64,000 nucleotides of DNA from an uncultured Chloroflexia bacterium (GCA_963833225.1 CAWHXD010000019.1:224001-288000), one strand, 5' to 3'. Shown: positions 1-64,000, numbered from the stretch's first letter. Numbers and translations: made by a program. Notes: a model not told the origin generated them from the sequence alone.

Positions 1-341
1 GTCCAGATCACCTCGACCAGGTTGTTGCCGTGCGTCTGGGCCGGGAGGGTGTCGTCCTCCGGCTTGCGGCGGTAGCGGAAGACCGTGAACACGATCGTCG
101 CCTCCACCAGCACGAAGATCACGGCGGCGATGGCGAACACGATGTCGTAGAGCTGCTTGGTCGCACTGCCCCGATCGGTGGCCGGTGTCCCGTTGTCGAC
201 CGGGAAGAAGCTGTTCCAGGCGCTCTGGGGCGTGACGCCGGCAGCAGCCAGCACGCCGATCACGATGACCGTGATCGCGACGATGATCAGGACCGCGACG
301 AGTGTTCCGGACCCCGTCCTGGGCCGGGAGGGCATCGACAT
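1..341 (-). CDS. coxB: Cytochrome c oxidase subunit II, N-terminal part (runs off the window edge)
   Basis: Manual translation from ATG 341: MSMPSRPR...LYDIVFAIAAVIFVLVEATIVFTVFRYRRKPEDDTLPAQTHGNNLVEVIWT, matching the COX2 TM signature HGN-x-x-EVIWT; divergent from ctaG. Confidence 0.9.
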   Translation of the reverse strand, partial: MSMPSRPRTGSGTLVAVLIIVAITVIVIGVLAAAGVTPQSAWNSFFPVDNGTPATDRGSATKQLYDIVFAIAAVIFVLVEATIVFTVFRYRRKPEDDTLPAQTHGNNLVEVIW

Positions 342-551
342 CAAGGTTCCTCGTTGATGTGACGTGCGGGAGCCGTTGGCAGCCGGTCGATGGGCAGAAG
401 CGGTGTGTCCGGGGACGCGCGCCGCCCGATCGGGGGCGCCGGACGCGGGCATCATACCGGAAGGTCACGGAATCGGGGGGCCGATTGCGGCGTGCGACCC
501 TGCCGAATGTCACATCGCCGCTCTCGAGGGGATTCGGGCGAGAATGGGCAA

Positions 552-1607
552 GTGACCGTGCGCCGCTCCGTTCACCACCTGCTCCGCGCCATGCCGGCCG
601 CCATCGCGGCCGCCGTCGTCGTCGCGGGACCCGTGCTCGCCCACGGTGGATTGGTGCCGGCCGCGGCCCCCGACGCGGCATCCCTGCTCCTGGGCTGGTC
701 GGGCGATCCGCTGGTCTGGCTGCCCGCGATCACCGCGCTCGTCCTGTGGTGGATCGGCATCCGGCGGGTCAACGCCGCCCACCCGACGAACCCGGTCCCG
801 CGGTCACGGACCGTGTCCTGGACGCTGGGGGTGATCGCCATCCTGTTCGCGCTCGACTCCGGCATCGAGCACTACGACACCACGCTGTTCTCCGTCCACA
901 TGATCCAGCACATGCTCCTGACGCTGGTGGCACCGCCGCTCCTGCTGCATGCCGGCCCCATCACGCTCCTCCTCCGGGCCTCGTCGGCGGAGACCCGGCG
1001 ACGCTGGATCTTCCCCTTCCTCCATGCGCGGGTCATCAAGGTGCTGGCGTTCCCCATGGTCGCGTGGGTGCTGTTCGCCGGGGTCATGTGGATCAGCCAC
1101 TTCTCGCCCCTGTTCGACGCCGCCCTCGAGAACGTGTGGATCCACCGCCTCGAGCACGCCCTGTACCTGAGCTCGGCGCTCCTGTTCTGGTGGCCGGTGA
1201 TCGGCCCGGATCCGTCCCCGTGGCCCCTGGGGCCAGCCGCGCGGGTGCTGTACGTCGGGCTGCAGATGCCGCAGAACACGTTCCTCGCCCTCGCGGTCTA
1301 CGCCTCCCCCGTGCCGCTCTACGCCCACTACCTGACCACCGGGCGGACGTGGGGGCCGACACCGCTCGAGGACCAGCAGATGGCGGGCGCGATCATGTGG
1401 GTCGGCGGCGACATGTGCTTCCTGGCGATGGTGGCCGTGCTGATGTTCCTCTGGATGCGGGACGACGAGCGACGGACGGTCGGGGAGGACCGGCGGCTCG
1501 CGGCCGAGGAGGCGGCGATCCGCGAGCGCGCCGTCGCGCTGGCGTCGCGGCGTGCCGCGGAGTTGGATCCCGCGGAGTTGGGTGCTGCGGAGCAACCGGA
1601 GGGCTAG
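552..1607 (+). CDS. ctaG: Cytochrome c oxidase assembly protein (caa3-type CtaG family)
   Basis: Multi-TM protein with FSVHMIQHMLL, APPLL, DQQMAGAIMW motifs; next to coxB; start uncertain (GTG 552 or ATG 591). Confidence 0.85.
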   Translation: MTVRRSVHHLLRAMPAAIAAAVVVAGPVLAHGGLVPAAAPDAASLLLGWSGDPLVWLPAITALVLWWIGIRRVNAAHPTNPVPRSRTVSWTLGVIAILFALDSGIEHYDTTLFSVHMIQHMLLTLVAPPLLLHAGPITLLLRASSAETRRRWIFPFLHARVIKVLAFPMVAWVLFAGVMWISHFSPLFDAALENVWIHRLEHALYLSSALLFWWPVIGPDPSPWPLGPAARVLYVGLQMPQNTFLALAVYASPVPLYAHYLTTGRTWGPTPLEDQQMAGAIMWVGGDMCFLAMVAVLMFLWMRDDERRTVGEDRRLAAEEAAIRERAVALASRRAAELDPAELGAAEQPEG

Positions 1608-1628
1608 GCTCTCGACTCGCGGATCGCG

Positions 1629-1677
1629 GATCGCCCTCACCGGTCCCGTGATCGCCCTCACCGGACCCGTGATCGCC
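1629..1677. repeat. 21-bp tandem repeat (~2.3 copies) in a convergent intergenic region
   Basis: gatcgccctcaccggtcccgt / gatcgccctcaccggacccgt / gatcgcc. Confidence 0.8.
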
Positions 1678-1794
1678 ATCTGCATCAGGATCGGCCCTTC
1701 CACGTTGAGTCCGGGACCCGAAACCCGGGTTTCATCGCGAGACCCCCTCGTGAGAGCGACGGATCTGATCCAGATCGCAATCAGCGCGAAGCAG

Positions 1795-2802
1795 CTACCC
1801 CTCGGGCGGGATCGGCGCCTCGAGATAGGCGAGGTAGCGGTCCGGGTCGACGTTGCCGCCGGAGACCACGCCCACGATCGGGCCATCGAGCGCGGTCAGG
1901 CCGGCCTCCGCCGAGTGGAAGCGCATCGCCGCCACCGGGAGGGCACCAGAGGGCTCCACCACGAGGCGTGCCTCCTCGGCCGCGAGCCGGACCGCCGCGG
2001 CGATCTCCGCCTCGCTGACCGTCACGATCATGTCCATCTGCGCCGAGAGGTGGGCGAAGTTGAGGCGCCCGATCGACTGGGTTCGGGTGCCATCGGCGAT
2101 CGTGCGGCTGACCCGCTCGGCGGACCAGCCGACGATGTGACCGGCCGCAAGCGATTCCTGCGCGTCCGCGGCGAGCTCGGGTTCCACGCCGATGATCCGG
2201 GCCCTGGGCACGAGCGCCGTCAGGGCGGCCGCGACGCCACTCGCCAGCCCCCCGCCGCCGACCGGCACCAGCACCGCCGCCACGTCGGGCATGGCCTCGG
2301 CGATCTCCAGGCCCGCGGTGCCCTGGCCGGCGACGATCAGGGGATCGTCGTAGGGCGGGATGATCGCGAGACCGCGCGCCGCGGCGATCCGCTCCGCGAC
2401 CAGCCGCCGCTCCTCGGACGCGGTGCCGACGATCACGACCTCCGCTCCATCCTGCTCCACCCGGGCTCGCTTGAGCGCAGGCGCGTCCGACGGCATGACG
2501 ATCACCGCCGGCACGCCCAGCAACGCCGCGGCGCGGGCGACCCCCTGGGCGTGGTTGCCCGACGAGTAGGTGATCAGGCCTCGTGCGCGCTCCTCGGGTG
2601 CGAGCGCCGCTGCCGCCACGTACGCCCCGCGCAGCTTGAATGCGCCGATCGGCTGGAGGGACTCCGCCTTGAGCCACTGGCGGCGCTCCGGACGGCCGAA
2701 CGGGACCAGCGGGGTGCGCAGCGTGATCCCGCGCAGGATCTCCGCGGCGGCGCGGATGTCAGCGATGGTGACCAGGGTCGGGGCAGGATGCTCGTCGGTC
2801 AT
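1795..2802 (-). CDS. Threonine/serine dehydratase (PLP, short form without ACT domain)
   Basis: KAESLQPIGAFKLRG PLP-lysine motif, SSGNH, PVGGGGL, SGGN; start ATG 2802 (MTDEHP). Confidence 0.9.
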   Translation of the reverse strand: MTDEHPAPTLVTIADIRAAAEILRGITLRTPLVPFGRPERRQWLKAESLQPIGAFKLRGAYVAAAALAPEERARGLITYSSGNHAQGVARAAALLGVPAVIVMPSDAPALKRARVEQDGAEVVIVGTASEERRLVAERIAAARGLAIIPPYDDPLIVAGQGTAGLEIAEAMPDVAAVLVPVGGGGLASGVAAALTALVPRARIIGVEPELAADAQESLAAGHIVGWSAERVSRTIADGTRTQSIGRLNFAHLSAQMDMIVTVSEAEIAAAVRLAAEEARLVVEPSGALPVAAMRFHSAEAGLTALDGPIVGVVSGGNVDPDRYLAYLEAPIPPEG

Positions 2803-2815
2803 CGGGGCTCGTCGG

Positions 2816-3163
2816 TCAGCGCCGGCGGACGGTCGTTCGCGAGCACTCGATGCACAGCGCCGTCCACGGCAGCGCCTCGAGCCGCTCGGGCGGGATGGGG
2901 CGCCCACACGCGGTACAGGCGCCGTACGTGCCCTCGTCGAGCCGCGCGAGGGCGGCGTCGATGTCGGCGAGGTGCCCGCGGTTGTGATCCCGGAGCGCGA
3001 GGTCCCGCTGCTGCTCGAAGACATGGCTTGCCGCCGCCGCCTGCGATCCGTAGGTCATGGGACCCGGCGCCTCGATCTCGTTCTCGCTGAGCTCCGTGAG
3101 CACGCGCTCGCGCTCCGCCGTCAGGGCGGCGCGGGCGTCGGTCGGCGTCGGCTCGGGATCCAT
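2816..3163 (-). CDS. DksA/TraR C4-type zinc-finger protein
   Basis: ALARLDEGTYGACTACGRPIPPERLEALPWTALCIEC. Confidence 0.9.
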   Translation of the reverse strand: MDPEPTPTDARAALTAERERVLTELSENEIEAPGPMTYGSQAAAASHVFEQQRDLALRDHNRGHLADIDAALARLDEGTYGACTACGRPIPPERLEALPWTALCIECSRTTVRRR

Positions 3164-3310
3164 GGTCTGCCGATCCTACCCGCGCGCGCACAGACCCGTG
3201 AGGGCCGTTCGGCCGATCCGCGTAAGTCGCAGATAAGTGGCTCGGGCCAGACTCCCGTCCTGACTCGTCGGGCAACGTCGCCCGCGCGTCGAGCACAGGA
3301 GGATGAGAAC

Positions 3311-3412
3311 GTGTCCAGGAAGGTGAGGCGGGCGTTCGTGCGCGCGCTGCCCGCGGTGATGGCGATGCTGCCGGCGGTCGCGCTGATCGTCGACGGGGCG
3401 AAGCGATGGTGA
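3311..3412 (+). CDS. 33-aa signal-peptide-like small protein MSRKVRRAFVRALPAVMAMLPAVALIVDGAKRW
   Basis: AGGAGG at 3297-3302, 8 nt before GTG; basic N-terminus, hydrophobic core; C-terminal DGAKRW identical to the ORF at 8539-8634. Confidence 0.75.
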   Translation: MSRKVRRAFVRALPAVMAMLPAVALIVDGAKRW

Positions 3413-3558
3413 CCATGCGGGCCGGCGAAGGCCCCAGCGGGTACGCCCGGCGCTGGTAGCCCAGCCGCGTCCGAGCGAGCCGCAGCCTGGTGCTCGAGCG
3501 TCGGGGCAGACACCTTCCGGGCAGGGCCGCGTTTCCGGATGTCCCGCATCATGGGCGG

Positions 3559-4134
3559 ATGCATCGCCCCTGGTCGGCCGCGGCCGGCATCATCGTGTTC
3601 GTCGGACTCGGGCTGCTTGCGGTCGTCACCGTCGCGTGCGATGCGGGGTCGGCGGACGCCACTCCGCCTATCACCCCGGGGACCAGCTCGGCGCCCAGGG
3701 AGCTCAACATCGTCGCCAGGGACTTCGCCTATGCCCCCGCGACCGTGGACCTTGTCCCGGGCGAGACGGTGATCCTCCACGTGGTCAACGGCGGCCTCGT
3801 GACCCACGAGGCCATCCTCGGTGACCTGGAGACGCAGCTTGCCTGGGAGAGCGCGGAGTCGCCGTTTGCCAACCCACCGCCGGGCCCGACGCCGGTGGTG
3901 CCGGCGCCCCCGGGCTTCGACGGCGTCCGGGCGGTGGTCGAGTCCGGGCAGCGGATCGACGTCGTGTGGACGGTCCCGGCCAGCGCGGCGGGCGACCCGA
4001 ACGGCTGGTACGTCGGCTGCCACATCCCCGGCCACTGGGCGAAGGGCATGGTGGTGCCCGTCCGGTTCGTGGACCCGGCCGGCAATCCGCTCGCCTCCAC
4101 CCCACCCCTCCCGGCAGGTCTCACCGGGGGCTGA
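3559..4134 (+). CDS. Cupredoxin-like (type-1 copper) putative lipoprotein
   Basis: Hydrophobic leader ending VTVAC; VNGGLVTHE and GCHIPGHWAKGM give a His/Cys/His/Met ligand set. Confidence 0.8.
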   Translation: MHRPWSAAAGIIVFVGLGLLAVVTVACDAGSADATPPITPGTSSAPRELNIVARDFAYAPATVDLVPGETVILHVVNGGLVTHEAILGDLETQLAWESAESPFANPPPGPTPVVPAPPGFDGVRAVVESGQRIDVVWTVPASAAGDPNGWYVGCHIPGHWAKGMVVPVRFVDPAGNPLASTPPLPAGLTGG

Positions 4135-4273
4135 TCCCGGGCCATTGGTCACCCGCGGATGTGCCGCCGATGCACGCCGGATCCCGATCCGGGGGTGTAG
4201 GCTAGCCCGCGGTGCGTGGACCGCCGCGCGCCCCATGGCCGCGCAATAACAGCATCAGGAGAGCCTCAGAAAC

Positions 4274-4561
<288 letters not shown>

Positions 4562-4738
4562 GGCAGCGCCTCTGTCGGACGCCCTGAGGCCGGTCAGCGG
4601 CCGCGGACGCCCGTCCATCGTCACGCACCGACAGCCCCGCATCGCTGCGGGGCTGTTTCGCGTGCGCCGCCCGTCACTGCCGAGCGGGCGCGACGGCCTC
4701 CCGCGGCCAGAGCGGCAGGTCCCCGTAGACTGGGCTCC

Positions 4739-5596
4739 ATGCGCATCGTGTCGCTCCTGCCGGACGCCACCGAGATCCTGCTCGCCCTCGGTCTCGAGGA
4801 TGAGCTGGTGGGCGTCACGCACCGCTGCGACGTGCCCACGATCGCCGGTGAGCCGGCCGTGTTGACACGCCCGGGATCGGCCGGGGGCGATGCGCTCGAC
4901 GCCGCGGGGCTGGTCGACGCGGACCCGGAGCTGATCATCGTGGGCGCCGGTTGGGATGGCGCCGTGACCGCCCGTCTCGTCGAGGCAGCATTCGCCGATA
5001 CGGAGGCGGCGCCAAGCGTGATGACGCACGCCCCGTCGACCGTCGAGGGGGTGCTCAACGCCATCGTCGGCATTGGAGCGATGACCGAGGCCGAGGATGA
5101 AGCCCTCGGCGTCGTCGAGGGCCTCCGCGAGCGCCTCCGGGAGCTCCAGGGCATCGTGCTGAGTCGTCGGGACGGCGGCTTCCGGCCGCCGAGGATCGTG
5201 CTGCTCGGAGCGGTGGACCCGCCCCGGACGGTCGGGCGCTGGATCCCGGACCAGGTGCGGCTCGCCGGTGGCTGGGAGCTGCTCGGGCAGGCGGGCGGGG
5301 CGGGCGAGGCCACCACCTGGCAGGCCGTGGCCGACATGGACCCCGAGGTGCTCGTCGTGCTCCCGGGTGGCCTGCCGCTGGCGGAGGCCGCGCGAGCCTG
5401 GGAGGCTTCTGCACGACCGCCGGGCTGGGGCGAGCTGAGCGCGGTGCAGGCGGGTCGGGCGTTTGTCGTCGACGGCGGTCCGTTCGTGCTCGCGGGGCCG
5501 CGGGTGGTCGACGGCATCGAGATCCTGGCCGAGCTGCTCGACCCGGCGGCGTTTGACGGGATGTCGCCGCCCACGACGTGGCTCCCGGCGTCCTGA
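4739..5596 (+). CDS. BtuF-like cobalamin/Fe-siderophore substrate-binding-fold protein, no signal peptide
   Basis: MRIVSLLPDATEILLALGL...VGVTHRCD, GPRVVDGIEILA. Confidence 0.75.
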   Translation: MRIVSLLPDATEILLALGLEDELVGVTHRCDVPTIAGEPAVLTRPGSAGGDALDAAGLVDADPELIIVGAGWDGAVTARLVEAAFADTEAAPSVMTHAPSTVEGVLNAIVGIGAMTEAEDEALGVVEGLRERLRELQGIVLSRRDGGFRPPRIVLLGAVDPPRTVGRWIPDQVRLAGGWELLGQAGGAGEATTWQAVADMDPEVLVVLPGGLPLAEAARAWEASARPPGWGELSAVQAGRAFVVDGGPFVLAGPRVVDGIEILAELLDPAAFDGMSPPTTWLPAS

Positions 5597-5608
5597 GCGC
5601 CCCGCGCC

Positions 5609-6442
5609 GTGGCCTACCGTCAGCATTTCGACTGCCTGTGGTGTGGAACCGCGTGGGCAACGCGAGGGCCGGACGACATCGAGGGCTGGGCACAGCTGTG
5701 TCCGGCCTGCATGGGCAAGGCCGGCGACAACGCGTTCCTGCGGGCCCGGCTCCGGTCGGGCCTGGCTGCGAGGGCCGCCGCCGGCGGTGGCAAGGGCGGC
5801 GTTCGCGTCGCTGCCGCTCGGGCCGCCCGTCGACCGGTACCGCCGCCGGCGTTCCCCGACGACTGGTTCCTGCGCCGGGGAGCCTTCGCGCACGGGCCGG
5901 TCCACGACGCCGCCTGGGCGGCTGAGCTGGACATGGTGACCCGCTGGCTCGACGACCTCCCGCTTGCCGGCCGGATCGTGGAGCTCGCCGCGGGCACCGG
6001 GTTCTTCTCGCCGCTGCTTGCCGAACGGGGCGAGCTGTTCGCGTTCGAGGCCGACGGCGAGGCGCTGGGCCTCGCGCGCGACCGGCTCGTCGCGCACCGG
6101 CTGCGTGCCCATCTGCATGTCGCGGACCCGTGGGCGACGTTCCCCCCGGGTGCGGATCCCACGCCGGCCGATGCGCTTGTCGTCGCGTTCCAGCTGGGTC
6201 GCGTGCGGGGAGCCGGGCTGGACGCCGCGGCGGGCTCGCTCCGGGAACGGCTGGGCCGGCCTGGCCGGCTGGCGGTCATCGACCTTCGCCCCGATCCCGC
6301 GGGCGGTCCGCCGCCGGGCACCACGTGGTCATGGCACGATCCGTCGCTGGTCGAGGCATCGATGTTGCGGGCGGGCTTCACCCAGGTCGAGATCACGACG
6401 ACCGGCCGGTTCTTCCTCACCCTCGACGCCGTCGCGCGCTGA
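5609..6442 (+). CDS. Class I SAM-dependent methyltransferase-like protein with N-terminal CxxC..CxxC
   Basis: IVELAAGTG motif I; CLWC...CPAC at N-terminus. Confidence 0.7.
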   Translation: MAYRQHFDCLWCGTAWATRGPDDIEGWAQLCPACMGKAGDNAFLRARLRSGLAARAAAGGGKGGVRVAAARAARRPVPPPAFPDDWFLRRGAFAHGPVHDAAWAAELDMVTRWLDDLPLAGRIVELAAGTGFFSPLLAERGELFAFEADGEALGLARDRLVAHRLRAHLHVADPWATFPPGADPTPADALVVAFQLGRVRGAGLDAAAGSLRERLGRPGRLAVIDLRPDPAGGPPPGTTWSWHDPSLVEASMLRAGFTQVEITTTGRFFLTLDAVAR

Positions 6443-6503
6443 ACAGGCTCGCGGACCCTGTCGGGGCGGGAACGGACCAATCGCGGTGGTATCCTCCGGC
6501 CCG

Positions 6504-7361
6504 ATGTCGCCCCTTTCCAGCCGCACCATCGCGACCGTCGGTTCCGGGGTCATGGCGGAGGCCATGATCGCGGGGCTGTTGCGTGGCCACCTCGTCGAGC
6601 CCGGGCAGGTCGTCGCCAGCCACCCGCGAGCGGAACGGCGGACCGCGCTCGCGGAGACGCACGGGATCCGCGTCGTTGCCTCCAACCCGGAGGCGGTCGA
6701 CGGAGCCGACGTGGTCATCCTCGCCGTCAAGCCGCAGATGCTCGCGCGGGTCGGCCGGGAGATCGGGCCGCGCTTGCGCACGGGTCAGCTGGTGGTCTCG
6801 GTGCTCGCCGGGCCGACGACCCACGCCCTGGTCACGGTCCTGGGTCACGACCAGGTCGTTCGCGCGATGCCCAACACCCCCGCCCGGATCGGCAGCGGGA
6901 TGACGGTCTGGTATGCCACGCCAGCCACGACCGCGGAGCAGCGGAGCCAGGCGAAGGCCCTGCTGGCCGCCCTCGGGGCTGAGCTCGAGGTCGAGGACGA
7001 GAAGTGGGTCGCCATGGCCACGGCGATCTCGGGCACTGGCCCCGCCTACGTGTTCCTCGTCATGGAGGCGCTGATCGACGCGGCCGTCCACCTGGGCTTC
7101 CCGCGCCACATTGCACACGACATCGTGATCGAGACCCTGGAAGGCAGCACCCGGTTCGCCAAGCAGTCCGGCGATCACCCCGCCGTCCTGCGCAACATGG
7201 TCACGTCGCCGGCCGGGACCAGTGCCGCCGCCATCCACGAGCTGGAGTCGGGCCGCCTGCGCACGGTCCTCTCCGAGGCCGTGTGGGCCGCCTTCCGCCG
7301 CACGGTGGAGCTGGGCGACCAGATGGAGGCGCAGCTGGCCAAGGACAACGCCCCGCGCTGA
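6504..7361 (+). CDS. proC: Pyrroline-5-carboxylate reductase
   Basis: GSGVMA, LAVKPQ, RAMPNTP, SGTGPAY, VTSPAGTS. Confidence 0.95.
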   Translation: MSPLSSRTIATVGSGVMAEAMIAGLLRGHLVEPGQVVASHPRAERRTALAETHGIRVVASNPEAVDGADVVILAVKPQMLARVGREIGPRLRTGQLVVSVLAGPTTHALVTVLGHDQVVRAMPNTPARIGSGMTVWYATPATTAEQRSQAKALLAALGAELEVEDEKWVAMATAISGTGPAYVFLVMEALIDAAVHLGFPRHIAHDIVIETLEGSTRFAKQSGDHPAVLRNMVTSPAGTSAAAIHELESGRLRTVLSEAVWAAFRRTVELGDQMEAQLAKDNAPR

Positions 7362-7479
7362 ATGGATACCAACCCGGCCGGCGCCGGCCGTCGCACGGCG
7401 CGCGACCCCGACGAGCTCCGGCTCCTCGCCGGATCATCCGGCGGCCTGATCACCTCGACCTCCATGACCGGAGGCCACG

Positions 7480-8457
7480 ATGGCGTCTGAGTCCGCCGCC
7501 AGCAGGGTCGCCGAGCGCGCCATGCGGTCCACCCTGCTCGCTCTCTCGCATCGCCGGGTGCTGGGCCGGCTGGCGACCCGGGTGCCGATCACCCGGCCGA
7601 TGGTGCGGCGCTTCATCTGTGCGGAGACGCTCGAGGACGCGCTGCCGGCGATCCGCACGCTGCGCGACGAGGGGCTGGGAACCACGGTTGACGTGCTGGG
7701 CGAGTCCGTGACGGTCGAGGCGGACGCGCGGGCCGCTGCCGAGCGGTACCGGACGGTCCTCGACGCGCTTGCCCTGAGTGGGCTGGACCGGAACGTGTCG
7801 CTCAAGCCAACCCAGATGGGCCTCGCCATCGACGTCGGGCTTGCCCGTGAGACGATCGGGGGCATCGTGGAGAGGGCCGTGGAGCTGGGCGCGTTCATCC
7901 GCATCGACATGGAGGACCACACCACCACGGACCGGACGCTCGACCTGTGGCGGGACGTGCGCCCGACAGGGTGGCGCGACGGTGGCGCCGACGTGGGGGT
8001 GGTCATCCAGGCGGCGCTCCGCCGGAGTGACGCCGACGTGGAGGCGATCATCGCCGAGGGCGGGAGGGTCCGGCTGTGCAAGGGGGCCTACAACGAGCCC
8101 GCCAGCGTCGCCTACGCCGACAAGGCCGACGTGGACGGGGCCTACGAGCGCCTGATGCTCCGGCTCCTTCGGGCGGGCCGCTACCCGGCTATCGCGACCC
8201 ACGACGTTCGCCTGATCAGGCGCGCCATCGCGGTCGCCGAGGCGGAGGGCATCGCCCGGGACAGCTTCGAGTTCCAGATGCTGTACGGCGTGCGCCGCGA
8301 TCTCCAGGAGCAGCTGGCAGGAGCCGGCTGGCGTGTCCGGACCTACGTGCCCTTCGGCTCCCAGTGGTATCCGTACTTCATGCGCCGGCTTGCCGAGCGC
8401 CCGGCGAACGTCTCGTTCATCCTGCGCAACCTGTGGCGCGAGCGCGGCCGGGCCTGA
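7480..8457 (+). CDS. Monofunctional proline dehydrogenase
   Basis: SLKPTQMG, RIDME, RLCKGAY, ATHD, FQMLYG, YFMRRLAERPAN. Confidence 0.93.
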   Translation: MASESAASRVAERAMRSTLLALSHRRVLGRLATRVPITRPMVRRFICAETLEDALPAIRTLRDEGLGTTVDVLGESVTVEADARAAAERYRTVLDALALSGLDRNVSLKPTQMGLAIDVGLARETIGGIVERAVELGAFIRIDMEDHTTTDRTLDLWRDVRPTGWRDGGADVGVVIQAALRRSDADVEAIIAEGGRVRLCKGAYNEPASVAYADKADVDGAYERLMLRLLRAGRYPAIATHDVRLIRRAIAVAEAEGIARDSFEFQMLYGVRRDLQEQLAGAGWRVRTYVPFGSQWYPYFMRRLAERPANVSFILRNLWRERGRA

Positions 8458-8477
8458 TCAGGACCCCGGGAATCCAA

Positions 8478-8505
8478 GAGCCGCCAGGTGGGCCCCTGGC
8501 GGCTC
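8478..8505. terminator. Hairpin between convergent genes (probable bidirectional terminator)
   Basis: gagccgccagg-tgggcc-cctggcggctc, 11-bp perfect stem. Confidence 0.65.
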
Positions 8506-8538
8506 AGGCCCCGGCGGTGGGGACGGGACAGGAGGCGA

Positions 8539-8634
8539 CTACCAGCGCTTGGCGCCGTCGATGATGAAGCCGAAGGCGGCCATCGAGCCGAGGAACAGGA
8601 TCGCGCGGTTGGCGATGTACTTCATCTTGAGCAT
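8539..8634 (-). CDS. 31-aa signal-peptide-like small protein MLKMKYIANRAILFLGSMAAFGFIIDGAKRW
   Basis: SD AAAGGA upstream of ATG 8634; GC-rich third positions; same architecture and same DGAKRW end as 3311-3412. Confidence 0.8.
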   Translation of the reverse strand: MLKMKYIANRAILFLGSMAAFGFIIDGAKRW

Positions 8635-8844
8635 TTCAGTTCCTTTGTTCGAAGCTTGGTAGGGCACTGTCCCTATCGAGGCTTCGACCCTAGCCGGTGC
8701 TCCCGGACCATGGCGATGACCCACTCGTACTGGGACCCCCCCTGACCCTCGAGCCACGTTGACGGCGGGCAACGGTCAGCGCGGGCCGTGGCAGCGGCCC
8801 GGGGCCGGTCCCGACGGGTCTCGGCAGGCCCGGCCAGGCGAGGT

Positions 8845-10296
8845 TCAGGCAGGTCCGTCCGGGACGGCGAACCAGAACGTGCTGCCCTCGCCGGGCACCG
8901 ACGTGACCCGGAGGTCACCGCCATGGGCGCGCACGATCTGGCGGGCGATCGGCAGCCCGAGGCCCGTGCCCCGTGGGCCGTCGGGCACGGTGTCCGAGGC
9001 CTGCCGGAACGGCTCGAAGATGCGGTCGAGGTCCGCCTCGGGGATGCCCCTGCCCGTGTCCGCCACGGCGACCCGCACCTCGCCGTCCGGCCGGTCGACG
9101 GTGACCCTGACCCGGCCTCCCGGGCTGAACTTCACGGCGTTGGACAACAGGTTGATCACGACCTGAACCAGGCGCTCGGCATCACCGTTGATCTCCGGCA
9201 GGTCGCTGGCAACCTCCAGCTCGAGGCGCACCCCACTCACCTCGAACAGGGCCGATGTCGCGGCCGTGGCGCGCCGGACCACGTCCTCGACACGGATCGG
9301 GGCCATGCGCCACTCGAGACGGCCTGCCTCGATCTTGGCCAGGTCGAGGAGATCATTGATCAGGCCGGTGAGCCGCTCACCCTCGTCCACGATGATCCCG
9401 AGGTTGTCGCCCACCTGGCGGACGGCGCGGTCGACCCTGGGCTCGGTGCGGTCCACCACCGGGAACACGACCTCGTCGAGGCGCTTCCGGTTGAGGCGGG
9501 CGAAGCCGACCACCGACGTCAGCGGCGTCCGCAGCTCGTGCGAGACGTTGGCCAGGAAGCGGCTCTTCGCCTCGTTCGCGAGCTCGGCGGCGGCGCGTGC
9601 CTCCTGGGCCTCCGTCGTCGCCGCGAGCAGCTCCGAGGTGCGTTCGGCGACGCGGGCCTCGAGGACCCGATTCTGGGCCTCGAGCTCGGCGTGGAGCCTG
9701 GCGGACTCGATGCCGCCGGCAAGCAGCGAGGCGACCGTGAACAGGAGCGGGCCGTCGTCGGGCTCCAGGGGTTCGCCGCCTCGACGATCGGGGACGATCA
9801 GGACGCCAAGCGTCCCGCCCGCGGTGACCAGCGGGGTGCCGACGAGCCCGGTGGACCCGAGGACGGCGGCCAGCCGCCGGTTCGTCTCGTCGGCATCGGC
9901 GGCGGCATCGCGAACGTGGAGCGGGCCCTCGGCGCGGGCAAGCAGCGCGGGCGCGGCCGCCGGATGCTCGATGGGCACCGCGAGGTCAGCGAGGAGCATC
10001 GAGATGCCGGGCGGTCCGCCGGCAACCTGCCAGCCCCCGATGCTCCGGGTCACGGGGTCGAGGAGGCCGAGGACGCCGCGCTCGAAGGCCAGCCTGTTCA
10101 CGATCTCCGGGAGCGCCACCTCCGTGAGCCGGGCTGGATCGCGGATGGACGCGATGGCGATGCCAAGGGCGTTGATGGTCGCGAGCTCCGAGAGCCGCCG
10201 GCGAAGCCGGTCCTCGAGGGCCGCCGAGCGACCGGCGGCACCGGTGGCGCGGTTCGCCGAGGAGGCGGCTTCCGCTCGGTCCGGCCGGAAGCTCAG
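8845..10296 (-). CDS. Cytoplasmic GAF-domain sensor histidine kinase
   Basis: FLANVSHELRTPL (H box), NLLSNAVKF, DTGRGI, GTGLGL; frame stays coding-like upstream of GTG 10119; candidate CTG start at 10296. Confidence 0.88.
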   Translation of the reverse strand: MSFRPDRAEAASSANRATGAAGRSAALEDRLRRRLSELATINALGIAIASIRDPARLTEVALPEIVNRLAFERGVLGLLDPVTRSIGGWQVAGGPPGISMLLADLAVPIEHPAAAPALLARAEGPLHVRDAAADADETNRRLAAVLGSTGLVGTPLVTAGGTLGVLIVPDRRGGEPLEPDDGPLLFTVASLLAGGIESARLHAELEAQNRVLEARVAERTSELLAATTEAQEARAAAELANEAKSRFLANVSHELRTPLTSVVGFARLNRKRLDEVVFPVVDRTEPRVDRAVRQVGDNLGIIVDEGERLTGLINDLLDLAKIEAGRLEWRMAPIRVEDVVRRATAATSALFEVSGVRLELEVASDLPEINGDAERLVQVVINLLSNAVKFSPGGRVRVTVDRPDGEVRVAVADTGRGIPEADLDRIFEPFRQASDTVPDGPRGTGLGLPIARQIVRAHGGDLRVTSVPGEGSTFWFAVPDGPA

Positions 10297-11102
10297 GAGG
10301 AGCTCCCCGTTGCGGACCCGTGTCCCGCCTCGATGCCCATGGCGCGCCCGATGGCCGGCCCCGCGAGCGCGGCGATCGCCGTGACGACCTTGAGATCCGC
10401 GGACCGGAACGGCCCGCCGGTGGCCGTGGCGCCGACCACGCCGAGGATGACATCACCGGCCCGGAGCGCCGCCACGACGAGGCTGCCTCCGGCGCGCTCG
10501 GCGTCCGTGGCACGCGGATCCGTGGCGGCATCCTCCACCAGCTCCGTGCCGCCGCTGGCGGCGGTGGCGCCGACGATGCCGGCTCCGATGCGGGCGTCGG
10601 TCAGCGGGCACCCCTGGCCGTCGGAGCCCGGGGCCGCCTCCAGCACGCTCCCGTTCGCGAGCAGGAGGAACCCACGCGCGTCGTGGGGGAGCCTGGAGAG
10701 CTCCGCCACCGCGGCGGCCACCACCGGTTCGACGGCGTTGGAGCCGCCGATCGCCGCCGCGAGGTCGTAGATCAGCGACAGCTCCCGGTAGCGCTCCAGC
10801 GCCTCGTTGGCCAGCGACCGCTTGTCGCGTTCGCGAGCGGCGGCGTAGGCGAGGACGGCCGCGATCCCCCGCGCCGACCGCCCGCCTTCCACCCAGCCCA
10901 GCAGCTGGCCGTCGACGACGACCTCGCCCCGCGCTTCCGCCTCGCTCCCCGTCGGGCCGGTCCCGTCCGGACCGCCGCGCTGGAGGATCACGCCGCCCTC
11001 GGCATCACGGATCGTCAGGGCCGCGTCGACGGACGCAAGCAGCGCGGACACCATCGGCGCCACGTGGCGGTGCCGCACGATCAGGCGGCGCAGCTCGCTC
11101 AT
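10293..11102 (-). CDS. GAF-domain protein
   Basis: ERYRELSLIYDL, GIVGATAASG..LVED, FRSADLKVVTAIA; ATGA overlap with the upstream response regulator. Confidence 0.75.
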   Translation of the reverse strand: MSELRRLIVRHRHVAPMVSALLASVDAALTIRDAEGGVILQRGGPDGTGPTGSEAEARGEVVVDGQLLGWVEGGRSARGIAAVLAYAAARERDKRSLANEALERYRELSLIYDLAAAIGGSNAVEPVVAAAVAELSRLPHDARGFLLLANGSVLEAAPGSDGQGCPLTDARIGAGIVGATAASGGTELVEDAATDPRATDAERAGGSLVVAALRAGDVILGVVGATATGGPFRSADLKVVTAIAALAGPAIGRAMGIEAGHGSATGSSS

Positions 11103-11479
11103 GCGAGGCCCAGGACGCCGCGGGCGAGCGCGAGCAGCGCGTCCGGGTCGAATGGCTTGGTGAGGTAGTCGTCCGCGCCTGCGGCGAGACCTGCCTCCCG
11201 GTCCATCGCCTGGCCCTTCGCGGTCAGCAGGACGATGTGGGCGCCCGAGGTGGCCGGGTCGGCGCGGACCGCCCGGCACACGTCGAGCCCGTTCCGCCCC
11301 GGCATCATCAGGTCGAGGAACACGAGGTCGGGCCGCTGGGCCGCGATGGCGGCCACGGCCTCATCGCCGTCGGCTGCCGTGTACAGCTCCACGTCCTCGT
11401 CGAGCAGGTCCTCGAGCGTCTGCTCGATGAGCAGGCGGATGTGCTGCTCGTCATCCACGATCAGGATCGTCCGGGCCAT
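11099..11479 (-). CDS. Single-domain response regulator receiver
   Basis: ILIVDDE, DLVFLDLMMP, LLTA, DYLTKPF; SD GAGGAGG. Confidence 0.93.
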   Translation of the reverse strand: MARTILIVDDEQHIRLLIEQTLEDLLDEDVELYTAADGDEAVAAIAAQRPDLVFLDLMMPGRNGLDVCRAVRADPATSGAHIVLLTAKGQAMDREAGLAAGADDYLTKPFDPDALLALARGVLGLA

Positions 11480-11565
11480 TGACCCTCCTCGGTCGGTTGG
11501 GCGCCCACGATGCCCGAATGGGATCGTGCGCGCAAGACCGGGCCGCGCTCGGGCATCATGCGCAG

Positions 11566-12372
11566 ATGCCGAATGACGCCGCAGCTCCTGTCCATGCCAT
11601 CCCGCCGCGTCCCGATCTGCGGCGCCGCGTCCTGGCCGGCGAGCCCACGATCGGGTTGTTCGTGAACCTTGGATCCATCGTCTCGGCGGAGATCGTGGCC
11701 CGGGCCGGATACGACTGGGCGCTGATCGATCTCGAGCACGGGATGGCGACCGAGGCCGACCTGCTCGCCCAGCTGATGGCCGTCCAGGCGACCCCCACGG
11801 CGGCCGTCGTGCGGGTCGTCTCGAGCGAGCGGATGCGCGTTGGCAGGATCCTGGACCTGGGGGCGGACGGCCTGATGATCCCGCGGCTCGAGACGGCACG
11901 GGCGATGCGCGAGACCGTGTCCTGGATGCGGTATCCGCCCGACGGGATCCGGGGCGTGGCCGCGGGTACGCGGGGTGCCGGGTACTCGACCGTGCCGCAC
12001 GCCCAGATCCGGAACGTCAGCGAGCGGGTGCTCGGCGTGTTCCAGGTCGAGTCGCGGGCGGCCGTCGCGGCCGTCGACGAGCTGGCGGCCATGGATGGGG
12101 TCGACGTGCTGTTCGTGGGCCCGGCCGACCTCAGCCACGAGATGGGGATCCCGGGCGAGTTCGGCCACCCGGCCTTCGTCGAAGCGCTCGACCGCGTGGC
12201 GGCGGTCGCGCGGGCGAACGGCAAGGCGGCCGGGATGCTGGTCCGGAACGCGTCCGAGGTGCGGGCCTACCTGGATCGTGGCTACGGGTTCATCGGCATC
12301 GGATCCGACTCCGGCCTGGTCATGAGCGGGGCGCGCCAGCAGCTGGCGGAGGCCCGGGCCGCGCTGGGCTGA
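11566..12372 (+). CDS. HpcH/HpaI class II aldolase family
   Basis: IDLEHG, RYPPDGIRG, QVES, LFVGPADLS. Confidence 0.9.
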   Translation: MPNDAAAPVHAIPPRPDLRRRVLAGEPTIGLFVNLGSIVSAEIVARAGYDWALIDLEHGMATEADLLAQLMAVQATPTAAVVRVVSSERMRVGRILDLGADGLMIPRLETARAMRETVSWMRYPPDGIRGVAAGTRGAGYSTVPHAQIRNVSERVLGVFQVESRAAVAAVDELAAMDGVDVLFVGPADLSHEMGIPGEFGHPAFVEALDRVAAVARANGKAAGMLVRNASEVRAYLDRGYGFIGIGSDSGLVMSGARQQLAEARAALG

Positions 12373-12400
12373 CCGCCGCTCCGGCCGACCCCGATAGGGC

Positions 12401-13414
12401 CTACTCCTCGTGGAGGAGGGGCGCCGGCAGGGGGAGCGGCGACCGGGCGCCCCGGGTGGGCATCTGCGACAGGAGGACCCCCGCGAAGATGAGCGCGCCC
12501 CCGACCCACTGGATGGGCCCCAGCCGCTCGCCGAGCAGGAGCGACGCCGCCATGATCGTCCACAGTGGCTCAACCGTGGAGATCAGCGACGCCTGCGCCG
12601 CCCCCACTCGCTGGGCCCCGGCATAGAACCCCTGGACCGCGAGGAAGCCGGCAACCACCGCGACCCCGGCGATGCCCGGCCACGCCTCGCCCGGGATGGT
12701 CGCGGGCAGGACGGGGTGCGCCGTCACAACGCACATGGCCCAGTACACGGCCGCGGTCGTGGTCAGCATCACGGCCACCGCGACGGCCGCGTTCGCTCCC
12801 TCGTCAGAATCGTGACCGGTGCGATCGGAGCGCTCGCCGGAGAGCCGCGCGGCGAGGATGATCCAGCCGGAGTAGAGGAGCGGCGCGGCGATCACCAGGA
12901 GCAGGGCGCCCGGAGGCGGCGCGGTGGTCGCGTTGATGCCGCCCACCGCGAGCACGACGCCCGCAACCGCGATGCCCAGGGCGGTCCACGCCCGGCGGCC
13001 CTCCAGCGGGCGCCCCAGCTTCAGGGCCAGCACGGCGACGACCGGCGGGTAGATGTAGACGATGAGCGCCGCGAGCGAGAGGTCCACCTCGGCGATGCCC
13101 GCGTAGTAGGTGGCGGTGTTGGATACGTACCAGACGCCCAGGCCCATGGTCGTGAGCAGCGTCCGTCGTGACACCCGGCGAAGCGACCGCCGGGCGGTCG
13201 GGTTGGCGAGCAGGACGAGCCAGGACAGCCCGCCGGCAATCGCGAACCGCCAGGCCATGAGGGTGAGCCAGTCGACGCCGGTCGCATAGACCGGGCGCGC
13301 GAACAGGCCGCCGGAGCCGAAGGCGACGGCGGACATGATGACGAGGGCGATGCCGGTCAGGCGAGCTCGGTCCAACCTGCGGAGGGTACCGAAGGTGAGG
13401 ACGGTCGTCGTCAC
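12401..13414 (-). CDS. EamA/DMT family transporter
   Basis: About 10 TM segments, ASLISTVEPLW..LLGERLG; start approximate. Confidence 0.88.
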   Translation of the reverse strand: MTTTVLTFGTLRRLDRARLTGIALVIMSAVAFGSGGLFARPVYATGVDWLTLMAWRFAIAGGLSWLVLLANPTARRSLRRVSRRTLLTTMGLGVWYVSNTATYYAGIAEVDLSLAALIVYIYPPVVAVLALKLGRPLEGRRAWTALGIAVAGVVLAVGGINATTAPPPGALLLVIAAPLLYSGWIILAARLSGERSDRTGHDSDEGANAAVAVAVMLTTTAAVYWAMCVVTAHPVLPATIPGEAWPGIAGVAVVAGFLAVQGFYAGAQRVGAAQASLISTVEPLWTIMAASLLLGERLGPIQWVGGALIFAGVLLSQMPTRGARSPLPLPAPLLHEE

Positions 13415-13507
13415 GGGTCGGCGGGACTCCAATTCGGGGCCGTCCGGACGCCCGCAGCCGGGCCCTCTTCCGGGGCGCGCTCACGCGGGTGCGCGTACAC
13501 TGGCCAC

Positions 13508-14020
13508 GTGGCTGACCTCACTGAGCGCGCTGTTGTCGCGCGTGTTCCCGCCCTGGCATCCCAACCCCTCACCGTCGTCGGTCGGCGGCAACCCGTGTCC
13601 GTGCCGCCCGGCACGACGCTCGGGGCATGCCTGCTCGCGATCCAGCGTGGTGGCACCGGCGATTCGGTGTTCGTGACCGACGCGGAAGGGCGCCTCGCCG
13701 GCGTCCTCACCGAGCGCGACATCTTCGGTCGCCTGGTCGGCCCCGACGTCGCGGCCGGCGTTGACATCGACGTCCCGGTCGAGGAGTTCATGACCACCAG
13801 CCCGCGAACCCTGCGGCTGGAGCACACCGTGCGCGATGCGCTGGAGCTGATGCAGACGGGCCGGTACCGGAACATCCCCGTGGTCGACGAGGACCGGCGC
13901 CTGGTGGGCGTCGTCCGCCAGGTCGACATCCTCAAGTTCCTCGCGGAATCGTTCCCGGAGGAGCTGCTCAACCTCCCACCCCGACCCCACCAGCAAATCG
14001 AGCAGGCCGAAGGCGGATGA
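13508..14020 (+). CDS. CBS-domain protein
   Basis: GRLAGVLTERDI, EEFMT, YRNIPVVD..LVGVV; ATGA overlap with korA. Confidence 0.85.
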   Translation: MADLTERAVVARVPALASQPLTVVGRRQPVSVPPGTTLGACLLAIQRGGTGDSVFVTDAEGRLAGVLTERDIFGRLVGPDVAAGVDIDVPVEEFMTTSPRTLRLEHTVRDALELMQTGRYRNIPVVDEDRRLVGVVRQVDILKFLAESFPEELLNLPPRPHQQIEQAEGG

Positions 14021-15912
14021 CCAACACGGACCAATTCGAACACACCGTCCAGGAGCTCGATCGGGTCACGATCCGCTTCGCCGGTGACTCCGGCGACGGG
14101 ATGCAGCTCACGGGGACCCAGTTCACCCGGACGGCGGCCGTCTTCGGCAACGACATCAGCACCTTCCCGGACTATCCCGCGGAGATCCGCGCCCCCGCCG
14201 GCTCACTGCCCGGCGTGTCCGGCTTCCAGATCAGCTTCTCCGCGTCGGACATCCACACCCCGGGCGACGCGCCGGACGTGCTGGTGGCGATGAACCCGGC
14301 GGCGCTCAAGACCAACGTGGTGGACCTGCCGCCGGGCGGCGCGGTCATCGTCAACAGCGACGCCTTCACGACCGGCAACCTGTCGAAGGCGGCCTTCGCG
14401 TCCAACCCGCTGACCGACGACTCGTTGAAGGCGTACCGCGTATTCCCGGTCCCGATCAGCACGCTCAACGCGAACGCGCTCTCCGGCCTGGAGATGACCA
14501 GCAAGCAGATGGACCTGACGAAGAACTTCTTCGCCCTGGGCCTCATGTTCTGGCTCTACGAGCGGTCGATGGACCCGACCCTCAACTGGATCGAGGAGAA
14601 GTTCTCGAGCCGTCCGGTCATCGCCGAGGCCAACGGCCGCGCCCTCAAGGCCGGCTATGCCTTTGGCGAGACGACCGAGATGTTCCACCAGACCTACCGG
14701 GTTCCCAAGGCCAAGCTGCCGCCCGGGACGTACCGCAACATCACCGGCAATGAGGCCACGGCGCTCGGCTTCCTTGCCGCGTCACGAGCAGCAAAGCGCG
14801 ACCTGTTCTACGGCTCCTACCCCATCACCCCGGCCTCGGACATCCTTCACCAGCTGGCGAGCTACAAGAGCTTCGGTGTCCGCACCTTCCAGGCCGAGGA
14901 CGAGATCGCCGCGATCGGGGCAACCATCGGCGCGGCCTACGGGGGTGCCCTGGCGCTGACCGGCACGTCCGGGCCGGGCGTGGCCCTCAAGACGGAGGCG
15001 ATGGGCCTCGCGGTCATGACCGAGCTGCCGCTGGTGATCGTCAACGTCCAGCGGGCCGGACCCTCCACCGGCCTGCCGACGAAGGTGGAGCAGGCGGACC
15101 TGTTCCAGGCCATCTTCGGCCGCAACGGCGAGTGCCCGATGCCGGTGGTCGCGCCGGCCACACCCGGTGAGTGCTTCACGATGGCGGTCGAAGCCGCGCG
15201 CATCGCGCTCAAGTACATGACCCCGGTGCTGTACCTGTCGGATGCGTTCGTGGGCAACGGCGCCGAGCCGTGGCGCGTGCCGTCGGTGGACGACCTGCCG
15301 GACATCTCCGTCCCCAACGCCGTCAAGGGGGAGACCACGTTCCTGCCCTACGGGCGGGATCCCGAGACGCTGAGCCGCCCATGGGCGATCCCGGGGACCG
15401 AGGGCCTCGAGCACCGCATCGGCGGGCTGGAGAAGCTCGACGGCCTGGGCACGGTCAACTACGACGGCGAGAACCACCACCGGATGACGGTGTTCCGCCG
15501 CGACAAGGTCGCCGGCGTCGCCAACGACATCCCCGAGCTCGAGGTCTTCGGGCCCGAGTCCGGCGATCTCCTGATCGTCGGCTGGGGTTCAACCTACGGG
15601 GCCCTGCGCAGCGCCGCCGAGCAGCTCCGGGACGCGGGGAAGTCCGTCGCCCACGCGCACCTCCGCTACCTCTTCCCCTTCCCGGCCAACACGGGTGACG
15701 TGCTTCGTCGCTACCGGGCGGTGCTGGTCCCCGAGCTCAACCTCGGCCAGCTCAGCTTCGTCCTTCGGGGCACGTATCTCGTGGATGCCGTCAGCTACGG
15801 CCGCGTCCGAGGCAAGCCGTTCCGGATCTCCGAGATCGTGGACGAGGCCAACCGGCTCCTGGGCTCGATGGCTGGCGGGAGCGCCGCCCCGAGCCCCGGA
15901 GAGTCCCGATGA
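14017..15912 (+). CDS. korA: 2-oxoacid:ferredoxin oxidoreductase alpha subunit
   Basis: RFAGDSGDGMQLTG, YPITPAS, QAEDEIAA, QRAGPSTGLPTK. Confidence 0.95.
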   Translation: MTNTDQFEHTVQELDRVTIRFAGDSGDGMQLTGTQFTRTAAVFGNDISTFPDYPAEIRAPAGSLPGVSGFQISFSASDIHTPGDAPDVLVAMNPAALKTNVVDLPPGGAVIVNSDAFTTGNLSKAAFASNPLTDDSLKAYRVFPVPISTLNANALSGLEMTSKQMDLTKNFFALGLMFWLYERSMDPTLNWIEEKFSSRPVIAEANGRALKAGYAFGETTEMFHQTYRVPKAKLPPGTYRNITGNEATALGFLAASRAAKRDLFYGSYPITPASDILHQLASYKSFGVRTFQAEDEIAAIGATIGAAYGGALALTGTSGPGVALKTEAMGLAVMTELPLVIVNVQRAGPSTGLPTKVEQADLFQAIFGRNGECPMPVVAPATPGECFTMAVEAARIALKYMTPVLYLSDAFVGNGAEPWRVPSVDDLPDISVPNAVKGETTFLPYGRDPETLSRPWAIPGTEGLEHRIGGLEKLDGLGTVNYDGENHHRMTVFRRDKVAGVANDIPELEVFGPESGDLLIVGWGSTYGALRSAAEQLRDAGKSVAHAHLRYLFPFPANTGDVLRRYRAVLVPELNLGQLSFVLRGTYLVDAVSYGRVRGKPFRISEIVDEANRLLGSMAGGSAAPSPGESR

Positions 15913-16940
15913 CCGAAGTTCTCGATCCCGCGCCGATCAAGCTCACCCGCAAGGACTTCGTCTCGGAGTCGGAGGTCCGGTGGTGCCCCGGCTGCGGGGA
16001 CTACTCCATCCTGGCCCAGACCCAGAAGGTGATGCCGGACTTTGGGGTGCCGCGGGAGAACATCGTGTTCATCTCCGGCATCGGGTGCTCCGGCCGGCTG
16101 CCGTACTACATGAACACGTACGGCTTCCACAGCATCCACGGCCGTGCCGCCACCCTCGCCACCGGCCTCCGGATCGCGCGCCCGGACCTGATGGTATGGG
16201 TGATCACCGGGGACGGTGACGCCCTGTCCATCGGTGGCAACCACTTCCTGCACTCCATGCGCAGGAACGTGGATTTCACCATGGTCATGCACAACAACCG
16301 GATCTACGGCCTGACCAAGGGTCAGGCGTCACCAACCTCGGAGATCGGCAAGCGGACCAAGTCCACGCCCATGGGCTCGACGGACCGGCCGATCATGCCG
16401 CTCACGATCGCGCTGGCCGCCGAGGCCACCTTCGTCGCCCGGACGGTCGACAACCACACGGAGCACTTGCAGCACACGCTGGAGGCCGCCGGCCGGCACC
16501 ACGGGGCCGCCTTCGTGGAGGTGCTCCAGAACTGCAACATCTTCAACGACGGCGCCTGGCGGGAGTTCACCGATCGAGAGGTCCGGGACGACCGGATGCT
16601 GGTCCTCGAGCACGGCAAGCCGCTGGTGTTCGGCAAGGAGCGCAACAAGGGCATCCGCCTCAACGGGCTGCACCCCGAGGTGGTGACCATCGGCGAGGAT
16701 GGAGTCACCGAGGCGGACCTCGCGGTCCACGACCAGTACGCCGAGGACCCGTATCTCGCCCTGATCCTGTCGCGGATGTTCTGGCCAGAGTTCCCGGTGC
16801 CGGTGGGCGTGTTCCGGCAGGTGGAGCGCGCGACCGTGTCGGAGCTGATCGAAGCCCAGATCGAGCAGGCGAAGGCCAAGTCAGGCGAGGGCGACCTTGC
16901 CCAGCTTCTCCTGTCCGGCGAGACATGGACGGTGGAGTGA
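15909..16940 (+). CDS. korB: 2-oxoacid:ferredoxin oxidoreductase beta subunit
   Basis: WCPGCGD, SGIGCS, GDGD TPP motif, YGLTKGQ. Confidence 0.95.
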   Translation: MTEVLDPAPIKLTRKDFVSESEVRWCPGCGDYSILAQTQKVMPDFGVPRENIVFISGIGCSGRLPYYMNTYGFHSIHGRAATLATGLRIARPDLMVWVITGDGDALSIGGNHFLHSMRRNVDFTMVMHNNRIYGLTKGQASPTSEIGKRTKSTPMGSTDRPIMPLTIALAAEATFVARTVDNHTEHLQHTLEAAGRHHGAAFVEVLQNCNIFNDGAWREFTDREVRDDRMLVLEHGKPLVFGKERNKGIRLNGLHPEVVTIGEDGVTEADLAVHDQYAEDPYLALILSRMFWPEFPVPVGVFRQVERATVSELIEAQIEQAKAKSGEGDLAQLLLSGETWTVE

Positions 16941-16942
16941 CG

Positions 16943-17443
16943 ATGATCTGTCCCAACTGCCGGTTCGAGAACTTCGCCGGCGACGACACGTGCGCCAACT
17001 GCGGCGCGGACCTGTCGACGATCGACACCCCCCAGCAGGCGCTCGACTACCAGGACACCGTGCTTGGCGAGCATCTCGACGCGCTCGGCCTCGCCGAATT
17101 CCAGACCGTCGCGCCCACGCTCGGCGTGGCGCAGGCGATCCGCCAGATGCATAGCACCGGGACGGACTGCCTGCTGGTGGTGGACGGGGACCAGCTGGTG
17201 GGCATCTTCACGGATCGTGACGCCATCACGAAGGCCGCCGACAAGCGCCTGCAGCTGTTCCACGTCCAGGACTTCATGACCCCGGACCCGGTGGTGCTGC
17301 GGCACGAGGACACGCTGGCGATCGCGATCCACAAGATGGCCGTGGGCGAGTTCCGGCACATCCCGATCGTCGACGACGGCAGGCCGATCGGCCTGGTGGC
17401 GGCGCCCGACCTGTTCCGGCACCTGGTCGCAGCGCTCGGGTGA
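16943..17443 (+). CDS. Zinc-ribbon + CBS-pair protein
   Basis: CPNC...CANCG then LVGIFTDRD, FMTPDP, FRHIPIVD. Confidence 0.85.
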   Translation: MICPNCRFENFAGDDTCANCGADLSTIDTPQQALDYQDTVLGEHLDALGLAEFQTVAPTLGVAQAIRQMHSTGTDCLLVVDGDQLVGIFTDRDAITKAADKRLQLFHVQDFMTPDPVVLRHEDTLAIAIHKMAVGEFRHIPIVDDGRPIGLVAAPDLFRHLVAALG

Positions 17444-17856
17444 CGGGGGACCTCCTCCGCCCGCGCGCCCGAATCGCGATCCTCGCCGACGACCTCATCT
17501 GGTCCACGCGCCTCGCCGACGGCGTCCGTCGCCTTGGCGGCCAGCCGATCAGCGTGCGCTCCCTCGACGCCCTGGCCGGGGCCCTCCCGGCGGCAGACGG
17601 GTGTGTCGTGGACCTCACGGCCCGCGCCTACGACGGGCTGGCCGCGCTCGGGGCGTCACGGCACGCTGGGGTGCCGTCGATCGCCGTGGGGCAGCATGAC
17701 GACGCCGCCATGCGCCGGTCCGCGCTGGACGCGGGCGCGGCACGCGTCTACGCCTACCGCGCCCTGTTCGAGCAGGGAGACCGTCTGCTGGGCGGCTGGA
17801 TCGAAGCGCTTGGTGCAGATGCGGCCGGGCCACCCCCCGCCGGGGCAGAGGCGTGA
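17440..17856 (+). CDS. Degenerate receiver-like small protein
   Basis: IAILADDLIW...CVVDL...ALDAGA; GTGA overlaps at both ends. Confidence 0.6.
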   Translation: MTGDLLRPRARIAILADDLIWSTRLADGVRRLGGQPISVRSLDALAGALPAADGCVVDLTARAYDGLAALGASRHAGVPSIAVGQHDDAAMRRSALDAGAARVYAYRALFEQGDRLLGGWIEALGADAAGPPPAGAEA

Positions 17857-19016
17857 CGCGCGGCATCCCCGCGGACCGGTATCCGGAGCGGCTGGCAAGG
17901 GCGCGCCGCGAGGCGGCAACGGCCGGCCTCGATGCGCTGCTCATTGGCGTGGGCGCGGACCTGCGGTATCTCGCCGGCTACGAGGCGCTGCCGCTCGAGC
18001 GGCTCACGCTGCTCGTGCTGCCAACCGGCGAGGGTGCCCCGGCCATGCTGGTCGCCCCGCGGCTGGAGGCGAGCCCGGCCCGCGGGTGCGCCGCGGTGGT
18101 CGCGGGCGCCGTGGCGGTGTCGACCTGGGAGGAGACCGAGGACCCGATGCGGCTCGTCGCAGCCCACCTTGGGAGCGCCACCGGCCGACCGGTGGCGAGC
18201 CTGTCGGTCGCGGTGTCGGACGGGCTGCGGGCCGCGTTCGTGCTCGGACTCCAGCGGGCGCTCCCCGGCGCCCGGTTCTCGCTGACCTCCGCGGTCCTGC
18301 GGGCGCTCCGGATGCGCAAGGACACCGACGAGGTCGCCCTGCTCCGCCTCGCCGCCCAGGCTGCCGACCGTGTGGTTGCCGCCGTGTCGGGTGGGCGGCT
18401 CGTCGGACGAACGGAGGCGGACGTCGCCCGCGAGGTCCGGGACCGGCTCGTGGCCGAGGGGCACGACCAGGCCGAGTTCTGGATCGTGGCCTCCGGTCCC
18501 AACAGCGCCTCCCCGCATCACGACCCCGGTGAGCGGCTGATCGGCGCCGGCGAGCCGATCGTGATCGACATCGGGGGCACCCTGCGCGGTTACGGTTCCG
18601 ACATCACTCGGACGATCTGGGTGGCGGGTCCGTCGGACATCGGTCCCGACGACGGCTTCCGGACCCTGTACGCGGTGCTCCAGGCGGCGCAGGCCGCTGC
18701 GACGGCCGCCGTCCGTCCCGGTGTCGCCTGCGAGGTCATCGACGAGGAGGCGCGCCGGCGGATCACGGAAGCAGGATACGGGCCGCGGTTCATCCACCGG
18801 ACCGGGCACGGCATCGGGCTGGAGGGGCACGAGGATCCCTACCTGGTGGCCGGCAATCGCGAGCTCCTCGCCACCGGGATGGCGTTCAGCGTGGAGCCCG
18901 GGATCTACATCGAGGACCGGTACGGCGCGCGGATCGAGGACATCGTGATCTGCGGGGACGAGGGCCCGATCGTGCTCAACGAGCTGCCGCGGGACCTGCT
19001 CGTCGTGCCGGGCTGA
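17853..19016 (+). CDS. Xaa-Pro peptidase (M24 family)
   Basis: PHH, DIGG..GYGSDITRT, HRTGHGIGL, EPGIY, RIED. Confidence 0.93.
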   Translation: MTRGIPADRYPERLARARREAATAGLDALLIGVGADLRYLAGYEALPLERLTLLVLPTGEGAPAMLVAPRLEASPARGCAAVVAGAVAVSTWEETEDPMRLVAAHLGSATGRPVASLSVAVSDGLRAAFVLGLQRALPGARFSLTSAVLRALRMRKDTDEVALLRLAAQAADRVVAAVSGGRLVGRTEADVAREVRDRLVAEGHDQAEFWIVASGPNSASPHHDPGERLIGAGEPIVIDIGGTLRGYGSDITRTIWVAGPSDIGPDDGFRTLYAVLQAAQAAATAAVRPGVACEVIDEEARRRITEAGYGPRFIHRTGHGIGLEGHEDPYLVAGNRELLATGMAFSVEPGIYIEDRYGARIEDIVICGDEGPIVLNELPRDLLVVPG

Positions 19017-19139
19017 CGATGACGGTGATCAGCGGCCCGGGGTATCATCCGCCGATCGGCCGAGCCCCCGGTCGACGCCAGAGCCTCTGTTCATGACCTT
19101 CCCTCCCGAGCGGGTCGGCAACCCGCGGTTTGACGGCTG

Positions 19140-19880
19140 ATGAGCCGTCGCAACCGGCACGCCAGGCATCAGCACCAGGCCCCAGCCCCGCGACCTCGTC
19201 CCACGAGTCCGGCCGGAGATCGGTCCGGCGCGCCCGCCGAGGGCCCCTCGGATGTGCGGCCCGAGGCGCGCGTGGAGCTGCGCGCGGACCAGCGCGTGGA
19301 GCTGCGCGCGGACCAGCGCGCGGATCCGCGTGGCGAGGCACCCGCCCAGGACGTTGCCTCCCTGGAGGCGGCTCCCCAGCCAGCCGCACAACGGGACGGC
19401 GTCGCGCTGGGTGACAACGGGCTCAAGCCGGACACGCATGGTCCGGCGATCGTGATGCGCGAGCGGCGCCGGGATCCGCAACCGCGACCGGCCGCCACCG
19501 GCCCCGCCGTCGCGGCCGCGGCGGCCCTGGCCGCGCCCGCCGGTCCGCCGGTGGACGTCGGCCGTGACGGTCAGGGTCGCGGCGACGCGGAGATCGCGCG
19601 CCCGACGTGCACCGTCGCCCAGCTGCGCCGGTTCATCAAGAGTCGCCCGTGGATCCCCCTCCACGAGCTCCGCCGCCGCTTCGGGATCTCCGGTGGGGAT
19701 GACGATGTCAGCCCCATGCGCGTGGGCGACCACCAGCTGTTCATCGGCCTGCCCCTGCCCGAGAGCCGCCTCGTGGCGGAGCTGCTCGCCGGGGGCGACG
19801 TGGGGTACGAGCTGAGCCTGGATCCGGGCGCGCCGATCGTGGTCGGGGTGTATCCGATGCGCCCGGTGCCCAGGGGCTGA
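19140..19880 (+). CDS. Hypothetical protein (disordered N-terminus, compact C-terminal domain)
   Basis: Open 246-aa frame with an internal RVELRADQ x2 repeat. Confidence 0.6.
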   Translation: MSRRNRHARHQHQAPAPRPRPTSPAGDRSGAPAEGPSDVRPEARVELRADQRVELRADQRADPRGEAPAQDVASLEAAPQPAAQRDGVALGDNGLKPDTHGPAIVMRERRRDPQPRPAATGPAVAAAAALAAPAGPPVDVGRDGQGRGDAEIARPTCTVAQLRRFIKSRPWIPLHELRRRFGISGGDDDVSPMRVGDHQLFIGLPLPESRLVAELLAGGDVGYELSLDPGAPIVVGVYPMRPVPRG

Positions 19881-19884
19881 CGGG

Positions 19885-21714
19885 TCAGGCCGGGGCGTCG
19901 TACGCCTTGGCGAGCGGCTCCACGGTGGGCGCCTTGGTCCGCAGGTCGCGCAGGGCCGCCTGGTCCATGCTTGCGAGCCGCGGCAGGTCCGGTTGGTTGC
20001 TCCGCAGCAACCGCTCGGTGAGCGTGGACAGCAGCAGCTTGCTGACCTCCGGGACCTCCATCACGGCCCGCAGCGCGTCGGCCGGGACCTCCAGCAGCGT
20101 GCTGTCGCGGGTGGTCACCACGTCGGCCGTGCGGGGTGACCCGGTGAGGGCGGCGATCTCGCCGAAGAAGTCGCCGGCGCCCATCGTCGACAGACCCCGG
20201 TATCCGCCCTCGGTATCCGGGATGCCCGCCGCCGCCTCGCCGTCGAGGATGAAGTAGGCCGTGGTGGCCTTGTCGCCCTGGGCGACGAGCCGGGTGCCCG
20301 CTGCCACATCACGCACCTGCGCCTGGCGCACGAACGCGGCACGCTGCGGATCCGACAGGCGGGTGAAGGTGGCGAGCCGTCCGACCAGCAGGCCGAAGTC
20401 CGCCATCGTCGCCGGTCGCACCAGCGCCGGGGCCGCGACCTCGCTCGGGGCAACTCGCAGGGCCGTGAGGGCTCGCCGCCACTCCACCGCCGGACGCCCG
20501 ACGCCCGGGGCGACGAGGGAGGCCAGGGCGACGACCACGAGGATTGCCGATGAGAGCACCAGCATGAGCCGGACGTCGATGAAGTCCGCCAGCCCGGCCC
20601 CCGCCATGCCGGCGAGGAAGATGACGTCGCGCATCACGAACAGGGCAGAGAACACGCGGCCGCGGAGCTCGCGCGGCGTGTGCCGCTGGAGAAGCGTCTG
20701 GCGGGCAACCCCCGCGGGCGAGTTGAAGAAGCCGCTCATCATCACGAACACGATCGCGACCCCGATGACCGGCGAGAACGCGTACAGGGCGCCCGCGATG
20801 CCCATGCCCATCGTGCCCACGAAGACCCACAGCCCGATCTGCAGGCGACCGGCATACCTGGCCATGAACAGCCAGCCGATCACGAAGCCAACGGAGGTCA
20901 GGCCCTCCTGGATGCCGTACTCGAACGCCGTGGCGCCAAGGACCTTGATGGCCATCGGCAGCAGCAGGACGTTCCACAGGCCGAACGCGAAGAACACCGG
21001 CGCGCTCAGCAGGAACAGCGACCGCAGCATCGGGATCTCGGCGATGGTCCGGACCCCGATCTTGAGGTTGGCGATGACCACGCCGACCGAGGTCTCCTCG
21101 TCGGGCTTGTCCATCTTGATCCGCACCCGCATCAGGGAGATGCAGGCGGCCGAGAACACGAAGGTCAGCGAGTCGATCCAGAACGCCAGCCGGATGTCGA
21201 TGGCGGCCAGGAGGCCGGCGCCCGCGAAGCCGATGGCCGTCGAGCCGAACGAGGCGATCTGGAGGAACGCGTTGGCCGCGGTCAGCTCCTCGTCGCTCGC
21301 GATCTCCGGGATCAGGGCCTCGTAGGCAGGGTCGAAGAACTGCTTCACGCCCGCGTTGACGAGGATGGCCGCGAACAGCAGCGTGATGTCCAGCCCGAAC
21401 AGGAACGGGACCATCGCGACGACGACGCCCTGCAGCAGGTTGCTCGCCATCATCACCCTGCGCCGGTCCCAGCGGTCGACGAACACGCCGGCGATCAGCC
21501 CCACGGTGAGGCTCGGCACCGCGGTGGCCATGAGGGTGAGGCCGACGGCCAGGGCCGACCCGGTCTGGTCGAAGACATAGATGGCGGCCGCGAGATCGGT
21601 CAGCGACGAGCCGGCGGTGGAGACCAGCCGGGCCAGCCACATCAGGACGAAGTCGCGGCGCTTGAACACCGCCGTCGATGAGATCGCTGCCGGCGAGGCG
21701 GACTGTTCGCTCAT
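19885..21714 (-). CDS. MFS transporter fused to a C-terminal cyclic-nucleotide-binding domain
   Basis: GVFVDRWDRRRVM MFS motif A; GDFFGEIAALTGSPRTADV cNMP signature. Confidence 0.9.
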   Translation of the reverse strand: MSEQSASPAAISSTAVFKRRDFVLMWLARLVSTAGSSLTDLAAAIYVFDQTGSALAVGLTLMATAVPSLTVGLIAGVFVDRWDRRRVMMASNLLQGVVVAMVPFLFGLDITLLFAAILVNAGVKQFFDPAYEALIPEIASDEELTAANAFLQIASFGSTAIGFAGAGLLAAIDIRLAFWIDSLTFVFSAACISLMRVRIKMDKPDEETSVGVVIANLKIGVRTIAEIPMLRSLFLLSAPVFFAFGLWNVLLLPMAIKVLGATAFEYGIQEGLTSVGFVIGWLFMARYAGRLQIGLWVFVGTMGMGIAGALYAFSPVIGVAIVFVMMSGFFNSPAGVARQTLLQRHTPRELRGRVFSALFVMRDVIFLAGMAGAGLADFIDVRLMLVLSSAILVVVALASLVAPGVGRPAVEWRRALTALRVAPSEVAAPALVRPATMADFGLLVGRLATFTRLSDPQRAAFVRQAQVRDVAAGTRLVAQGDKATTAYFILDGEAAAGIPDTEGGYRGLSTMGAGDFFGEIAALTGSPRTADVVTTRDSTLLEVPADALRAVMEVPEVSKLLLSTLTERLLRSNQPDLPRLASMDQAALRDLRTKAPTVEPLAKAYDAPA

Positions 21715-21922
21715 GCCGAGCGTCCCCGTCGCGCCCGCTGCACCAGTGCTCCTCCCGCCGTTGCCGCTCACGTGAGCCGGCGTCGCGGACGATCGAAGCC
21801 CGGGACGCGTGGCCTGGCGCGCAGTGTACGACGGGGCTTCCGACGATTCGCCCCGGTTCCGCACGGGCGACCCGGGATGGCGCGGGCGGTGCGGGTGTCA
21901 CGCGGTCTCACCCGGGCGGCTG

Positions 21923-22498
21923 TCAGATCCCCGACATCCGGCCCCCGGACAACCGGACCCCCTCCAGGGCCAGGAGCTCGCGCTTGAGCTCCAGGGCCGC
22001 CTCGCGACCACCCCATGCCGCCACCCCGTACCCGCCCAGGCTGCCGTCACCGGCGATCACCCGGTGGCAGGGGACCAGGAGGCCGACCGGGTTGCGGCCA
22101 ACGGCGCCGCCCACGGCCCGTGCAGCCCCCGGGCGCCCGATCCGTCGCGCGATCTCGCCGTAGCTCGCCGTGGTCCCGCGCGGGATCGCCCGGACCGCGT
22201 CGAGGACGAGCCGGTCCCAGGCGGGGCGGTCGGCGATGTCGATCGGCAGTGCGGCCAGGTCGACGGGCTCGCCGGCCAGCATCTCGCGCACCCTGTCGGC
22301 GGCCTCGCCGGCCAGGCTCCCGGCCACGGGCCCCGCTCGCTCCGGATCCACCACCAGCCCTCGCCGGCGGAGGCCCGCTTCGAACGAGTCCCTCGGCCCA
22401 AGCAGCTCCACGGCCGCCACGCCCCGGTCGGTCGCGGCGACGCGCACCGGCCCGTGCTCCCAAGGCATGTGAACCGCGCTGACGAATGCATAGAACAT
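21923..22498 (-). CDS. ogt: Methylated-DNA--protein-cysteine methyltransferase
   Basis: SYGEIA, ARAVGGAVGRNP, PCHRV. Confidence 0.92.
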   Translation of the reverse strand: MFYAFVSAVHMPWEHGPVRVAATDRGVAAVELLGPRDSFEAGLRRRGLVVDPERAGPVAGSLAGEAADRVREMLAGEPVDLAALPIDIADRPAWDRLVLDAVRAIPRGTTASYGEIARRIGRPGAARAVGGAVGRNPVGLLVPCHRVIAGDGSLGGYGVAAWGGREAALELKRELLALEGVRLSGGRMSGI

Positions 22499-22514
22499 AT
22501 TCACGATGCAATAG

Positions 22515-22543
22515 TTGCATACAGCGCTGGGTAGTGGCACACT
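22515..22543 (+). promoter_or_regulatory. Sigma70-type promoter for the dap leader
   Basis: TTGCAT(22515-20)-N17-CACACT(22538-43) with extended TG, inside an AT-rich patch. Confidence 0.6.
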
Positions 22544-22552
22544 CCGCAGGCC

Positions 22553-22636
22553 ATGTCACACCTCAACCTCGTCACCTTCGACGCCAAGAAGAAGCCTTGG
22601 TGGCCCAGCCGGGAGGCTCGGGCCCAGGGGCTCTGA
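22553..22636 (+). CDS. Putative lysine leader peptide MSHLNLVTFDAKKKPWWPSREARAQGL
   Basis: AAG AAG AAG at 22586-22594; directly downstream of the promoter and upstream of dapB. Confidence 0.6.
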   Translation: MSHLNLVTFDAKKKPWWPSREARAQGL

Positions 22637-22657
22637 CGGCGCGCGAGCGACGACGAA

Positions 22658-22683
22658 CGGAGCCTCCGGGACCGGAGGCTCCG
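22658..22683 (+). terminator. Attenuator-like hairpin
   Basis: cggagcctccg-ggac-cggaggctccg 11-bp stem; leader segment ggaggctc can alternatively pair with its left arm; no U-tract. Confidence 0.55.
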
Positions 22684-22778
22684 AAGGGGCCGCGAACACC
22701 ACGTCGGTGATCGCGGCTCTTGTGATTCTCGGACCTCCGGACCCGCGGCTCCCACCTGCGGAAAGGATGTCATCACCC

Positions 22779-23549
22779 ATGGAGCTTCTGATCTACGGGC
22801 CCGGCCGGCTCGGTGGGGCGATCGCGGGCGCTGCCGGAGATGACGGTTGGACGGCGATCCTGGTCGGCCGCCTTGCGCCCGGGGCGACCCGGGCGCCCGC
22901 ACCCCGCGCCGACGTCGTCGTCGAGGCGTCGGTGGGGACCGCGGTCGTGGACAACCTCGGTCACGCGCTCGCCGCCGGCAACCGGCGCCTCGTGCTCGCG
23001 GCCAGCGCCTGGGACGCGGACATCGCCCGCGTCCGCTCGCTGCTCCTCGAGCACGGCGCCGCGGCGGTGGTCGCGCCCAACCTGGCGCTTGGCGCCGCGC
23101 TGTTCCTGCGACTGGCCGAGCACGCCGCGGCCATGTATGCCCGGGCGGGCTTCGAGCCGTCCATCGTCGAGTGGCACCGCCGTGGCAAGGCCGATCGCCC
23201 GTCGGGGACGGCACGGGCGATCGCGCGCCGGGTCACCGCCGTGGACGCGCGCTGGGCCACGCCCGACGCCGAGGGCGACGCTCGTCCGGCGCTCGAGGTC
23301 ATCGGTGTGCGGGCCGGCTCGGCCCCCGGGACCCACCTCGTGACCTTCGACGGTCCGGGGGAAAGCGTGGAGCTGCGACTCACCGCCCGGGACCGGCAGG
23401 CCTACGCCGATGGTGCCCTCGCCGCCGCGCGCTGGCTCGTCCGCGAGGATCGCGGTCCTGGACTGCATCCCTTCGACGCGGTCGTGGACGACCTTCTCGC
23501 GACCGGGCCCGCCCGTTCCAGCGCCATCGCCTCCGCCTGGCCGCTCTGA
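22779..23549 (+). CDS. dapB: 4-hydroxy-tetrahydrodipicolinate reductase (divergent)
   Basis: GPGRLG, APNLALG, EWHRRGKADRPSGTA. Confidence 0.88.
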   Translation: MELLIYGPGRLGGAIAGAAGDDGWTAILVGRLAPGATRAPAPRADVVVEASVGTAVVDNLGHALAAGNRRLVLAASAWDADIARVRSLLLEHGAAAVVAPNLALGAALFLRLAEHAAAMYARAGFEPSIVEWHRRGKADRPSGTARAIARRVTAVDARWATPDAEGDARPALEVIGVRAGSAPGTHLVTFDGPGESVELRLTARDRQAYADGALAAARWLVREDRGPGLHPFDAVVDDLLATGPARSSAIASAWPL

Positions 23550-23583
23550 CCAGCCGGCCCAATCCACCTCCAGGAGACCCGAC

Positions 23584-24565
23584 ATGACTCGCCTCGCCAG
23601 ATCCACCGTAGACCGCACGCCCCGGCTCCGGGGTGCCTTCACGGCCCTCGTGACGCCGTTCACCGACGACGGCACGCTCGATGAGGCCGCGTACCGTGCG
23701 CCTGGTCGCGTGGCAGGTCATGGCCGGCATCGACGGCCTCGTCCCCGTCGGCACCACCGGCGAGTCGCCGACGCTGACCGCCGCCGAGCGTGATCGGTGC
23801 ATCGAGATCGCCGTGCAGACCGCTGCCGAGCGCTCCGGCGACCGGTTCGTGCCCGTGATCGCGGGGACGGGCTCCAACGACACGCGGGCCTCGATCGACG
23901 CCACCCGCCGGGCCGCGGCGCTGGGCGCCGATGCCGCGCTCGTCGTCACGCCCTACTACAACAAGCCCGACCAGCGGATGCTCGATGCCCATTTCCGCGC
24001 GATCGCCGACGATGGCGACCTCCCGATCGTCGTGTACAACGTGCCCGGCCGCACGGGCGCCAACGTCGAGGCCGACACGTTCCTGCGGCTCGCGGAGCAC
24101 CCGCGGGTGATCGCCGTCAAGGAGGCCAGCGCCAACATCGAGCAGATCGCCGTGATCTGCCGCGACCGTCCGCGCGACGTGGCGGTGCTCTCCGGCGACG
24201 ACGCGGCCACGCTGGCGATCCTCGCGATGGGTGGCGACGGTGTGATCTCGGTCGCGAGCAACCAGGTCCCGGGCGAGGTTTCGGCCATGGTCCGGTCCTG
24301 GCACGCGGGCGACCCCGCGATCACGCGCCGGATCCACGACCGGTTTCTGCCGCTGTTCCGGGCCAACTTCCAGGGCGCTCCCAACCCGGTCCCGGCCAAG
24401 GCCGCCCTGCTGGCGATGGGCCTGCTCGACCGTGACGCTACCCGGGCGCCGTTGCTGCCGCTGGCCGACGCGCCCAGGGACCGGCTCGTCGCGCTGCTCC
24501 GGGCGCTTGGGCTGGTGGCCGGTGGCGGACGGCAGGCGGGCGTTGCCGGCGAGGTGGCCGCATGA
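23584..24565 (+). CDS. dapA: 4-hydroxy-tetrahydrodipicolinate synthase, one frameshift near 23700
   Basis: TALVTPF in one frame, then GTTGE, PYYNKP, YNVPGRT, VKEAS in the next frame. Confidence 0.9.
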
Positions 24566-25347
24566 CCGCCGCCCCGGTCACGATCGCCGCGTCGATCCTC
24601 GACGACCTCGACGGCGGGCGCCGACGTGCCGCCCTCCCCGACCCGGACGCACCTGGCGGCTGGCGCACGGATCCCGAGGTCAAGGCCGCCATCCTCGCCT
24701 GCTTCCACGACCGGGAGACCGTCGCGTGGGACCTCGGTGACGTGCTTCGCTTCCGGGACCGCGCCGGGCTCCCGGTCAAGGACCTGCTCGCCGGTCCGTG
24801 GCGCGTGGTGCCCGGTGGGACCTCGGTCCGGGCCGGCGCGTACCTCGCCCCGGGTGTCGTCATCATGCCGCCCTCGTTCGTGAACGTCGGCGCCTGGATC
24901 GGCGAGGACACCATGGTCGACTCGCACGTGCTGGTCGGCTCGTGTGCCCAGATCGGCGCAGGGGTCCACCTCTCGGCGGGCGTCACGATCGGCGGCGTGC
25001 TGGAGCCCGCCGGCGCGCGGCCGGTCATCGTGGAGGACGGCGCCTTCGTCGGGGCCGGGTCGGCGCTGCTCGAGGGCGTGCTCGTGGGGGCCGGCGCGGT
25101 CATCGGGGCCGGCGTGACCCTGACCGGGACCTCTCGCGTCTACGACCTCGTGCGCGGGCGGGTCCTGGCCGGCACGCCGGAGGCGCCCCTCGCGATCCCC
25201 CCGGGCGCCGTGATCGTGCCCGGGTCGCGCGCGCTCGAGGGCGAGTTCGCCGCCGCCAGCGGCCTGTCCGTGTCGGTGGCCCTGCTGGTCAAGGACCGGG
25301 ATGCCGGCACCGACGCCCGGGTCTCGCTCGAGGACGCGCTGCGATGA
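24562..25347 (+). CDS. dapD: Tetrahydrodipicolinate N-succinyltransferase
   Basis: PSFVNVGA, MVDSHVLVGSCAQIG, HLSAGVTIGGVLEP. Confidence 0.92.
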   Translation: MTAAPVTIAASILDDLDGGRRRAALPDPDAPGGWRTDPEVKAAILACFHDRETVAWDLGDVLRFRDRAGLPVKDLLAGPWRVVPGGTSVRAGAYLAPGVVIMPPSFVNVGAWIGEDTMVDSHVLVGSCAQIGAGVHLSAGVTIGGVLEPAGARPVIVEDGAFVGAGSALLEGVLVGAGAVIGAGVTLTGTSRVYDLVRGRVLAGTPEAPLAIPPGAVIVPGSRALEGEFAAASGLSVSVALLVKDRDAGTDARVSLEDALR

Positions 25348-26681
25348 GCCTGGTCCGCGATCCGGGACCGCCGCCGGCCCGCAACGAGATCCTCCGGGGT
25401 GGGCGCCTGGGCGGGCAGGATCCGGCGGCGCTCGCGGCACGCTTCGGGACGCCGTTCTACGCCTACGACCTCGACGTCGTGACGCGCCAGGTCGAGGCGC
25501 TCCGGGGGGCTCTCCCGCCGGACTTCGACCTCGCCTATGCGGTCAAGGCCAATCCCAACCTCGCCATCGTCCGGCATCTGGCGAGCCTCGGGCTGGGTGC
25601 CGACGTCGCCTCGGGCGGCGAGCTCCGGCACGCGCTCCGGGCAGGCGTCGAGCCGGCGAAGATCGTGCTCACCGGACCCGGCAAGCGCGACGAGGAGCTG
25701 CGGGCGGCCGTCGAGGCCGCGGTGCGGGTCGTGACCGTGGAGTCGCCGGGTGAGCTGCGGCGCCTGGCGTCCATCGCCGAAGCGCTGGGGCGGCGGCAGC
25801 CGGTGCTGCTCCGGGCCGCCGTGTCCGGGGCGGCGCGGCTGGAGCGCGTCCGGCTCGTGGGCGCCGACGGCGCGGGCAAGTTCGGCATGGACCAGGCGGA
25901 CCTGCGGGCCGCCGCGACCGAGGCGGTGGCTTCGCCGTGGCTGGAGCTGCTGGGGCTGCACGCGTTCGGCGCGTCCAACGTCACCGACGCCGCGGCCCTC
26001 GCCGGGCACGTCGAAGCGACGATCGACGCGGCGCTCGAGCTGGCCGCGTCGGCCGGGTTCGTGCTGCGGCTCGTCGATGCCGGCGGCGGCCTGGGCATCC
26101 CGTACGAGCACGACGGCGAGGCGCTCGACCTGGGTGGGCTCGGCCGGAGGCTGGCAGCGGCCGCCACGCGGCTCAACGCGTCGCCGTCCGGTCGTCGCGC
26201 CCGTGTCCTGCTGGAGCCGGGACGGTTCCTGGTGGGTGCGGCCGGTGCCTACGTCGCGCGCGTCGTCGACCGCAAGATCGTCGGGGGCCATCACGTGGTG
26301 ATCGTCGACGGGGGCATCCACCACGTCCTGCGGCCCGTGCTCGTCGGGCAGGAGCATCGGCTGCGCGTGCTCAGCGGTCAGGCCTCCTGGGCGCCGACCT
26401 CGGCCACCACGCAGCGGTTCCCGGTCACCGTCGCCGGCCCGCTGTGCTCCGGCCTGGACGTGTTCGCCCGGGAGACCGTGATGGCGCTCCCGGACGTGGG
26501 CGACCTCGTGGGCGTCCTCGACGTGGGGGCGTACGGGGCCACGGAGTCGATGCCGTTCTTCCTGTCGCATCCGCTCCCCGCGGAAGTGGCGCTTCGGAGC
26601 GGCGAGGCGTGGGCCGCGCGGCCGCGCGTGGACCCTGAGGCATGGCTTGCCGCGCAGGTGGGGGAACCGCCGACAGGCTGA
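25344..26681 (+). CDS. lysA: Diaminopimelate decarboxylase
   Basis: YAVKAN, GKFG, GGGLG, EPGRFL, GPLC, GAYG; operon context. Confidence 0.85.
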
Positions 26682-26703
26682 ATGCCACTCGAGCAGGGCG
26701 CGG

Positions 26704-26721
26704 TATACTCCCCCCTAGTAT
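26704..26721 (+). promoter_or_regulatory. CsoR-like copper operator overlapping the -10 box (TATACT) and copA start
   Basis: ATACT-CCCCCCT-AGTAT inverted repeat around a C-tract, the layout of known CsoR operators. Confidence 0.6.
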
Positions 26722-29416
26722 GACGACACCGCCTTCCAGTCCCCAGCCTATCGAGATCATCCTGCCCATCGAGGGCATGACCTGCGCCTCGTGCGTCAAC
26801 CGGATTGAGCGCTTTCTCAACAAGACGCCCGGCGTCAGCGGGGCCGCGGTGAACCTCGCCACCGAGAAGGCGACGGTCGCTGTCGATCCCGCCCTCGTCG
26901 GCCGCGACGAGCTGGTCAAGGCCGTCGAGGCCGCCGGCTACGAGGTCCGCGCCGAGGCCGCCGCCGACGGTGCCGCGACCACCGAATCGCTCGATGCCGA
27001 GCTGTCGGCCGAGGACCTCGAGCGTGAGCGTGCCCAGCGGCACACGCTGTTCCAGGCCGGCGTCGCCATCGCCGCCGCGGTCGTGTTCATGGCTGCCATG
27101 TTCACGCCCCAGACGCGGATCGCGATGGTGGACATCAACAAGCTGATCCTGTGGCCGGCGACCTTCATCCAGTTCTGGGCGGGCGCCCGGTTCTACCGGG
27201 CGGCGTGGCGCGCGGGCCGGCACGGCGGAGCGACCATGGACACGCTCGTCGCCGTCGGCACCAGCGCCGCCTGGGGCTACTCGGTGTTCGTCACCATGTG
27301 GCCGGAGATCATCCACGCCGCGGGCCTGTACCCGGAGACGTACTTCGACTCGGCCACGATCATCCTGGGCCTGATCCTGCTCGGAAAGTGGCTGGAGGCG
27401 CGGGCCAAGGGCCGCACGACCGGCGCGATCCGCCGCCTCGTCGGGCTGCAAGCCACCACCGCCCGCCGGATCCGCGACGGGATCGAGGAGGACGTGGAGC
27501 TCGCGATCGTCGTGCCCGGCGACCTGCTGCGCGTCCGCCCCGGTGACAAGGTCCCGGTCGACGGCGTCGTGGTCGAGGGGAGCTCGGCGGTTGACGAGTC
27601 GATGCTCACCGGCGAGCCGATCCCGGCCACCAAGGGGGCCGGTGACGAGGTCATCGGCGCGACCATCAACACGACCGGGTCGTTCGTGATGCGCGCCACC
27701 CGCGTCGGGCGGGACACGGCTCTCGCGAGGATCGTGGACCTGGTCCAGCGGGCCCAGGGCTCCAAGGCCCCGATCCAGCGCATGGCCGACCGGATCAGCG
27801 AGATCTTCGTCCCGGCCGTGTTGGTCACTGCCGCGGCCACGTTCGTGATCTGGCTGGTGTTCGGTCCCGAGCCCCGGTTCACCCTTGCGCTAACGGCCTT
27901 CATCGGCGTCGTGATCATCGCCTGCCCGTGCGCGATGGGCCTGGCCACGCCGACCGCGATCATGGTCGGGACCGGCAAGGGCGCCGAGGCGGGCATCCTG
28001 GTCCGGGGCGGCGAGGCGCTGGAGGCCGCGGGGCGCATCGACACCGTCGTCATGGACAAGACCGGCACGCTGACGCTCGGTCGGCCCGCCGTCACCCGCG
28101 TGGTCCCGGCGCCCGGTTTCGACGAGGCCCGGGTCCTGGACCTCGCCGCGAGCCTCGAGACCGGGTCCGAGCACCCGCTGGGCGAGGCGATCGTCCGCAG
28201 GGCGCGCGAGACGGAGCTGGGGTTCGCGAGGGTCGACCAGTTCGAGGCCGTGGTCGGACGGGGCGTCAGCGGTTCGATCGATGGCGTCGGGGTGCTCGTC
28301 GGCAGCCGGCGCATGCTCGAGGAGCGCAGCGCGGACCTGGCCGCCCTCGTGGGCGACGCGGAGGCGATCGCGGCCGACGGGGGGACCGTCGTCTACGTCG
28401 CGATCGACGGGGTGGCCGCGGGGCTGGTTGCGATCACGGATCCCGTCAAGGCCGAATCGGCCGAGGCCGTGCGGGAGCTGCGGGCGTCGGGTCTCGCGGT
28501 CTGGCTCCTGACCGGTGACGCGCGCGCCACCGCCCAGGCCGTGGGCCGCCAGGTTGGGATCGAGGCCGACCACGTCATCGCCGAGGTCCTCCCGGGCGAC
28601 AAGGACGCGGTCGTCGAGCGTCTCCAGGGCGAAGGCCACCGGGTCGCCATGGTGGGCGACGGCATCAACGACGCGCCGGCCCTGGCCCGCGCCGACCTCG
28701 GCGTGGCCATCGGCACCGGCGCCGACGTCGCGATCGAGGCGTCCGACATCACCCTCGTGGGTGGCGACCCGCGCCTCGTGGGCTCCGCCATCGCGCTGTC
28801 CAAGGCGACGATCCGGGTCATTCGCCAGAACCTGTTCTGGGCGTTCGCCTACAACGTGCTGCTCATCCCGATCGCCATGGGCGCGCTCTACCCGACCCTT
28901 GGGATCACGCTCAACCCCGCGCTCGCCGCCGCCGCGATGGCCCTGTCCAGCGTGAGCGTCGTGACCAACTCGTTGCGCCTGCGGGGCGTCGACGTGCGGC
29001 CCGGCCACGTGACCAGGCTCCGCCAGGGGCCGATCGGGCTGGTGCGGGACGGCGCGTTCCTGGTGGTCGTTGCGGCCATCGGCCTGGCGCTGGCGGGCGG
29101 TGTCCTGGCTGCGGATCGTGTGGTTGACGGGGCGCTGCCCACGGTCGAGATCGTCGCCCGGGACACGGGGTTCCAGCCCGACACCTGGACCGTGACGGCC
29201 GGTCAGTGGACGGTGCTCGAGCTGCACAACGAGGGAACGGTGGTCCGCGACTGGGTGGTGGATGGCGTCCCGAACGTCGAGCTGATTGCCCGTCCGGGCC
29301 AGACCGCAACGCTGCGGTTCGTGCTGGACACGCCGGGGGAGTACGCGGTCGGGAGCTCGGTCGGCGGTCATGCCGGCGGCGGCCCGGCAGGCACGCTGGT
29401 CGTCCGGGCGCCGTAG
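26720..29416 (+). CDS. copA: Cu(I)-exporting P1B-type ATPase with a C-terminal cupredoxin-like extension
   Basis: GMTCASC, TGEP, CPC, DKTGT, SEHP, GDGIND, YN, MALSS. Confidence 0.95.
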
Positions 29417-29440
29417 CCGCGCTCGTCCTAGACTCGAGCC

Positions 29441-29956
29441 ATGACCGACGAGCAGGCCACGCCCACCCGATCCCGGATCGAGGTTCCGCCCGATCCGCGT
29501 GATCTGGCCGGCGACTTCCCGCACCGCTTCGCGGTCACCATCCGGTTCGGCGACACGGACGCGATGGGTCACACCAACAACTCGCGGTTCCTCACCTTTT
29601 GCGAGTCGGCGCGGATCGACTACTGGGAGGCCGCGACCGGCGGGCCGTTCGCGCTCGTCACCCACGGCGCGCAGGAGTCGCTGATCCTGGCCGAGATCCG
29701 CGTCACCTATCGCAGCCCGTCGTACTTCGGCGAGCCGCTGGTCGTGGAGTCGCGGCTGGGGCGCCTCGGCCGGACGTCGTTCACGCTTGAGCACCGGGTG
29801 ACCGCCCAACCGTCGGCGCGGGGCGGGGCGCGCCTGGTGGCCACCGCGGAGGACGTGCTGGTCCTGTACGACTACGCGACCGCGCGCCCCCGGGTGATCC
29901 CCGATGCGCTGATCGCGTGCCTCGAAGCGTACGAGGGCAAACCGCTCCGCCCTTGA
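29441..29956 (+). CDS. Acyl-CoA thioesterase (4HBT hotdog)
   Basis: RFGDTDAMGHTNN..F.ESAR. Confidence 0.9.
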   Translation: MTDEQATPTRSRIEVPPDPRDLAGDFPHRFAVTIRFGDTDAMGHTNNSRFLTFCESARIDYWEAATGGPFALVTHGAQESLILAEIRVTYRSPSYFGEPLVVESRLGRLGRTSFTLEHRVTAQPSARGGARLVATAEDVLVLYDYATARPRVIPDALIACLEAYEGKPLRP

Positions 29957-29975
29957 GACGGCGGCGTGGCGCCGG

Positions 29976-30104
29976 GTTCAGGCGCTCGGCGCTTACCGGC
30001 GCGCGTTCAGCGCTCGGCGCCCGCCGGCGCGTTCAGGCGCCCGGCGCCCGCCGGCGCGTTCAGGCGCCCGGCGCCCGCCGGCGCGTTCAGGCGCTCGGCG
30101 CCCG
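29976..30104. repeat. ~27-bp tandem repeat, about 5 degenerate copies
   Basis: Unit ggcgcgttcaggcgc(c/t)cggcgcccgcc. Confidence 0.85.
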
Positions 30105-30221
30105 AACCGGCGCGTCGCGGGACAGACTGGGCGTCTGGCGCCCTGCTCGTCGCGCGATACCGGTCTCCAGCGGACAGATGGGTCGCCCGGCGCCCGTCCC
30201 GTCGCAGCGTGCAACCGTTGA

Positions 30222-30368
30222 GGCGCCCGGCGCCCGGCGCCCGGCGCCCGGCGCCAGGTGTGAGGTGTGAGGTGCCCGGCGCCAGGTGCCCGGCGCCCGG
30301 CGCCAGGTGTGAGGTGTGAGGCGCGAGGCGCGAGGTGCCCGGCGCGAGGCGCGAGGCGCCCGGTGCTC
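30222..30368. repeat. Heptameric tandem array, 21 units of GGYGYSM-like sequence
   Basis: ggcgccc x4, ggcgcca, ggtgtga x2, ggtgccc, ... ggcgcga; strict 7-nt period. Confidence 0.9.
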
Positions 30369-30402
30369 AGCGCCCGGACCCGGCGGCCGAGCCGCCCCGG
30401 CC

Positions 30403-31668
30403 CTAACCCTGGTAGCGGCGGAAGATCGCGACCGCGTTCTGGCCCCCGAAGCCGAAGCCGTTGATGGCCACGGTGTCCAGCTTGGCCTTGCGCGCGACGA
30501 GCGGCACGTAGTCGAGGTCGCACTCCGGGTCCGGCGTATGGAGGTTCGCGGTGGGCGAGATGACCTGGTCACGGATACCGCCAAGAGCGGCCAGCGCCGA
30601 CGCGATCCCGGCGGCCCCCACGAGGTGCCCGATCATCGACTTGGGGGAGCTGATGGCGCGGGTGGAGGCCGCGGATCCGTAGGCCGCTTTGATGGCTCGC
30701 GTCTCGGTGGCGTCGTTGAGCGAGGTGGAGGTGCCGTGCGCGACGATCCAGTCGATCTCGTCCGGCGCCACGCCCGAGTTGCGCAACGCGTTGGCCATCG
30801 CCCTTGCCTGGCCGCGGCCGGTGGGATCGGGCGCCGAGATATGGAACGCGTCTGCCGTGAGCGCCCCGCCCAGCACCTCGGCGATCGGCGTGGCGCCGCG
30901 GTTCAGCGCGTGCTCCAGGGACTCGACCACGACCACCCCGGCGCCCTCGCCCAGCACGAACCCGTCGCGGGTGGCGTCGAACGGCCGCGAGGCGGTCTCC
31001 GGCGAGTCGTTCCGCTTGGACAGCGCGGTCATGTTCGAGAGCGCCGCGACCCCCATCGGCACGATCGGTGCCTCGGATCCGCCGGTGAGCACCACGTCGG
31101 CCTCGCCGGTGTCGATCAGCCGAAGCGCGTCGTGGAAGGCGATGACGGACGTGGCGCAGGCGGCGACCTGGGTCATGACGGGACCGGTCAGGCCCCACTC
31201 CATCGACAGCAGGCAGCTCGCCATGGACCCCGACAGCGCGGGCACCGCAAACGCCGACACGAACCGCGGCCCCTTGGTGTCATGGACGTGCGTGCCCTCG
31301 ATGATCGACTCGATCCCGCCGCCCCCGGTGTTGACCACGACCCCGACGCGGTCCCGCTGCTCGGGCGTCATGGCCGCGAAATCGATCCCGGAGTTGGCGA
31401 CGGCCTCCTTGCCCGCGCCCATCGCAAGGTGGATGAACCGGCTCATCCGCCGGGCCATCTTGCCGTCCATGACGGTGCGGGGCTCGAAGTCGAGGACCTC
31501 GGCCGCGATCTGGACCTCGAACTCGGACGCGTCGAACGAGGTGATCCGCCGGGTGCCGGTCACGGCGCGCTGGAGGTTGCCCCAGTAGGTCTCGAAGTCG
31601 TTGCCGATCGGCATCACCGCGCCGAGACCCGTGATGACGGCGCGGCGAGCGGGGTCGGACGAGGGCAC
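30403..31668 (-). CDS. fabF: Beta-ketoacyl-ACP synthase II (copy 2)
   Basis: AACAT, AHGTST, KSMIGH, GFGFGG. Confidence 0.92.
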   Translation of the reverse strand: MPSSDPARRAVITGLGAVMPIGNDFETYWGNLQRAVTGTRRITSFDASEFEVQIAAEVLDFEPRTVMDGKMARRMSRFIHLAMGAGKEAVANSGIDFAAMTPEQRDRVGVVVNTGGGGIESIIEGTHVHDTKGPRFVSAFAVPALSGSMASCLLSMEWGLTGPVMTQVAACATSVIAFHDALRLIDTGEADVVLTGGSEAPIVPMGVAALSNMTALSKRNDSPETASRPFDATRDGFVLGEGAGVVVVESLEHALNRGATPIAEVLGGALTADAFHISAPDPTGRGQARAMANALRNSGVAPDEIDWIVAHGTSTSLNDATETRAIKAAYGSAASTRAISSPKSMIGHLVGAAGIASALAALGGIRDQVISPTANLHTPDPECDLDYVPLVARKAKLDTVAINGFGFGGQNAVAIFRRYQG

Positions 31669-31777
31669 GGTTCACACCTTCCTGGATCTCACGGGCGCGG
31701 TCGGGGGTCGTCGGGATTGTAGCGAAGGGCGGAACCCGGTTCCCGCGGGGAGCCGGGTTGGGGTCGGTGCCGGGTGC

Positions 31778-33052
31778 CTAGCGGCCGTCCCAGCGCTTGA
31801 AGATGATGGCCCCGTTGTGGCCGCCCAGGCCGATGTTGTTGGATAGCGCGTGGCGGATCGGCATCTCGATCGTCTCCGGTACGACCCACAGATCGCACTC
31901 GGGATCGAAGTCCCGGTAGTTGATGGTGCCGGGTGCGCGCTGGTCGGCCACCGTCATGACCGTTGCGAAGGCCTCGAACCCGCCGGCAGCGCCCATCATG
32001 TGGCCGGTCATCGACTTGGTTGCGCTGATCGCCAGGCTTCGGCGGCGGGCGGCCGCCCGGTCGCCGAACGCGGTCCAGATCGCCTCCGCCTCGCGCTTGT
32101 CACCGACCGGGGTGGAGGTGCCGTGCGGGTTGATCACGTCCACCTCGTCCGCCGCGACGCCGCGGCGCTCGAGGGCGATCTTCATCGCCCGTGCCGAGCC
32201 GGAGCCGTGCTCGACGGGCTGGATCATGTCGAACCCGTCCGCCGCGGAGCCGTAGCCCACGACCTCGGCGTAGATGCGGGCGCCGCGGGCCATCGCCATC
32301 TCGAGGTCCTCGAGGATCAGCCCGGCGCCCCCCTCGCCCAGGACGAAGCCGTCGCGCGTCCGGTCGAACGGCCGCGACACATCGGCCAGCGGCATCCCTT
32401 CGCGCGGTGAGCCGAGACCGCGCATGTTCCCGAAGCCCGCGTGGGCCACCTCGAGCAGGGGCATCTCGGAGGAACCCGCGATCACGGTGTGGACGTCGCC
32501 GCGACGGATGAGCTCCGCCGCCTCGCCGACGCAGTTGGTGCCCGTCGAGCACGCGGTGACGACGCACATGTTGTGGCCCAACGCCCCCGTCTCGATCGCG
32601 ATCATGCCGCTCGTCGAGTCCACGAGGCCGTTGGCGATGAACGTGGGCGCGACGCGGTTGGGCCCCTTCTCGCTGAGGGTGACCCAGTTGTCCATCATCA
32701 GCGTCTGGCCGCCGGCTCCCGTCCCGAACACGACGCCGACGTCCTCGCGGTTGGCGTCCGTGATCTCCAGGCCCGCGTCGGCGATTGCCTGCTTCGCGGC
32801 GGCCACGCCGTACCACATCGCCGGCTCGCTCCGGCGGACCGCCTTGGGGTCCATCCAGGCCGTTGCGTCGAAGTCCACGACCTCGCCGGCCGCCTTGTGG
32901 CTGTACCGCGACGTGTCGAACTTGGTGATCTCCTTGAGACCGGACACGCCGTTGAGGAGGTTGCTCCAGGCGGTGTCCTTGTCGTTGCCCACCGGGCTGA
33001 TGACGCCCAGCCCGGTGACGACGACGCGGCGGGTGTAGTCGGGTTGACGCAA
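31778..33052 (-). CDS. fabF: Beta-ketoacyl-ACP synthase II (copy 1)
   Basis: RRVVVTGLG, TACST, PHGTST, KSMTGH; TTG start after GAGAGGA. Confidence 0.92.
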   Translation of the reverse strand: MRQPDYTRRVVVTGLGVISPVGNDKDTAWSNLLNGVSGLKEITKFDTSRYSHKAAGEVVDFDATAWMDPKAVRRSEPAMWYGVAAAKQAIADAGLEITDANREDVGVVFGTGAGGQTLMMDNWVTLSEKGPNRVAPTFIANGLVDSTSGMIAIETGALGHNMCVVTACSTGTNCVGEAAELIRRGDVHTVIAGSSEMPLLEVAHAGFGNMRGLGSPREGMPLADVSRPFDRTRDGFVLGEGGAGLILEDLEMAMARGARIYAEVVGYGSAADGFDMIQPVEHGSGSARAMKIALERRGVAADEVDVINPHGTSTPVGDKREAEAIWTAFGDRAAARRRSLAISATKSMTGHMMGAAGGFEAFATVMTVADQRAPGTINYRDFDPECDLWVVPETIEMPIRHALSNNIGLGGHNGAIIFKRWDGR

Positions 33053-33107
33053 GGGTGGTTCCTCTCGGATCGTGGCGACGACGGCGGTCCGTCGATCACC
33101 GGCGGGT

Positions 33108-34085
33108 CTAGCCGGTGCGGGCGGCGCTCTCGGCAAAGGGGATGGCGAGGCGATCGGGCGCGGCCCGGTCGTCGAGGGCAAGGGCAAGGGCGTCGGGGGC
33201 GATCCGCCTGATGAGCCCGGTCAGGACCTGTCCCGGCCCGATCTCGATGAACGTGTCGACCCCGGCCCCGCGCATCGCCTGCACGGCACCCACCCAGTCG
33301 ACGCCGGTGGTCAGGTGGTCCACGAGCTCGGTCCGACAGCCGCCGGCGGTCGTGATCACGTGAGCGTCGGCATTGGCGAGCAGTGGGGGGTCGGGATCGT
33401 GGAAGCGGATGCCGGCGAGGACGCCGCGCATGCCCTCGGCCGCATCGGCCATCAGGGGTGAGTGGGCGGCGACCGAGACCGGCAGCTCGATCGCCCGTTT
33501 CGCGCCGAGCTCCCTGGCAATGGCGAGGCCCGCCTCCACGGCCGCGCGCTCACCGCTGACGACGACCTGCCCGGGCGAGTTGCGGTTGGCGACGCCAAAG
33601 ATCCCGTGCGCCGAGGCCCGCTCCACGAGCGCCGGGAGGCTGGCATCGTCGAGGCCGATGATGGCGGCCATCCGGCCCTCCCTGCCCGCCCCGCTCGACT
33701 GCATCTGCTGGCCACGGATCCGGACCAGGCGCAGGGCATCGGCAAGGTCGAGGGCCCCGGCGGCCACGAGGGCGGTGTACTGGCCCATCGAGTGACCGGC
33801 CGCGAAGGAGGGCTCGGGGATGTCCACGTCAAGCTCGTACCAGCGTTCCTTCACCGCCTCGAGATAGGCGATCGAGGCGGCAAGGAGCGCCGGCTGGCTG
33901 TTCTCGGTCCTGTTGAGCTCGTCCTCCGGACCGTCCCACGCGAGGCGCGTGAGCGGTTCCGCCAGGGCGGCGTCGGCGGCGGCGAAGACGGCCGCAGCCG
34001 CGGGCGAGGACTCGGCGAGCGCACGGCCCATGCCGACCGACTGGCTGCCCTGGCCCGGGAAGACGAACGCGATCTGACTCATCAC
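33108..34085 (-). CDS. fabD: Malonyl-CoA:ACP transacylase
   Basis: FPGQGSQ, GHSMG, AHSPLM, EIGPG. Confidence 0.95.
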   Translation of the reverse strand: MMSQIAFVFPGQGSQSVGMGRALAESSPAAAAVFAAADAALAEPLTRLAWDGPEDELNRTENSQPALLAASIAYLEAVKERWYELDVDIPEPSFAAGHSMGQYTALVAAGALDLADALRLVRIRGQQMQSSGAGREGRMAAIIGLDDASLPALVERASAHGIFGVANRNSPGQVVVSGERAAVEAGLAIARELGAKRAIELPVSVAAHSPLMADAAEGMRGVLAGIRFHDPDPPLLANADAHVITTAGGCRTELVDHLTTGVDWVGAVQAMRGAGVDTFIEIGPGQVLTGLIRRIAPDALALALDDRAAPDRLAIPFAESAARTG

Positions 34086-34185
34086 TCGTCAGGGTAGGCG
34101 GAAGCCGGTCTGATTCCGCGTAAGTCCGTGCAGGCTTGCAGGAATCCGGGGCGTGGCCCTACGCTCAGGTCGTGAGGATCCTTGC

Positions 34186-34938
34186 GTGACCGACCTGCTT
34201 GACCCCGTCGATGTGGAGAACGACCCGGCGGCCCCCGAACCCGGCCCCGCGGACGCCGCACCTGCCGCTTCGTCCCCGGCCCAGTCCCCGGCCCAGTCTT
34301 CGACGACCATCGTCCGGCGGCCGCGCCGTCACCGCATTCCCGCGTCGGACCCGGCCGCCGGGCCCGCGCTCCCCGAGGCGCTCGTCAGGACCCGCCGAAG
34401 GGGCGTCCCCTCGCGGGTGATCGCGCGCGTGTTCGAGGCGGACCTGTCCGCGCCGGTCGTCGCGGCCGGGACGCGGATCCAGAACGTCCGCCAGATCACC
34501 GAGCGCGTGGCCATGGGTCGAGCCCTGTGGCGCGAGCTGGTGGTGGGGTTCGCCTCCCAGCTCGGTGAGCTCAACCTGGGCTTCACGCAGCTTGCCGCGC
34601 TCTACGTTCTCGCGGAGGGGGCCACGACCACCATCGCCGACCTGGCCGACGCGATCGGCCGGTCACCCTCGGCGACATCACGGCTCGTTGACGGGCTGGT
34701 CCGGCGACGGCTGGCCGAGCGCCGCCGCGAGGAGGACGACGCCCGTCAGCGCTCCGTGTGGCTGACCGCCCGGGGGCGCGCCGTCCTGCGCATGGTGGAC
34801 CGGGCGCGCGCGGAGCAGTTCCTGTCCGCGGTCCGGCCGCTGCCTCGCAGCGAACGGGCGCTCATCGCGATGGGCGTCGCAGCGCTCGCCACGCACGGGA
34901 TCAGCCGTCGCGGCCGGCTGGTCCGCACCGAGGGCTGA
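34186..34938 (+). CDS. MarR-family regulator with long N-terminal extension, divergent from fabD
   Basis: IADLADAIGRSPSATSRLVDGL...DARQRSVWLTARG. Confidence 0.85.
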   Translation: MTDLLDPVDVENDPAAPEPGPADAAPAASSPAQSPAQSSTTIVRRPRRHRIPASDPAAGPALPEALVRTRRRGVPSRVIARVFEADLSAPVVAAGTRIQNVRQITERVAMGRALWRELVVGFASQLGELNLGFTQLAALYVLAEGATTTIADLADAIGRSPSATSRLVDGLVRRRLAERRREEDDARQRSVWLTARGRAVLRMVDRARAEQFLSAVRPLPRSERALIAMGVAALATHGISRRGRLVRTEG

Positions 34939-35089
34939 GCGCGTCGGAACGACGCACTCGTGGAGGCCGGCTTCGTGCCGTTGGATCCCTGCCTGGGCCA
35001 CCGGTGGCGCCTGGCGCCCAGGCGGGCCATTTGGGACCCCTTGCGCGGTGCGCGACAATCGGCCGACCACGCAGAGGAGATGATGGCTC

Positions 35090-35308
35090 ATGGATCAGGG
35101 CAGGATGTTCGAGGCGACGTACCGGCTGCAGCATCGCCACAAGGACGGGTCGTGGGCCGACATGCCCGAGGTCAACGCGCACGCGAGTTCGGCCGGCGTT
35201 GACACCGAGCGCGGATGGGCGAGCGGCCGCCTGTTCAAGTGCGCCACCTGTGAGGAGGGGGTCGAGCTGGTTCCCCTCAGCGCGGAACGGCTGCGCATGC
35301 TGGGCTGA
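35090..35308 (+). CDS. Small hypothetical protein, possible Zn-binding (HxH...CxxC)
   Basis: GAGGAG SD; QHRH and CATC. Confidence 0.6.
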   Translation: MDQGRMFEATYRLQHRHKDGSWADMPEVNAHASSAGVDTERGWASGRLFKCATCEEGVELVPLSAERLRMLG

Positions 35309-35391
35309 CGGCCAGCCCGCCGCCGCGACCGGCGCGGTTTGATCCAGGCCCGGCGGAGGTCGCCGCCGGGCAGCGGAGGAGCGTCTCGGGA

Positions 35392-36819
35392 TCAGCCGCA
35401 GAACGCGGCGACCACGTCGTACAGGACCGGCAGCCCGAAGCGAAGCGCGTCGAGGCCAACTCGCTCGTCGACGCCGTGGAAGCGCTCGAGGAAGCGCTCA
35501 TCGGGCTCGAGGCGGAGCGGCGCGAACCCGTAGGTCGGGACGCCGAGGATGACGCTGGTCGACTTCGCATCCGTGGCAAAGGGGGCCATCACCGGGACCG
35601 GGATCCCGTCCGGGTCGTGGGCGCGGATCGTGGCTGCCATCAGGTCATAGAGCTCGCCCTCGGCGGGGGCGGTGACGGGCGGCCGGCCGATGACATGCTC
35701 CAGCTCGCAGTGCGGGGCCAGGTCGCCAAGCCGTGCCAGGACCTCCTCTCGCACATCCTCGGGCGTCGTGCCCGGCAGGGTGCGGACGTCGATCTCGATG
35801 ACGCCCTCGCCCGGGATCACGTTGTACTTGACGCCCGCGTGGATCACGTCGGGACTGATCGAATCGCGCAGCAGGGCTCCGAGGGCGCGGGCATACATCG
35901 GGTCGCACAGGGCACGGATCGCGGCCTCGCTCCGCCGCGGATCGTCACCGCCGATGGCCGCCACCAGCTTCGCCTGGTCGGGCGGGAGGGCGTCGCGAAC
36001 GGCATCGAGGAATGCGCGCATCACGTTGGTGAGCCGCGGCTCACCCGGGACGGCCATCCGGCGGACAACCTCCGCGGCCATCACCGCCGCATTGTCGTCA
36101 CGCGGCATGGACCCGTGCCCCCACGTCCCGTGGACGTGGATCTTGAACACCTCGAAGCCCTTCTCGGCAACCTGGATCGGGTAGAACCGGCGCCCCCCGA
36201 GGTCCATCGAGACCCCACCACACTCGTTGAGGGCGCCCGCCGCCCGGAGGGTCTCCGGCCGGTTGTCCGCGAGCCACCTGGCGCCCTCCCGGCCGCCAGC
36301 CTCCTCGTCAGCGGTGCAGGCGAACAGGACGTCGCGGCGGAGGCCAGGGATGGGGGCGCGGGCCGGGTCAAGCCCGGCGGCACGGGCCCGCCGCGCGAGC
36401 AGCGCGATGACCACGATCTCGAGCGCGACCATCTGCTTCATGTCGACCGCGCCGCGGCCCCAGACATAGCCGTCCGCCACGTCGGCCGCAAAGGGATCGT
36501 GGGTCCAGCCATCCTCGGCATGCGCCGTGACGACGTCGAGGTGGCTCAGCAGGAGCAGCGGGTCGCCGCCGGTTCCATCACCGCGGAGCCGCGCGACCAC
36601 GTCGCCGCGGCCGGGGAAGGGCTCCAGGACCTCCGGATCCAGGCCCTCCGCGCGGAGGCGGTCCGCGATGAACACGGCGGCGTCAAGCTCCGGGCCGGGC
36701 GGGTCGGGCGGATTGACCGACGGGATCCGGATCAGGTCCCGGAGGAGCGCCACGAGCTCCTCGTGGGCGGCGGCCCAGGCCGTCGGGTCGATGGCGGCGG
36801 ACGGCAGCGGCGTGGTCAT
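35392..36819 (-). CDS. M20 family metallopeptidase/amidohydrolase
   Basis: SHLDVV, GRGAVDMK, ADEE, GHGS, HGVDER. Confidence 0.92.
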   Translation of the reverse strand: MTTPLPSAAIDPTAWAAAHEELVALLRDLIRIPSVNPPDPPGPELDAAVFIADRLRAEGLDPEVLEPFPGRGDVVARLRGDGTGGDPLLLLSHLDVVTAHAEDGWTHDPFAADVADGYVWGRGAVDMKQMVALEIVVIALLARRARAAGLDPARAPIPGLRRDVLFACTADEEAGGREGARWLADNRPETLRAAGALNECGGVSMDLGGRRFYPIQVAEKGFEVFKIHVHGTWGHGSMPRDDNAAVMAAEVVRRMAVPGEPRLTNVMRAFLDAVRDALPPDQAKLVAAIGGDDPRRSEAAIRALCDPMYARALGALLRDSISPDVIHAGVKYNVIPGEGVIEIDVRTLPGTTPEDVREEVLARLGDLAPHCELEHVIGRPPVTAPAEGELYDLMAATIRAHDPDGIPVPVMAPFATDAKSTSVILGVPTYGFAPLRLEPDERFLERFHGVDERVGLDALRFGLPVLYDVVAAFCG

Positions 36820-36838
36820 CGGGCGTTGGCGCGCCGGT

Positions 36839-37087
36839 TCATACCCGGGGGTTGCCCAGGATCGCGGTGAGGAAGCCGAGGAAGAACCCGAGGAAGATGA
36901 TCAGGGCAACCATGCCGACCAGGATCCGGACATACGGGCGCTCCCGGGCCAGGGCCTCGTCCAGGTCAGGGTCTTCGCCACCGGCGATGTACGGGGCATT
37001 GAGGCCGCGACGCCGGGCGTGCTCGTTGCGGACGGCGTCGTACTTGGCGGGATCGGGCGGAAGGGGCTCGGAGGTGCTGTCGCTCAC
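36839..37087 (-). CDS. Small membrane protein (C-terminal TM helix)
   Basis: 82-aa frame ending YVRILVGMVALIIFLGFFLGFLTAILG. Confidence 0.65.
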   Translation of the reverse strand: MSDSTSEPLPPDPAKYDAVRNEHARRRGLNAPYIAGGEDPDLDEALARERPYVRILVGMVALIIFLGFFLGFLTAILGNPRV

Positions 37088-37140
37088 GGTGCCATGATGC
37101 CGCAGGTGATCGCGCGGCGCCCGCGGCGGCTGGCGATTCT

Positions 37141-37167
37141 TGAACCTTCCATTGGGGCCCGGTCGTC
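37141..37167 (+). promoter_or_regulatory. ECF-sigma-type promoter (probably autoregulatory, leaderless)
   Basis: TGAACC-N17-CGTC ending 9 nt before the sigma ATG. Confidence 0.55.
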
Positions 37168-37176
37168 TGGACGGGC

Positions 37177-37754
37177 ATGAGCGAGAGGGGGATGGCCATC
37201 GACGAGAGGGAAGCCGGGCTGAGCGCGGTCGAGCTCCCGGGGGACGAGCGGGCGACGGCGTTCGCGTCGCTCGCGGACCGGCATCTATCCCGGGCGTACC
37301 GCCTCGCCGTGGTCGTGCTGGGCAGCGAGCTCGAGGCGCAGGACGCCGTTCAGGATGCGGCCGTGGCGGCATGGGATCGGTTCGTCGACTTGCGCGATCA
37401 CTCGCGGTTCGACGCCTGGTTCGACCGGATCCTGGTCAACGGCTGTCGCGACCGGCTGCGTCGGCGGGGCCGCGTGCGGCTCGTCGATCTCGGCGGGATG
37501 CCAGAGCCCTCTTGGCCGACGGGAGCGGCACCGTGGCTGAGCGTGATGCCCTGCGCCGGGCGCTTGGTCGGCTCTCCGCCGAGCAGCGTGTCGCCGTGGT
37601 GCTTCGCTACTACGGTGATCTGTCACTTGAGGAGATCTCGGCGCGGACCGGCGAGCCTCTCGGCACCGTGAAATCCCGCCTGCACTATGGCCTGAACGCC
37701 CTGCGCGCCGCGTACGAAGCGGCCTCGCGCCTTCCCGGGGAGGCATCCCGATGA
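37177..37754 (+). CDS. ECF RNA polymerase sigma factor, one frameshift near 37511
   Basis: Region 2 (AQDAVQDA, FDAWFDRILVN) in one frame; region 4 (LSAEQRVAVVLRYYGDLSLEEIS..GTVKSRL) in another. Confidence 0.88.
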
Positions 37755-38647
37755 CCGACGACACCCTGGATGCGCGCTTCGAGCGCGACCTTCGAGCCAT
37801 CCTTGCGGAGGCCGAACCGGCCGACGCCCCGGCCACGCTCTATGCCGCTGTGGCGGCGGTCCCGTCCTCGCGCCCACGGCACCGGTGGGGGTCGCCGTTG
37901 ATCCGCGTGGCAGGGGCGCTCGCGGTCGCCGCGGCCGTGGTCATTGCCGCCGCGGCGCTGGTGACGGCGCTCCAGCCGCGGGGCGACCATCCGGTAGTTG
38001 GGACCCAGCCGACCCCCACCGCGTCGATGGCGGGCGGGCTGCGGCTGGAATACCGGGTCCTGCCGTCCGAAGGGAACGTGGCTACCAAGGCGGACGTCGA
38101 AGGGCTGATCGACATCCTGCGGGCGCGGATCGCGGCCACGGGTGTCGCGACCTTCGTCATCTCGGCGGGGGACACGATCGTGATCGACCTGCCGGTTGAC
38201 CCGGCGGACGAATCCCTGGTGACTCAGCTCCGGGCCCTGATCGGGGCGACCGGGCGGGTGGCGTTCGTGGGTCTCGGTCAGACGCCGCTGACAGAAGGGG
38301 ACCTGATCGGTCCCACCGAGCACCCGCCGCTGTTCACCGGGGACCACATCGCGGCGGCGTCGATCGGGCAGGACCAGAACGGATCTCCTACGATCGACCT
38401 CACCCTCGACGCGGAGGCCACGGCCCTGTTCGCGGAGCACACCGCGACCCACATCGGCGACTATCTCGCCATCACGCTCGACGGGGTCGTGATCTCAGCG
38501 CCCGTCATCCAGAGCCCGATCTCGAACGGCGACGTGCAGATCTCCTTGGGCGGCTCGCCAGGGTACTCACTGACGGAGGCACAGCGGCTGGTGACGATCA
38601 TCATGAGCGGCACGCTGCCGTTCCCCATCGAGGAGGTGACGGGGTAG
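37751..38647 (+). CDS. Putative anti-sigma factor: single TM plus SecD periplasmic-domain-like C-terminus
   Basis: ATGA overlap with sigma; ILRARIAATGV, IVIDLP, FAEHTATHIGDYLAITLDGVVISAPVIQSPI, SGTLP resemble the SecD P1 domain. Confidence 0.75.
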   Translation: MTDDTLDARFERDLRAILAEAEPADAPATLYAAVAAVPSSRPRHRWGSPLIRVAGALAVAAAVVIAAAALVTALQPRGDHPVVGTQPTPTASMAGGLRLEYRVLPSEGNVATKADVEGLIDILRARIAATGVATFVISAGDTIVIDLPVDPADESLVTQLRALIGATGRVAFVGLGQTPLTEGDLIGPTEHPPLFTGDHIAAASIGQDQNGSPTIDLTLDAEATALFAEHTATHIGDYLAITLDGVVISAPVIQSPISNGDVQISLGGSPGYSLTEAQRLVTIIMSGTLPFPIEEVTG

Positions 38648-38690
38648 ACGTCGGGCTGACCGGCCGCTCCGTCGAGCTCGGTCGAGCCGC

Positions 38691-39694
38691 TCAGCCCTCG
38701 GCGAACAGCGCCTGGAGCTCCTCGCGGGTGGCGATCCCGGCGGCGAGCGCCAGGCGGATGAGGATGCGGGCCTTCCACGGCGACACGTCGCCGGCGGCGA
38801 CCCATCCCCGGGCGATCAGCGATCCCCCGCGGGCACGCGACCGGCCCCGACCCGCGTGGACTGGACGACGACCACGCCGCCGGCGCTCGCGCGCTCCAGC
38901 GCCTCGACCTCTGCGGGCGTGGGATAGCCGGCCCCGGTGCCGGCGCTCACGATCGCTCGCGAGCCGGCTTCGACGAGGGCGTCGATCGCCACGCCGTCCG
39001 CGCCCTGGTAGCTGGCGACCACGTCCACGCGGGGCAGCGTCCGCAGGTCCACGCCGGCGAACCGGCCACGGAGCGGAGAGCCGCGCATGGGCGCGTGGTT
39101 GAGCGCCACGACGCCATCGCCGTCGACCCAGCCCAGGGGCCCCGAGGCGCCGTCCCGGAACGCCGACACGCGCATCGTGTCCGACTTGGTCACGTCGCGG
39201 GCGCCGTGGATCGTGTCGTCGAGGAGGACGAGGGCGCCCAGGCCGCGGGCGGCGGGAGAGGCAGCGACGCGGACGGCGTTGACCAGGTTCAGGGGCCCGT
39301 CGCCGGACAGCGCGGACGCTGGTCGCATGGATCCGGTCAGCACCACCGGCGCATCGTCGTTGATGACGAGGTGGAGCAGCCAGGCCGTCTCCTCGAGGGT
39401 GTTGGTCCCGTGGGTGACCACGATGCCGTCGGCCTCGTCCCGCTCCAGTGGGCCGCGGACCACCTCGACCAGGTCGGCCAGGTCCGTGTCGGTGAGCGCG
39501 TGGGCTCGCACCCGTCGGAAGGGCTCCTCGCGGGCGTCGGCGATGGTCGCCAGCTCCCCGGCCACGGACCCGATGAGCGCGCCCGGTTCCAGGCGAACGC
39601 CCGTCTCGAGGTACGCGGCGAGGTCCAGGCGATCGGCCCCGACGGAATCGATGGTCCCGCCGGTGGTGACGATCGCGATCCGGGGTCGGGTCAT
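38691..39694 (-). CDS. L-asparaginase, frameshift in a G-run near 38826
   Basis: TTGGTI, THGTNTLEET, TGSMR; C-terminal SPWKARILIRLAL in a shifted frame. Confidence 0.88.
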
Positions 39695-40740
39695 GACGCA
39701 GGAACCGGGTCCGGCTCGAGGACCGGGTCCGGCTCGAGGACCGGGTCTGGCGCGGGATCCCAGTGCGGCGCCGCGGCAGGCGGCGTGTACCCCGCGACGC
39801 GATCGATCAGCCGCCGGATGCGGAGCCCCTCGAACGGGCCGAGCACGTACAACGGCATCGGCTTGAGCCACACGGCCGACCCCAGTGAGACGGCGTCGGC
39901 GCCCGCCCAGAAATACTCGCGGCAGTCGTCGAAGTCCGCGATCCCGCCGTTGGCGATGATCGGGAGGCGGAACCCGGCGTCCCGCAGCTCCGCCACGACC
40001 CGCAGGCCGATGGGCTTGATGGCCCGGCCGCTCACCGCTCCGTAGCGGTTCTTGAGGTATGGCTCGCCGGTATCGGGATCCAGGCGAAGCCCCTTGACGG
40101 TGTTGATCGCGGTGATCGCGGCGCAGCCATGGGTGGCGGCGAGGTTCGCCTGCCAGCGGTAGTCCTCGTCCGGGCTGACCTTGAGGATGACGGGATGACG
40201 GCTCTTCGGGACGGCGCGGCGGAGCGCCTCCTCGAGGATCGTTCCGAACGGGAAGTTGACGTTGTGGCAGCTCGCGTTGAGCTCGACCGCCGCGATCTCA
40301 CCGGGCTTCGCGCGCTCGTTGCAGGTCTCGATCAGCTGCTCGATCTCGTCGGCGCTGAAGCCGCCCACGGACACGATCCGGTTGAGCTTCGACGTCCGAG
40401 GGAAGTACTCGTCGAAGTAGCGCTCGATGCCGATGTTCGACCAGCCGAACGCGTTGAGCCAGCCTCCGTCGACCCGGTGCAGCGCCCGGCCGTAGAGCCG
40501 CAGCATCTCCGGGAAGTCGCGAAGGGACCAGTCCTCCCGGAGCGTGAAGTGGCCCTCGCGCGGCTGGAGCGTCACGGTCCGGGTCGTCACCGCGCCGAAG
40601 CGCTCCAGCGGCACCCACTGCGCGATCGGCGACAGGCCGTACAGGATGAGCCGGCTCTTGCCGGCTCCGTAGCCCAGGAGGCTGGCGCTGGTCAGCAGCC
40701 GGTTCCGGAGCCGGATCCCGTTGAGGTCGATGGTCGCCAC
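39691..40740 (-). CDS. Dihydroorotate dehydrogenase-like flavoprotein (class 1, divergent)
   Basis: LNAFGWSN, ELNASCHN, LKVSP, AINT, SGRAIKP, NGGI. Confidence 0.75.
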   Translation of the reverse strand: MATIDLNGIRLRNRLLTSASLLGYGAGKSRLILYGLSPIAQWVPLERFGAVTTRTVTLQPREGHFTLREDWSLRDFPEMLRLYGRALHRVDGGWLNAFGWSNIGIERYFDEYFPRTSKLNRIVSVGGFSADEIEQLIETCNERAKPGEIAAVELNASCHNVNFPFGTILEEALRRAVPKSRHPVILKVSPDEDYRWQANLAATHGCAAITAINTVKGLRLDPDTGEPYLKNRYGAVSGRAIKPIGLRVVAELRDAGFRLPIIANGGIADFDDCREYFWAGADAVSLGSAVWLKPMPLYVLGPFEGLRIRRLIDRVAGYTPPAAAPHWDPAPDPVLEPDPVLEPDPVPAS

Positions 40741-41029
40741 GGGCGAAGTATGCCGGTGTTGGCGGTGCAGGCGGCGGCCAGCGGCCACTCGCGGCTGCTC
40801 GGGAGGGATCGCGACGGCTCGGCACGGCCTTCCGCGCGAGCCTTCCGCGCGAGCCCGCGACGGACAGTCAGGGTTTCCGGCCGCAATGGCTCGCGCGGGG
40901 CGCGCAGCGGCCGGGAACGCGACCCAGGGTCACGTTCGGTTGCCGACGCGGCGCCCGAGCGGGGGTTCGGTCCAGGAACCTTGACGGGGAGTCAGGCTTC
41001 TCGAGATCCGCGCTGCTGGTGGCCCCGGC

Positions 41030-42001
41030 TCAGCGCTCCGGTGCGAGCGGTCCCCGGAGGCCGACCCAGTCTGGCAACGGCCGGTAGCCGAGCGCCATGT
41101 TCACCGCCCGCATCGGGGCGTTGTGCTCGTCATTGCCGGTGTCGAGCGCCTCGAGCCCGTGCTCCACGGCCCAGGCGATGGTGGCTCGCTTGAGCGCGGC
41201 GGCGATCCCGCGACCCCGGTACGCGCGCCGGACGGCGGTCATGTCGTGGTAGGCGATGGTCGTGCTCCCGGCCGCGTAGATCAGGCTCGCGTACCCCACG
41301 ACCTCGCCGGAGGCTTCGTCGAGGGCGATGAAGAACGCATCCCGGGGGATCCCGACACGATCCACGTCGCGCGCCGCGAACGCCTCGAGCGTCCCGACGT
41401 CGACCGGATCGTCGTCCGACGGGATGTCGGGGAACGCCTCCAGGGCCGTGGCGTGGACCCCGGGCACGAGGTCGGGGTGCGCCGCGAGGCTCTCGATGCG
41501 AACCCCTGCGGGCGCCCGGACCTCGGGCGGCGTGAGCCCGGCGAGGTCGAGCCGGACCATCTTGGCGCGGTCGGTCTCCGCGAAGCCGCGGTTGGCGAGG
41601 AACCGGTGCCCCGTCTCGTGGACCACCGAGAGCTCGGTGTCGAAGCCGGTCTTGCCGGCGGCCCTGGCCACGTCGCTGATCGTCGCATACAGCGCGGATC
41701 CCGTCCCTCGGTTGCGTGCCTCCGGCAGCACCCAGATCCCAAGCCAGAAGCGGGGGTAGACACGTTCGTGCATCCAGATCCGGCCCGTGCTCGCGGTCCC
41801 GACCGGCGTGCCGTCCGCTGCCTCCGCCAGGAAGTGGCTGATCTCGCCAGGGTAGGTCGCGATCTCCCAGCGCACGTTGTCGAGCGAATCAGTGTTCTCG
41901 GGGTCGACGGCGTTCCGGATCCGGACATAGGCCGCCAGGGATTCGTCATCTTCCGAGTCGATGGGCCGCACGACGGCCGCTCCGGCATCGAGTGATGACA
42001 T
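41030..42001 (-). CDS. Tandem GNAT acetyltransferase
   Basis: VLPEARNRGTGSAL and VRRAYRGRGIAAALK..N..M..VN..LGY. Confidence 0.88.
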   Translation of the reverse strand: MSSLDAGAAVVRPIDSEDDESLAAYVRIRNAVDPENTDSLDNVRWEIATYPGEISHFLAEAADGTPVGTASTGRIWMHERVYPRFWLGIWVLPEARNRGTGSALYATISDVARAAGKTGFDTELSVVHETGHRFLANRGFAETDRAKMVRLDLAGLTPPEVRAPAGVRIESLAAHPDLVPGVHATALEAFPDIPSDDDPVDVGTLEAFAARDVDRVGIPRDAFFIALDEASGEVVGYASLIYAAGSTTIAYHDMTAVRRAYRGRGIAAALKRATIAWAVEHGLEALDTGNDEHNAPMRAVNMALGYRPLPDWVGLRGPLAPER

Positions 42002-42006
42002 GGCGC

Positions 42007-42885
42007 CTACCCCAGCTCCGAGCGCAGCGGGCCGAACACGTCCCGGTGCGCATCCTCGAGACCCTGCGGCCCAAGACCGGCCGGGATCCCGACGATCATC
42101 TCGGTTGCCCCGGCGGCCGCGAGCGCGATGGCCTGGCGACGAGCGCGCACGCGATCGGCTGCATCGGGACCGGTGTGGACCTGGCCCACGATCGCGAACG
42201 TCGTCGGGTCGCGACCCGCCTCGTCCAGCGCCCGCAGGATGGCGTCGCGCTTCTCCCCGAAGTCGGCGGCGTTGCCCGCGTCGAACCCGGTCTGCAGCCA
42301 ACCGGCCGCCCGTTCCGCTGCCAGCCGGATCCCGCGTGGCTTCTGACCGCCGAGGTAGATCGGCGGACCGCCGGGGGTGAGCGGGGCGGGAGCGTTGACC
42401 GCCCCGGCAAGCGGGTAGAAGCGATCCGGGCGGGTGACACCCGGCGCGGCGGCCGCCCCGGGCGAGAACAGCGCCTGGAGCACCTCCACGGCGCTGATCA
42501 GCCGGTCGATCCGCTCGCCGATCGGCGGCAACGGGATCCCGAATGGCTCGTGCTCACCCTCGAACCAGCCGGCGCCGAGGCCAATGAGGAACCGGCCGCC
42601 GGTCGCGTGATCCAGCACGGTCGCCGCCTTGGCCAGCAGCACCGGGTGCCGGAACGTGTTCGACAGGACGCCGTGGCCCACGCGGAGGCCGGGCACGTGG
42701 TGAGCGAGCGTCGCCATCGTTGCGATCGCCTCGAGCGACGGCCCCGGAGCTTCCGGGTTCAGGTCCGTCAGGTGGTCGTTCATCCAGGCGCCGTCCCACC
42801 CGCCGAGCTCCCCGGCCAGCCGCCAGGTGGCGTCGAGCGTCGCCCAGTCGACGCGCTGGGGCGACGTCTTGAACGAGATGTGCAT
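42007..42885 (-). CDS. Luciferase-like monooxygenase (LLM, possibly F420-dependent)
   Basis: [41 protein letters not shown]. Confidence 0.9.
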
Positions 42886-42900
42886 CGAGCGGCGTGGCGG

Positions 42901-44660
42901 CTAGCGGTCGTCGCCGGAGCGGGCCGCCAGGGCCCGCCGCAGCGGAGCGCCGGACGTGATCGCACCCTCGGACGCGGACGACACCAGCGCCGCATACTTG
43001 GCCATCACGCCCGACGTGTAGCGCGGCGCGGGCGGGGACCAGCGCGCGCGGCGCTCGGCGAGCACGGCCTCGTCCACCTCGAGGTTGAGCTCGTGCGCGT
43101 CGACATCGACCGTGATCGATGTCGCCCTCCTCGACGAGGGCGATCGGCCCGCCCACGGCGGCCTCGGGGGCCACGTGCCCGAGCATCAGCCCATGCGTGC
43201 CGCCGGAGAAGCGGCCGTCCGTGAGCAGCGCGACGTGCTCGCCCAGCCCCTCGCCCACGAGCGCGCCGGTGACCGCAGAGCATCTCCTGCATGCCGGGGC
43301 CGCCCGACCGGTCCCTCGTAGCGGATGACGACGACGTCGCCCTGGTGACGATCTTCCGCTCGCGGACGGCGGCGAAGCACTCGACCTCGGAGTCGAAGAC
43401 GCGGGCCGGGCCGCGGTGATGGCGTCGCTCGTGGCCGGCCAGCTTCACGATCGACCCCTCCGGCGCCAGGCTGCCCTTGAGGATCGCGTGGCCGCCGCTC
43501 GCCTTGATCGGCGTCTCGATCGGGTGGACCACCTGCTGGCCGGGCGTCTCGACGACGTCGGCGGCGATCTTGCGCGATCGTGCGTCCATCGACGGTCTTC
43601 TGGTCGCCGTGGAGCAGGTCGCGCTTGAGCAGCTCGCGCATGACCAGCGCGACGCCGCCAGCCGTCGTACATGTCGGCCGCCGCGTACCGGCCGCCGGGC
43701 CGCATGTCGGCGATCAGCGGGGTCCGGTCGACGACCGCCGAGAAATCGTCGAGCGTGAAGGGGATGCCGAAGTCGGCGGCGATGGCGGGCAGGTGGAGGG
43801 CGGCGTTGGTGCTGCCGCCGGTGGCCGAGACGGAGGCGATCGCGTTCTCCAGCGACTCGCGGGTGACGATCGGACGACGGCCGGATGTCGTGGTGGACGA
43901 GCGTCATGACCAGCTCGCCCGCCCGTCGCGCCGCCGCCTCCTTCTCGGGCGCCTCGGCCGGGATCCCGTTGAGGCCGGCCGGGGACAGGCCCAGGAACTC
44001 CATCACCGTGGACATCGTGTTGGCCGTGAACTGGCCGCCGCAGGCACCGGCGCCCGGGCAGGCGCCGTTCTCCGCCTCGTACAGCTCGTCGAGCGTGATC
44101 TTGCCCGCCCGGTAGGCGCCGATCGCCTCGAACACCGTCACCACGTCGGCCGGCTTGCCCTTGTAGGTGCCGGGCATGATCGTGCCGTTGTAGAGGACGA
44201 GGCCCGGGATGTCGAGGCGGCCGAGGGCCATGGCGCCGGCCGGGATGGTCTTGTCGCAGCCGACCAGGACGACGAGGCCGTCGAACAGGTGGCCGCGGGC
44301 GACGAGCTCGATCGAGTCGGCGATCACCTCGCGGGACATGAGGCTGGCCTTCATGCCCTCGGTGCCCATCGACACGCCGTCGCTGACGGAGATCGTTCCG
44401 AACTCCATCGGCGTGCCGCCGGCCGCCCGGATCCCCTCCTTGACGAACTCCGCCAGCCGCCGCTGGTTGAGGTTGCAGGGCATCGTCTCGATCCAGGTCG
44501 TCGCGACGCCGATGATCGGCTGGGCCAGGTCCTCGTCGGTGAAGCCGACGGCCTTGAGCATCGCCCGGGCCGCGGCGCGGTCGGGGCCGTCGGTGAGCGC
44601 GTGGCTGTGGCGCTTGCCGGGGTCGGTGGGGCGCGAGTAAGGGAGCGGGCGGTCTGCCAT
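42901..44660 (-). pseudogene. ilvD: Dihydroxy-acid dehydratase with about 7 frameshifts in the 3' half (probably assembly errors)
   Basis: [54 protein letters not shown] spread over all three frames. Confidence 0.9.
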
Positions 44661-44704
44661 GGGATCCTCGGAGGGCGTGACGGCGGGTCTGAATCTGCGC
44701 CCGA

Positions 44705-46390
44705 CTAGGGTACGGCGGGCAGCGCCACCCACGCTTCGACAATCGCGCGCAACGTCTGCAGGGCCACCGCGCCACTGCCCAGCACGGTGTCGTGGAACGC
44801 CCGGATGTCGAACGCGTCCCCGAGCCGCTCCCGGGCCTCGGCGCGCAGGCGGAGCAGCTCCATCTGGCCGGCCTTGTACGAGAGGGCCTGGCCCGGCAGG
44901 ACGATGTAGCGGTCCACCTCGTTGACGACGTTGTTCTCGGCCAGGACGGTGTGATCGACCATGAACTCGATCGCCTGCCGCCGGGTCCAGCCGAGCGCGT
45001 GCATCCCGGTGTCAACGACCAGCCGCGACGCGCGCCAGGCGTCGAACGAGAGGACGCCGATGCGATCCACGTCGCCGGAGTAGAGGCCCATCTCGTCGGC
45101 CAGCCGCTCGACGTACAGACCCCAGCCCTCGAAGAACGCGTTGGGTCCCAGGTGGCGGCGGAACGCCGGCAGGCCCGGCAGCTCCTGGGCGATCGCGATC
45201 TGGAGGTGGTGCCCCGGGATGGCCTCGTGGTAGGCGAGGGCCTCCGCCTCGTACCGGGGACGGGTCTCGGGATGAGCGGTGTTGATGTGGTACTGGCCCG
45301 GACGCGAGCCATCGCCGGCCGGTGACCGGTAGTACGCGATCGTGGAATGCTCCTCCTCGTGCGGTCCCATGCGGACGACCTCGCATCGCGCCTGCGGGAG
45401 CCGCCCGAACCAGTCGGGGATGGCCGCCTCGGCCCGGGCGAGCGAAGCGGCGGCCTTGGCGGCCACCTCGTCGCCGGTGGTGAAGTGCAGCGCCGGATCG
45501 CTCCGGATGGCGGCCGTCGCCTCCAGCCGGCTCTTGCTGCCGAGGACTCGCCCCGCCAGCGTCTCGATCTCGGCGTCGATCCGCTCGATCTCGGCCAGCC
45601 CCACGCGGTGGAGCTCCTCGGGCGCGGTGTCGAGCGAGGTGTGCATCCGCACGAGCCGGCGGTAGGCCGTGTCGCCGCCGGGCAGGTGGCACATGCCCGG
45701 GCGATCGTCGGGGCGGGCCGCGGGCCGGATCTCCTCCGCCAGCACGTCGTGCAGGCGAGCGAACGCCGGGCGGATCTCGTCGCGGATCGCTGCCTCGACG
45801 CCTGGCACCGGGACCATGAGCGGCCACTCGGCGTCCGGTCGCGCCAGCTGGTCCGCCAGGATGTCGATCACCCGGTCGACGGGGGAGCTGCTGGCCACGA
45901 GACCGTCCGCGAGGCTGTGCCGCAGGTTGGCGATGTGGTCGTCCACGAATGGGGCCATCGCGCGCCACCGCTGAAGCAGGGCCTCGCGGTCCGCCGGCGT
46001 CCTCAGTGGCTGGTAGTCGGCGGTGTTGAGCAGCTGGACCGGGATGCCGTCGAGCGCGTCGACGTTCCAGGCCACGACCCCGGTGTCGAGCAGCGTGAGC
46101 TGCTCCTCGATCGATTCCCGGAGCGCGGACCGGGTGATCGCGTCGCCAGCCGTGGTTCCGTCGGCAGCGGCGGAGGCGGCGCGGGTCCCGGGCAGGGCGT
46201 CGAGGCGGGCGAGGAGTCGGGCGAAGCCTGCCCGGGCGGCGCGCCGGCCGTCCGGCGAGCGATCCGGGAGCCGGCCGTCGAACCCTGGCTCGCCGAGCGC
46301 GGTGGCGTGCTGGGGCTCCGTTTCGAGATAGGCCAGCCAGAAGTCGGCGGCCAGCGAGTCAAGGGCGGTGGTGGAGTCGAGGTTCGTCAT
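44705..46390 (-). CDS. DUF885 family protein (putative metallopeptidase-like)
   Basis: [40 protein letters not shown]. Confidence 0.9.
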
Positions 46391-46430
46391 CAGCGCCCAT
46401 CGTAGTCGCGGCGAGCCGGTGGGCGACGGG

Positions 46431-47612
46431 TCAGCGGAGGCAGGGGCCGAGGTTGACGCCGGCCGTCCGTCCCACCGCCGGCTCGACGAGCTTCCAGACG
46501 GGGGCGGGCGCCAGCGCATAGCCCACCGTCTGGTCGGTCTTCGACTCGGCGAACACCACGCCGCCAACCGATCCGTCGGGGAGGACCAGCGGCCCGCCCG
46601 AGTCCCCGGGCTCGATGGCGGCACGGAGCTCGAGCACGTCACGAGTCACCCGGTCGGTGCCGTAGATGTCACGGCCGGTGGCGGCATAGGCGCCTGACAC
46701 GCCGGCGGCGATCACCGCGAGCGGACCGCCACCCGCGTACCCCAGGGCCGCGCCCTGCGTGCCACGGACGGGCGACTCGAGCGCGAGGTGGAGCACGGGA
46801 CCGTCGACCTGGGGGGCGAGGAGGAGGGCCACGTCGAGGACCGGGTCGAACAGGACGACGGTTGCGTCGGCGACGCCGTTGCCGGTCGAGACGCGGACCG
46901 TGCTGCCGCCGGCGACCACGTGGGCATTGGTGAGGAGGTATCCGGGCGCCACGAGGAACGCGGTGCCAGTGACCTGGCGGTCGCATGCCCGGGTCACGAC
47001 CCGGGCCGTCGCGTCCACGGCCACCCCGGCGATCTTGCGGGCCCGCGGGTCGCTCGGCGTGTCCACGGCCTGGAGCGGGATCGGCTCGAGGCCAACGAAC
47101 ACGTCGGGCAGGCCAGAGTCGTCGAGCGCCTTGGCGATATCCCCGATGACCTCGGTGGGCGCCGGCAGGACCCGGTCCAGGGTCCGGATCGCCACCGATG
47201 TCGAGGCCGTCTGGGCGAGACGCGGGAAGGGGCTCAGGATCATCAGGCCCCCGGCCAGCCAGATGATCAGCACCGCCTGGGCCGCCCCGACGACGCCACC
47301 GGCAAGCCGGTCCATGCCCGAGAGCACGCCCTCGCCAAGTCGGTCGGCCACGGCCCGGCCGATCGCGGAGCCGAGCGCCTCGCCGGCGATCACCGCCAGC
47401 AGGATCGCGCCCAGCACGGCGAGCGCCCTCGGGATGGGCTCCAGGCCCGTGGTCAGGTCGACCAGCCAGGGCGTGAGGTTGAGGATTGCGAACAGGCCGG
47501 CCACGGCTCCACCGATCCCGCCGATCTGCGGCAGCGCGCCGGTCCTGGTGCCGGCCAGGATGGCCAGGAACAGGACCAGGATGGCGATGAGGTCGAGCAG
47601 GTTGAGATCCAC
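46431..47612 (-). CDS. MarP-family membrane serine protease (CvpA-like TM + trypsin domain)
   Basis: 4 TM segments, TNAHVV, DVALL, PGDSGGP. Confidence 0.9.
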   Translation of the reverse strand: MDLNLLDLIAILVLFLAILAGTRTGALPQIGGIGGAVAGLFAILNLTPWLVDLTTGLEPIPRALAVLGAILLAVIAGEALGSAIGRAVADRLGEGVLSGMDRLAGGVVGAAQAVLIIWLAGGLMILSPFPRLAQTASTSVAIRTLDRVLPAPTEVIGDIAKALDDSGLPDVFVGLEPIPLQAVDTPSDPRARKIAGVAVDATARVVTRACDRQVTGTAFLVAPGYLLTNAHVVAGGSTVRVSTGNGVADATVVLFDPVLDVALLLAPQVDGPVLHLALESPVRGTQGAALGYAGGGPLAVIAAGVSGAYAATGRDIYGTDRVTRDVLELRAAIEPGDSGGPLVLPDGSVGGVVFAESKTDQTVGYALAPAPVWKLVEPAVGRTAGVNLGPCLR

Positions 47613-47619
47613 GTGACGG

Positions 47620-48252
47620 TCAGCCCGCGAGCGCGGTCCCGAGGCGCGTGTCGACTCGAGGCTCGTGGGCGGCCTCCCACGCGCTGATCTCGGCCTCCTT
47701 GCCCATCACGTAGCCGATCTCGTCCGTGCCGGCCAGCAGCATCATCTTGTTGAACGCGTCGATCTCGAAGTCCAGCGTCGAGCCGTCCGGGAGCAGGATC
47801 CCCTGTTCGGCGAGGTCGACGCGGATCTCGGCGTCCGGGTCCGCGGCAACCATCTCGAACAACGCCGCGTGGGTCGCCGGGTCCACCACGATGGGCAGCA
47901 CGCCGTTCTTGAGCGCGTTGTTCCGGAAGATGTCCGCGAAGCCGGTCGACAGGATCGCCCCGATGCCCCAGCTGCGGAGGGCCCACGGGGCGTGCTCGCG
48001 GCTGCTCCCGGTCCCGAAGTTGTCACCCACGAGCAGGACCCGGCGGCCCTGCATCTCCGGCCGGTCGAGGATCCAGGGCGGATCCTTCTTCGTGCCGTCC
48101 TCGTTGAACCGGTAGTCGCGGAACAGCGCGTCGGCGAGGCCCTCCTTGTCGGTGACCTTGAGGTAGCGGGCGGGGACGATCTGGTCGGTGTCCACGTTTT
48201 CGGCCTGGAGCGGGATGATCCGGCTCGTGAACGCGCGGATGGGTTCGGCCAT
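47620..48252 (-). CDS. leuD: 3-isopropylmalate dehydratase small subunit
   Basis: NVDTDQI, NFGTGSSREHA, FADIF.NN.LKNG. Confidence 0.96.
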   Translation of the reverse strand: MAEPIRAFTSRIIPLQAENVDTDQIVPARYLKVTDKEGLADALFRDYRFNEDGTKKDPPWILDRPEMQGRRVLLVGDNFGTGSSREHAPWALRSWGIGAILSTGFADIFRNNALKNGVLPIVVDPATHAALFEMVAADPDAEIRVDLAEQGILLPDGSTLDFEIDAFNKMMLLAGTDEIGYVMGKEAEISAWEAAHEPRVDTRLGTALAG

Positions 48253-48255
48253 GGC

Positions 48256-49698
48256 TCAGTACCCCCCGCCGACAGTGACCAGGTCCTCGACGCCAGGCAG
48301 CGTGCGCGGATCGGTGACGACGCCGGTGATCGCCGAGGCGGCCGCGGTCAGCGGGCTGGCGAGGAACGTCCGGCCCCCCTTGCCCTGGCGGCCCTCGAAG
48401 TTGCGGTTGGACGTGCTGACCGCGTACTGCCCGGGTGACAGCTGGTCCCCGTTCATCGCGATGCACATCGAGCAGCCGGCCTCGCGCCACTCGGCGCCGG
48501 CGGCCCGGAAGATCTCGTCGAGGCCCTCGCGCTCGGCCTGGGCCTTCACCTGCTGCGAGCCCGGCACGATCATCACCCGGGTCCCGTCGTGGACCCGGCG
48601 GTCCTTGAGCACGCTCGCGGCCAGGCGGAGATCGCTGATCCGGCTGTTGGTGCAGCTGCCGATGAACACCACGTCGACCGGCTGGCCGGCGATGGGCTGG
48701 CCCGGGGTCAGGCCCATGTATTCGAGCGCGCGCTCGAGGCCGCGACGGGCGCCCGGGTCCTCGGCATCCTCCGGACGCGGGACGCGTGCGGTCACCGGGA
48801 TGCCCATGCCCGGGTTGTTGCCGTAGGTGACCATCGGCTCGAGAGAGGACGCATCGAGCACGATCGACTTGTCGAAGGTTGCTCCGTCGTCCGTTGGCAG
48901 CGTGCGCCATCCGGCCACGGCAGCGTCCCAGGCCGCGCCCTGCGGCGCGTGGCGGCGGCCGCGGATGTACTCGAAGGTCGTGTCGTCGGGCGCGACCAGC
49001 CCGGCCCGCGCCCCGCCCTCGATGCTCATGTTGCAGATCGTCATCCGCTGTTCCATGTTCAGCGCCCGGATCGCCTCGCCCCGGAACTCGAACACGTGCC
49101 CGGTGCCACCGCCGATGCCGATCCGGGCGATGAGCGCGAGGATGATGTCCTTGGCGCTGACGCCGGGGCCCAGGGTGCCGTCCACCCGGACCTCGTACGT
49201 CTTCGGGCGGCGCTGGAGCAGGGTCTGGGTGGCGAGGACCATCTCGACCTCGCTGGTGCCGATCCCGAACGCGAGCGCCCCGAAGGCGCCGTGGGTCGCG
49301 GTGTGGGAGTCGCCGCACACGATCGTCATCCCCGGCTGGGTGAGGCCCAGCTCGGGGCCGATGACGTGGACGATGCCCTGCGTGTCGCTGCCGAAGGCGT
49401 GGATCGGGATGCCGAAGTCCGCGCAGTTGGTCTCGAGCTGCCGGATCTGCGCCGCGGCCTGCATGTCCACCATCGGCAGGTTGCGCGGGGTCGTCGGCGT
49501 GCCGTGGTCGGCGGTGGCCACCGTCCTGTCCGGCCTGCGGACCACGGCGCCGCGAGTCCGGAGTCCGGTGAACGCCTGGGGGCTGGTCACCTCGTGGACA
49601 AGGTGAAGGTCGACCGCGAGGACGGCCGGAGCGCCCGGGTCCTCGGTGACAACGTGCTCGTCCCAGATCTTCTCGACAAGGGTTCTCGGGTGGGTCAT
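48256..49698 (-). CDS. leuC: 3-isopropylmalate dehydratase large subunit
   Basis: [36 protein letters not shown]. Confidence 0.97.
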
Positions 49699-49907
49699 GA
49701 CGGCGGGCGCTCTGCTGCGGTGAAGGCGGCCACAGGGTACCAGCGGTCCGGCCGATGGCGGTCTCGTGGACCCGGCTTGGTCCGGCCGGTACTTCTGGGG
49801 CGTGGTTCCGGCCGGCACCGTTCGGGTACAAGTCGGATCAGCCAGCCGACGTCGGACCGGCCGCGTCCGGGCGATCGGAACTTGCCGTCGGGCTCCAAGG
49901 AGTCGCT

Positions 49908-52583
49908 TTGACCGAGCCGGGCCGGGGGTCGACCCAGTTCCGTGCGCGCGCACCCGCCGAGGGCCGCCTCGCCACGGGCGCGCTCGGGGCGCCCCTGCGC
50001 ATGATCATCCGCATGCCGGCCTGGCTGAGGCTGTGGTCCTTCAACGGGCTCCTGGCCGGTCTCGCCGCTCTCCTGTTCTTCGGGTTCCTGGTGGGCCAGG
50101 ATGCCTTCGGCTCGCCCGTGCACGTCCCCTGGTATGTCATGGCGGTGGCGTTCTTTGCCGCGGAGCTCAAGGTCGTCGACGTCCACTTCCGGCGCGAGAA
50201 GCACTCGTTCACGCTGAGCGAGGTTCCCGCGGTCGTCGGGTTCTTCGTCCTGACCCCCTCGGAGTACCTCCTCGCGATGCTGGTCGGGACCAGCTTCGCG
50301 CTCCTCCTCGACCGGCAGTCGCCGCCCAAGTTCGTCTTCAACCTCTCGGCGTACGCGGCGAGCGCGACGGTCGGGCTCACGGTGTTCCGCATCGTGGCAA
50401 CCCCGGGCGGTGCTCCCGATCCGTTCGACTGGGTCGCCGCGTTCGCGGCCACGTCGGCGGCCACGATCGTCATCTCCGGCTCCATCGCGACGGCCATCAC
50501 CGTGTCGGACGGTGCGCCGCAGTTCCAGAAGCTTCCGGAGATGATCCAGTTCGGGCTCCTGGTGGCCATCGCCAACACCAGCCTCGCCCTGCTGGCGGCC
50601 GCCTTCCTGTGGAGCGACCCGCGGCTGCTGTCGCTCCTGGTCGTGCCGCTGGTGGTCGTCTTCCTCGCCTACCGCGCATACGCCTCCGAGCGCGAGAAGC
50701 ACGAGCGGCTGGAGCTCCTCTACCAGTCCAGCCGGATCCTCCAGCACTCGCCCGAGCTGGACTCGGCCCTCGCCGCCCTCCTGGAGAACGCCCGCGAGAT
50801 GTTCCGGGCCGAGCGGGCCGAGATCGTGCTGTGGCCCCGTGATGGCGGCGAGGAGGGCCTGCTGACGGTGGCCCGCCATGACGCGCCACCGGAGGTGATG
50901 CAGCCGGTGATCATGTCCGCGATCGATCCCCTCCACCGGCGCATCGGCCTCGAGCGCCGGGCCTTCCTCCACGTCTCGGCGACCAGGGACCTCGATCCGA
51001 TCCGGCATGCGATGGCGGTCCCGCTGTTCGGCGAGTCGGGCCTGATCGGGTCGATCGTGATCGCCAACCGGCTCACCGAGGCCACGACCTTTGGCATCGC
51101 CGACCTCCGGCTGCTCGAGACGCTGGCCAACCAGTCCGCGGTCGCCCTCGAGAACGGCCAGCTGGAGCAGTCGCTCAGCGAGCTGTCGCGACTCAAAGAG
51201 GAGCTTCGATACCAGGCGTACCACGACTCGCTCACGGGTCTTGCCAACCGGAGCCTGTTCGTCGGCCGGGTTGACCAGGCCCTCACGGGGGCACGCCCCG
51301 GCGAGATGCCGGCGGTGCTGTTCCTCGACCTCGACAACTTCAAGGATGTGAATGACACCCTCGGCCACGCCGCCGGCGACCAGCTCCTCGTGGCCGTGGC
51401 CGAGCGAGTGCGGTCCTGCGTCCGGGCGAGCGACGTTCCGGCGCGGCTCGGCGGCGACGAATTCGCCGTCCTCGTGGATGACGCTCCGGGCCTCGCGCGC
51501 AGCCAGGCGGTGGCCAGGCGCCTGATCGAGTCGCTGGCGACCACCTTCCCCGTCGAGGGCCACGACCTGAAGATCTCGGCCAGCATCGGCATCGCCGCCG
51601 GCCAGGGCGCAGCGCAGGGGCCGGACGACCTGCTCCGCAACGCCGACGTGGCGATGTACACCGCCAAGCAGGCCGGCAAGAACCGGTTCGCGGTGTTCGA
51701 GCCCACCATGCATGCCGCGATCGTGGCCCGTCATGCGCTGTCGAGCGAGCTCTCGCGCGGAATCTCGGACGGCGAGATCGTCGTCTACTTCCAGCCCGTG
51801 ATCACCCTTGCGACGGGCACCACCTACGGCGCCGAGGCCCTCGCGCGCTGGCGGCATCCGGTCCGGGGCATCGTGGAGCCGGACGACTTCATCCCGCTCG
51901 CGGAGGAGAGTGGCGCGATCATCCCGCTCGGAAGGGCTGTCCTGTTCGAGGCCTGCCGCCAGGCGGCGGTCTGGCGAGCGGGAACCGGCGGCCCGCTGAT
52001 CCTGAGCGTCAACCTGTCCGCGGCCCAGCTGGGCCGCGAGGACTTCGTCGACGACCTCAAGGACATCCTCCGCGCGACCGGGCTGTCGGCCAACCGCCTG
52101 GTGCTGGAGATGACCGAGACCGTCATGTTCCATGACACGCAGACCACGATCGCTCGCCTCACCGCCCTCCGGGAGCTGGGGGTGCGGGTCGCGATCGACG
52201 ACTTCGGGACGGGCTACTCGTCGCTTGGCTACCTGCGCCGCTTCCCGGTCGACATCCTCAAGATCGCGAAGGAGTTCATCGTCGGGGCAGGCGGTGGTCC
52301 CGATGGGTGGGCATTCGCGCACTCCATCGTCGCGCTTGGCCGGACGCTCGGGCTTCAGATCATCGCCGAGGGGATCGAAGAGGAGGCCCAGCTGGAGCAG
52401 CTGCGTGAGCTGGGCTGCGAGCTTGGGCAGGGGTTCCTGTTCGCTCGCCCGATGCCCGGCGACGATGTCGCCCGGATCTTCGCCGGCGCGCCGTCGTCGG
52501 GTGGGGACCCGGACAAGGCCGCTTGGGTTGCCGGGTGTCCTTCGACGACAACCGCGCTGGACGTCTCGATAGTCGCGAGGTGA
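49908..52583 (+). CDS. Membrane sensor (multi-TM, MASE-like)-GAF-GGDEF-EAL diguanylate cyclase/phosphodiesterase
   Basis: AAGGAG then TTG 49908 (or ATG 50001); about 7 TM segments; [15 protein letters not shown]-site, [29 protein letters not shown]. Confidence 0.93.
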
Positions 52584-52587
52584 CCGC

Positions 52588-53169
52588 ATGTTCATGATCT
52601 ACTCGGTGCTCATCGGGCTGGTCGCGGGGGCTGCCGTCGGAGGCCGGCTGAGCGGCCTCGCGACGCTCGAGTTCCGGTGGGCACCCGCGATCATCGCCGG
52701 CCTGCTCATCCAGGTCCTGCTGTTCAGCAACCCGATCGCCGAACGGATCGGCGACCTGGGGCCCGCGGTCTACGTCGGCTCGACGCTGCTGGTGCTCGCC
52801 GCCGTCGCCCGCAATGCCGGCATCCGCGGCATGCCGGTGGTGGTGGTCGGGGCCGCGAGCAACGTCGTCGCGATCCTGGCCAACGGGGGGTTCATGCCCG
52901 CGAGCCAGGGGGCACTCGCGGCCCTCGGCAAGTCGGCGCCCGTCATCTATTCGAACAGCTCCGTGGTCGAACAGCCCGCCCTGTGGCCGCTGACGGACAT
53001 CTTCGCGCTGCCGACCTGGGTGCCCGGAGCCAACATCTTCAGCGTCGGCGACGTCCTGATCGGGATCGGGATCGGGGCCACGATCGTCATGGCGATGCGG
53101 GGCGTGGCGGCCGCCCGGACCGGGGCCGACCCTGGTGAATCGCGAATGGCCGGTGCGCCCGGGCACTGA
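52588..53169 (+). CDS. DUF5317-like integral membrane protein (candidate aspartic peptidase)
   Basis: GGRLSGL, SNVVAILANGGFMP, LWPLTDIF, IFSVGDVLI recalled as typical of DUF5317; 4 nt after the DGC/PDE stop. Confidence 0.8.
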   Translation: MFMIYSVLIGLVAGAAVGGRLSGLATLEFRWAPAIIAGLLIQVLLFSNPIAERIGDLGPAVYVGSTLLVLAAVARNAGIRGMPVVVVGAASNVVAILANGGFMPASQGALAALGKSAPVIYSNSSVVEQPALWPLTDIFALPTWVPGANIFSVGDVLIGIGIGATIVMAMRGVAAARTGADPGESRMAGAPGH

Positions 53170-53204
53170 CCCGACCGGATACCGGGGATCACCCATCCGG
53201 GTGG

Positions 53205-53233
53205 TTGGGACGGCCGGCGGGTCGCCCTATGGT
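53205..53233 (+). promoter_or_regulatory. Possible sigma70 promoter of the riboswitch-peptide transcript
   Basis: TTGGGA-N17-TATGGT. Confidence 0.4.
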
Positions 53234-53271
53234 CGGCGCTGAGGCAAGCACCCTCCATCGAGGACTCCGTC

Positions 53272-53341
53272 CAGGGCAAACCCGTCGCGAGGCGGGGACG
53301 CAAAGCCAGGGATCTTCTTCGGAAGAACGCCCGGTTGCCGG
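53272..53341 (+). ncRNA. c-di-GMP-I (GEMM) riboswitch
   Basis: AGGGCAAAC-ccgtc-GCGA-ggcgg-GGACGCAAAGCC...GGTTGCCG matches the class I consensus (GGCAAAC, GNRA-capped P2, GACGCAAAGCC, GTTRCCG). Confidence 0.92.
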
Positions 53342-53379
53342 GGCCGAGGTGCGGACACCCTGCTACAGGGAGTGACACT

Positions 53380-53469
53380 GTGAAGGCGAACCTGGCGCGC
53401 TTCACCTGGGCCGTTGCGCTGCTGGCATCGATGGCCCTGGCCATCGGCGCAGGGATGCGGTGGTACTAG
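53380..53469 (+). CDS. 29-aa signal-peptide-like small protein MKANLARFTWAVALLASMALAIGAGMRWY
   Basis: SD AGGGAG 53367-72, GTG start, TAG stop; the only co-oriented ORF with an SD directly under the riboswitch. Confidence 0.8.
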   Translation: MKANLARFTWAVALLASMALAIGAGMRWY

Positions 53470-53707
53470 TCGCCATGGAGCCCATGCTCAAGGCGCAAGC
53501 CTTCCGCGTGCCCATGGTCGGAACCCCTCTCATCGCCACTCTCGCTCCGGAGGCGGGACAGCGCTGGTGATCACCGGTCGGGCTTCTGCCCGGCCATCGC
53601 GAGAGGCCGTCGGGGAACCGACGGTCTTCGCCGTTAACGAGCGGCCTCGTGCAGCCACTGCCGGGGTCTCGGCAGGCGCCCCCTATCGGACCGTTGCGGC
53701 CCCGTGG

Positions 53708-53736
53708 TTGCGCCCGTGAGATCGTGCGGGTATTCT
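53708..53736 (+). promoter_or_regulatory. Sigma70 promoter of the ilv-leu operon
   Basis: TTGCGC-N17-TATTCT. Confidence 0.6.
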
Positions 53737-53778
53737 TCGCGGACCCGTCACGGGACGGGATCAACGGAGTCGGGTCGC

Positions 53779-53997
53779 TTGGACTTCTTCCAGGGTCGCA
53801 GCCGCAGCCGCGTTGCCATCGTCGTGACGGCCGATGGTCGCCGCGTGAACGTGCCCCTGCGCGACCTCGAATCCCAGGACGTAACCCCCCTCGCGCTTCT
53901 TCGCTCGCTCCTTGCCGGCCTTGAGAGCCTTGTCGGCCTCCTCATTACCGGCTCCCGGCGGGAGAACGGAGGGACGCGGAGGAGCGGTCGCCACTGA
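53779..53997 (+). CDS. Putative ilv leader peptide (Leu/Val/Ile-rich); start uncertain (TTG 53779, or GTG 53824/53845)
   Basis: VAIVV and LALLRSLLAGLESLVGLLI with five CTT codons that are rare here; followed by a terminator. Confidence 0.65.
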   Translation: MDFFQGRSRSRVAIVVTADGRRVNVPLRDLESQDVTPLALLRSLLAGLESLVGLLITGSRRENGGTRRSGRH

Positions 53998-54022
53998 GGC
54001 CGCTACCACCGAGAACCAACGG

Positions 54023-54049
54023 GACCCTCGCCGGGCGGCGAGGGTCTTT
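54023..54049 (+). terminator. Attenuator terminator before ilvB
   Basis: gaccctcgcc-gggc-ggcgagggtc-TTT. Confidence 0.75.
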
Positions 54050-54096
54050 ACATGTCCGGCGGTCGCGGGGCCGCCGGAGAAGGGACCTGAGCGGAC

Positions 54097-55962
54097 ATGA
54101 CGATCACCAAGGGCGAGCCGCCGGCCACCGGGGCGACGGAGGCGCCGCCGCGTCGCAGTCACGTGCCGGGTGACGGGACGGCGGGTGCGGCGGCGGTCGA
54201 GGATGCGCGCCGGGCCATGCTCCACGAGGTCCGGGGTCGCAAGCGGACCCGGATCGGCGCGGACGCCCTTATGGAGGCACTCATCCTCCAGGGGACGGAC
54301 ACCCTGTTCAGCTACCCGGGCGGCGTCATCCTGCCGATCTACGATGTCCTGGTCGACTACCCGCAGATCCGGCACATCCTCGTCCGCCACGAGCAGGGCG
54401 GGGGGCACGCCGCCGATGGCTACGCCCGCGCAAGCGGCAAGGTCGGCGTGTGCATGGGGACGAGCGGTCCCGGGGCCACCAACCTCGTCACGGCGATCGG
54501 CACCGCCCAGCTGGACTCGGTTCCGATCGTGGCGCTCACCGGCAACGTGCCCGGCGCGCTGATCGGGAAGGACGCGTTCCAGGAGATCGACATCACCGGC
54601 ATCACCCTGCCGATGACCAAGCACAACTACCTGGTCCGGAACGCGGACGACATCCCGCGGGTCGTCGCCGAGGCCTTCTACCTCGCCCGGACCGGCCGGC
54701 CGGGCCCCGTCCACATCGACTTCACCAAGGACGCCCTGCAGCAGGAGACGCGCGCCGAGCACCCCTCCCTCGACGAGGTGATCGCCGGTCTGCCGGGCTT
54801 CCGCCCCACCTTCGAGGGTCACCCCAAGCAGCTCAAGACCGCGGCCCGGGAGATCGCCCAGGCCAAGCGGCCGCTGATCCTCGCCGGGCACGGTGTCCTC
54901 ATCGCCGAGGCTTGGGACGAGCTCAAGGCGTTTGCGGAGAAGGCCCAGATCCCCGTCGCCTGGACCCTGCTCGGCATCGGCTGCATCGACGAGGAGCACC
55001 CGCTGGCCTACGGCTACATGGGCATGCACGGCTGGAAGCACGTCAACCGCGCCATCCAGGCGGCCGACCTGCTGATCGCGATCGGGATGCGCTTTGACGA
55101 CCGGGTCACCGGCAGCGTCAAGACCTACGCCCCCTACGCGCGGATCATCCACGCGGACATCGATCCGGCCGAGATCGGCAAGAACGTCGCCGTCGAGGTC
55201 CCCATCGTGGGCGACGCGAAGAACGTCCTCGCAGGCCTCACTCGGCTGGTCCACGCGGTGGAGCCCGAGGAGCGTTCCGAGTACCTGGCCCAGCTCCGGG
55301 CCTGGCGCGAGGAATCCGAGGCCAGCTCCTGGCACGGCTCGGGCGGCTCCGACAGCGGCGTGCTCACGGCGGACTACGTGGTGGGCCGGATCGGGGACCT
55401 CACGGACCATGTCGGCACCTACGTGGCCGACGTCGGCCAGAACCAGATGTGGCTGGCGCGCTATACGCGGTTCCGGCGGCCACACAGCCACATCAGCTCG
55501 GGCGGCCTGGGCACCATGGGCTACGCCGTGCCGGCCGCGATGGGCGCCGCGCTGGGCAATCCCGCGGCCGAGACTTGGGCCGTGTGCGGTGACGGCGGCT
55601 TCCAGATGACGAGCCAGGAGCTGATGACGCTGGCCGCGGACCGCATCCCGGTCAAGATCGCGCTCCTCGACAACAAGAAGCTGGGCATGATCCGCCAGTG
55701 GCAGGAGATCTTCTACGCGGAGAACTACCACTCCTCGCACCTGCCGGGCCCGGACTTTGCCAAGCTGGCCGACGCCTACGGGATCCCCGCCTTCAAGGCA
55801 ACCCGGACCGACGAGGTGGACGATGCCATCAGGGCCGCACAGGCCGTGGACGGTCCGGCGCTCATCTGGTTCGAGATCGAGCAGGAGCAGAACGTGTACC
55901 CGATCATGCCGGCGGGCAAGGGCCTGTCCGACCTGATCGAGCATCGGGGGCCCGAGGAATGA
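54097..55962 (+). CDS. ilvB: Acetolactate synthase large subunit
   Basis: YPGG, RHEQ, TSGPGATN, FQE, GDGGFQM, GMIRQWQ. Confidence 0.96.
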   Translation: MTITKGEPPATGATEAPPRRSHVPGDGTAGAAAVEDARRAMLHEVRGRKRTRIGADALMEALILQGTDTLFSYPGGVILPIYDVLVDYPQIRHILVRHEQGGGHAADGYARASGKVGVCMGTSGPGATNLVTAIGTAQLDSVPIVALTGNVPGALIGKDAFQEIDITGITLPMTKHNYLVRNADDIPRVVAEAFYLARTGRPGPVHIDFTKDALQQETRAEHPSLDEVIAGLPGFRPTFEGHPKQLKTAAREIAQAKRPLILAGHGVLIAEAWDELKAFAEKAQIPVAWTLLGIGCIDEEHPLAYGYMGMHGWKHVNRAIQAADLLIAIGMRFDDRVTGSVKTYAPYARIIHADIDPAEIGKNVAVEVPIVGDAKNVLAGLTRLVHAVEPEERSEYLAQLRAWREESEASSWHGSGGSDSGVLTADYVVGRIGDLTDHVGTYVADVGQNQMWLARYTRFRRPHSHISSGGLGTMGYAVPAAMGAALGNPAAETWAVCGDGGFQMTSQELMTLAADRIPVKIALLDNKKLGMIRQWQEIFYAENYHSSHLPGPDFAKLADAYGIPAFKATRTDEVDDAIRAAQAVDGPALIWFEIEQEQNVYPIMPAGKGLSDLIEHRGPEE

Positions 55963-56558
55963 GCACCGACCCGGCCACCCACGACCACCCGGCCTATACC
56001 GGCGTGCAGGAGACTCCGCCACCGGATCGGGCCGTTCCCGGCTCCGGCGAAGCGGCGCGTCACGTGCTCGTCGTGCTGGTCATGGACCGCCCCGGCGTCC
56101 TCAATCGCGTCGCCAGCCTGATGCGGGCACGCAACTTCAACATCGACTCGCTCGCCGTGTCGCGCACCGACAAGCCGCACATCAGCCGGATGACGCTCAC
56201 GCTCCACGGTGACGCGGTCGCCGTGGAGCAGGCGACCAAGCAGCTCTACCGGCTGGTGGACGTGCTCAAGGTCCAGGACGTCACCCGCGACCAGCTCGTG
56301 GAGCACGAGCTGGCCTTGATCAAGGTCCGCGCCACGGACGCGAACCGGGGCGAGGTCATCAAGGTCGCCGAGATGCGCAAGGGCGCCATCGTCGACATCT
56401 CCACCGAGTCCGTGATCGTCGAGGCGCATGGCACCGAGTCGGAGATCGACGCCCTGGTGGCGCTGCTCCGCTCGTACGGAATCAAGGAACTGGTCCGCAC
56501 TGGGGCGACCGTCATGCTCCGAGGCGCGGGCTCCATCGAGGAGGCAATCCGACTGTGA
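55959..56558 (+). CDS. ilvN: Acetolactate synthase small subunit
   Basis: DRPGVLNRVASL..RNFNIDSL, KQLYRLVDV, ELVRTG. Confidence 0.95.
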   Translation: MSTDPATHDHPAYTGVQETPPPDRAVPGSGEAARHVLVVLVMDRPGVLNRVASLMRARNFNIDSLAVSRTDKPHISRMTLTLHGDAVAVEQATKQLYRLVDVLKVQDVTRDQLVEHELALIKVRATDANRGEVIKVAEMRKGAIVDISTESVIVEAHGTESEIDALVALLRSYGIKELVRTGATVMLRGAGSIEEAIRL

Positions 56559-56630
56559 ATCCTCCTGCCGAGGGCCCGCGGGAGCTTCACCTCGGCCGTC
56601 GGAGGACCCAGCGCCGAGTCAATCGTCTGA

Positions 56631-59340
<2,710 letters not shown>

Positions 59341-59344
<4 letters not shown>

Positions 59345-60477
59345 CGGAGGGCTCGGAGCCCGCGTTCCGCTACCGGGTCGCGCTGATCCCGGGAGACGGC
59401 GTGGGGCCCGAGGTCATCGACGCGACGGTCTCGGTCCTCGAGGCCGTCGGCGAGCGGTTCGGGTTCGGGTTCGCCTGGGACACGCTCGTGGTGGGCGGGG
59501 CCGGGATCGATGCGTACGGCATCGCCTGCCGGCCCGAGGACGTGGAAACGTGCCGCGAGGCCGACGCCGTGCTCCTGGGCGCGGTCGGCGGACCGAAGTG
59601 GGACAACCCGGACGCGACCGTGCGTCCGGAGCAGGCCCTGTTCGCCCTCCGCGGCGGACTCGAGCTGTTCGCCAACCTGCGCCCGATCACCGTCCACCAC
59701 CAGCTGATCGGCGCTTCGCCGCTCAAGCCGGAGCTGCTCGAGGGCGTGGACTGCCTGATCCTGCGCGAGCTCACCAGCGGCCTCTACTTCGGCAAGCCGT
59801 CCGAGCCGCGTGACACGGCAGATGGCCGGGCCGCCATCGACACGCTGTGGTACACGGAGGGCGAGATCCGGCGGATCGTCACCCTCGCCTTCGAGCTGGC
59901 GCGGACCCGCCGGCGCAAGGTGACCCAGGTCGACAAGGCAAACGTGCTGGCCACCAGCCGGCTGTGGCGCAAGGTGACCGACGAGGTCCACGCGGACTTC
60001 CCGGACGTCGAGCTGGAGCACCGGCTGGTGGACTCGGCCGCCATGACCCTTGCCCGCTGGCCGGCGGGCTTCGATGTCCTGGTGACCGAGAACCTGTTCG
60101 GCGACATCCTGTCCGACGAGGCGGCGGTGATCGCCGGCTCGCTCGGGATGCTGCCGTCGGCGTCGATCGGGACGCGGACCACCGCGCACGGCAGGCACGG
60201 CCTCTACGAGCCGATCCACGGCTCCGCGCCGGACATCGCGGGCCAGGACCTGGCCAACCCGTTGGGGACCATCCTGTCCGCCGCGATGATGTTGCGCTGG
60301 TCGCTGGGCCAGCCCGAGGCCGCCGTGGCGATCGAGACCGCGGTCGACGCGGCCCTGGACGCCGGCTACCGGACGAAGGACCTGCTGCCCGCCGCGGGCC
60401 ACCTCGACGCGACCGCGGTCACGCTCGTCGGAACGAAGGAGATGGCCAGGATCATCGGAGAGCGGATCGCGATTTGA
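59341..60477 (+). CDS. leuB: 3-isopropylmalate dehydrogenase
   Basis: PGDGVGPEV, GGPKW, NLFGDILSD, HGSAPDIAG. Confidence 0.96.
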
Positions 60478-60565
60478 CGGCCGGTGCCCGCCGGCAGGCG
60501 GCGGGTGACCGGCCACGGCCACGTCGACGATCCCTCCCCGACACGCAGACAGGACGCCTCGAGCC

Positions 60566-62224
60566 ATGACCGACAGCCCCGTCATCCTCTACGACACCAC
60601 CCTCCGCGACGGCACCCAGGGCGAGAACATCACCCTCTCGCTGGCCGACAAGCTTCGCGTCTCGCGCATGCTCGACGAGTACGGCTTCCCGTTCATCGAG
60701 GGCGGCTGGCCGGGATCCAACCCCAAGGACATCGAGTTCTTCGCGGCCGCCCGCAAGCTCACCTGGCAGACCGCGAAGCTGGCCGCCTTCGGGAGCACCC
60801 GCCACAAGGCCAACAAGCCCGGTGACGACCCCAACCTGCGCGAGCTGGTCGCGGCCGAGACCCCGGTGGTCACGATCTTTGGCAAGAGCTGGCTGCTCCA
60901 TGTGACCGAGGTGCTGGGCGCGACGCCGGCCCAGAACCTGGACATGATCGCGGACTCGATCGGCTACATCGCCGACGCCGGGCGCGAGGCCGTCTACGAC
61001 GCCGAGCACTTCTTCGACGGGTACAAGGGGGACCGCGACTACGCCCTCGCCACCCTTCGCGCGGCGCGGGACGCCGGCGCCCGGACCCTGGTCCTGTGCG
61101 ACACCAATGGCGGCACCCTGACCGATGAGCTGGTCAGGATCCTGGCCGACGTCCGGAGCTCGCTGGAGGCGGATACCGGCGCTGCGGGGGTCACCTGGGG
61201 CATCCACACCCACAACGACGCGGAGCTTGCGGTCGCGAACTCCATCGCGGCGGTGCAGGCCGGCGTCCGCCACGTGCAGGCGACGATCAACGGCTATGGC
61301 GAGCGCTGCGGCAACGCCAATATGGTCTCCATCCTGGCCAACCTCGCGCTCAAGACGGAGAACCTGCTGACGCCGCCCGGCGGTGGCGACCTCGCCGCGC
61401 TCACCGACCTTTCGCGTTCCGTGGCCGAGATCGCCAACGTCAACCCCGACGACTACCAGCCCTACGTCGGGCGCTCCGCGTTCGCCCACAAGGGCGGCGT
61501 CCATGGCGCCGCCGTGGCCAAGGTCGAGCGCAGCTACCAGCACGTGGAACCGACCGCCGTCGGCAATGCCGGCCGCCTGGTCGTGAGCGAGCTCGGCGGT
61601 CGCGCCAACACCTCCATCCGGGCGCGCCAGCTGGGCCACGAGCTCGAGGGCGTCATCGATGCACGCGAGCTGAGCAAGCTCATCAAGCGGCTCGAGAACG
61701 AGGGCCAGGCCTTCGAGGGCGCCGAGGCCTCCTTCGAGCTGCTCATCCGCCGCAACTCGCCCGGCTACCAGCCGCCGTTCCGGGTGGTGGACTACACCTG
61801 CCTCGTGGAGCAGCGGTCCGGCCACGAGCTTCTCGCGGAGGCCACCGTCAAGGTCGAGGTCGCCGGTGAGGTCCTGCACACGGCCGCCGACGGCAACGGT
61901 CCGGTCAACGCGCTCGACGGGGCCCTGCGCAAGGCGCTCGGTGCGTTCTACCCACAGCTGGACAGCGTCCACCTGGTCGACTACAAGGTACGCATCCTCG
62001 ATGGCGCGACCGCCACGGCGGCGCGAACACGCGTCATCATCGACTCGCAGGACGGCTCGCAGACCTGGAGCACGATGGGCAGCGACACCAACATCATCGC
62101 CGCATCCGCGCAGGCGCTCGCCGACTCCCTGGAGTTCGCGATCTGGAAGTCGGGCGCGTCCGTGGAGCGTCGTGGCGAGCGACATTTCACGACCGTGAAC
62201 GGGTCGTCGGGAGGTCCGCGATGA
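60566..62224 (+). CDS. cimA: Citramalate synthase
   Basis: DTTLRDGTQGE, GWPGSNPKD, DAEHFFDG, GERCGN, HKGGVH, EGAEASFEL. Confidence 0.93.
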   Translation: MTDSPVILYDTTLRDGTQGENITLSLADKLRVSRMLDEYGFPFIEGGWPGSNPKDIEFFAAARKLTWQTAKLAAFGSTRHKANKPGDDPNLRELVAAETPVVTIFGKSWLLHVTEVLGATPAQNLDMIADSIGYIADAGREAVYDAEHFFDGYKGDRDYALATLRAARDAGARTLVLCDTNGGTLTDELVRILADVRSSLEADTGAAGVTWGIHTHNDAELAVANSIAAVQAGVRHVQATINGYGERCGNANMVSILANLALKTENLLTPPGGGDLAALTDLSRSVAEIANVNPDDYQPYVGRSAFAHKGGVHGAAVAKVERSYQHVEPTAVGNAGRLVVSELGGRANTSIRARQLGHELEGVIDARELSKLIKRLENEGQAFEGAEASFELLIRRNSPGYQPPFRVVDYTCLVEQRSGHELLAEATVKVEVAGEVLHTAADGNGPVNALDGALRKALGAFYPQLDSVHLVDYKVRILDGATATAARTRVIIDSQDGSQTWSTMGSDTNIIAASAQALADSLEFAIWKSGASVERRGERHFTTVNGSSGGPR

Positions 62225-62757
62225 GCGCCGTCCGCCTTGACCGCTGGACCGTCACGTCGGGGAGCAACGTCAACAGCCGGGCCGCGGTCGTGATCCGCGG
62301 CGCCGACCACGACTGGAAGGCGTCCGCCGAGGGCAACGGGCCGGTTGACGCGCTGTACCGGGCCGTGGACCGGGCGCTCGCCGACGTCCTGGGCGGCGAC
62401 CACCCGCAGCTGCTTGCCTACGATGTCCACGCGCTTGCGGAGGGTCCCGCCGCCGAGGGCCGGGTCACGGTGGTCATCGGGCCGCCCGCAACCGCTGCCG
62501 CCGAACGGACGGCGGGCCGCTTCACGGGCGAGGTGACCGGGACCAACACGATCGCCGCCTCCGTGGAGGCGTATCTCCAGGCGGTCAACGAGATGCTCGG
62601 ATCGGACGCGTGGTCCGGCGTGACCGAGTCCGCCGCCGAGGCGGCGGCGGCCCGCCGGGCACGGCGCCGGGGCGGTGAATCGCCAGCCGGCGACGTGGCG
62701 GCCGAGTTCGACGACGACGCCAGGCCCATCGACACGACGGAGTGGTTCAACCGGTAA
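62221..62757 (+). CDS. Stand-alone LeuA/CimA allosteric (regulatory) domain protein
   Basis: EGNGPVDALYRAV, YDVHAL, TNTIAASVEAY parallel the C-terminal domains of the adjacent LeuA and CimA. Confidence 0.8.
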   Translation: MSAVRLDRWTVTSGSNVNSRAAVVIRGADHDWKASAEGNGPVDALYRAVDRALADVLGGDHPQLLAYDVHALAEGPAAEGRVTVVIGPPATAAAERTAGRFTGEVTGTNTIAASVEAYLQAVNEMLGSDAWSGVTESAAEAAAARRARRRGGESPAGDVAAEFDDDARPIDTTEWFNR

Positions 62758-63611
62758 CGGGCGGGGACCCGATCTCGTCGGCCCCCGCCCTGGCCCCCGC
62801 CATCGACGCCGAGGCGTTCAACGCGTTCGAGGCGGCCGGCTGGGAGGAGCGCGCGGGCTCGTACGGCTTCCTGTCGCCGATGACCCGGCGGGTTGGTGGC
62901 ACCGTGCTGGCGGCGGCAATGGTCACCGAGGGCACGGAGGTCCTCGACGTCGGGTCGGGCCCTGGCGACCTGGCGGCGGAAGCGGCCGAGCTGGGCGCGG
63001 ACACCGTGGGCATCGACGTCGCGCCCTCGATGGTCCGACGGGCGGCGCTCGCCAACCCGTCGATCCCGTTCCGCGTCGGCTCATTCGAGGCGATCCCCGC
63101 CGGCGAAGGCGCCTTCGACGCGGTGGTGGGCAACTTCGTGTTCAACCACGTGGGACGGCCCGACGTGGCGCTTGGCGAGGCGCGCCGTGTCCTGCGCCCG
63201 GGTGGCTGGCTGGCGCTGTCCTCGTGGGAGGAGCCACGGCGCAACCGGCTGCTCGGGCTGCTCGTGGACGCGGCCGACACCGCCGGTGCGCCGCCCCCGG
63301 CCGGTCTGCCGCCGGGGCCGACCAACTTCCGGACGGACGACGAGCTGCGGTCGCTGTTCGAGGCCGCCGGGTTCGTCGACGTCGGCATCAGCCACATCCT
63401 GTTCGAGGCGGCCGTCCCTGACGCCGACACCCTGTGGCACGGGGTCATCGACTCCGCGGTGCGCGTGCGGCCGCTGGTGACCGGGCAGCCGCTCGACGTC
63501 CAGGCGGCCATCCGGGCCCGGTTCGATGACCTGGCCGGCGTCCATCGGCGCGCCGACGGGACGCTCGCGATCCCGGTTGCGGTCCAGGTCACGCGCGGCC
63601 GCCGCCCGTGA
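62742..63611 (+). CDS. Class I SAM-dependent methyltransferase
   Basis: VLDVGSGPG, FDAVV, RVLRPGG; start uncertain. Confidence 0.85.
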   Translation: MVQPVTGGDPISSAPALAPAIDAEAFNAFEAAGWEERAGSYGFLSPMTRRVGGTVLAAAMVTEGTEVLDVGSGPGDLAAEAAELGADTVGIDVAPSMVRRAALANPSIPFRVGSFEAIPAGEGAFDAVVGNFVFNHVGRPDVALGEARRVLRPGGWLALSSWEEPRRNRLLGLLVDAADTAGAPPPAGLPPGPTNFRTDDELRSLFEAAGFVDVGISHILFEAAVPDADTLWHGVIDSAVRVRPLVTGQPLDVQAAIRARFDDLAGVHRRADGTLAIPVAVQVTRGRRP

Positions 63612-64000
63612 GCGATCCTGTGTCCATGCCGATGCGCGTCGCGTACACGGGGGAGCCGGGAGCCTTCGCCGAGGAGGCCGTGCTGCGGTTCTTCGCGTCG
63701 CCCGCGGCCGTGCCCCTGTCCTCGTTCCGGGCCGTGTTCGAAGCCGTGCGCTCCGGGTCCGCCGCGGCCGGGGTGGTGCCCGTCGAGTCGTCGCTGCTGG
63801 GGACCATCCGGGAGAACCTCGATCTGCTCTGGGAGTTCGACCTGCCGATCGTGGGCGAGGTCAGCGTGCCGGTCCGGCTCGCGCTGCTGGCGCGGCCCGG
63901 GGAGACGCTCGAGACCATCACCCGTGTCTACTCCATCACCGCGGCGCTCGCCCAGGCCGACGAGTTCCTGCGGTCCCGGCCGTGGACCGTCCAGACCTCG
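63608..64000 (+). CDS. pheA: Prephenate dehydratase, N-terminal part (runs off the window edge)
   Basis: Manual translation: RVAYTGEPGAFAEEA...VFEAV...GVVPVESSLLGTI...IVGEV...ALAQ. Confidence 0.85.
   Translation, partial: MSDPVSMPMRVAYTGEPGAFAEEAVLRFFASPAAVPLSSFRAVFEAVRSGSAAAGVVPVESSLLGTIRENLDLLWEFDLPIVGEVSVPVRLALLARPGETLETITRVYSITAALAQADEFLRSRPWTVQTS

Follow-up and report, generated by a model that had tools for sequence, protein, structure and literature searches.

Small membrane proteins can act as feedback regulators of membrane sensors, as MgrB does on PhoQ, and peptide quorum sensing in Gram-positive bacteria uses a precursor, a membrane protease and a membrane receptor, as in AgrD/AgrB/AgrC. 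For the locus described here, the nearest printed precedent is the CD1980.2 family of C. difficile. The passages of the report that deal with this family describe small membrane-associated proteins of 58 aa that act on sporulation, occur in multiple copies behind class I c-di-GMP riboswitches and are controlled through premature termination; homologs outside C. difficile are reported there as absent (PMC13724677, Nat Commun 2026). The second point of reference is MASE9, an integral-membrane sensor domain found on HD-GYP or GGDEF-EAL outputs and proposed by its definers to bind a ligand inside the membrane (Galperin and Chou, 10.1101/2021.11.05.467447). Neither DUF5317 nor small proteins occur in the passages of that preprint concerned with MASE9, and DUF5317 was mentioned in no paper of the literature that we searched.

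The locus lies in a stretch of 64,000 nt (hereafter the window) from an uncultured Chloroflexia bacterium, a Chloroflexota metagenome-assembled genome (MAG) rather than a classical Gram-positive. All of its elements are on the (+) strand. They comprise, in order, an enzyme with transmembrane (TM), GAF, GGDEF and EAL domains (49908..52583), a DUF5317 protein (52588..53169) starting 4 nt past the enzyme stop codon, a c-di-GMP-I-type riboswitch aptamer (53266..53343), two micro-ORFs that we call pep1 (53380..53469) and pep2 (53475..53570), and a terminator-like hairpin (53605..53635). An initial annotation had listed the enzyme, DUF5317, its 4-nt spacing, the riboswitch and a 29-aa ORF, and Pfam, Rfam and translation place all four elements where it had put them. 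The small ORF does have 29 codons and is real and conserved, but its start codon is GTG and not ATG; pep2 and the terminator-like hairpin had been overlooked. We propose that these elements may form a membrane module of c-di-GMP enzyme, DUF5317 and riboswitch-gated micropeptides, in which the peptides would be resident partners that close a feedback loop, a reading that we favor tentatively and rate at slightly below an even chance.

The enzyme matches the Pfam families GAF, GGDEF (E 7.8e-46) and EAL (E 3.1e-73). Read in translation, its GGDEF is intact with an RxxD I-site five residues upstream, as initially annotated, and the EGIE..GQG motifs are present. It looks bifunctional, with catalytic motifs in its GGDEF and EAL domains. 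Its TM domain aligns with the MASE9 part of an HD-GYP protein from Bacillota both by BLASTP (E 6e-06, 194 aa) and by hhalign (probability 88.9%, E 2.4e-06, 189 columns). The Pfam model of MASE9 (PF20972) gave no match at E<=10 to residues 1-331 of the window enzyme; the Bacillota neighbor enzymes match it at 36.6 and 35.1 bits (cut-off 24.3). Homology of the window TM domain to MASE9 has moderate, not decisive, support from pairwise and profile comparison. The output domain differs by family: it is GGDEF-EAL here, but a second family of the class has HD-GYP, while the sensor domain and DUF5317 stay constant.

Among Rfam models, the aptamer scores best with RF03167 (c-di-GMP-I-GGC), at 62.8 bits and thus above its gathering score of 59 (E 1.9e-12), and that of the orthologous locus L095 is assigned to RF01051 (57.2 bits against 35). 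The GGC variant is said to be defined, following Weinberg and colleagues in 2017, by a G that replaces the canonical A. At this position, ..ACGC(A/G)AAG.., the RF03167 consensus (..ACGCGAAG..) has G and that of RF01051 has A; the window and 22/22 aligned orthologs have GACGCAAAGCC and read ..ACGCAAAG.., matching the RF01051 consensus. With the canonical A in the window and all 22 orthologs, the aptamer is not a c-di-GMP-I-GGC variant in this strict sense, and the wording "consensus c-di-GMP-I" in the initial annotation was fair for this pocket. By its sequence, the aptamer belongs to the c-di-GMP-I riboswitch clan and is a predicted c-di-GMP binder.

Pep1, MKANLARFTWAVALLASMALAIGAGMRWY, is preceded by a Shine-Dalgarno (SD) sequence, AGGGAG, 7 nt upstream of its start. 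It is conserved with synonymous variation in 23/23 orthologous loci collected, and for this reason is more than a chance ORF. At codons 15, 16, 19, 20, 24 and 25 the residue is kept via three to four synonymous codons; Ala24, for example, is present in 23/23 sequences and encoded by GCA, GCG, GCC or GCT. In an alignment of 24 sequences, two of them from Bacillota, A24 and W28 do not vary, and R and K swap ahead of the invariant W. Judging by these codon patterns, pep1 is under protein-level selection and is a real gene, predicted to encode a single-pass membrane micropeptide. None of these peptides is covered by a Pfam or NCBIfam model, and a protein atlas queried with a 33-aa ortholog returned only unnamed clusters of 29-32 aa (0.87-0.89, under the 0.9 guide); this family of ~30-aa peptides has been overlooked by gene callers.

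Pep2 (MEPMLKAQAFRVPMVGTPLIATLAPEAGQRW, tail EAGQRW) has an uncertain start, a GTG at 53460 being likewise open. Most orthologous loci have a pep2-like ORF after pep1, ending in ..[GQW]-x-R-W, with an N-terminal part that is highly variable (9 to about 35 aa) and with short, hydrophilic forms in several species (e.g. 9-19 aa). A membrane-resident role therefore cannot hold for every form of pep2. Where pep2 is short, the tail alone seems to matter, and a released or soluble motif fits as well.

Two hairpins surround the start of pep1. The first (53356..53374, from MFE folds and complementarity) pairs the SD to an upstream partner in 20/23 MFE folds, and its stem sequences vary among lineages with complementarity kept (by eye). 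The second holds the start codon (53380..53405) within the first nine codons of pep1. It has a local fold of -10.3 kcal/mol and is found in 16/23 MFE folds; its closing pair changes from G-C to A-U in L043 and L045, and an inner pair from C-G to A-U in L095 (by eye). Codons 1-9 of pep1 are nearly invariant at the DNA level. The expression platform reaches into the first nine pep1 codons, and control is probably exerted at translation initiation via the hairpins holding the SD and the start codon; pep1 as cargo of the riboswitch is supported. Downstream of pep2, the unit closes in a GC hairpin with a weak U tail (fold z-score -3.5), and orthologs have an equivalent 3' hairpin, with arms different yet complementary, often followed by TTCGTTTT (by eye). 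Strict scans of 52900-54150 for sigma-70 promoters and intrinsic terminators found nothing, and the pattern TTGnnn-N16-18-TAnnnT occurs upstream of the aptamer in only 3/24 loci. Two RNA-library contigs from two studies match 53284-53470 (3 differences) and 53362-53581 (6 differences). They are a weak hint of a short transcript, though the contigs could derive from DNA; they cover neither DUF5317 nor 53614-53700, and the uncovered part proves nothing. In a conserved block between the hairpin and ilvB, a minus-strand frame is open in the window and interrupted by stops in 3/16 orthologs, and was not called as a gene.

Codons frozen at the DNA level and folding into a start-codon hairpin would also be expected if the small ORFs were functionless leader ORFs or by-products of the expression platform, serving ilvB or an sRNA. 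The Val runs in some pep2 versions and the position of ilvB, about 450-600 nt downstream in this genus, point the same way. We nevertheless regard this as highly improbable: past codon 9 it is the amino acids that are under selection, the unit closes in its hairpin ahead of ilvB and does not adjoin ilvB in other genera and families, and homologous peptides exist in Bacillota without any riboswitch.

The peptide, the MASE9-type enzyme and DUF5317 are linked across phyla. After removal of duplicates, 46 DUF5317 loci had 600 nt or more of downstream sequence, a count in which related genomes are not independent samples. Of these, 38 encode a peptide with the AG-x-[KR]-W tail (hereafter RW-tail) within 900 nt downstream on the same strand, and 34 have a riboswitch core downstream. 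The corresponding control counts for the RW-tail ORF were 2/46 on the reverse strand and 0/44 upstream. Loci that had not been selected for a riboswitch, gathered with one distant DUF5317 homolog (P0260) as query, also had a downstream RW-tail ORF (15/18). In two Bacillota loci likewise unselected for the riboswitch (L085, L086), the peptide lies upstream of MASE9-HD-GYP and DUF5317; this trio of peptide, MASE9-type c-di-GMP enzyme and DUF5317 occurs in two Bacillota MAGs without a riboswitch. Across 151 related genomes, DUF5317 is followed by a riboswitch within about 350 nt in at least 28 places, in 27 genomes. The peptide was not found in three loci where DUF5317 is present (L053, L054, L104), and a peptide with the search pattern was detected in only 2/12 enlarged loci from other Chloroflexota classes. 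A small ORF is thus conserved near DUF5317 homologs, on which the initial annotation had made its proposal depend, and the genetic tie that it drew between small ORF, DUF5317 and multi-TM c-di-GMP enzyme is strongly supported far outside this genus.

Parallel modules are found both in the same genome and beyond it. On another contig, a c-di-GMP-II riboswitch (66.6 bits) heads a module that continues with a 10-aa ORF, a 29-aa TM ORF, a MASE9-like HD-GYP gene and a DUF5317-MFS fusion. The MFS part of this fusion is a "secretion effector"-type transporter, which hints at the transport of something. In a further Chloroflexota family, a class II-type riboswitch is followed by two identical 31-aa ORFs ending in AGADSRWA, MASE9-HD-GYP and DUF5317. 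Two riboswitch classes have been independently recruited to cargo of one kind, an argument that selection has favored placing these peptides under c-di-GMP control.

Alternatively, the peptides could serve c-di-GMP as membrane effectors of a general kind, like those of C. difficile, and act with DUF5317 on another target, e.g. development, transport or the envelope, with the enzyme supplying a local signal and being itself unregulated by the peptides; we think this rather unlikely. In this clade, riboswitches of the same type also head other small TM ORFs distant from any DUF5317: a 31-aa ORF (..RLDALVRV..RPI) lies behind them in 13 of the best 31 riboswitch loci, among them a second copy in this genome. 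A third RW-tail paralog in the window, 8539..8634 (-), has neither a riboswitch nor a c-di-GMP gene beside it, and in L051 a c-di-GMP enzyme is absent within 5 kb of DUF5317, the riboswitch and pep1. These cases, and the C. difficile proteins as the printed account presents them (PMC13724677), are consistent with such effectors. However, an enzyme of the same sensor family adjoins DUF5317 and the peptide across phyla despite changes of gene order and catalytic domain, and its retention there would be difficult to account for if the parts were not directly tied in function.

The DUF5317 protein matches PF17248 over profile positions 2-150 of 151 (87.4 bits, cut-off 25), and its AF2 model is a five-helix membrane protein (pLDDT 91.9). 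A conserved loop spans residues 99-152. Among 55 sequences, P104, L135, D137, P142 and P146 are invariant and N99, G101, M103, S152, G154 and D155 near-invariant; by the positive-inside rule, this loop would face outwards. The initial annotation had called the protein protease-like, which our searches do not support. Pfam at E<=10 returned DUF5317 alone and no AgrB-family peptidase, a PDB sequence search gave nothing relevant, Foldseek with the model gave no match at E<=0.001, and an hhalign comparison with 17 Peptidase_A8 domains of related genomes reached a probability of 1.4%. In a wide structural search the top match was a designed helical barrel (Z 6.2); 5dir_A and 6ryp_A, which we take to be LspA, came at ranks 17 and 19 with Z 4.7, in the noise range together with several UbiA-type or CDP-alcohol transferases of similar Z. 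With no significant relationship from sequence, profile or fold searches, the idea of DUF5317 as a signal peptidase II-like protease was dropped. The genomes have their own canonical signal peptidase II (31/31), so DUF5317 is not filling that role. A complex prediction of DUF5317 with pep1 using two alignments (score 0.22, mark 0.32) is evidence neither way.

These results bear on the secreted-pheromone role that the initial annotation had inferred for the peptide, with a released tail of ~GMRWY. In an agr-like or ComX-like arrangement, the hydrophobic part would serve as leader, and the short [KR]-W tail, released or modified by DUF5317 or some general signal peptidase, would be sensed by MASE9, with c-di-GMP feeding back on the precursor; we think this scheme unlikely. 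Both peptides conserve a C-terminal AG-x-[KR]-W while the remainder of pep2 is free, as in a leader and core pattern, and the pair of small residues ahead of the tail could be a cleavage site. The fusion of DUF5317 to a transporter in the paralogous module, and a DUF5317 loop whose invariant D137 and near-invariant D155 would face outwards, are likewise compatible with such a signal. Against it stand the lack of a protease relationship for DUF5317, the signal peptidase II that these genomes already possess, and the absence of an export signal from the hydrophilic forms of pep2. Moreover, the tail is constant across phyla and does not diversify as in pheromones; a structural partner fits it at least as well. 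The agr analogy itself fails for every agr feature tested: no AgrB peptidase was matched, pep1 has no Cys in the window (one ortholog of 23 has Cys in the tail), and the receptor candidate carries GAF-GGDEF-EAL in Pfam, with the kinase domains expected of AgrC absent. In a related scheme that we also consider improbable, the RW-tail peptides would be the ligands of MASE9 and DUF5317 a novel intramembrane peptide handler that would process, modify or present them, with export by the MFS fusion; the tail, once released or presented, would set the balance of c-di-GMP synthesis and breakdown, and the class I or class II riboswitches would autoregulate the precursor.

In the membrane module with resident peptides that we prefer, pep1 and pep2 would be made from their own short transcript, with the c-di-GMP riboswitch at its start and the hairpin at its end. 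Pep1 would insert into the membrane in an N-in, C-out orientation. Its conserved AG-x-[KR]-W tail would then sit on the outer face, together with the conserved loop of DUF5317. Pep1 and DUF5317 may together be a resident partner of the MASE9 domain and shift the enzyme between making and breaking c-di-GMP. We infer this topology, these physical contacts and this effect on enzyme activity. A c-di-GMP feedback circuit can reasonably be inferred because the riboswitch ties peptide synthesis to c-di-GMP, and the case is strengthened by the recruitment of both class I and class II riboswitches ahead of such peptides. The locus suggests that second-messenger control includes a layer of peptides that has so far gone undescribed.

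These findings give a testable context at once to three orphans, DUF5317, the MASE9 sensor domain and the ~30-aa peptide family, and add a second case, unrelated to the first, of c-di-GMP riboswitches that have a very small membrane protein as cargo. Were the peptides to act on the enzyme, RNA and micropeptide would make up a compact feedback loop on a second messenger; were they released, this would be peptide signaling of a new kind. Should they be MASE9 ligands, the result would be a direct circuit from peptide to c-di-GMP, possibly from cell to cell, without a phosphorelay.

Among known systems, the trio of a small precursor-like peptide, a possible processing membrane protein and a multi-TM receptor resembles agr and ComX/ComQ/ComP, and the Trp conserved near the peptide C-terminus recalls ComX. 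Unlike those systems, ours contains no homolog of AgrB, AgrC or ComQ, pep1 of the window lacks the Cys that AgrD uses for its thiolactone, the receptor output is c-di-GMP turnover, and the tail is conserved rather than strain-specific. By analogy with MgrB/PhoQ, a small single-pass peptide whose synthesis is set by pathway output is proposed to act back on a membrane sensor, but in our locus the output would be c-di-GMP, with a riboswitch as its reader in place of a phosphorelay-driven promoter, and DUF5317 is a third conserved partner. The enzyme shares with MASE9 enzymes, as the preprint passages describe them, an integral-membrane sensor domain and a GGDEF-EAL output, whereas its domain falls below the Pfam threshold and is linked to that family by pairwise and profile comparison alone. 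The aptamer exceeds the gathering score and has the canonical core of c-di-GMP-I riboswitches (RF01051 / RF03167); its cargo is a terminator-bounded pair of micro-ORFs, a point of difference. With the CD1980.2 family, finally, the locus shares a c-di-GMP-I riboswitch with a small membrane-protein cargo that went unannotated until looked for. Compared with the published description of those 58-aa proteins, the peptides here are 29-37 aa long and end in an AG-x-[KR]-W tail; DUF5317 or MASE9 partners are not part of that description, whereas both partners are present here and control looks translational.

The enzyme gene of this locus (49908..52583, +; 2.7 kb) matches GAF, GGDEF and EAL domains, and its translation has an intact GGDEF motif, preceded at five residues by RxxD, and the EAL-domain motifs are intact too. 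A 193-codon DUF5317 gene (PF17248; +; Pfam 87.4 bits) starts four bases past its stop codon. Further along lies a riboswitch (53266..53343, +), the sole Rfam match of cmscan in the whole 64 kb, and 36 bases past it the micro-ORF pep1 (MKANLARFTWAVALLASMALAIGAGMRWY; 53380..53469, +), a 29-codon frame with a GTG start and AGGGAG 7 nt upstream. Domain matches, cmscan and ORF reading thus recover all four elements of the initial annotation, which had overlooked a second micro-ORF, pep2 (53475..53570, +), beginning 5 nt past the pep1 stop and ending EAGQRW, and a GC-rich hairpin with a weak U tail (53605..53635). Two RNA-library contigs, from two studies, match 53284-53470 and 53362-53581 with 97-98% identity and hint weakly at expression of the riboswitch-pep1-pep2 unit.

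The riboswitch scores best against RF03167, a variant family (62.8 bits, with a gathering score of 59). At the position of its consensus G (..ACGCGAAG..), the window has A, as does each of the 22 orthologues in the alignment, in agreement with the RF01051 consensus. We take this difference between the two families to be what defines the 'GGC' variant; taken so, the pocket appears canonical and probably binds c-di-GMP. Upstream of the aptamer (53170..53265), AGTACCTCYGGG is common to many orthologues, in which a TAnnnT element about 25 nt beyond it and a small GAGG..CCTCC hairpin also occur; a promoter and 5' leader belonging to the unit itself may lie here. This interval and its orthologues do not match the sigma-70 consensus. 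On the other side, between hairpin and ilvB, a block (53690..53995) conserved in 16/16 loci of the genus contains a repeated GGTTGCG..GGTGGTTGCGCC motif. Its minus-strand 77-codon frame is open in the window and has stops in three orthologues; since the plus strand encodes ..VAIVVT.., the block may be an ilvB leader or attenuator.

We found pep1 in all 23 orthologous loci drawn from related genomes. Ala24 is kept in 23/23 sequences with four different codons and Gly25 in 21/23 with three; Leu15, Ala16, Ala19 and Leu20 are likewise preserved across differing codons, and the Trp is invariant, preceded by alternating Arg or Lys. By this pattern, codon 10 onward is under protein-level selection. 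Codons 1-9, unlike the rest, are almost frozen as DNA and form a hairpin containing the start codon (-10.3 kcal/mol; 16/23 MFE folds), closed by A-U instead of G-C in two lineages. The Shine-Dalgarno sequence just upstream pairs with a complementary segment in 20/23 MFE folds, through a stem that varies in sequence among lineages. Given this hairpin and the paired Shine-Dalgarno sequence, the expression platform extends into pep1, and control looks translational. That the ORF is purely regulatory seems very improbable.

Conservation of pep2 is confined to its tail, [ED]-x-[GQW]-x-R-W, while its N-terminal part is anything between a hydrophobic helix and nine hydrophilic residues. Downstream of the riboswitch in another MAG (L090), pep1 lacks its hydrophobic part and is in frame with pep2, giving one 63-aa ORF that ends EAGRRWI; by its sequence this is a natural variant retaining the pep2-type peptide only. 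A GAF histidine-kinase gene (8845..10119, -) lies some 210 nt upstream of a third micro-ORF of this tail type (MLKMKYIANRAILFLGSMAAFGFIIDGAKRW; 8539..8634, -), which has no riboswitch. The translation of this ORF ends ..GAKRW in 12/12 loci, and its DNA is present in 27/36 genomes of the genus.

Among 151 related genomes, the riboswitch family occurs in 82, frequently multicopy, and DUF5317 in 94. Comparing the two tables, a stand-alone DUF5317 gene precedes a riboswitch within about 350 nt at no fewer than 28 places in 27 genomes. A scripted scan of 46 non-duplicate DUF5317 loci, many of them selected for a nearby riboswitch, found the riboswitch core in 34 and, within 900 nt downstream, an ORF with an AG-x-[KR]-W type tail in 38, against 2/46 on the opposite strand and 0/44 upstream; loci not selected by riboswitch gave 15/18. 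The adjoining enzyme is TM-GAF-GGDEF-EAL in the family of the window (sometimes divergent, once missing within 5 kb) and TM-HD-GYP in another family of the class.

Other riboswitch copies precede different genes. This genome's second copy (L001, G000:C8:994006-994087, -) is followed by a 31-aa TM ORF, MATARPRLDALVRVLAVAALALAGIASVRPI, with AGGAGG upstream, and members of the same ORF family come after the riboswitch at 13 of the 31 loci with the best scores (L001 and 12 more). Copies at L004, L005, L007, L009, L019, L028 and L030, and at L016 and L020, lie ahead of proteins of 130-175 aa that begin with a TM segment (..EGALIA.LVVGLVAG..FAAKGG..), and those of another family (L022, L026) precede longer frames, still open where the read stretch stops, that end ..AGYTGAG(I/V), presumably a subtilase-like motif. 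From these sequences, envelope proteins appear to predominate in the clade's c-di-GMP regulon.

Outside the class, two Bacillota MAGs have a short ORF (MKKWGKIIPVILQIAGIISLVLAGVAGWKWG and ..RKWSKIIPVALQVATLLCLVLAGIAGFKWGW) followed by a gene joining the integral-membrane sensor domain MASE9 (PF20972) to HD-GYP, then DUF5317, with no c-di-GMP riboswitch detectable at either locus; the membrane domain of the window enzyme aligns with the MASE9 region of the Bacillota protein. Of 121 genomes drawn from across the phylum, 40 contain DUF5317. Twelve loci from other families were enlarged, and at nine of them an HD-GYP or MASE9-like gene lies no more than about 2 kb away. One of the 12 unites a class II-type riboswitch with a pair of identical ORFs (C-terminus AGADSRWA), MASE9-HD-GYP and DUF5317; in another, DUF5317 occurs with an ORF whose C-terminus is AGAEGKWV and with a MASE9-like gene. 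This genome also has a parallel module, on a different contig (L044, G000:C5:41500-47500, -), which runs from a c-di-GMP-II riboswitch (66.6 bits) through a 10-aa ORF (MGPTKAFKSW), a 29-aa TM ORF (MKDRLLRVLVALSAVAAVALAGGASLRGF) and a MASE9-like HD-GYP protein (498 aa) to a DUF5317-MFS fusion (732 aa). The tail of its 29-aa ORF resembles that of the MATARPRLDALVRVLAVAALALAGIASVRPI family.

Micropeptide, MASE9-type enzyme and DUF5317 stay together even where the order of the genes, the catalytic domain or the class of riboswitch differs, which speaks for a direct functional link. We tentatively favour the micropeptides as resident partners of DUF5317 and MASE9, with feedback through the riboswitch; that they are general membrane effectors with no action on the enzyme is possible but rather unlikely. 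In a confident predicted model (pLDDT 91.9), DUF5317 has a conserved loop besides its five membrane helices, and conservation falls on N99-G-G-x-M-P104, D137 and S152-x-G-D155; in our reading of the positive-inside rule, this loop and the pep1 tail would both lie at the outer face. Neither a solved structure nor a family accounts for the protein in sequence, fold and structure comparisons, and a profile comparison lent no support to a relationship with signal peptidase II. The agr-like circuit of the initial annotation, in which DUF5317 is a protease releasing the tail as a signal, would suit the hydrophilic forms of pep2 and the DUF5317-MFS fusion, but the tail is constant across phyla and DUF5317 shows no protease signature, which makes such release doubtful.

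The word DUF5317 is absent from the papers of the searched literature, and searches on DUF5317, MASE9, c-di-GMP riboswitches with small proteins and c-di-GMP with microproteins or small membrane proteins, supplementary listings aside, turned up no description of the trio. Galperin and Chou defined MASE9, DUF5317 and small proteins going unmentioned in the excerpted text. According to the excerpts of PMC13724677, the CD1980.2 family of C. difficile, 58-aa membrane-associated proteins reported without homologues elsewhere or known partners, has class I c-di-GMP riboswitches upstream and promotes sporulation; on that text, it is the nearest printed precedent for the riboswitch-gated micropeptides described here.
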